A DNA stretch of 32,881 bases from a virus (taxonomy: Duplodnaviria > Caudoviricetes): positions 1-32,881 of the IMG/VR virus record IMGVR_UViG_3300045599_000046; one strand, 5' to 3'. The position numbers and the translations under genes are program-made. Within the stretch, counting starts at the first letter, position 1, and every line of letters begins with the position of its first letter. Positions 1 to 32,881 of the stretch are shown one piece after another. The notes below the pieces were generated by a model. The model searched no databases. It was not told the DNA's origin and saw only the letters and a list, made by a program, of their open reading frames with translations.

Positions 1-596
1 TCTTTTCTGAAGTCATTTAAATATGTTGCAAAATATACTTCCTTATAATTTTCTTTTCTAAAAATAAAATAGCATTCCTGTGAGCAAAAGATATGTTTTC
101 TATTTGCAATTTCCCATTCAATAGTTTTGACTTCATTGTTGCAATATGAACAAGGAACCATGATGTTTTGGTAATTATACAAATTCTCTCCTCTATATAT
201 TTCGCTTCTATGCTTTTTATAACAATCTCTTGAGCATAAAAAATACTTTTGTTTTTTAAATTTGGACTCATTAATTTCTATTTCTTTATTACAGATGTTG
301 CAACATACTTTTATTTTATCTTTGGTGGGGTTAGGATTGTTTAGAATTAAGAATTTATTTCTGCATATATTACTACATAATGTTGAAGTGCTTCTTATAT
401 TGCAAATAGGTCTTCTAAAGGGTTTTTGACAAATATCACAAATACACTCAACAACAACCCTAGATTTTTTATAAACGTCTTTTTGCATTATTGTTATTAT
501 TTGCTTATTCTTCAGTTCTTGCTTTAAAAGTTCTTCATAATATTTTATAGTTCTTGAATTAATAATAACTTCAATTAGTTTATCTTCGATAATCAC
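1..596 (-). CDS. Intron-encoded protein, partial; probable homing endonuclease with three CxxC...CSxxC zinc-finger repeats
   Basis: GTG at 596, open to the window edge (MIIEDKLIEV...CDIC..CSNIC..CNIC..CSRDC..CSYC..CSQEC); located downstream of Q inside the intron; missing from the ORF track; nuclease domain not visible. Confidence 0.8.
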   Translation of the reverse strand, partial: MIIEDKLIEVIINSRTIKYYEELLKQELKNKQIITIMQKDVYKKSRVVVECICDICQKPFRRPICNIRSTSTLCSNICRNKFLILNNPNPTKDKIKVCCNICNKEIEINESKFKKQKYFLCSRDCYKKHRSEIYRGENLYNYQNIMVPCSYCNNEVKTIEWEIANRKHIFCSQECYFIFRKENYKEVYFATYLNDFRK

Positions 597-738
597 ATTA
601 CCACAACCTAATATATTTTTTGGGGAGTTGTGATAATTAATAAACAAGTCTTTCCTCAGGATTACCTACCTCTAGGCTTCCCCTGATATGGCCAAGTTTT
701 ACGCCACACATTGCTGTGTAGGGAGGCTGATATCGTCT
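1..738 (-). ncRNA. Group I intron (5' part) interrupting the tape-measure gene
   Basis: Exon GAGGU (743-739) pairs with IGS GCCUC (727-723) with a U-G at the splice site; P2 CUACACA-GCAA-UGUGUGG; P element AUAUCAGGGGAA; P5 GCCUA-GAGG-UAGGU; Q element AAUCCUGAGGAAAG; TMP reading frame hits a stop just inside. Confidence 0.9.
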
Positions 739-2318
739 ACCTCATTTAAAGCATCAATTATCCTGATACTTTCACTAGCTTCAATATTAAAAATAGTCAT
801 CGCTGCTGTTAACGATGACATTGCTTCTTCACCTGACAGCTCTGAGATATTAGTCATCAAAGTTGCTACTTTAGTCAATGATAAAACTTGATCTTCACTG
901 TAACCTTGTCGTGCAAATCCAGTCATAGCTTCATTAACTTGTGTGATACTTCGACCTAGCTCATTAGCAATTTCTATAGAACCTTTAAGCATTTTGTCAA
1001 AGTTAGTTTCTTTATCCATGACACGTTTCAGAACTGTCATTTGCGTATCGACTTCAACAATTGTATCTATAGCGGAGCGTAATCCTCTAATCGATCCGAA
1101 GAACGCAGTGGATGCTGCCATCCAAATGGGAAATTTTACCATAGCTGTTTTAAAAGATTCAGCAAATGAGAGATTATTGCTTCTAGCTGTATTAGCGGAG
1201 GCAGCAACCTTTTTTAGTTCCAAATCAACATTCTTTAGTGCCTTTGAATAATTACCAACGCTAGTGACATCACCAAGTTGTTTATTTAGTCCATCCAATG
1301 CTAGACTAACATTCTTATCACTACCAAATCTTCTTCTGATATCAGCTATTTTAGTTTCTAAAGCTATTTTTTTATGTAAAAAATCTTCTTCACGCTTTTG
1401 ATTTTGTTGTAGAGCTAGGTAGTGCAACTTCTCTTGTGCTATTTTCCTGTCTTGCTCAGTTTTCAATGCTTGGAAATGAGCACGATCCAAAGCTTCAGCT
1501 TCTCTGGCTAACTTTGCATTAATCGCTCTATTTTCTCTTTCTGCTAAGTATTGAGCAACAACTTTATCCTGAATTCGTTTAGATACTTCTCCAAGATGCT
1601 CTTCACGACTCATTTTTTCTTTAAAAGCTAAAGCATGAGCACGATCAACATCTTGAATATAGCCTTTTTGTATATTTGCTTGTGTTTCTAATGATTTAAG
1701 TTGATTATTAATTTGAGAAAAATCATTTTTTGAAGATTGAACGCTTAATTTATCTAAATCATTAATAACTTTCTGGATTTCTTTACTACTTCCACCAAAT
1801 GCGTCTGCTACTTTTGTAATTCTAGAAACTGCATTGTTGACAAACTGCTCAAGGTTTTTATTGGCTTCATCTAGTTTTTGTTTATTGAAAACTTGTTCAA
1901 TTTTATCAACTTGAACTGAGCCATCTTTTAAAAAGTTTCTATATTCAGTATTCTGACTAAACTTATCTCCAGTGGTGACAATTTCTTGCTTAATATCACC
2001 GCTACCAGTCTTTACAAGTTTTTGTTTAAGCAAATTCAACTTTTCTGCTGCACTTATTTGCTTATTAATTGACTCTGTTTCTTTATTTGTTTCCTTCGTA
2101 ACATTTTGTATTGCAGTCTTTTGGTTAGTTAAGGACTGTGTTATTTTCTCAACGTTATTGCTTATTTTATTAAAAATGGAAAGGGTTTTTTCATCAAATT
2201 CAATATTTAACTTTAAAGAATTGAGTTGATTAGACAATTTACTAAGTTGCTCGTTAATCGACTTTTCAGTTGTTGAGAAATTTAGCATTCCAGTTATAAG
2301 TATTTTAAAATCGTTCAA
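739..2318 (-). CDS. Phage tail tape measure protein, 5' exon
   Basis: Coiled-coil N-terminus followed by TP901-type TMP motifs (FARQGYS, LTAAMTIFNI, IIDALNEV); RBS AAAGGAG and TTG start. Confidence 0.9.
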
Positions 2319-2340
2319 AGCTCACACTCCTTTCCAGAAA

Positions 2341-2423
2341 AATAAAAAAAAGAAGTGGTCATTTAAACGACACACTTCTAAGTATATAGAAAAAACCACC
2401 CACATTAGAGTAGGGGTGGTTTA
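2341..2423 (-). terminator. Two tandem intrinsic terminators upstream of the tape-measure gene
   Basis: Minus-strand hairpins AAACCACCC...GGGTGGTTT+T run and AGAAGTG...CACTTCT+T run. Confidence 0.65.
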
Positions 2424-2465
2424 AAATAATATAAATATTTTCTCCTTGCATATATGTAGATACTT

Positions 2466-2615
2466 TTAAGCGTGTTTTAAAGAATCTCTTTTAGTAGCGA
2501 GGAGAGTATTGATTTCTTTGCGCTCTTCAATTTTTCGCATGTTTTCTTTTATAACAGCACTAATATATGAAGCTTTTTCCTCTTCAAACTTCTTCGCAAT
2601 TTTCATAAACGTCAT
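2466..2615 (-). CDS. 49-aa charged peptide (paralog B) MTFMKIAKKFEEEKASYISAVIKENMRKIEERK...
   Basis: RBS AGGAGGAG, ATG at 2615; extended -10 TGTTATAAT just upstream; paralogous to the adjacent peptide. Confidence 0.75.
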   Translation of the reverse strand: MTFMKIAKKFEEEKASYISAVIKENMRKIEERKEINTLLATKRDSLKHA

Positions 2616-2665
2616 ATCGCATCTCCTCCTATTTCCATTATAACAGAAAGGCTTGCAATTAGTTA

Positions 2666-2797
2666 TTACTTTTTTCGCTCCTGTATTTTTCGCTGATTTT
2701 CTTCAATAATCTTTTTAACGAATTCGCTTTTGTCTAGCTCAAACTTTTTAGCAATTTTTGAGAAAGAACTTTCTTTCTTATTCGGTTTTAATTCCAC
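2666..2797 (-). CDS. 43-aa charged peptide (paralog A) MELKPNKKESSFSKIAKKFELDKSEFVKKIIEENQRKIQERKK
   Basis: RBS AAGGAGG, GTG at 2797; shares FxKIAKKFE..K......I.EN.RKI.ERK with paralog B. Confidence 0.75.
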   Translation of the reverse strand: MELKPNKKESSFSKIAKKFELDKSEFVKKIIEENQRKIQERKK

Positions 2798-2854
2798 TGA
2801 AACAACCTCCTTCAAAAAGCAGGATCTCATTCATACTTTAAAATATGGAGTATT

Positions 2855-3586
2855 TTAAATCTCTATCCCTGCTTTTTGAAAAAAACGTCTCAACTTTTCA
2901 GTATTGGCAATTGTTTCACCAATATTCATATCTTTACTTGCTATTAATTCGAATGGTTGTATGGAATTGTCATATACCATATATTCATCTAGCAAGTCCT
3001 TAATTTCACGAAAAGTTGAAGCAACTTTGGAGTGGCTTTCGACAATTACACTTTCTGGGACGAATCGTCCATCAGCTTCTAGTCGGATTTTGGCTCTTTC
3101 TTTAGCAACATCTAAGGGAACATCAACAACGATAGCACTTACTTTATAGCCTCTCTGTTTTAATGCCTCAATAATTTCCTTATATTTGTCAAGGTTTTTC
3201 ATTGTACCATCATACATGAAACTTCTTTTCTCAGCTATGCAACGCATTAGTAATTTACTAGCGATATCAGAACTCTCTTCATGAACATAATCAGCAGCCT
3301 CAAGCGGATTTTCATTTGCCATCTGCCTAAATTCTGGCAAGTGTTCCTTGATAACATCAGCATCAATTAAAGTCATATGTCCTGTTTCTTCTCTGTACTG
3401 GGCTAAAAAATAACTTCCAATGGTACTTTTTCCAGCGGCTGAGCCACCACCCAATAAAAATGAGTCTGGGCTTTCTATATCAATTTGATCTCCATGAAGA
3501 AATTCATTAATGATATCCTCATGAAGAAGTTGTCTCTCAGCGTAATATTCTCCGTCACTTTGGTAAATTGATTTGGTTGTTTCCAT
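2855..3586 (-). CDS. Zeta toxin family P-loop kinase
   Basis: Walker A GGGSAAGKS, IDAD, YDGT and R..ADGRFVP motifs typical of the zeta/PezT-like family. Confidence 0.85.
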   Translation of the reverse strand: METTKSIYQSDGEYYAERQLLHEDIINEFLHGDQIDIESPDSFLLGGGSAAGKSTIGSYFLAQYREETGHMTLIDADVIKEHLPEFRQMANENPLEAADYVHEESSDIASKLLMRCIAEKRSFMYDGTMKNLDKYKEIIEALKQRGYKVSAIVVDVPLDVAKERAKIRLEADGRFVPESVIVESHSKVASTFREIKDLLDEYMVYDNSIQPFELIASKDMNIGETIANTEKLRRFFQKAGIEI

Positions 3587-3660
3587 ATCAATAACTCCTT
3601 TGTCCCATTGTTACATATACATGAAATTTTTGGCATATTAGAAATGCATATACTTCTGTT

Positions 3661-3689
3661 ATTCTACAACTTATGTATAAATCTTACAA
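3661..3689 (-). promoter_or_regulatory. Putative sigA promoter of the zeta-like gene
   Basis: TTGTAA-17 nt-TAGAAT on the minus strand. Confidence 0.45.
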
Positions 3690-3841
3690 TAAGTAGGACT
3701 TGAGTAATAGACGAAATTACGCCAAAAAAACATATCATTTATTTAATAGGAACGTATTGCCATTCGTCCATACAATTTTCTAGGAAAATCTACTAAAATA
3801 TTAAAAATTGTTGATAGAATAGGGGAGGGGAGAACATAAAC

Positions 3842-3863
3842 AAAAGCCACCATCCCGGTGGCT
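3842..3863 (-). terminator. Intrinsic terminator after the antirepressor/RsfA-like gene
   Basis: AGCCACC...GGTGGCT followed by TTT on the minus strand. Confidence 0.6.
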
Positions 3864-3876
3864 CAATGTATAAAAC

Positions 3877-4890
3877 TCACACTCTTTCTAAATTACCATT
3901 TCGATCCATCCTAAAAGTCTTCCCAAGTTCTTCGTTTACCTTAATTTTTATTGCTGCACTAATCGTTGCTTGTGTAGACTTTAGCTCATCAAGGAGAACT
4001 TTCTTCTCGTTACTAAGGCGCTTGACTTGTTTTCTTAGCCTTTCATTCTCCGTTTGTAAAGAGGTGGCTTTCTCTCGTAAGAGTGTAAATATTTCTGAGT
4101 TAGAATTGTCTACACGTTCCTGGATGTTAATTATTTTTTGAATTACTTCATTTAACACTAGCTCTTGCCAAGTAGGTATTGTGATATCATCTGTTTCGGG
4201 TAGCGCTTCATTATTTACGACAAGCTTTAAATGTCCATTTTTCCTGTTCTTCTTACTTCTGTTCTGCAAGTCATGTGTGTTCACTTGTTTCTTTATATAA
4301 TTATGAAATCTACTTTGACACGCTGCTACTGATTTGTTTAGTTTTTTTGCCGCTATTTTACAACCATCAGTTATTGTTCCACCATCATTAATTGTCGAGA
4401 TAATAATGTCATATAATTTTAAATCTATCCCATCCCAACTGCTTCCTCTTGTTGCTTGTGACCGCTGTTGTTGTGTTGCAGATTCTTCAATATTAAGAAG
4501 ATAGGTTCTGACCTGTTTAGCAACTGGACTGTCACGGAGGAGCATACCGATGCGCAAGCAACAACGGCGATTTATAATAGTTAAATTTGACTTAGCAGAT
4601 AGATGGACATTGTGTCCAGCTATTCTTTTCTTGTACTCTTTAAGCTTTTCACCTCTTAAAATATTTAAGCCATCCGAATCTAGTTCATCTCTATGTCTTT
4701 GAATTATCTTTCGTATTACCTCAATATCAACTTGATAATACTCAGCGACCATATCAGTTGTCATATGCTTATCATCTGGAAGTATAGACAGCACTTTGAC
4801 TTTGTTTAATACATCAGTTCGTTCAATATGTTTTTCTCTGAGCGCCTTATCATCTACAAATGCTTCTTGGTTTAATACACTGGCTTCCAT
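3877..4890 (-). CDS. Phage antirepressor-type N-terminal domain fused to an RsfA-like regulator
   Basis: N-terminal MVAEYYQV...LRIGMLLRDSPVAKQVRTYLL; central W..D..L...I..GGT...LNKSVAAC..RFHN; C-terminal coiled coil and FRMDRNGNLERV. Confidence 0.65.
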   Translation of the reverse strand: MEASVLNQEAFVDDKALREKHIERTDVLNKVKVLSILPDDKHMTTDMVAEYYQVDIEVIRKIIQRHRDELDSDGLNILRGEKLKEYKKRIAGHNVHLSAKSNLTIINRRCCLRIGMLLRDSPVAKQVRTYLLNIEESATQQQRSQATRGSSWDGIDLKLYDIIISTINDGGTITDGCKIAAKKLNKSVAACQSRFHNYIKKQVNTHDLQNRSKKNRKNGHLKLVVNNEALPETDDITIPTWQELVLNEVIQKIINIQERVDNSNSEIFTLLREKATSLQTENERLRKQVKRLSNEKKVLLDELKSTQATISAAIKIKVNEELGKTFRMDRNGNLERV

Positions 4891-5210
4891 GCTAAAACCT
4901 CCCCATTTTCGATGATAGGTTCAACTTGCAAATACTCGAAATCAGACTCATCGCAATTTTCATACTCAAACCATTTTAGAAAACCGTCTTCAGTTTCCAC
5001 TATCATGTCTTCGAAAGGTAATCCACACTCACCATACTCAATCAATTCGTCTGCTGTACAAAGTCGAGAATATGTAGCTTCATTTTTGACCCAGTCCTCA
5101 TCATCGGTGATTACTTCTGTGAGAGAAGATGATCCTTGTCCATTCTTGGGGTCGGGGAAAAGACAAATGTAGACTTTGCGAACGGGCAAATCTTTAATCA
5201 ACAAAGGCAT
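4872..5210 (-). CDS. Acidic hypothetical protein
   Basis: RBS AGGAGG, 112 aa; overlaps the start of the next gene. Confidence 0.7.
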   Translation of the reverse strand: MPLLIKDLPVRKVYICLFPDPKNGQGSSSLTEVITDDEDWVKNEATYSRLCTADELIEYGECGLPFEDMIVETEDGFLKWFEYENCDESDFEYLQVEPIIENGEVLAWKPVY

Positions 5211-5375
5211 ACTTTTTAACCTCCTGTATTCGTGAATTTATATTACTTGATTCACATGATATATCAAAAAATGATAAATGTAAATAGAGAATCTAAATTA
5301 GTTTAACTAATAAAGAACCCCTTTAAACAACACACAATTTATGATATATTTTTGATTAAATGGAGGTGTAGTTCT

Positions 5376-5624
5376 TTGTCTAAAATAATTATTACTCTGG
5401 ACAAAATATTAGATGAACTTAATATAACTAAAAACAAATTAGCAGTTGAAGCTAAGTTACGACCAAATTTAATAACTGAATTAACTGAAGGAAAATCCAA
5501 AGCCATTAAGTTTGAAACACTTATTAAAATATTAGATACAATTAATTCTATCGCCATAATTAAAAACATAGGGAAAACCTATCGAGTTGAAGATTTAATC
5601 TATTATGAATTTGAAAATTTATAA
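5376..5624 (+). CDS. Cro/C1-type HTH regulator
   Basis: ITKNKLAVEAKLRPNLITEL...IKFETL; RBS GGAGGTG favours TTG at 5376 over 5352. Confidence 0.8.
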   Translation: MSKIIITLDKILDELNITKNKLAVEAKLRPNLITELTEGKSKAIKFETLIKILDTINSIAIIKNIGKTYRVEDLIYYEFENL

Positions 5625-5636
5625 GGAGGGCTTTAA

Positions 5637-5792
5637 TTGTCTAATGATAGAATTAGATTTTCTAGCACCATAAAAAAAGAACTATATGAAGCACTTCAAA
5701 AACACTCTGAAAAAACTGATGTTCCAATCACAAAATTACTTGATCGGGCTGTAGAACAATTTTTAAGCAAACAAGAAAAAATCTCTGAATGA
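5637..5792 (+). CDS. Ribbon-helix-helix protein, 51 aa
   Basis: RBS AAGGAGG, TTG start; MSNDRIRFSSTIKKELYEALQKHSEKTDVPITKLLDRAVEQFL fits the RHH pattern; missing from the ORF track. Confidence 0.8.
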   Translation: MSNDRIRFSSTIKKELYEALQKHSEKTDVPITKLLDRAVEQFLSKQEKISE

Positions 5793-5846
5793 TATCAGAG
5801 GTTTTACATAAGTGCTCATTTATGCAGCAGCACTTAGAAGGGACTA

Positions 5847-6065
5847 ATGGATATGATTAAATGCAATATAAGAAGACTGATGGCAGATCAAAGAATAGAT
5901 GACATTTCAGAGTTAATTAGAATGTCAGGTGTAAGTCGTAATTCAATAAATAAACTATACAGAGAACAAGACATTGAAACGATAAAACTTGAAACATTGA
6001 TGAAAATCTGTGATACCTTCAACGTGAGATTATCTGAGCTACTTGAATATATTCCCGACAATTAA
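5847..6065 (+). CDS. Cro/C1-type HTH regulator
   Basis: ISELIRMSGVSRNSINKLY...IKLETLMKICDTFNVRLSELLEY. Confidence 0.85.
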   Translation: MDMIKCNIRRLMADQRIDDISELIRMSGVSRNSINKLYREQDIETIKLETLMKICDTFNVRLSELLEYIPDN

Positions 6066-6091
6066 GATTTAAATTTATGGAGAATAACTAA

Positions 6092-6298
6092 ATGAAAATT
6101 AAAGTAACTCCAAAGTTAAGTAAATTACTTAAGGAAAGAAACATGAAACAAATAGAATTGTCTATTCTCACTGGACTTCCACAGGGAACAATTTCTCGAT
6201 TTGATAGGACAAATAGACATGATGATTTGAATCTTTTCATTATAGCAAGAGCACTAAATGTTAACATTGAAGACTTATTTGAAATAGAAGAGGAGTAG
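6092..6298 (+). CDS. XRE-family HTH regulator
   Basis: MKQIELSILTGLPQGTISRF...IARALNVNIEDLF. Confidence 0.85.
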   Translation: MKIKVTPKLSKLLKERNMKQIELSILTGLPQGTISRFDRTNRHDDLNLFIIARALNVNIEDLFEIEEE

Positions 6299-6350
6299 TG
6301 ATGAAAATTAAACTGATATTATTCTAACTACACAAAACTTATATACAAGT

Positions 6351-6381
6351 AAAAAATCCATCATTTAAAAATGATGGATTA
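6351..6381. terminator. Hairpin terminator between convergent genes
   Basis: AATCCATCATTT...AAATGATGGATT inverted repeat with an A run on the left side. Confidence 0.6.
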
Positions 6382-6404
6382 GAGAAGGGGAGAAGCGTAA
6401 GTTA

Positions 6405-7019
6405 TTAAAGTTTGTCTTTATGGGTGTTTTTACGTTTCTCATCATACTCCCCACTGTAATTTTTACTCTCATACATAATCGTATGAGTAATTTTATAATT
6501 TTCTCCAAATAATACCAAGTTTACAACGGTATCTTCAGTCTCCCATTGTGTTAAATAGTTTAAATGCCCTAATGAAACAGCAAGGCCATATTCTTCAGGA
6601 TCATTCTTATATAAACTTTTAGACCAGATTTCATTGTCTTCAAATGGCTCTCCATATTTTTCTGTTAATAATTTTTTTAAATCTTTATAATCTGATATAT
6701 AGTCATTTTTATTTGTATGAGTTTCTTTTATACTATACATTGCTTTTGCTAATTTATCATCTACAAAAGCATAAGATAATGTAGCATCTAATCCATTAAT
6801 CGAATCTTTATACGAAAGAAAAGAGTCCTTTTCAGATGGTACTAAACTCTCTGATTTCTTAACTTCTTCTTGTGACATTCCCCATGTTGTCTTTCTAAAC
6901 GTGAAGTTCTGATTTTCTTCAATAGGTTGAATGTTAGACGTGCTGGCATCAGAATTATCTGAGCATCCACTTAATATCATGAAAGAAGACACTACTAAAA
7001 GCATAGCCCATTTCCACAC
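6405..7019 (-). CDS. Lipoprotein of unknown function
   Basis: Signal peptide with lipobox LSGC; TTWGMSQEEVK motif. Confidence 0.8.
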   Translation of the reverse strand: MWKWAMLLVVSSFMILSGCSDNSDASTSNIQPIEENQNFTFRKTTWGMSQEEVKKSESLVPSEKDSFLSYKDSINGLDATLSYAFVDDKLAKAMYSIKETHTNKNDYISDYKDLKKLLTEKYGEPFEDNEIWSKSLYKNDPEEYGLAVSLGHLNYLTQWETEDTVVNLVLFGENYKITHTIMYESKNYSGEYDEKRKNTHKDKL

Positions 7020-7147
7020 TATAATCCCCCTCCTAGTTTGTTTTTACCATTATTATACACCAAAAAATAATAATTTTAATCATAATTTCCAAATTAATAG
7101 TAAAATTGTCCTTTTCTTTGAGGTGAGAGGAGGGGAGGGAAGAGTGA

Positions 7148-7333
7148 TTATTTAAAAATAAGAGTTTGTGTAGATGGTATGATTGTAGAGTAGTCACCAT
7201 CTCCAGGTTGACGTTCTCCTGGTTCTAAGCGAATCCCCATTTCTTTTAGACATTTAATAACATAATTTTGTCGTTCTTCAAAAGTCATTTTACGGGTATC
7301 GATATAGGATAATTTACCGTTCATTTTAATCAC
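7148..7333 (-). CDS. Hypothetical protein
   Basis: Short ORF co-oriented with the late genes; AGGTG RBS suggests ATG at 7325. Confidence 0.55.
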   Translation of the reverse strand: MIKMNGKLSYIDTRKMTFEERQNYVIKCLKEMGIRLEPGERQPGDGDYSTIIPSTQTLIFK

Positions 7334-7403
7334 CTATAATTTATTTGAAAGAGAGTGATAAAAATTCCAAATAAAATAATGGTTTTAACTGAATATTTTG
7401 CTT

Positions 7404-8387
7404 TTAAAACAAGTCTGTAACATCATCTTCATCTTCTCGAACAACATATATCTTAGTTGTTTCACTAGACTCGTGCCCTAATAATGATTTTACTTTCTCA
7501 ATATTTTTGCCTTCTACTGCAACCAGATTAGTAGCTCTTGAGGCTCTAAGTTGGTGTGGATGAACACGCCTCCCAACAATTTCGCTAAATACATTTGTGC
7601 ACCAATCATTGAATGTTGAAGCTGATAATTGTCTCACTTTACCTTCTTTTGTTTTTTTCACAAATACATATGGACAATCATCCTCACCACGGACTTCAAG
7701 CCATTTATTGATAGCGCCTTTAGAAACGTCACTGTAAATTAATTTTCTGATTTTACCAACCGACCCTTTCCCCTTAGTTCTAATATCATGTGTTCTATAG
7801 TATGGTAAATTCTCTCCTGTGCGTGGATCTTTGACATAATCATAATTAACAACTTCTTTTAAAAGTTGTACTGTTTCAGAGCGCCGACAGCCAGAATCAT
7901 ATGAAAACTGTATATATGCAACCATTTGCCATTCTTGACGTTTCTCTAACTCAGAAATTAAATTTTCAAGTTCTTCCACAGTAAGTGGCTTTTTTTCATG
8001 TTTAAAAGATTTTGGGGGATTGGGTATTTGCTTACTATAAATATTTCTAAACAATGGATACTCGTCCGAGTAGTACAATTCCAAATACCCACATAAAGAT
8101 GACACTGCCGATCTTTTGAATTTTACTGCACTTGAAGATAATTCTCTACTCATAAGAAAATTCTGATACTGTAGAGCATGTCTTGGCTTTAATTCATATA
8201 AAGGCAAGTTATTAAATTTATCATGAATGAAACGAAAAAAGATTCTTAATGCTGATTCATATTGAATTCTTGTATGTGGACTTAAATGCTGTTGCTGTAA
8301 GAATTCTTCTGTTTTTTCACGATTAAATTCATTAACTTTATTCCATTCTTCAATGGTCACTTCTGGTATTTTTTTAATCTTACTCAC
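7404..8387 (-). CDS. Tyrosine recombinase (SPbeta YomM-like position)
   Basis: SGCRRSE, KGKG, HPHQLRASRAT, LLGH, TTKIY catalytic motifs. Confidence 0.9.
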   Translation of the reverse strand: MSKIKKIPEVTIEEWNKVNEFNREKTEEFLQQQHLSPHTRIQYESALRIFFRFIHDKFNNLPLYELKPRHALQYQNFLMSRELSSSAVKFKRSAVSSLCGYLELYYSDEYPLFRNIYSKQIPNPPKSFKHEKKPLTVEELENLISELEKRQEWQMVAYIQFSYDSGCRRSETVQLLKEVVNYDYVKDPRTGENLPYYRTHDIRTKGKGSVGKIRKLIYSDVSKGAINKWLEVRGEDDCPYVFVKKTKEGKVRQLSASTFNDWCTNVFSEIVGRRVHPHQLRASRATNLVAVEGKNIEKVKSLLGHESSETTKIYVVREDEDDVTDLF

Positions 8388-8399
8388 TAAATCACCTAC

Positions 8400-8897
8400 T
8401 TAAATTTTCTTACCTTTGTAATGACCTTCCTTGGTAATTTTAAAACCCCACTTATTTTTTGCATTGAATTCATTTATTGCTTTCTCTACAAAGTGGAACC
8501 CTTCATAATAACTTAGATGATGAATGCCAATATTATTATTCCATTCCCATCCCTCATTAATTAGTATTGGTGTAAAACCTGCATCGCCTCCAAAAAGAGA
8601 GGGGTGCGTAGCAGAGTCTTGATCAAAATACACTGAAATAGATAATTCGTTGCCATTTTGAGTGATAGGAGAGATTCTTAATGAATTGAGGAGTCCAAAA
8701 GTTCTTGTATAACCACCTGGATCTACTGGAGTGTAAGAGTCATAATAAGCTTGTAGTTGTTTATGTAAAAGTTTATATAGTAAATCTGCCGCCTCTTTTA
8801 AGGCGATCATCATATTATTCGATCCAGTAATTGCTTGTGTGCCTTTTTGACTGGAAAGGTACTTAGCTAAATCATTTAGATTCTTGAATGTTGCCAT
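8400..8897 (-). CDS. Phage tail-region protein (tail completion-like)
   Basis: Position in the tail module; Y.RT..L..S motif. Confidence 0.55.
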   Translation of the reverse strand: MATFKNLNDLAKYLSSQKGTQAITGSNNMMIALKEAADLLYKLLHKQLQAYYDSYTPVDPGGYTRTFGLLNSLRISPITQNGNELSISVYFDQDSATHPSLFGGDAGFTPILINEGWEWNNNIGIHHLSYYEGFHFVEKAINEFNAKNKWGFKITKEGHYKGKKI

Positions 8898-9392
8898 CTA
8901 ATGTATTACCTCAGTTTCACTATTAATCGATAATTTATCTAAATTTTCTTCTTCTGCAAGTTTTTTCGCTTCAATAGCAACTTTTGAAACAATTTGTCTC
9001 AATTCTAGTAGTAAGTTTTCTAATTCTGTCTTATTAAATTCCTCAAGTATTTTCTTTGTGTATTCACCATCGTCTAGTATACTCATCATTTCAAGTAACC
9101 CATCATAGCCTTCTGCGTTTGTCTCAATGGATGTAAAATGCTTAATAGCTAACATGACACTCAATGCTAAAATTACTTCAGTATCAAAAACTTTCTTGTT
9201 TTGCAATCCTTCAACTACTACTTCCATAAATTCTGTGAATAGTTGATTCTTCTTCGAAGGGCGAAACACAAGATCTATATCTAATTTTGCATTGTCAAAT
9301 TGTACTCTTTTTTTATCTTTAAACTTTTGTGTGTTTTGTTTTTTAATTTGATTCAAGGATAAATTTTTCATATTTTTACTCAAAATGATCAT
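8898..9392 (-). CDS. Probable tail assembly chaperone-like protein
   Basis: Follows the tail tube gene; helical and acidic; true start may be slightly downstream (TTG/ATG). Confidence 0.5.
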   Translation of the reverse strand: MIILSKNMKNLSLNQIKKQNTQKFKDKKRVQFDNAKLDIDLVFRPSKKNQLFTEFMEVVVEGLQNKKVFDTEVILALSVMLAIKHFTSIETNAEGYDGLLEMMSILDDGEYTKKILEEFNKTELENLLLELRQIVSKVAIEAKKLAEEENLDKLSINSETEVIH

Positions 9393-9431
9393 CTCCCAAT
9401 AATTTTTTTTAATTTAAATAGAAAAGTAGGG

Positions 9432-9491
9432 CAGGGGAGGTAAGATATGACCTTACACCACAGAATGTGTTCTTCCTTAAACTACACCCCT
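9432..9491 (-). ncRNA. 60-nt tRNA-like element with a vestigial anticodon arm
   Basis: AGGGGTG/CTCCCCT acceptor stem, TA linker, D arm GTTT-AAGGAA-GAAC, T-like arm GTAAG-GTCATAT-CTTAC, discriminator G. Confidence 0.55.
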
Positions 9492-9509
9492 AAAGCGATT
9501 GAAGAATAT

Positions 9510-9542
9510 AAATAAAAGGCGCATCCATTTTGGATACGCCTA
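9510..9542 (-). terminator. Intrinsic terminator after the tail tube gene
   Basis: AGGCGTATCC-AAAAT-GGATGCGCCT followed by TTTATTT on the minus strand. Confidence 0.75.
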
Positions 9543-9564
9543 ATAAGTATATTATATTTTATTT

Positions 9565-10329
9565 TTAAACGAGTTCGTCTTCATCATAAATTGTCATCAG
9601 CCACATGTCAGTGGAAGTAGGCGATTTAAGAATCTCCAGGTTTAAGTCGAGTACCGCAGGGTCCCCATCTACAGCAAGCGCCACGCTGAAATTATCTTCG
9701 AATTTGGCGACTGGGATTTCGATTTGAGCAGCAAAATCTTGTTGTGTATATTCATCTCGAACCAAACATTGTAAAACAACTCTAAATGTTTGTCCAAACT
9801 TATCAGATGTAACTCTCAAGGTTTTTGCTGTTGAATCTGTAGAAGTAGAGTAGTAGATGGAAACTTTTTCTCCGTCTATAACTCCAGAGGTAAATTCCAC
9901 TTCTTTACCAGTAACATCATACTCTGTTGAATCAATTTCCTGTCCTAATGTACCGTCCTCATTAATTACAAAGACTCCAACCAAATCCCCAACTGGTGTA
10001 CTACTTAATGTCACCTTGCCACTTACGACATCAAGCTCTTCGTAACGGGAAATATTTCTCGCACCCTCAATAAGATCATTCCCTGTCAACATTGCTAGCG
10101 CTTTATTATCAAATATTGCGTCAGATAATGTTAATTTTGCTTCTCGGTTACCAGAAAATCCGACAAGTTTAGGATTACCAAAACCTCCACGAGCATAAAC
10201 TGTTTCACCAGTATTTTCCAAACCACTAGTCTTTAATGTTTTCAGAGTAACCACAGGTTTTTTGGTCTTTAAACTATAAAATGTTGCGATACCAGCATCT
10301 CGAATTGCCCATCTGTTAGGTGTTGCCAT
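9565..10329 (-). CDS. Major tail tube protein
   Basis: VYARGGFGNPKL and DGDPAV motifs of SPbeta/Clostridium-type tail tubes; strong RBS and downstream terminator. Confidence 0.75.
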   Translation of the reverse strand: MATPNRWAIRDAGIATFYSLKTKKPVVTLKTLKTSGLENTGETVYARGGFGNPKLVGFSGNREAKLTLSDAIFDNKALAMLTGNDLIEGARNISRYEELDVVSGKVTLSSTPVGDLVGVFVINEDGTLGQEIDSTEYDVTGKEVEFTSGVIDGEKVSIYYSTSTDSTAKTLRVTSDKFGQTFRVVLQCLVRDEYTQQDFAAQIEIPVAKFEDNFSVALAVDGDPAVLDLNLEILKSPTSTDMWLMTIYDEDELV

Positions 10330-10344
10330 TGATAAAATTCCTCC

Positions 10345-11094
10345 TTAATATTTTACTTTTTTTGTCCAATGTAAATTAGACATATTTATTTGATTACCAT
10401 CCACTGTACCAGCGTACATTCCTGATAAAGTGAATTGGTAATTATCAACTTGATCCAGTCGAAGTAAAGCATCATAAAATTGAAAAATATTCATTTCAAA
10501 TACATTGAAGATGTTTATATTATTTGACTTCCAAGCAATCCCTGATATTTTACTTGCCAAGCTGAACATAGGCTCTTTTATTTTCAATATTTCAGATTTT
10601 ATTTTTTTTATTTCGTTAATAAAACTTTTAGTTTTTTCCCCAGCAGGATTATATTCTTCTTCTTCAAACTTCACATTGTTAGCTACCTTCACTAACTCTT
10701 GAATCAAATCAAAATTATTATTATCGAGTCTCTTATTTTCTGTAATATCTCCAAAATAAAAAAAGAGTCCCAAATCTTCTGGACTCATAAAAACTTCGTC
10801 TTTAAAGAATATGTACATAGCTTGTTTGAAGTCATTCCAAAAAGTTTCACTGTAGTAGCAATTTACGTATGTAATATCAAAATTTGTTAGCTCATCAGGA
10901 TTTTTTAATCCTTTAATAGTATCTTTATTAATAAGCAAAAGAGAGATTAAACTATTATATCTATTTTCTCCGATTTTAATAATTTCTTTTAGAGTAGGGA
11001 TGTGGAATTCTATCCCACTATTGCCTATTGGTATAGGAATATTGGCAAGCATTTTTAATTCAATATCACTGTTATTCATGAGATATATCCTCAA
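10345..11094 (-). CDS. Conserved phage tail-module protein
   Basis: C-terminal GMYAGTVD...LHW motif; synteny. Confidence 0.6.
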   Translation of the reverse strand: MRIYLMNNSDIELKMLANIPIPIGNSGIEFHIPTLKEIIKIGENRYNSLISLLLINKDTIKGLKNPDELTNFDITYVNCYYSETFWNDFKQAMYIFFKDEVFMSPEDLGLFFYFGDITENKRLDNNNFDLIQELVKVANNVKFEEEEYNPAGEKTKSFINEIKKIKSEILKIKEPMFSLASKISGIAWKSNNINIFNVFEMNIFQFYDALLRLDQVDNYQFTLSGMYAGTVDGNQINMSNLHWTKKVKY

Positions 11095-11567
11095 TTAAAT
11101 TCCCACAGCTTATAGGCAATATAACTGCCTATATAATCTGTGTTAACGAATAATACTTCATCCATCTTTTCAAATTTTAATCTGCCTATGCCCAATCCCA
11201 ATTTTCCATTAACCAATTTGTCTATTTCTGAAATTATATAGTCGTATCTAAGAAAACCATAGTCAGTAATTGCTAAATCTTTATGGGTAATTGCAGAGAT
11301 ACTAATTATTCCAGACTTATAAGCACTTTTTACCAATTGATAATTCCTAAACGACAATAAAATATATGTTGAAACATCTTTCTCGCTATCTGGTACTCGA
11401 TAGAAGGGGAATATTTTATTCATAATTAAATCGGAGGGGTCAATAATATCTGGCTGATCTAAAAAATTAGGCTTATCGTACTTTAAAGCCTTGCATATTC
11501 CTTGTGACGATAATATTCTTTCAATTATTGTAATTTTATCTTTACTCAAATCTTGCAATCTTAGCAC
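11091..11567 (-). CDS. Tail terminator-like protein
   Basis: LRYD.I..EID...G.G motif; synteny. Confidence 0.55.
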   Translation of the reverse strand: MLRLQDLSKDKITIIERILSSQGICKALKYDKPNFLDQPDIIDPSDLIMNKIFPFYRVPDSEKDVSTYILLSFRNYQLVKSAYKSGIISISAITHKDLAITDYGFLRYDYIISEIDKLVNGKLGLGIGRLKFEKMDEVLFVNTDYIGSYIAYKLWEFN

Positions 11568-11586
11568 TAATAATATTTCCCTCCTT

Positions 11587-12819
11587 TTAGAATAAATTTC
11601 TCATTTGTATTCGAGTCCATTTTTCAATTGAATTATCTCTTTGCAATACCGCTTTTAACTGAATATATCCACTCACTGAATCATTGTTCTTTATAGTACA
11701 GACAGTATCTGTTTCATTTATGATTTTAGCTAGACTTGTGTTTGATATTTGGTCATCAGCATATAACTTCCATGAAACAGGCTCATTTGTAGCTAGTACG
11801 CCATTTTTATAAACTTCAGCTACATACTGTTTTTGTTGGTTCTTCTTAATTTCATTTGGTTTATCAGAAGTAGACACAATTACAATAGAGTAGTCATCTT
11901 CAACAGGAATACTAACAACATTCACAACTATGCTGCTTTGACCACTTTGATATTGAACATAAACCTCAGCGCTTCCTTCGGAAATTGCTTCAATTTCTCC
12001 AGTGTCATCAACAGTTAAAATTGATGTGTCAGTTGAAGTAAAAGTCAATGGGGGATTAGAAACAACTTCGCCATCTCTTTTTGCAATGATATTTAGCTTC
12101 AAAGATTGACCAATTTGCATATCAAAGTTTCCATTTAAAATTTCAACTTCATAGCTAACAAGTGATTTATAGTAATCAGCGATTCCTAGCTCTTTATTGT
12201 CTCTTGCAGGATTAAATAAATCATCTTTAAGATTAAGATGAACTAAACCATTTTCACTTACACAGTCATGGTCAATTACTGTAAAGACATTACCACCAAA
12301 CATAAATCGCATATCTCTAACTATTTTAGTTGTATGTTCATTTTTTTGAACAATTACTTGTCTGCGACCATCAGGCATTGTCATAACTTTATCAGAAAAT
12401 ACACCAAAGTTTGCTTTAGCGCCATAATGAAATACACATGGAAAAAACTGCACTTGATCATTATCATCAACCCATTTAAGATTTTCAGAACTACATTGAG
12501 CAATTCTTCCTCTGTAGTATATATTTCCTTGATGATCTACAATCAGAGTTAACCAAGTTTTATCATCCCACTGAATATAATCCCCACGTTGTAAAACATA
12601 ACTTGGCGCAAGAGATATATGTTTTAAATCTTCACTTTTTGAATCATCAACAACTAGTGAAGGAGTAGGGGAGGGGGAGTTGTTTATTATGACTTCATCA
12701 TATGACGGATTTGTTTTCATTAATCTACTTGCTTCTCTAATGAAAGTCTTTGTCATAGATCCTTTGACACTCCCACCACGCTTGGTCAGATATTTTTTGT
12801 AAGAGTCCTGAAATGACAT
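11587..12819 (-). CDS. Head-closure-like protein with C-terminal Ig-like (Big_2) domains
   Basis: GDYIQW..WL, DNKELGIADY, FTSTDTSILTVD.TG.I.A..EG.A Ig motif. Confidence 0.65.
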   Translation of the reverse strand: MSFQDSYKKYLTKRGGSVKGSMTKTFIREASRLMKTNPSYDEVIINNSPSPTPSLVVDDSKSEDLKHISLAPSYVLQRGDYIQWDDKTWLTLIVDHQGNIYYRGRIAQCSSENLKWVDDNDQVQFFPCVFHYGAKANFGVFSDKVMTMPDGRRQVIVQKNEHTTKIVRDMRFMFGGNVFTVIDHDCVSENGLVHLNLKDDLFNPARDNKELGIADYYKSLVSYEVEILNGNFDMQIGQSLKLNIIAKRDGEVVSNPPLTFTSTDTSILTVDDTGEIEAISEGSAEVYVQYQSGQSSIVVNVVSIPVEDDYSIVIVSTSDKPNEIKKNQQKQYVAEVYKNGVLATNEPVSWKLYADDQISNTSLAKIINETDTVCTIKNNDSVSGYIQLKAVLQRDNSIEKWTRIQMRNLF

Positions 12820-12821
12820 AA

Positions 12822-13253
12822 TTACACCTCCGAACTCTTAATATCAAACCTGTAGAAGTTGATTTGCGTATTCACCCTGTACCATATACTATCTCTCGTT
12901 GCCCTAATCTCTTTAAGTTGATTTGCTGGACTATGTATTTGGAAGTCTTTAGTAGTCAAATACTTCTCAAAGTTTTCTTTGCTTTCAGTTTGCATACCCA
13001 TCCATTCTGCAACACAAAGAGAAGATAAGATATCCTGTTCTGCATCACTTAGAGCCTCATTAAACGTTCTTGTTTCCATGTCTCTATCCCTAAGATTTTT
13101 CCTACAATATCGAAACTTTGGAATTGCATTAATAAGATAAGTATCAAACATTTGATCTTGATCATGTACATCTAATCCTAAATAATCATAATCAATAATT
13201 TTAGATAGAAATCTATTTTTTATTTCATCGAAAGATGTTGCCAAACACCCCAC
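12822..13253 (-). CDS. Head-tail adaptor-like protein
   Basis: T.F.EI..RFLSKI and DF..HSPANQL motifs; synteny. Confidence 0.6.
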   Translation of the reverse strand: MGCLATSFDEIKNRFLSKIIDYDYLGLDVHDQDQMFDTYLINAIPKFRYCRKNLRDRDMETRTFNEALSDAEQDILSSLCVAEWMGMQTESKENFEKYLTTKDFQIHSPANQLKEIRATRDSIWYRVNTQINFYRFDIKSSEV

Positions 13254-13258
13254 CTACT

Positions 13259-13684
13259 TTATTTATCTTCGAGTAACCTAAATTGATAGCCTGACCACTC
13301 TTCAAGATATTTAACTTTGTTCAAGTTTAAATCCTCAAACTCTCTTGCAAGACCAATTACACGATCAACTACATGTTTTTCTTTCTCGTCTACGAGAGTA
13401 GATTTGATCTTGTTTAAATGACCTTTAATTAAGTCTCTAATTTCATCATCAGAGTAATTAGCAACAGTGCGAACCTCAAACCCAAACTCTTTGTTTTTTT
13501 CTACATCATCAATAATCAGCATTTTCCTCCGAAACATATTGCTGGTGCTGTTAATAAAATCTATTTCTTCTTCTGGAATTGAGCGATATCCTTTGGGAGG
13601 AATAACGGTACTTTTGATTCCATCCATGAAGTTGATCCCAATATCAAAAACATTTGGGTTAATAACTTTTATTTTTTTTGACAT
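13259..13684 (-). CDS. Phage protein downstream of the capsid gene
   Basis: RBS AAGGGAG; synteny. Confidence 0.65.
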   Translation of the reverse strand: MSKKIKVINPNVFDIGINFMDGIKSTVIPPKGYRSIPEEEIDFINSTSNMFRRKMLIIDDVEKNKEFGFEVRTVANYSDDEIRDLIKGHLNKIKSTLVDEKEKHVVDRVIGLAREFEDLNLNKVKYLEEWSGYQFRLLEDK

Positions 13685-13752
13685 TATAATTTCTCCCTTT
13701 TAATATTAGTAGAGGAGAGGATAGACCTCTCCATTTTTATTTTTTGTATTTT

Positions 13753-14760
13753 TTAGCTTAAAGTGGTATCCTCATAAACAGCCATTGGTTGACGAACTTT
13801 ATCTGCACCAACAACACCAGATCCCATAAACTGATCGAAACGCATTCTGTAAGACTTATCTTCAAATTGTTGTTCAGACATTGAATCAATTCCACCAGGG
13901 AACCAAATCTTCAGTGTCTTCATATCTGGGCGCACATTTGGAATAATATAAATATAGCCCTTGTTAAGCGCAGTATCAAAACCAGTCAATCCAACATATG
14001 GGTTTACCAGCTTGACAACTCGGGCACCTTTATAAATTCCAATAACTCCACTACGGTTCACTTCATCAACAATAGTATCACTTGTTTTACCATTGACCTC
14101 AGTTAAATTAGGCAACTTTTGAAGTGCTTCATAATCACCAACAATAGCGCAGTTGCCATTAAAACGCTGCATAGCATTAAGTAGCTTGTCAAAGCTTGCA
14201 GCTACAAGACCATTACCACTTGCATAATTGGGGGTAGGTAGACCTTGCATAGTTGCATATAGAGTATCCTGCACTTTCTGAGCAATTTTAATATCAAATT
14301 GGTTGAGAACATCATCAATCAACATGCCAAAGTCATAACGACCATCAGCAAGCTCAATCCATTCTGCTACTGGAATTGCCGACAATGCTTCATACTTGAG
14401 TGGCTCGTAAGCAAAGCCAATACGTGATGCATCAGCAGTAGCAGTAACTGCTTGCCAATAAGCTTCTACTTGCTGTGTACGGTATTTGAATTGTGGACGC
14501 TCAGTAAGTCCAGTACGTTGAACATCGCCAATGATATCAAGGTAATTGGTACGGAACCAAATCATACTATCAATAATATAAGTCATAATTTCGCTTAATT
14601 CATAACGACTTTGAGGATTCTTAATATCCTGAGCCAATTCTTTGATATGTGCCAATGAAGCTTTAAAATCAGCCTTAAAAGTCTCATTCATATCTTGTTT
14701 AGGATTTAAATAAGCCTGAGAAAAAACTTGTACAATTCTAGATTTTTTAGTTACTGCCAT
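13753..14760 (-). CDS. Major capsid protein (YonB-like)
   Basis: 335 aa, GVIGIYKGARVVKLVN motif, follows the protease and decoration genes. Confidence 0.8.
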   Translation of the reverse strand: MAVTKKSRIVQVFSQAYLNPKQDMNETFKADFKASLAHIKELAQDIKNPQSRYELSEIMTYIIDSMIWFRTNYLDIIGDVQRTGLTERPQFKYRTQQVEAYWQAVTATADASRIGFAYEPLKYEALSAIPVAEWIELADGRYDFGMLIDDVLNQFDIKIAQKVQDTLYATMQGLPTPNYASGNGLVAASFDKLLNAMQRFNGNCAIVGDYEALQKLPNLTEVNGKTSDTIVDEVNRSGVIGIYKGARVVKLVNPYVGLTGFDTALNKGYIYIIPNVRPDMKTLKIWFPGGIDSMSEQQFEDKSYRMRFDQFMGSGVVGADKVRQPMAVYEDTTLS

Positions 14761-14792
14761 TATGTAATATCCTCCTTATATTTTACGTTTAA

Positions 14793-15230
14793 TTAAACTG
14801 TAACAACTTCAAATTTAATTGCTTCTTTTCCAAAAAGAGTAGTTTTATCTTTTACAGCAAGACCAACTGAGCCAACTTCTGGAGTGCCAGCTTCAGCCTT
14901 TCCATCTGCACCAACCACAAATTTGTCACCTTCATTAATAGAAGCATATGTACCAACAAATTGATCAGTAGTAATAACATCGCCCAATTGAAGGGTGCGA
15001 AGTGGTAAAAATTCATTCTTTTTATACACTACATCACTATCTGCGACTGCTTGCTGATCAATGGTATTATTGCGCTGCAATACCAATTTTGCACCTTCTC
15101 CACTGGAAGCACCAGATGCTGTTTTATCTGCATAGTTAACAGTAACAAAAGTGCCAGGAACAGTATCAGCAGATGCACGATACCCACCTTCTACAACAAA
15201 ATCAGATTGTTTATTTACTAAAACTGCCAT
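14793..15230 (-). CDS. Head decoration/capsid accessory protein (YonC-like position)
   Basis: Small beta-rich protein between protease and capsid; GDVITT motif. Confidence 0.6.
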   Translation of the reverse strand: MAVLVNKQSDFVVEGGYRASADTVPGTFVTVNYADKTASGASSGEGAKLVLQRNNTIDQQAVADSDVVYKKNEFLPLRTLQLGDVITTDQFVGTYASINEGDKFVVGADGKAEAGTPEVGSVGLAVKDKTTLFGKEAIKFEVVTV

Positions 15231-15264
15231 TTATGTAATCCTCCTTGAATATATTTTATATTTA

Positions 15265-16773
15265 TTACTCGCCATCTACTTCAGACAAGAGATAATCCCT
15301 AGTAGACACTGGAGCCAAATCTTCTTGTTTAGAAGCAAAAGTGACAATTTCAGTGCTACCTTTTTTGTCATCAAACTTTTTAGCAATTTCAGCAACCGCA
15401 AGATCATTCAACTTGTTGACATCACATGCCTCAATTGCCTTTTTAGCCTCCTCAGACTCAAAAACCTCCTTGGAAAGAAGCTTAGAGTATTTCTTACTAA
15501 GTTCTTGCTTTTGAACTTCTTTCTGAGCCAATTCAACTTCTTCCTTAAACTTAGTAAGATCCTCGATTTGAGAATTGAGTTTAATTTCTTGTTGCTCTTT
15601 TTGGTCTAGTTGCTCTTTTTGAGAAACAATTACACCATTTAGTTCATCAACTTTGCCATTCAGTGTCTCATTTTCACCTTCAAGTTTTACTACCTTTTCT
15701 TGAAGTTCTTTTAGTTGTGCTTGCATTTGTTCATCCATTTGCCTTAGATCCTCCTTATTTTTTTCATTTAACTCATGAATTTTTGATGCTAACTCAGCAG
15801 AAAGTCTTTCTTTTTCTGCCAATAAATCATCAATAGAAACTCCATCAGGAATAAAACCTCTATACCCAGACACCCAATTTTCTTGAGTATCTAGAATTAC
15901 AGTATCATTCTCAATTTTGTATGAAATTTTATACAATTGACTATAGCTATTCCAGTCTTCAACAATTACATACTCTGTATAAACATCTAAAATATAATAA
16001 TTATATTTACGATAATTATCTTTGGGGTTGATTGGATTAAGAAGATTATAAATTTGACTGCTAACTTCCTCTAGTTTGAGGGCAGATATTTCCAATTCCC
16101 CATGATACTTAATCTCAAAACCTTTGTTAAAAACTTCAACAGTTGTCTGTTCTCCCAATTCATCACCTCCTTCAACAATGTCTTTTTCAAGGGCTTCAGC
16201 TATCAATAAATCTGCTTTACTCATTACTTCTGCTGGGGAAGTTACAACGCATGATCCAAACAACTCATTAACATCTGTGCCATCGGAGTAGGGGATGGTG
16301 CGAATATCTTTTTCATTCTCGCCATAAAAAGCGACTAAAACTTCGCAGCTAAATCTCAAGGAGTCATCTTCATACAATTCTTTAACAGCTTCACAGACAT
16401 TAGGAAAACGCTTGAATATCTTCGCGGAACCCATTAATTTTACTGTCCCATCGTCATCTTCATCTTTCCAAAAAGAGGTGAAGGAGCCAATAATGTCAGT
16501 ATTTAATTCTCCAGTTCTTTTATTAAATTCATGGCTTAGATTTGAATAGCTACCGTTTTCCAATTTGTAACGAGAAGCGACCAGAGGTATGCCAATGTAT
16601 TTTTCTTGATTTTCAACTACACCATCAATAAAATCATCAGTAAATCTTGCCTTATTTAAGTTAGCTTTATTAGTTAATATGCACATGGTTAATTCCATGT
16701 AAATATCATTTGTTTCCTCGTTTAACTCCAATATTACTGGATTTAATTTTATACTTTCCTTTTTCAATTTCAT
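15265..16773 (-). CDS. Prohead protease/scaffold protein (YonD-like)
   Basis: NKANLN, IIGS, FSCEV, GSCVV..PA N-terminal protease-like domain plus coiled coil; RBS AGGAGGTG favours ATG at 16773. Confidence 0.75.
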   Translation of the reverse strand: MKLKKESIKLNPVILELNEETNDIYMELTMCILTNKANLNKARFTDDFIDGVVENQEKYIGIPLVASRYKLENGSYSNLSHEFNKRTGELNTDIIGSFTSFWKDEDDDGTVKLMGSAKIFKRFPNVCEAVKELYEDDSLRFSCEVLVAFYGENEKDIRTIPYSDGTDVNELFGSCVVTSPAEVMSKADLLIAEALEKDIVEGGDELGEQTTVEVFNKGFEIKYHGELEISALKLEEVSSQIYNLLNPINPKDNYRKYNYYILDVYTEYVIVEDWNSYSQLYKISYKIENDTVILDTQENWVSGYRGFIPDGVSIDDLLAEKERLSAELASKIHELNEKNKEDLRQMDEQMQAQLKELQEKVVKLEGENETLNGKVDELNGVIVSQKEQLDQKEQQEIKLNSQIEDLTKFKEEVELAQKEVQKQELSKKYSKLLSKEVFESEEAKKAIEACDVNKLNDLAVAEIAKKFDDKKGSTEIVTFASKQEDLAPVSTRDYLLSEVDGE

Positions 16774-16913
16774 CTTCACCTCCTTCCTCAAGTTCACCTA
16801 ACTCCAAGAATAGCGATGCCTTTTTGGAAGCAGTTTGAAATTTTGAATTGAAGCAAGAGGGGAACTGTTGGGGTTTATATCCTTTCATAAAAATCACCTC
16901 CAAAATAAGAAAA

Positions 16914-18479
16914 CTAGTCACTTGGACTAGGATTATTGTTCCCACCGCTGGTATTTGATTTGTCTGTGTTATCATTCTTTCCATCACTCTGAGGACGACC
17001 GCCACTGCTATCTCCAGAGCTAGTAAAAGATGTATTATGTACAGGCAATATTTCATCTAATTTCAAAACTTCATTCTCGTAACGTACTTGTGAATACCAG
17101 TGATCAAAGTCTCTGCCACTTGCTTCAACATAATCTTTAAGTGAACCTCTTCCCTTGAGATACAGTGCCTCGGCACGTTCAAATTCTTTGTCCTGATTTA
17201 AATAAGTTACTCTACCAAATCTAATCTTAGGATTAAATTGGCTATTGGAGACAATATATCCAATATACTCATTTAGAGCATCTTCAATTTGTTCCACAAT
17301 ATTAAAAATAAAGGCACTTACTTTTTCAGCATTTATTGTAGCTGAACCATATGTTTGGTGAACACCACCACCAGCACTAAGACTTTGAGAGTATCCAAGT
17401 TTATTGAAAATATCCCGATCAATTCTGTCATAGGTTTCTTTAGGGAATATACTATCTGTCATATTTACTTTTAACGCATCAATTTTAACAAAATCAGGAA
17501 TAGTTAATGGTGCAACAGTTGAACCATTATTTTCATTAGTAGTATTTTTCCCTTGTAGTAAACCTTTCAAATTTTCATGGTAATGATCTACAAGCTCAGG
17601 TGGTGCAGGCATTGTTCCTTTTCCCTGAGCGTCAGGAATACTCCCAACACTTTGGGTGATAATTTGATTCAGTACTCTATCTGCTACAGCACTTTCTGTT
17701 CGTTCAAGCAAATCTTTATGAATAATACTGGCTAGAGCAGGGATGCAATAGGGTGGGGCATAAGGGTCATTTCTACCCCCACGAAATTTAAAAACTTGAG
17801 TTCTCTTTATATCCAATGGAACATATCTCAGATTTTTATTATTTCTATCATTATTATATTTAACATACTTATCAAGTGTAACTTCGTCAGGCATTGCTCT
17901 AATAAATTCGAGCAATTCTGGTGTTGTCCAATTAGATTTATATGTATAAATATAGTTTAAATCATAGAAAACTTGCCATTTGCCGTTTACCATAAATTCG
18001 CAAATATATTGATCTGGTTCTAGAAATTGTATAAATTTATTATCTCGGTTATACCAAACACAGATGCCCTCATTCATAGTTTGAAAAATTGTGTCTCTGG
18101 ATAATTTTTTTACTTTTATATCTTCAATAAATTTATCAACAGACTTCTTTTTTGAGGCAAAAGTTTTCTGATGCATGTTTTCCCACATGATGGAATAGTT
18201 TAGAATTGGCAATGATTTAAACGTATCATAACAATCTGTAACGATTCCATTTTTATTATAAAAATAGTTACTTAGTTTAATTAATTCTTTTCGAAAAGTG
18301 ATAGGATTATTGAGATACTTGAATAGATCGTTAATGTTAAAATTAAATATTTTCATACCAGGAAATTTATTTGTTATGACAGCATAGAATGAAGCAAATT
18401 CGTAAAAAGATTTGTCAACTAGAGATGGTTCATTTGTATTAGAATGAGTCGTTATAGATTGTGTTTTAATTTTAGATAT
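16914..18479 (-). CDS. Portal protein (YonE-like), probably with a non-ATG start
   Basis: Follows terminase; TSFT.SG..GGRP C-terminal tail; AGGAGG at 18489-18494 precedes in-frame ATT/ATC/ATA, extending the 18356 ORF by about 41 codons. Confidence 0.8.
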   Translation of the reverse strand: MSKIKTQSITTHSNTNEPSLVDKSFYEFASFYAVITNKFPGMKIFNFNINDLFKYLNNPITFRKELIKLSNYFYNKNGIVTDCYDTFKSLPILNYSIMWENMHQKTFASKKKSVDKFIEDIKVKKLSRDTIFQTMNEGICVWYNRDNKFIQFLEPDQYICEFMVNGKWQVFYDLNYIYTYKSNWTTPELLEFIRAMPDEVTLDKYVKYNNDRNNKNLRYVPLDIKRTQVFKFRGGRNDPYAPPYCIPALASIIHKDLLERTESAVADRVLNQIITQSVGSIPDAQGKGTMPAPPELVDHYHENLKGLLQGKNTTNENNGSTVAPLTIPDFVKIDALKVNMTDSIFPKETYDRIDRDIFNKLGYSQSLSAGGGVHQTYGSATINAEKVSAFIFNIVEQIEDALNEYIGYIVSNSQFNPKIRFGRVTYLNQDKEFERAEALYLKGRGSLKDYVEASGRDFDHWYSQVRYENEVLKLDEILPVHNTSFTSSGDSSGGRPQSDGKNDNTDKSNTSGGNNNPSPSD

Positions 18480-18527
18480 GATAATTTACCTCCTTTCTTT
18501 CAAAATGAAGTGGATAACATTTCTTAA

Positions 18528-20282
18528 TTAGTTATACTTAAAAAACATGTAATCATATAAATTTATTTTACTTCTATTTATGTTTTTATCTTCTAGTCCT
18601 TTAATATACCATAGTCCATATTCTAAGCTAGAAAATTTATCTTTTCCGATTCGCCTACTTATCTGTTTTAGTATTACACTATTCCCTTGATGCTCTGACC
18701 TAAGATTCATCATTTCATCTTTCATGATACTGGTCTTAATAAAAGGGGAAAGATACTCTGCCATTTTTTCTGAATTCATATCTTTACCTTTTTTAGTGTT
18801 TATTATTTTTGATTTAGCAGTCATTTCATCAATTAAAAATTTTACTTTTCCCGAACTTATCTGCGAAAGACAATTAACATGGATATCGCTTGCAATTCCT
18901 TGTGATAGAACATTATAGAGTAGGGGAAGGGAGTCCTTAGTTTTAAATTCATCATAACGGTCATCATTAACGACAGAAAATGGAACATATATATCTCCAC
19001 TTATCTCATCTACATTTTCCTTTATTAAAAAATCAACCAATCCTTTTCCCACTCCATTTGCGTCTACAACAAGCATAGAAGCGTTAAATTGAAAGACCAG
19101 TTTTTTTAATTTAATTGATTGTTCTAGAAAATGCTCTCCATCAAAGGTAAATAGATTTACTATTTGTTTGAGATAAGAGCCATTGTCTCGGGGGATGCAT
19201 TTAATAATTAAAGCAACTGTATCTGCGTTTTGTGCTCCGATAGATCTAGCAACGTCAGCCGCAACGATATATATCACATCTTTATTTTTATCTGGTTCAA
19301 ATTCTGGTTGGAAAATCTTTCTATGTTTATCAAATAATTCAGCATCAAAAAATGCATCTTCGCTACTGCCAGTCCATAAACTTTCATATTCTCTTGAAAA
19401 AGAAAGGGGATTATATGTCCCATCTTCTTTTAGCTCTTCAACAAAATTTTCACTAAGTAATTGATGTTTTACTGGAATTCTCCAATCACCGCCAAAAACA
19501 AATGCATTTTCCTTTACTATCATCCATGCTAATAATTGAACCATTTTCTGATATGCAAATGTATTTTTATAGCCAGCAGTGGTTACATATATTTGTGATT
19601 TATGTGGTTCATTGGGATCAACTTCACCATTTTTAGCTCTACGGTCAACGTTCATAAGGGGAATGATAACTTCACTTAATTTTTGACCGTCTACAAGTAT
19701 TGTTTCTTCAATAAGCCCCGCGTGTCTTCTTCCACCACGAGTGCTATTTTGAACAGCAACTATATCAAGTTTACTTCCATTTTGAAAAACTAATTTGACA
19801 TAGTCTTTTGTGAATTGATGATATTTTATCTCACGATGAAGAATAGGGAATAGATCCCATAATTCCTCTATCTTTTCCTTAGCAATATTTGCTGCCTGTT
19901 CTTTACCACCAGAACATATAAACAACTTAATACCTGGAAAGAAAATGCATTTTAAATAAAGCGCAAGAATGGATAAAAATGATTTAGAAAAAGCCCGTGT
20001 AAATGTAGCATAAACATATCTATATCTCATACATATGCGTAAAAATATTCGTTGATAAAAGAATAACTTGAATTTACTATCTTTTGGGGTGACCATATCA
20101 ATGAAAATATCAGGGTATTCTCGCCAAAAACTAGCGTATTGTCTAAAAGTCTCCTTGACGCTCTCCATTCTGTTTACTTTTTCTTGATTCTTTTTCTCAT
20201 ATGTGTTTCCAAAAGGATTATAGATGTCACTTATCCCATTTTTGTATTTAGCTGCATCGGTTTGGAATTTCTTAACTGCCAT
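18528..20282 (-). CDS. Terminase large subunit (YonF-like)
   Basis: TRAFSKSF Walker A-like, RGGRRH, IEE Walker B, VTTAG, ADVAR, VDANGVG, KDKFSSLEYG; likely start ATG 20282. Confidence 0.9.
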   Translation of the reverse strand: MAVKKFQTDAAKYKNGISDIYNPFGNTYEKKNQEKVNRMESVKETFRQYASFWREYPDIFIDMVTPKDSKFKLFFYQRIFLRICMRYRYVYATFTRAFSKSFLSILALYLKCIFFPGIKLFICSGGKEQAANIAKEKIEELWDLFPILHREIKYHQFTKDYVKLVFQNGSKLDIVAVQNSTRGGRRHAGLIEETILVDGQKLSEVIIPLMNVDRRAKNGEVDPNEPHKSQIYVTTAGYKNTFAYQKMVQLLAWMIVKENAFVFGGDWRIPVKHQLLSENFVEELKEDGTYNPLSFSREYESLWTGSSEDAFFDAELFDKHRKIFQPEFEPDKNKDVIYIVAADVARSIGAQNADTVALIIKCIPRDNGSYLKQIVNLFTFDGEHFLEQSIKLKKLVFQFNASMLVVDANGVGKGLVDFLIKENVDEISGDIYVPFSVVNDDRYDEFKTKDSLPLLYNVLSQGIASDIHVNCLSQISSGKVKFLIDEMTAKSKIINTKKGKDMNSEKMAEYLSPFIKTSIMKDEMMNLRSEHQGNSVILKQISRRIGKDKFSSLEYGLWYIKGLEDKNINRSKINLYDYMFFKYN

Positions 20283-21231
20283 AATACTCTTCTTCCTCAA
20301 CATCAAAGAGATCGCAATTCTCGCTAACTTCTTCTTTTTCATTGATATTTTGCAAAGCTGTTTCGACCAACCCACCAATATTGGGATCTCCCAATATTAA
20401 ATTTTTTGTATAGTTCATGAGATTTTTTATAGTTTCATCAACAATGTCTTGAGGTTCATTAGTATGGAATTTTGGGATAAAACCTTCTTTTTCTATGTAC
20501 TCAAAGAATTCACTAAAAGTATTTAATCCACCAGTTCTATCGGCAGCGCTTCTTTGAACTGCTGTAAATTTAGCAGAATGCATTAATTTATCATATGCAT
20601 CAGATAACTTTTTAAAGTGGTCGATTTTACTATCAGCCAATGCCTCTTCCATTTTTAATGATACTATGCATATTTTTTTCAAATAATCTTTATGGGATGC
20701 AGTTTCTATCTCATAGCTGTTTTTCATATCTTCCCAAAAAATACTTAATTTACTATATTGCTCAGATGAATACCCTGATCCCCAAAAAGACATTATTTCA
20801 GTAGTAATTAAATAATCAGAATTAATATCAACATTTACTTTACTTTCTTCAGCGTTATCTTTTTTACTCTCTAAAACACTGTCTCTCCATTTTAATGTTT
20901 TATGATTTAGAAGTAGATTTTTATAATATATACCAAACAAATCTTTTTTAGTTTTTTCAGCTTCTTTTATGGAAGAGTTCCAGACTTCAAACAAAAATGG
21001 TCTATCCATTTGCATTAAAATATCATAAACTGTTTCAATATCATTAATGTCAATCACATCTTTTAAACATTTCTTACAATAGGGGAAACGGTTATTATTT
21101 GAAATGTGTAATTCATTATTTGATAAATAGAATCCCGAAGTGTAGGGCTTCGTTTTTTTACAAGGTACACATTCACCATGAGTATTTGGTCTAATAGATT
21201 TTGTGCTGTTTTCTTTTTTGTGTCCTTTCAT
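20272..21231 (-). CDS. Zn-finger protein upstream of terminase (YonG-like, candidate small terminase subunit)
   Basis: CxxC...CKKC, MDRPF, FWG.GY, QDIVD motifs; synteny. Confidence 0.65.
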   Translation of the reverse strand: MKGHKKENSTKSIRPNTHGECVPCKKTKPYTSGFYLSNNELHISNNNRFPYCKKCLKDVIDINDIETVYDILMQMDRPFLFEVWNSSIKEAEKTKKDLFGIYYKNLLLNHKTLKWRDSVLESKKDNAEESKVNVDINSDYLITTEIMSFWGSGYSSEQYSKLSIFWEDMKNSYEIETASHKDYLKKICIVSLKMEEALADSKIDHFKKLSDAYDKLMHSAKFTAVQRSAADRTGGLNTFSEFFEYIEKEGFIPKFHTNEPQDIVDETIKNLMNYTKNLILGDPNIGGLVETALQNINEKEEVSENCDLFDVEEEEYYGS

Positions 21232-21259
21232 ATAATCACCATCCTTATCTCCCTAAAAA

Positions 21260-21330
21260 ATATGGCGCAGAATAAAACGGGGGAGTGCCGTTCTTTTTGC
21301 CGACCATTAAACATGGACTCCACGCCATAT
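21260..21330 (-). ncRNA. Three-way-junction structured RNA element
   Basis: 14-bp closing stem with G-U pairs on the minus strand enclosing hairpins CCAU-GUUUA-AUGG and AGAACGG-CACUCCC-CCGUUUU. Confidence 0.45.
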
Positions 21331-21407
21331 AAATATAAAAATGAAAAAACTCCAACGCATTGTTGGGATACTTGATATTTTTATATTTAGTATCTTTAAC
21401 AAAAAAA

Positions 21408-21542
21408 CTATTCTTCGTAAGTAAGTCCAGTTATTAACTTAAACTCTTCTGGAGTAATAGCTTTTCCCACCGAATTCTTGACTCTTTGTAGATCCCAAAG
21501 TTCTTCTTCGTAATAAAGCTTAATTCTATCAAACCAACTCAT
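21408..21542 (-). CDS. xkdX: XkdX-family protein, 44 aa
   Basis: MSWFDRIKLYYEEELWDLQRVKNSVGKAITPEEFKLITG; missing from the ORF track. Confidence 0.85.
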   Translation of the reverse strand: MSWFDRIKLYYEEELWDLQRVKNSVGKAITPEEFKLITGLTYEE

Positions 21543-21892
21543 AATTCTACCCCTGACATAATGGCAATATAATCAATATCTGCACGTAAACGTAGGTTTT
21601 CAGCCAACTCTTGTTTTTGCATTTGTGCTAGATATGCTTCTTTCCCAGTAACGAATACCTTCGCTGCTTCATCGTAGGAGTCAAACTCTAGCCCGTTAAA
21701 CCACTCATTTCCAGTCTGATCTACTGGCACGGATGTAAAGGTAATGCCCTTTTGGGTAAGCATTTGCTCTACTTCATTTTTATGCTCTTCGGAGATACAG
21801 CCTTCCTGTGGCTTTTCTACCTCTGTTTCTTGCCACGTCACGATGTAACGAATTAACTCTACCTTATTACCAAGCATACGAAACATGAACAC
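21539..21892 (-). CDS. Fibre-associated protein (XkdW-like position)
   Basis: C-terminal LRADIDYIAIMSGVEL directly before XkdX. Confidence 0.6.
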   Translation of the reverse strand: MFMFRMLGNKVELIRYIVTWQETEVEKPQEGCISEEHKNEVEQMLTQKGITFTSVPVDQTGNEWFNGLEFDSYDEAAKVFVTGKEAYLAQMQKQELAENLRLRADIDYIAIMSGVEL

Positions 21893-21898
21893 ATCGCC

Positions 21899-22873
21899 TC
21901 ACTGAAATTTATTATTCACACTTGTATTCGCAGTCCCCCCACCTATCACGATGTCTTTACCCATACAGTTATTAGAAGAGATGAGGTTGTAATTGTTTCC
22001 AGTGCTATTCAATCTGATAGTATTCTGCGAAACTGTATAGTCAGTAGCTGTTCCATTGCCTCGAATGCAAGTATTGCCTACAACAGTATTGTTACTTGAA
22101 CTACTTAAATAGATTCCATCAGTCCCATTATCTATACAGGTGTTTCCTGTAATACTAGAGTTTTTTAACGTCATTGAAGTTATACCTGCACCTTTGTTAT
22201 CTATACAGGTGTTTCCTGTAATACTAGAGTTTTTTAATACGTTTATAGTAAGTCCTGTACCACTACTATTACTATTACAGGTATTTCCTGTAATAGTAGA
22301 GCTACTACTAGAGCTCAGATAAATACCTGTTCCACTATTGCCATTACAAGTATTTGTTGCGATGATATTATTGTTACCATTATCCAAATAGATACCTCTG
22401 GCATTCTTACTACAGATATTTCCTGAAATAGAGCAGTTGAGACTAAAATCCAAATAAATTCCCACATTTAAAGATGCGCTATAATCATTTCCATCAACCA
22501 TTAAATTCGACACTTTACAGTATTCAACATTCGTTAAAGTGATAAGCCCACCGAGGACGGTATTATCATACATACGCTTAATTACAGTAGCGCTCCCATT
22601 TCCCCATAGGCTTACGTTGTTTTTATCGACAAGAATATGTCCCGTAATAAAATAAATTCCATCGAGGATAATAATTTCCCCGCCACTTTCAGGCAATGCC
22701 TGAATCGCATTGTTGATCTCTTCTTGGTCGCTTGTACCGTCACAGAGATAATCAACCTCTTGACTCGTCCAGCCAGCGATAGATGTACCAATCACAAAAC
22801 GTGCTATTTTATTACTACTAGATGACCCTCCTTTACCACTACCAATTTGACCATGTAATAATTGATCATTCAC
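21899..22873 (-). CDS. Right-handed parallel beta-helix (NosD/pectin-lyase-like) protein, spike/fibre-like
   Basis: DQEEINNAI..LP..GG.I.ILDG.Y and repeated GIYL....N..I.GN.C. Confidence 0.8.
   Translation of the reverse strand: MNDQLLHGQIGSGKGGSSSSNKIARFVIGTSIAGWTSQEVDYLCDGTSDQEEINNAIQALPESGGEIIILDGIYFITGHILVDKNNVSLWGNGSATVIKRMYDNTVLGGLITLTNVEYCKVSNLMVDGNDYSASLNVGIYLDFSLNCSISGNICSKNARGIYLDNGNNNIIATNTCNGNSGTGIYLSSSSSSTITGNTCNSNSSGTGLTINVLKNSSITGNTCIDNKGAGITSMTLKNSSITGNTCIDNGTDGIYLSSSSNNTVVGNTCIRGNGTATDYTVSQNTIRLNSTGNNYNLISSNNCMGKDIVIGGGTANTSVNNKFQ
22128..22237. repeat. Exact 41-bp direct repeat with a 69-bp (23-codon) period inside the beta-helix gene
   Basis: TTATCTATACAGGTGTTTCCTGTAATACTAGAGTTTTTTAA at 22128 and 22197. 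Confidence 0.9.
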
Positions 22874-22988
22874 GTCTAATTACCTCATGCATCCATTCAC
22901 CATCAGCACAGGTCGGATTAGAGATAGAAAAAATTATATTACACACTTTACACACACTGGCTAGTATTATATTAAAGTTTTCTACCAT
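22866..22988 (-). CDS. 40-aa mini-ORF, possibly an internally deleted paralog of the 23741 gene
   Basis: RBS AAGGAGGT; MVENFNIILASVCKVCNIIFSISNPTCADGEWMHEVIRRE; C-terminus resembles DRGKWTHEVIADE. Confidence 0.5.
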   Translation of the reverse strand: MVENFNIILASVCKVCNIIFSISNPTCADGEWMHEVIRRE

Positions 22989-23004
22989 TTACCCTTACCT
23001 CCTT

Positions 23005-23748
23005 TTAGTCTAGCGTATACCACGCCCTGCATTTATAATATGTTCCAGCATTGGATGTTCTACATTGTATCTGTAAACTATTGTTAAACCTTATCGGTCC
23101 GTTAAAGAAACCTTGTCGATAGGTGGTACTAGAGGGATATTCTAATATTCTTTCTGGTATGATGTCCTGTCCGTCAACTGTCACCTTTCCCCTAATATCG
23201 CCACTTACACTGTACTGTCCTTCAACCAGTAATCCTACCAAATAGCCAGAACCAGAAATATTCAGTACGTCAGTAAGTACAGTGCTATTAAGTGCTGCAT
23301 ATGTCATTTTTCTTGAACCAGTGTTCAGATACGTCTGCACACTTTCTACAGGCTCGGCTATTCTCTTTAAAACTGTGTAGTCGCATCCAAAATTAAGAGA
23401 TGTAGTGTGTCTATTAAAAATCTCAATCTTGACACTGTTCTTAAAGTACAACGGTTGGAGTAATATATTTCCGTGATAAGTGTTTCCGAGGATACCTTCA
23501 AACACTGCTTCTTGTCCGTCTATTGTAACTCTTATATCTGGATTTGATGCGGCTGTGGTAGCCGAAAACCCTCTACAAAATGTTAAGTACCCCTCCCCGT
23601 ACAGTTCTAAAAAAGTGACCCAACGTTTACCGTTTGTAGATTTAAGGGTACCTGTCCAATCATGAACTGTCTCATAGGCTGACCAGTCGCCTATCCAAGG
23701 GACACTACTACCTGAAGAAAGTAATCCGTGCATGTACTGATCATTCAT
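23005..23748 (-). CDS. Protein with two tandem beta-sandwich-like repeats
   Basis: G.GYL...V.IDGQ...P..F.NS..I occurs twice; start MNDQ at 23748 after GAGGTG. Confidence 0.7.
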   Translation of the reverse strand: MNDQYMHGLLSSGSSVPWIGDWSAYETVHDWTGTLKSTNGKRWVTFLELYGEGYLTFCRGFSATTAASNPDIRVTIDGQEAVFEGILGNTYHGNILLQPLYFKNSVKIEIFNRHTTSLNFGCDYTVLKRIAEPVESVQTYLNTGSRKMTYAALNSTVLTDVLNISGSGYLVGLLVEGQYSVSGDIRGKVTVDGQDIIPERILEYPSSTTYRQGFFNGPIRFNNSLQIQCRTSNAGTYYKCRAWYTLD

Positions 23749-24082
23749 CTGCAATCACCTCATGTGTCCATTTCCCTCTATCGTTGTAGAATTGATCATA
23801 GGCGACTGTTTCTGTAACAGTTATTCCGTCCGTATCATAGTGAGTAACAATTCTCTTCTCATATAGAGGGGAAGTTCCACCGCTAAGCGTTGATTTTTTT
23901 GCCAATGTTCCATCAGTTCTTTTCCATTCTATTGACTGAAAGATTCCATTTTCGTCTTCATGTACTCTGTAAGTGCTAAATGCTACTGATTTAGTTGGTA
24001 CATCACCGCCCACGATATAAACAGGTAATGGATTGTTTTCTGAAACCAATTGATTTCGACTGCCTACTGAAAGTTGAATAAT
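23741..24082 (-). CDS. Phage hypothetical protein (probable ATT start)
   Basis: VSENNPLPV and KRTDGTL...S.LSGG motifs; RBS AAGGTGGTG followed by ATC/ATT; the upstream ATG lies within or before a terminator. Confidence 0.6.
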   Translation of the reverse strand: MIQLSVGSRNQLVSENNPLPVYIVGGDVPTKSVAFSTYRVHEDENGIFQSIEWKRTDGTLAKKSTLSGGTSPLYEKRIVTHYDTDGITVTETVAYDQFYNDRGKWTHEVIADE

Positions 24083-24096
24083 GATCACCACCTTTA

Positions 24097-24129
24097 AAAC
24101 AAAAAAGACGACCATGTTTAGTCGTCTTA
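24097..24129 (-). terminator. Intrinsic terminator
   Basis: AAGACGAC...GTCGTCTT followed by TTTTGTTTT on the minus strand. Confidence 0.7.
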
Positions 24130-24142
24130 ACACTTTTAATAC

Positions 24143-24454
24143 TTATCTTAAATTTAATGCTTGTGCCAGCACTTCCAAACTTTTAGCACGGTTTTGTAAT
24201 TCTCTAGTTTCATATTCTATTGTCCCAACAGTTTGAGCATATACATATAAATTTAATAATGTATTTTTAGCTTCAGACATAGTTTTACACTTATTTAATG
24301 CTTTAGCATACTGTTCAATTACATTATCAACATCTACTTTAAATTTCGGCATAGTAATGATATCAATATCTTCCTGTTCATCTGCAAGATAAACATCGCC
24401 AAAATCCTCATCTTCCCAATCAGGGTCAGATTCCCAATACTCTTCCTCAGACAT
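24143..24454 (-). CDS. Acidic hypothetical protein
   Basis: RBS GGAGGG; 103 aa. Confidence 0.7.
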   Translation of the reverse strand: MSEEEYWESDPDWEDEDFGDVYLADEQEDIDIITMPKFKVDVDNVIEQYAKALNKCKTMSEAKNTLLNLYVYAQTVGTIEYETRELQNRAKSLEVLAQALNLR

Positions 24455-24550
24455 GTGAATCCCTCCGTTATAATAATAAGAGGGTAGAGGACTCGCTTAA
24501 CCCATGTAAAAAGAGATAGCGGTTCATACCAATTATTTTAAATAATACTT

Positions 24551-25318
24551 TTAATCATTGATATCTACTTCATAGTTTATTAATGCCAAGTATAGCTTTT
24601 CAGGAATATTGTATTTATATTTTTCTGCTACCTCTTTAATTTTATTTTCCTTATATTCCTTGTAAGTTTGAAAGGATTCTTCTGGTGTAGCGCAAGCGCC
24701 CAAATACACTCTTTTTCCATTTCCATTTGAGCACCAAGATTCATACTTCTTTTTACACTTAGAAAGGTTAACCCCAATAGGTAAATTACCTCGAAATTTA
24801 TCTCTTTTGACAATGAGAGTATTTATTGAGTGAGGTACAAATACACATGTGCGAGGGGAGTATGCCTTATTATTTTTCACTAAAATATCTTTATCTAAAG
24901 CCATTATTTCATCTTCAATTTCATAGTAATTTATATCATACCATTCTCCGAAATTTTGAAAATTATGCCAGTGCTTATGAACTGTACAATCCATATATGT
25001 TGGCGATCTTTCTTGAAGTTTTGCTCCATAGCAACGATTCAGCATACTTTTCCAGGCGATATAGTGTTTAGTGTGCTTGCCATTTTCACTGACCCTATAC
25101 TTGCCTTCTCCGTGATATCCAAATTTATAAACGCTTGGTTCAAATGGATTCGTCAAGTTTCTCCTCTTAAACTGGACATATTCTACTCCTTTAGCAATAT
25201 ATCCATTTTCAAATTTAACATCTATATCATTAAATTTTCTATATGCAATTATCTCCATTTTTGTTCCACGACTACTATATGCTATCTCTCCAACTCTTTC
25301 AGATGTTATAATTGTCAT
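24551..25318 (-). CDS. Free-standing HNH-like homing endonuclease
   Basis: W.SML.RCY, W.NFQNF.EW, LDKDIL...YSP.TC.FVP..IN, LP.GV motifs. Confidence 0.75.
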   Translation of the reverse strand: MTIITSERVGEIAYSSRGTKMEIIAYRKFNDIDVKFENGYIAKGVEYVQFKRRNLTNPFEPSVYKFGYHGEGKYRVSENGKHTKHYIAWKSMLNRCYGAKLQERSPTYMDCTVHKHWHNFQNFGEWYDINYYEIEDEIMALDKDILVKNNKAYSPRTCVFVPHSINTLIVKRDKFRGNLPIGVNLSKCKKKYESWCSNGNGKRVYLGACATPEESFQTYKEYKENKIKEVAEKYKYNIPEKLYLALINYEVDIND

Positions 25319-25395
25319 TTACTACAACATCAACTCCCATTGCCAAAATATAAATAATACTTTTTTGGTATCATAAATGTCTTGATTTTTTAATA

Positions 25396-26805
25396 CTACT
25401 CTAAGTAGATTGGAATTTGATATTTTACTCTTCCATCTTCATGGAAAATATGCATTAATTGAGCAGGTTCAGCATAAAATCTCTTTGAAATAGCATAATC
25501 ATCAACGCCCATCAGACTAGAAGAGGTGATGACCTTAGTTCTACCAAATTCTTTAAGAGTTTGATGATGGATGTGACCACCAAAAACATATGATGGAGTA
25601 ATACCCAATACTTGAGATATATTTTTAACTGTGCTTGAAACATGATCTAAATCTCCATGCAAATATACATGTTGGGGATTAAAAGTTTCGTCAACGAAAT
25701 ATCCGTCAGTGTCTTCGTAAATATCAATATTCTTAAAATCTTTCAGTCTACTATTAAGATACCAAGGGATAAGTTTCTCCAAATTCTCATTAAGTAAACT
25801 TTGAGTTTTATCTGGAATCAAGCGAGCATGGTTTCCCATAATGTTAATAAATCGAATCAATCTAAAGTGCTTAGACAATTCAACTAAACATTCAGCCATT
25901 GTTTCGGCAACCACTTGAATTTGTTGAATTACATTTTCTGAAGCTTGAACACGAGAGGAAACGTGAATTGCCCCACTTAAAAAATCACCCAAAGCACCTA
26001 CAGTCAATGTTTCAACATCATGTTTAGTTCCATATAAAATTGTTTCATTCATTAATTTTTGTATCCTGTTTTTAAATACATCGGAATTATATGTATTAAG
26101 GCTATTTTTAAAATCAGACCCATAATGCCAGTCTGACCAAAGCACGTTAGCACGTACATTATTATGTTTATTAAAATATTGCTTCTCAAATGTAAGTGGC
26201 TTTGATTTAGATAATTCTAAAATTGATTTATTAATTTCTTCTTTTAAATGTTCAAATCTAGCCTGTTTTTTAATTAATTCATTGAATTCTCTTCGCTGGT
26301 CCTGAACTTTAATTTTTTGCTTTTGTAATTCAATAAGTTCATTTTCAACGCTTGGCTTGACTGAAATCTTCGATGCATATAACTGTAATACACCAGTTGC
26401 CTTACTAAAAGCATTCCATATATTACTTCTAGCACTGACAAGCACCCATGATTCTGGATCATAACCATGCGCCCTCAACAAAAACTCAGGATTTTTTGTA
26501 TCCTCTAAGCTCATCCTTACAAGTTTATTGCTTGATTGTGTCCCATCTTTATGAATCTCTATAGTTTCTTTATATTCAATTGTGTTTTTATTATTTTCCT
26601 GTTTAACTTTATTGCTAGAAGCAGAGGAGGGGGAAGAGAGGTTTTTTTTATCTCCTCTAAGAACTTGGTTTTTAACCCAACTTCTTAGTAATTCTCCATT
26701 TTTATATTTTCCTTCTCCGTATGTATCAGCAATTTGCTGCCAAGTTAAATTAATTTGCCCATCGCGTTTTTGAATACCTATTTCAAGGAGTTGATCTTTA
26801 TTCAA
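25396..26805 (-). CDS. Calcineurin-like metallophosphoesterase (YonJ-like)
   Basis: SDWHYG, LGD, GNH, HGD, GHIHH motifs. Confidence 0.85.
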   Translation of the reverse strand: MNKDQLLEIGIQKRDGQINLTWQQIADTYGEGKYKNGELLRSWVKNQVLRGDKKNLSSPSSASSNKVKQENNKNTIEYKETIEIHKDGTQSSNKLVRMSLEDTKNPEFLLRAHGYDPESWVLVSARSNIWNAFSKATGVLQLYASKISVKPSVENELIELQKQKIKVQDQRREFNELIKKQARFEHLKEEINKSILELSKSKPLTFEKQYFNKHNNVRANVLWSDWHYGSDFKNSLNTYNSDVFKNRIQKLMNETILYGTKHDVETLTVGALGDFLSGAIHVSSRVQASENVIQQIQVVAETMAECLVELSKHFRLIRFINIMGNHARLIPDKTQSLLNENLEKLIPWYLNSRLKDFKNIDIYEDTDGYFVDETFNPQHVYLHGDLDHVSSTVKNISQVLGITPSYVFGGHIHHQTLKEFGRTKVITSSSLMGVDDYAISKRFYAEPAQLMHIFHEDGRVKYQIPIYLE

Positions 26806-26816
26806 TATATCACTCC

Positions 26817-26987
26817 TTATTCAACTTCTTCAAATTCTGTTCCAACTGGAATTTCATATTCTTCGTTGGGCTTGACTTTAATTTTATCCCCATTAACTTC
26901 GACAGTGATCACTTTTGCAGAGGGGTAAAGATCATATAGAATATCACGAACTTCATTAAGCCCTTTAGTTTTTTGATTAGAACTCAT
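26817..26987 (-). CDS. 56-aa hypothetical protein
   Basis: RBS GGGAGAG; MSSNQKTKGLNEVRDILYDLYPSAKVITVEV...; fills the gap in the operon. Confidence 0.65.
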   Translation of the reverse strand: MSSNQKTKGLNEVRDILYDLYPSAKVITVEVNGDKIKVKPNEEYEIPVGTEFEEVE

Positions 26988-27027
26988 ATTAAAACTCTCC
27001 CTTGTTATATTTTTTTAAGATGTCATT

Positions 27028-27681
27028 TTACCATGATAATTCATCTGCGTGTGTAGCTAATTTACCTCTGAAATTATGAGTTAATTTACAAATCTTAACA
27101 TATGGTTCATTCTTGAAATGCTCTATATATGGAAGAAAACCACTTTTTTCAGGTTTTGATAAATCATTTTGACCATCATGACCTATCATTATGACTGTGC
27201 AATCATCATGTATTCGTGTAAGTATCTTTTTTAATTCTCCACGAGTAAAGTTTTGTGCTTCATCAATAATAATTGTCGCATTTTTTAAGTTCATACCCCT
27301 AGCAAAAACGTGAGACATGGGATAGACCCAAACTTCTCCGCGTTTAAGCAGCTCAGGTTTGTCAGGATCATATATCACACGTTCTGGTGATTCATTGATT
27401 TCAAGTAGAGCGTCTTTTAAAGGGGTTATATAAGATGCTTCTTTTTCTCTTTGATCACCAGGTCTGAAGCCCATTGTTCTCTCTTCAACAGGGGAAAATA
27501 TATAGTACAAATCTTTACTTAATAATTTTGCCACTGCTACAGCCAGAGTGGTTTTTCCTGTTCCAGCCTTAGCATTCACGATAGTAAATTGATTATCAAA
27601 AATAGAATCAACATATTCTTTTTGCTCATTTGTCAGTTTAGATCCCAAGTTAAAAAAAAGATGATCTTTTGGTAGTGGCAT
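27028..27681 (-). CDS. phoH: PhoH family ATPase
   Basis: AGTGKT, GFRPGD..EK, RGMNL, IIDEAQN, GH..Q.D. Confidence 0.9.
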   Translation of the reverse strand: MPLPKDHLFFNLGSKLTNEQKEYVDSIFDNQFTIVNAKAGTGKTTLAVAVAKLLSKDLYYIFSPVEERTMGFRPGDQREKEASYITPLKDALLEINESPERVIYDPDKPELLKRGEVWVYPMSHVFARGMNLKNATIIIDEAQNFTRGELKKILTRIHDDCTVIMIGHDGQNDLSKPEKSGFLPYIEHFKNEPYVKICKLTHNFRGKLATHADELSW

Positions 27682-27711
27682 ATAATGTCCTCCGCATTCA
27701 GTATTTTGTTT

Positions 27712-27764
27712 TTAAAAATAGACGCTATACATGAAAGAGGGGATAAAGACCATATAGCGTCTAT
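27712..27764 (-). terminator. Long-stem hairpin with a C-rich loop after HU
   Basis: ATAGACGCTATA...TATAGCGTCTAT perfect 12-bp stem followed by a T run. Confidence 0.55.
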
Positions 27765-27786
27765 GGGGAGGGGATATGCTATATAA

Positions 27787-28062
27787 TTAACCTTTAACTA
27801 ATTCTTTTAATTGTTTACCTGGTTTGAAGGCAGGAGCTTTGCTTGCTGCAATCTCAATTTCTTCGCCAGTTTGTGGATTACGTCCCTTACGAGCAGCGCG
27901 TTCACGAACTTCAAAATTACCAAAGCCAGTCAATTGGACTTTCTCTCCTTGTTGAAGAGCATCTGCAATAGTATCTAGCACTGCATCAACTGCTTTCGTA
28001 GAATCCTTTTTGGTCATTTCGGTAACTTCAGCGACCTTTGCAATCAGTTCTGTTTTGTTCAT
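27787..28062 (-). CDS. hup: HU DNA-binding protein (YonN-like)
   Basis: MNKTELI...[26 protein letters not shown]. Confidence 0.97.
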
Positions 28063-28173
28063 TATTCTTTTCTCCCTTTAAAATTATTATTTTATATTAA
28101 TTGAGAGAGTAAAAAGTATACCCCCTCATATATATAACCGTCACAGGTCACTTTTTTGCTGTATTTTTTCGAA

Positions 28174-29769
28174 TTAAGTACACATTTTACACTTACTCTT
28201 AAAACCATCCTTGCCTCTTGGTTCTTTATAATAATATTTTTCATTCAAAAGCTTAACTTCTTTACACTTGCTACATGTTTTATACGTCCCTTTAACCTTG
28301 TATGTATAAATCCAATCTTCTCGATCTTGTAAATATGTATCAACAATCATCTTGGGAATAATATTGTTATGTATTTCTGAAACTCGCTTCTCAGTAAGTA
28401 CAATCTTATACTTCGTCTCAATTTCTTCTATAATCTCTTTAGCTTCATATCCATCAATCTTCATAATTAAAATATCTTTCATATAATCTTCAAATTTGGT
28501 TTTTTCAATTAACTCATCTAAGTCAAACATTATTGCCCATAGGTCGCTATCTGGATGTTCATAAACTCTCTTCTTTAATTGACTATAGAAATTTAGTAAC
28601 TCTAGAATATGTTTTTCTTTAGAGAAATCAATTTTGTTCTCTGACACTAAGATATAATCTTGGTTGTCATTAAAATAGCCAGTATCAGTGTCATAATTGA
28701 AATTGGTTGATCCCTGATTTAATTTTTTAAATCTAATAGTACCAGAAAGTTTTTCTTTCATGACAAGAATTTCAGCAGATAGATCGCGGTATAGTTTATT
28801 CATAAGTTTTAACTGATAAGTCCCATATTTCTCTTTAATAATATTTTGCAGTCTTTTTTTCTCAGTTTTCTCTTTCCCAATGCCAAGCATATTTTTTAGA
28901 TAGAGGATAATATTATACACTTCTTTAATCTCTGGAAATCTATTTAAGTCTTCTTTAGTAATCTTGGGCTTACTTTCAACCTTATACAATTTTTGGTTTT
29001 TTGATTTTTTTACATTTGGGTTAGAAGGTTCAGTATCTAAAATCATATTTTTAATTTCTTCCTTTTCTCCAAATAAGATTTCTTTTCCTCTTAGATGATT
29101 CATATCCACTTTGGAGTTTTTCAGTCTTACTTCATAGCGTTGTTTTTGTTTTTTATTTTTGTATTTTGGGAATACCATATAATCAACCAGCACACTAAGA
29201 CCAATTAGTGAGAAATCATTCTCAGCCAATTTATTAACTTTAGTTTTTAACTGTTTTTTACAAAAGAGAGGAGAGCTAATATAATCAATAAGCCAATTCA
29301 TGTTCTTTTCATCTAAAAGTTTTTCTAAGTGCTTCTTTCGATCATCTGCAAATTCAATATTGTAATCTAGCTGCTTAATAATTGATTTTAAAACATCTCT
29401 TACTGATCCAGTCACATTCCAAGTTTTTTGCTTTAGCCATTCATCTCTTTTTTCTTGCCAAGGTCGTTTAACTGTTTCAAGATTGTATCCATATTCAATT
29501 TCATTACTTCTGTATTCTTGAATCCAGTGTTTTTTTCTATTGCTAAGAGTAGAAGGGTCTTCAACTAATTCTAAAATTTTAATTTCAAAATTTGATTCTT
29601 CATATGTACTCCAGGCATCTTGCAATCTTAGATTACTATGTTTATTTTTATTTAGTTTTTTGTAAAGATACTTTTGAAAATTATGTATGTTAGTGGTAGA
29701 ATTGATGAAACATTTATTATTTATTTTATTAATAAGGCTGTATATGCCATGCTGTTGATTATCATCCAT
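28174..29769 (-). CDS. Degenerate GIY-YIG domain fused to a conserved phage protein with HTH-like region and C-terminal Zn finger
   Basis: GIYSLIN...H.N..LQ.AW...ILE...WI...GYN; C-terminal CSKC...KDG...CKMC. Confidence 0.75.
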   Translation of the reverse strand: MDDNQQHGIYSLINKINNKCFINSTTNIHNFQKYLYKKLNKNKHSNLRLQDAWSTYEESNFEIKILELVEDPSTLSNRKKHWIQEYRSNEIEYGYNLETVKRPWQEKRDEWLKQKTWNVTGSVRDVLKSIIKQLDYNIEFADDRKKHLEKLLDEKNMNWLIDYISSPLFCKKQLKTKVNKLAENDFSLIGLSVLVDYMVFPKYKNKKQKQRYEVRLKNSKVDMNHLRGKEILFGEKEEIKNMILDTEPSNPNVKKSKNQKLYKVESKPKITKEDLNRFPEIKEVYNIILYLKNMLGIGKEKTEKKRLQNIIKEKYGTYQLKLMNKLYRDLSAEILVMKEKLSGTIRFKKLNQGSTNFNYDTDTGYFNDNQDYILVSENKIDFSKEKHILELLNFYSQLKKRVYEHPDSDLWAIMFDLDELIEKTKFEDYMKDILIMKIDGYEAKEIIEEIETKYKIVLTEKRVSEIHNNIIPKMIVDTYLQDREDWIYTYKVKGTYKTCSKCKEVKLLNEKYYYKEPRGKDGFKSKCKMCT

Positions 29770-29804
29770 TTAGCTACAATTTGATCCCCCTTGTGTATTA
29801 AATT

Positions 29805-29827
29805 TTGAAAACAATAGTTGTTTTCAA
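29805..29827. promoter_or_regulatory. Perfect inverted repeat, candidate operator
   Basis: TTGAAAACAA-TAG-TTGTTTTCAA in the divergent intergenic region. Confidence 0.5.
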
Positions 29828-29890
29828 TGCTAATTATACTATAGATACATAAATTTAACAATATAAAATATATAAATTATATAAATTTAA

Positions 29891-29919
29891 TTGACATCAG
29901 TAATTAGTCACTATATACT
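29891..29919 (+). promoter_or_regulatory. sigA promoter
   Basis: TTGACA-17 nt-TATACT. Confidence 0.75.
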
Positions 29920-29958
29920 TCAAATATATTGGAATTAAATACAAAGGAGAGATGTCTA

Positions 29959-31032
29959 GTGCAGGTACAATTCACGAATGCCAATGTTACAAGATTCACC
30001 AATAATAATGTTTATAATTTAATTATGATCTTTTTACAAAGTGCTGCAAACAGTAGTGAGCATACTTATAGAAAGTATAAAAAAGACATTGAAGATTTCT
30101 TTTTGTATGTGAGAAATAAAGAAATTGAAAATTTAACTCTTGAGGATATTAAAGTAGTTAACGCAGAAGTGTTGGATTATCAAAACTACCTATCTAAGCG
30201 TTATAAAAACTCTACCACAAACGGAAAATTTAATGCGATCAAAAGTTTATATAAATTCTTCAAACAAAATGAGTTAGATGTTAACCCATATGCGGTTTCT
30301 GTAAAAGATTTACCTGATGACAGCCAAAGAACTGGAGGGCTAACTAAGGAAGAAGCATTTTTATTGGCTGATTTAGCATTGCACTATGAGACTCATAATC
30401 GATACATGAAATATGCCCTTATATTGACAGCTTTTGCAACATCGATAAGAATAGGGGCGTTAGTAAAATTGGAGTATAAGCACATAAGACCATGTGAAAA
30501 CGATCCAGATAAATATATTATTAATCCTGATTTTCTGGATAAAGGCAAAGAAATATATAAAGAAATTCATGCAGATGTTTATAATGCTATGCTTCTAGCC
30601 AGGGAAAAAGATCCAAGAAAACGCAAAGATGATAGAATTTTCACAATGGATACAAAAGGTGCTAACGAAATGATGAAGCGACTTTTCAAAATCGCAGGTT
30701 TTGATCCAAGAAGAAAAATAACTTTTCACAGTATTAGGAAGGGTGCTACGGATTATGCCTATGAAGTCTCTGGAGGAGATATGGCAGTAGTAACAGCACA
30801 GGGGAATTGGAGTTCTCCAGCTACAGCATATAAACATTACATGAAAAAACAAGTCAATATAGTGGGTATGGCAGCATTTGAGAAGATAGATGATGATATA
30901 TTTGATCAATTGTCTCATGAAGAGCTACTGCAACTCGTTAAAAAGCAGAAGAATGGACTTGGGCTAAGACTGAAAAGAGAAGCGCAAGAAATTGTTAATG
31001 GGAGACATAATACTAAAATAAAATATAATTGA
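29959..31032 (+). CDS. Tyrosine recombinase family protein (SPbeta YopP-like)
   Basis: TSIRIGAL, DKG, FHSIRK, GNW, HY; RBS AAAGGAG favours GTG at 29959. Confidence 0.8.
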   Translation: MQVQFTNANVTRFTNNNVYNLIMIFLQSAANSSEHTYRKYKKDIEDFFLYVRNKEIENLTLEDIKVVNAEVLDYQNYLSKRYKNSTTNGKFNAIKSLYKFFKQNELDVNPYAVSVKDLPDDSQRTGGLTKEEAFLLADLALHYETHNRYMKYALILTAFATSIRIGALVKLEYKHIRPCENDPDKYIINPDFLDKGKEIYKEIHADVYNAMLLAREKDPRKRKDDRIFTMDTKGANEMMKRLFKIAGFDPRRKITFHSIRKGATDYAYEVSGGDMAVVTAQGNWSSPATAYKHYMKKQVNIVGMAAFEKIDDDIFDQLSHEELLQLVKKQKNGLGLRLKREAQEIVNGRHNTKIKYN

Positions 31033-31056
31033 CATTGATGAATATCTATTTATAAT
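31029..31056 (+). promoter_or_regulatory. Consensus sigA promoter
   Basis: TTGACA-16 nt-TATAAT. Confidence 0.75.
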
Positions 31057-31062
31057 ACTAGG

Positions 31063-31184
31063 TAGGCGATTTTTTGTCATTTCAAGATGCAATTTTTAGC
31101 CTACCCTAGGCGAAAAGTTGTCATTTCAAAGTACAAAAATTATCCTAGGGTAGGCGATTTTTTGTCATTTCAAAGTACAAAAAT
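31063..31184 (+). repeat. Three direct repeats with an exact 44-bp period (iteron-like)
   Basis: TAGGCGA....TTGTCATTTCAA...CAA at 31063, 31107 and 31151. Confidence 0.9.
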
Positions 31185-31281
31185 CAGGGAGGTATATACA
31201 GTGATTACATCTATACAAAGATAACATCTATACATAAAGCAAACACATGTAATCAAGACACGTAATCATACAAGAAAGTAG

Positions 31282-32016
31282 GTGAATGGAATAAAAGATA
31301 AAATATACATATATGATGTATTCACAGAACTATATAGTCCGTATCAGTTGACTCCAAATGAACTGTATCTTTTTTGCTTTCTATACACGAAAAGAAATCA
31401 CGAATACAAATTACTTATCTCCATTGAATTAATACATCAGGCAATACCAATTAAACTCCATAATTCCAGGCCAGGTATAAATAGATCCCGGATCAAAGAA
31501 ACCCTTCTTACATTAAGGGAAAAGGGTGTAATTAATTTTGATATTGATGAAGCTGCCTTAAATAAAAAAAACGGGAAAGATATATTGATACATATCACCT
31601 TTGAAAAGATTAATGAAGAATCTGGGTATGAGCTTATAAGCTATAATAATTTTTATAGTGCAAATAATATATATCACTTTTATATTATTATGGCTGTTAA
31701 AAGATTTGATAATGTTAAATACATGGAGAATGGGCTTTATGGGAGATGGATATCTGAAAAAGAATTTGCTAAGCTATTGAATGTTGGAGAAGATACATTA
31801 AGAAAAAATATAAATGAGCTACTGTCTCAAAAAAGACTTTTTAAATTAACTGGTTCAAAAGGGGAAAACACCAATGAAAGAGATAAAAACAGATACCGCA
31901 CAATCCCGTTCCCTAAAGATGGTAAAGACTCCTTTGAAAATAGGCATGATGGAAATAAAAAAAGAATGAGAAAGGGCATAAAAAATAAAAATCAGGATAA
32001 GGAACATCCATTTTGA
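31282..32016 (+). CDS. Winged-helix protein, replication-initiator-like
   Basis: LTPNELYLFCFL; WISEKEFAKLLNVGEDTLRKNINEL HTH; KNRY; C-terminal PF; adjacent to repeats. Confidence 0.55.
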   Translation: MNGIKDKIYIYDVFTELYSPYQLTPNELYLFCFLYTKRNHEYKLLISIELIHQAIPIKLHNSRPGINRSRIKETLLTLREKGVINFDIDEAALNKKNGKDILIHITFEKINEESGYELISYNNFYSANNIYHFYIIMAVKRFDNVKYMENGLYGRWISEKEFAKLLNVGEDTLRKNINELLSQKRLFKLTGSKGENTNERDKNRYRTIPFPKDGKDSFENRHDGNKKRMRKGIKNKNQDKEHPF

Positions 32017-32784
32017 TATCGGTATGTAATCGAAGGTGTATTTTTGGTTAATCGTAAATTGACCAGGATACACCTTTTATTGTAAGTAAAAATGTTGATA
32101 TGGCAAGGGTTTTGTGCAAGTGAGATGAGTGAATATAGTGCTGTATTTAGGGTAAAAATCGTAGAAACATTGATGTAGCAAGGGTTAGAGGGGGATATTG
32201 GAGGGATATGTGGGAATTTTAGGTGAGAGAGGTGTGTTGAAAATGTTGATATATGGGGATTTGTACGATGCGATTACGATTGAGGATGAGGGTGAAATGG
32301 TGATAATTTGGAAATCGTTGGTAATATTTTTGGGGTGTGGGGGTGGAAGTGCTCTACTGGATTTCGCGGCAAAAAGTCACTTTTGCAATGTTAACCATCC
32401 CCTCTATGGTGCTATTAGTGCCTATATATGTTAAGGTATCAAGGGAGTAATAAAAGGAAGGTAAGTTATACACTATTAGTAAGGGTCTTATTAATATAAA
32501 GTATATTATTTTTAAATTTTATTGCGTGTGACACAATGCGCCAATTGGTCATTAATAATCGATATTGTAACAGGAAAATTTTGGCGAAAGACTTCCCATA
32601 CATACTAAACATAAATGTATAATAAGTATACTATGTGCATTGCATACTCACCAACAAACAAATTCAACCCAACTCACCAACATTATACTAATATTAAATA
32701 TATTTAAACTATTACAAACAATCGTATTGACGTAAAATATATTATATGATACTATAATATTAATAGAGGAGGTGATACATACAT

Positions 32785-32881
32785 ATGGATTGGCTACAGG
32801 AAGCCATAGAAGTAGTAAAACTTATACCACTATTTATAACAATGTTTGTCACCGTCATCGTATTTTATACAAAAAAATACA
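32785..32881 (+). CDS. Partial ORF with a hydrophobic N-terminus
   Basis: TTGACG-17 nt-TACTAT promoter, RBS GAGGAGGTG, MDWLQEAIEVVKLIPLFITMFVTVIVFYTKKY. Confidence 0.65.
   Translation, partial: MDWLQEAIEVVKLIPLFITMFVTVIVFYTKKY

Follow-up and report, generated by a model that had tools for sequence, protein, structure and literature searches.

The window, meaning here the whole 32,881-nucleotide stretch of DNA that was analyzed, belongs to an SPbeta/Tsamsa-like phage and covers part of a morphogenesis operon carried on the minus strand. The source phage is large, Bacillus-type and SPbeta-like. Its operon runs from the terminase, portal and structural genes to the tail tube, a YomO-family gene, a virion protein and a recombinase, with the tape-measure gene later on. 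The features that frame the gap after the tail-tube gene are as follows.

9565..10329, minus strand: tail tube / major tail protein gene (phrog_2729), upstream of the element
9507..9541, minus strand: intrinsic terminator of the tail-tube gene, an 11-bp hairpin and a U tract
9432..9491, minus strand: tRNA-Trp-derived element (by sequence comparison) without an anticodon arm; position 1 is 9491 and G73 is 9432
9393..9397, minus strand: Shine-Dalgarno sequence of the yomO gene, 34 nt past the element end
8898..9392, minus strand: YomO-family gene (PF27287 YomO, phrog_7383), downstream of the element
8400..8897, minus strand: virion structural protein gene; two phages have a gene at the same position that is annotated neck or tail completion
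7404..8387, minus strand: Xer-type tyrosine recombinase, conserved in SPbeta/Tsamsa-like tail modules

Relatives of the tube gene (29-34% identity) are annotated as tail tube or major tail protein. Position alone would make YomO a tail-assembly chaperone; a search of the open-access literature found no account of its function. The hairpin at 9541-9517 is the only terminator-like site in the interval 7000-11500. The element lies where the earlier note had placed it, between this terminator and the next gene, starting 25 nt past the former and ending 34 nt before the Shine-Dalgarno sequence of the latter. Because no promoter-like site was found between terminator and element, the element would be transcribed by read-through. 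No tRNA genes were found in the window, and the element stands alone in the structural operon.

Elsewhere in the window, the interval 26806-27027, which follows HU and phoH, carries no tRNA. Phage vB_BcoS-136 has a tRNA cluster at this place, and an unannotated tRNA-like match inside that cluster (L128:2863-2929) scores 24.7 bits. Inserted between the recombinase and tape-measure genes (2855-6298) are genes for a zeta-toxin-family protein and for a putative regulator, together with two small HTH genes. At 272-2318 the tape-measure ORF ends after 539 amino acids and is followed by a gap that by eye resembles an intron or nuclease insertion; among related loci the tube gene is split by intron-like interruptions in L005, L023, L029 and L030. 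Short direct repeats beside a replication-initiator-like gene (31033-31281) possibly mark an origin, as judged by eye.

The element is 60 nt long and is read on the minus strand in the order below.

9485..9491, minus strand: 5' strand of the acceptor stem, preceded by U at -1 (9492)
9469..9482, minus strand: D arm, a 4-bp stem and a 6-nt loop with A14, A15, G18G19 and A21
9457..9468, minus strand: 12 nt replacing positions 26-48, an anticodon-arm stub and a Trp-like variable region
9440..9456, minus strand: T arm, a 5-bp stem and a 7-nt loop with G54 and U58
9429..9439, minus strand: 3' strand of the acceptor stem, G73 and C74 C75 C76; RCC is kept and CCA is not encoded

Acceptor positions 9491-9485 pair with 9439-9433 in six of seven pairs, the exception being a U-U mismatch at 6-67, and U8A9 follows the 5' strand. 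The earlier note had described a 7-bp acceptor stem with one mismatch, U8A9, a D stem and a T-like arm, with 12 nt in place of the anticodon and variable arms and no encoded CCA. All of the stems sit at their claimed minus-strand place, the 12 nt stand in for positions 26-48, and the sequence reads CCC in place of CCA after G73. The non-decoding nature that it claimed is evident from the sequence. In fold prediction the anticodon stub can form 2-3 bp with a 3-nt loop.

Covariance models, a descriptor and standard programs were used for detection. A generic tRNA model, consisting of 95 tRNA matches of many isotypes aligned through the Trp model, scores the element at 28.1 bits (E = 3.8e-6), with the next best match at 13.1. 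The Trp model, which was picked only after the Trp likeness had been noticed, gives 37.9 bits (E = 1.3e-7) and a next best match of 6.7. In a scan with a purpose-made descriptor the element (score 32.9) is the sole window match scoring at least 10, and its score is reached by none of 150 window shuffles (maximum 14.0) and none of 20,000 gap shuffles (maximum 13.5). ARAGORN called no tRNA in the window and missed the element. The Rfam search that the earlier note had proposed as a check came back empty at E ≤ 1 in the window, the models for Y RNA, C4 and mascRNA included. The folding energy of the element is ordinary (z = -0.10), and predicted cloverleaf forms lie 2.3-5.2 kcal/mol above the MFE. 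The element at 9491-9432 is confirmed as real, beyond chance.

Arm-by-arm comparison was used to trace the ancestry of the element over 43 positions (acceptor, D-stem, T-arm and discriminator). The chromosomal tRNA-Trp(CCA) genes of four Bacillota genomes (loci L081-L084) share 31-32 of the 43 positions with it, two phage Trp genes share 27-28, and 75 other tRNAs share a mean of 19.9 (sd 3.2, maximum 27). The D stem is identical to that of tRNA-Trp in three Bacillota genomes, and the Trp-type acceptor, D stem and G73 are all present. These comparisons indicate that the element is derived from a captured bacterial tRNA-Trp gene. Unlike the Bacillota tRNA-Trp(CCA), it has G54/U58, the 6-67 mismatch and the CCC end, and it is non-decoding: the anticodon arm is shortened from 17 to 7 nt, with the 5-bp stem, 7-nt loop and CCA anticodon of tRNA-Trp gone. 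The D loop is also shortened. The earlier note had called the element a tRNA mimic without an anticodon arm; the arm loss stands, and an origin from scratch is set aside since the sequence points to derivation from a tRNA-Trp gene. The stems differ from Bacillota Trp at 7-8 positions with 15 of 16 pairs intact, including double changes at 7-66 and 52-62, and random placement of the changes spares as many pairs in 2.2-3.4% of 200,000 trials. The compensated changes cannot be dated relative to the loss of the arm and could precede it.

The T loop departs from the tRNA consensus. U54 is changed to G54 and A58 to U58, while U55 and C56 are kept; of the other elbow features G18G19 and A15-U48 are present. 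Among 201 real tRNAs the T arm was resolved in 198, and 197 of these retain U54 and A58; the remaining one carries A54/U58 instead. It is possible that G54/U58 is a coupled T-loop variant, because purine54/U58 loops recur in 15 gut-phage loci (A54/U58) and in one phage tRNA-Phe. These variant loops carry A54 and never the G54 of the element. The T arm can alternatively close as a plain 7-bp hairpin with a predicted probability of 0.5-0.6.

The element is known from one genome; one DNA sequencing run, possibly the source, is identical over the stretch. A blastn search of the element against phages and a DNA search in five genomes gave short or chance matches only. A pattern search of IMG/VR for Trp-like arms with a shortened middle returned one match, a full tRNA-Ala; a pattern for the 3' half returned none, and no homolog of the element came out of these searches. 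Searches with yomO recovered only the window's own protein, and 401 genomes searched at order level added no close prophage. No remnant was found in 40 Paenibacillaceae stretches, where one intact tRNA-Val was the only hit, and the tail region of the C. tetani plasmid held no tRNA-shaped remnant.

The same gap was surveyed at 174 loci with a complete tube-gene end, which form 91 clusters at 90% identity. A tRNA shape directly follows the tube terminator in three clusters, represented by the window, L001 and L043. The L001 gap holds a mini element with acceptor and T arm only, placed after a terminator similar to that of the window; it scores 17.1 bits (E = 0.018) and is the third-ranked match in its 146-kb genome. 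The window and L001 elements look like separate recruits, because the terminators are alike but the elements agree at only 14 of 32 top-half positions. The L043 element has a 6-nt anticodon loop and an encoded CCA and scores 34.2 bits. In a tube tree covering 50 of the 91 clusters and seven proteins, the window and L001 are the two DNA-bearing members, both with an element, of a 100/95-supported clade of nine rows; clade-mates P0067, P0071, P0072, P0073, P0075 and P0080, at 68-73% tube identity, are known as proteins only. Over this tree the tRNA-like label is not significantly clustered (four changes, with 58 of 500 shuffles as low).

Further tRNA shapes lie in the tail modules of other relatives. 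Two sister Bacillaceae prophages, G070 and G060, each have a tRNA shape in the tail module, 1.0-1.3 kb past the tube gene (L132:7519-7441 and L133:7385-7463). The D and T arms of these two elements are intact, but the anticodon arm is abnormal and CCA is missing; ARAGORN labels them Tyr(ATA) and unknown, and from the alignment they read as non-decoding. The isotype assignments of L001, L043, L132 and L133 were ambiguous, with Trp on top in none. All five remnants have lost the anticodon arm or have an abnormal one and keep the top half, and none lacks the T arm alone; this bias is partly built in because the element scan requires a T arm. A scan of 188 loci for D-plus-anticodon remnants gave just three complete tRNAs, and among the relatives' loci the post-tube gap turned up no intact tRNA. 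Descriptor matches scoring 16-20 in L026, L101, L146, L155 and L159 were taken as background.

Most relatives have nothing but a terminator in the gap, or else a plain hairpin, an RNA of int-alpA-like type or, judged by eye, promoter-like sequence. The int-alpA-like RNAs follow the tail-tube gene at L014:3307-3386 (above the Rfam cut-off), at L047:2862-2929 (below it) and, by eye, at about 1170-1270 in L051. The loops of those in L047 and L051 are complementary to sites near the ribosome-binding site of the next gene. Sigma-A-type promoter-like sequence was seen by eye in the post-tube gap of the Tsamsa-like loci L174-L176, L182, L222, L238 and L255.

A distant parallel was found by way of the recombinase, in gut phages whose version of this protein is about 49% identical and lies in a different gene neighborhood. 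One terminator sequence recurs in 39 of their loci (L208-L266), and in 38 of these a 7-bp acceptor/5-bp T-stem geometry begins at the first base after the terminator U tract; many of the loci are near-copies, and their flanking genes may differ from locus to locus. The cassettes fall into 11 types (for example at L208:3486, L228:3493, L235:3486, L217:3423 and L260:3045) and include several tRNA-Tyr, a tRNA-Trp, odd long forms and three mini types. In the mini types, which occupy 11 loci, 11-13 nt stand where the D and anticodon arms would be. The four distinct rows of one mini family differ by three one-sided changes, all of which keep pairing, with no double change, and the covariation in this family is not above that of shuffles. 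By analogy, this pattern suggests that the gut sites keep tRNA shape rather than decoding function. The relationship between this slot and the window element is one of analogy and not homology, the recombinase being the sole link. The same phages hold other unusual tRNAs. A 68-69 nt tRNA-Trp(CCA) with a shrunken D arm (L209:8014-8082 and similar loci) recurs in many of them, and ARAGORN reports a tRNA with a TTA (stop-reading) anticodon at L208:7257-7341 and L220:7069-7153, where close relatives have tRNA-Leu(TAA). A mini tRNA shape with a G55 loop variant lies right after the recombinase terminator at L261:6053-6095 and in L262 and L264-L266.

The favored reading is that the element acts as an RNase P cut mark, similar to the t-elements of plant mitochondria, that splits a read-through late message; it is given an even chance of being right. 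Transcripts that read through the tail-tube terminator would fold the tRNA top half, and host RNase P would cut between 9492 and 9491. The tube message would retain the terminator hairpin as a protected 3' end, and the yomO-neck-recombinase message would begin with a tRNA-shaped body that either shields its 5' end or is trimmed slowly. C74-C75 may hinder or slow RNase Z. The identity of the tRNA would be irrelevant, so that any tRNA could be recruited and could then lose its anticodon arm. Of the substrate features, the element keeps U(-1), G73-C74-C75 and a 12-bp acceptor/T stack in which 11 of the 12 pairs are intact. Acceptor/T minihelices are substrates of bacterial RNase P; the enzyme favors U(-1) and pairs with the 3' RCC (PMC11143913, PMC10731613). 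In B. subtilis it cuts CCA-less precursors in vivo ahead of RNase Z, and RNase Z is blocked by CCA, as an excerpt of PMC1874595 relates.

Several observations count against the cut mark. The other 88 of 91 tube clusters have no tRNA shape directly after the terminator, and each of the other four remnants retains U54 and A58. The G54 of the element does not occur in the variant loops found elsewhere, and the alternative 7-bp hairpin competes with the T arm. When the T loop is replaced, RNase P cleavage is reduced and its position shifts (PMC11143913). The acceptor stem has a predicted probability of about 0.04 in the uncut leader; this is weak counter-evidence because 33 of 97 real tRNAs in context also score under 0.1. 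The earlier note had proposed a processing or stabilizing signal, and that proposal gains comparative support from the gaps of two relatives, from the finding of no intact tRNA there and from the gut cassettes; the lack of a homolog and a T loop without U54/A58 weigh against it.

The main rival to the cut mark, though a doubtful one, is that a host tRNA-Trp landed after the terminator at an insertion-tolerant spot, lost its anticodon arm and is now a functionless relic in decay. Decay would fit the joint change of U54 and A58, seen in 1 of 198 real tRNAs, as well as the acceptor mismatch, the short D loop, the CCC end and the ordinary folding energy. It would also fit an element that is present in one genome only and absent from 88 of 91 tube clusters, in a gap that accepts many unrelated insertions in relatives. 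Set against this, 15 of 16 stem pairs outlast 7-8 differences (P = 0.02-0.03), all five remnants have a lost or abnormal anticodon arm and none lacks the T arm alone, and an intact tRNA is never found in the gap, though fresh insertions would give some. An uncut structured leader, in which refolded tRNA hairpins shield the yomO mRNA or damp translation by pairing the complementary 3' acceptor strand with the Shine-Dalgarno sequence, is improbable. The changes at 66-67 do strengthen the Shine-Dalgarno duplex from -5.2 to -8.9 kcal/mol, the Shine-Dalgarno sequence is 82-98% paired in short folds of the uncut leader (67-88% in L001, which is similar), and 17 of 43 clusters with the tube gene beside yomO have at least two stable folds in the gap. 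This occlusion is gone once at least 40 coding bases are included (unpaired 0.5-0.7, cut or uncut), L043 shows no such pairing, and C-rich strands meet G-rich sites by chance. A cut-dependent Shine-Dalgarno switch was also considered and rejected; it was strong in one fold and was lost when the fold ends were changed.

Two further explanations carry little weight. Excision of a 60-nt small RNA by cuts at both ends, with CCA addition and action in trans as a decoy for tRNA-binding proteins or defense nucleases, is very unlikely, and the excised small RNA or decoy that the earlier note had offered as an option found no support. Retention of G73 and of the acceptor-stem features of tRNA-Trp would suit a decoy, as would the two small RNAs of unknown role that T4 yields from its tRNA region (a portion of PMC3014915). 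A low supply is expected, however, with no promoter-like site between terminator and element; the element offers no anticodon to anticodon nucleases, and relatives carry different isotypes or none. Least credible of all is a DNA attachment-site scar left by the nearby tyrosine recombinase or by another tRNA-Trp-integrating element. tRNA genes are common integration targets, and a tyrosine recombinase is encoded two genes downstream. Both tRNA halves are present at the locus, however, at only 72-74% identity to Bacillota Trp, and there is no near-identical 3' tRNA part, the top half matching the Trp genes of four Bacillota, possibly not including the host, at 21-22 of 32 positions. Conservation of the recombinase moreover extends to 94 phage records, and an element of this kind is missing from most of the examined tail modules.

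The cut-mark reading can be widened into a tentative proposal, held at somewhat less than even confidence. SPbeta-like phages would use interchangeable tRNA-shaped cassettes after terminators as an mRNA punctuation code, in which any tRNA could be recruited and would shed its anticodon arm. Host RNase P would set the ratio of structural proteins by cutting the read-through message, and the Trp element would be one independent recruit, with a purine54/U58 variant of the T loop.

Several known systems resemble the element in part. Plant mitochondrial t-elements are non-canonical tRNA-like folds between genes that have been proposed as cis signals for RNase P and RNase Z in making mRNA ends, in the portion of Forner et al. 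(2007, PMC1920247) drawn on here. Like them, the phage element is a tRNA-like fold with a non-canonical cloverleaf and lies between genes on the coding strand. The phage element differs in occurring in a Bacillota phage after an intrinsic terminator, in being known from sequence alone, and in agreeing with the t-element T-arm motif GGTTCRANYCC at 7 of 11 positions only. By analogy it would work like a t-element, yet it is not classed as a member. The bacterial Y RNA YrlA is also tRNA-derived and non-decoding, and RNase P cleaves one member, which also acquires CCA (Chen et al. 2014, PMC4201824, in part). Unlike YrlA, as it appears there, the phage element has no Rfam match and has the ordinary linear tRNA order, and Ro60/TROVE, the gene that neighbors YrlA, has no match among the 36 ORFs of the 32.9-kb fragment. 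The phage C4 antisense RNA and the hisCD mRNA hairpin are precedents for RNase P cleavage of a phage non-coding RNA and of a polycistronic mRNA; the sections of PMC10731613 and PMC11143913 that treat them do not describe these substrates as derived tRNA genes, unlike the phage element, which for its part has no Rfam C4 match. T4 RNAC and RNAD, likewise small RNAs of a phage that are linked to tRNA genes, have no known role; in the segment of PMC3014915 concerned they sit in the tRNA region, whereas the window element stands by itself among structural genes. The open-access literature searched yielded no account of tRNA elements that lack an anticodon arm and follow terminators in SPbeta-like tail operons; tRNA-like candidates appear, without such detail in the part consulted, in a survey of structured viral RNAs (PMC10690425).

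Taken by its sequence, the element is a real host-derived, non-decoding tRNA remnant for which a function is plausible. The class of element shown here escapes ARAGORN and Rfam. If the cut mark is false, the element would be a well-dated case of a captured host tRNA decaying in a phage. If the cut mark is true, tRNA punctuation of the mitochondrial style would also operate in the late operons of phages, and shape rather than decoding would be the reason why some phage tRNA genes are retained, which would partly explain odd phage tRNAs.
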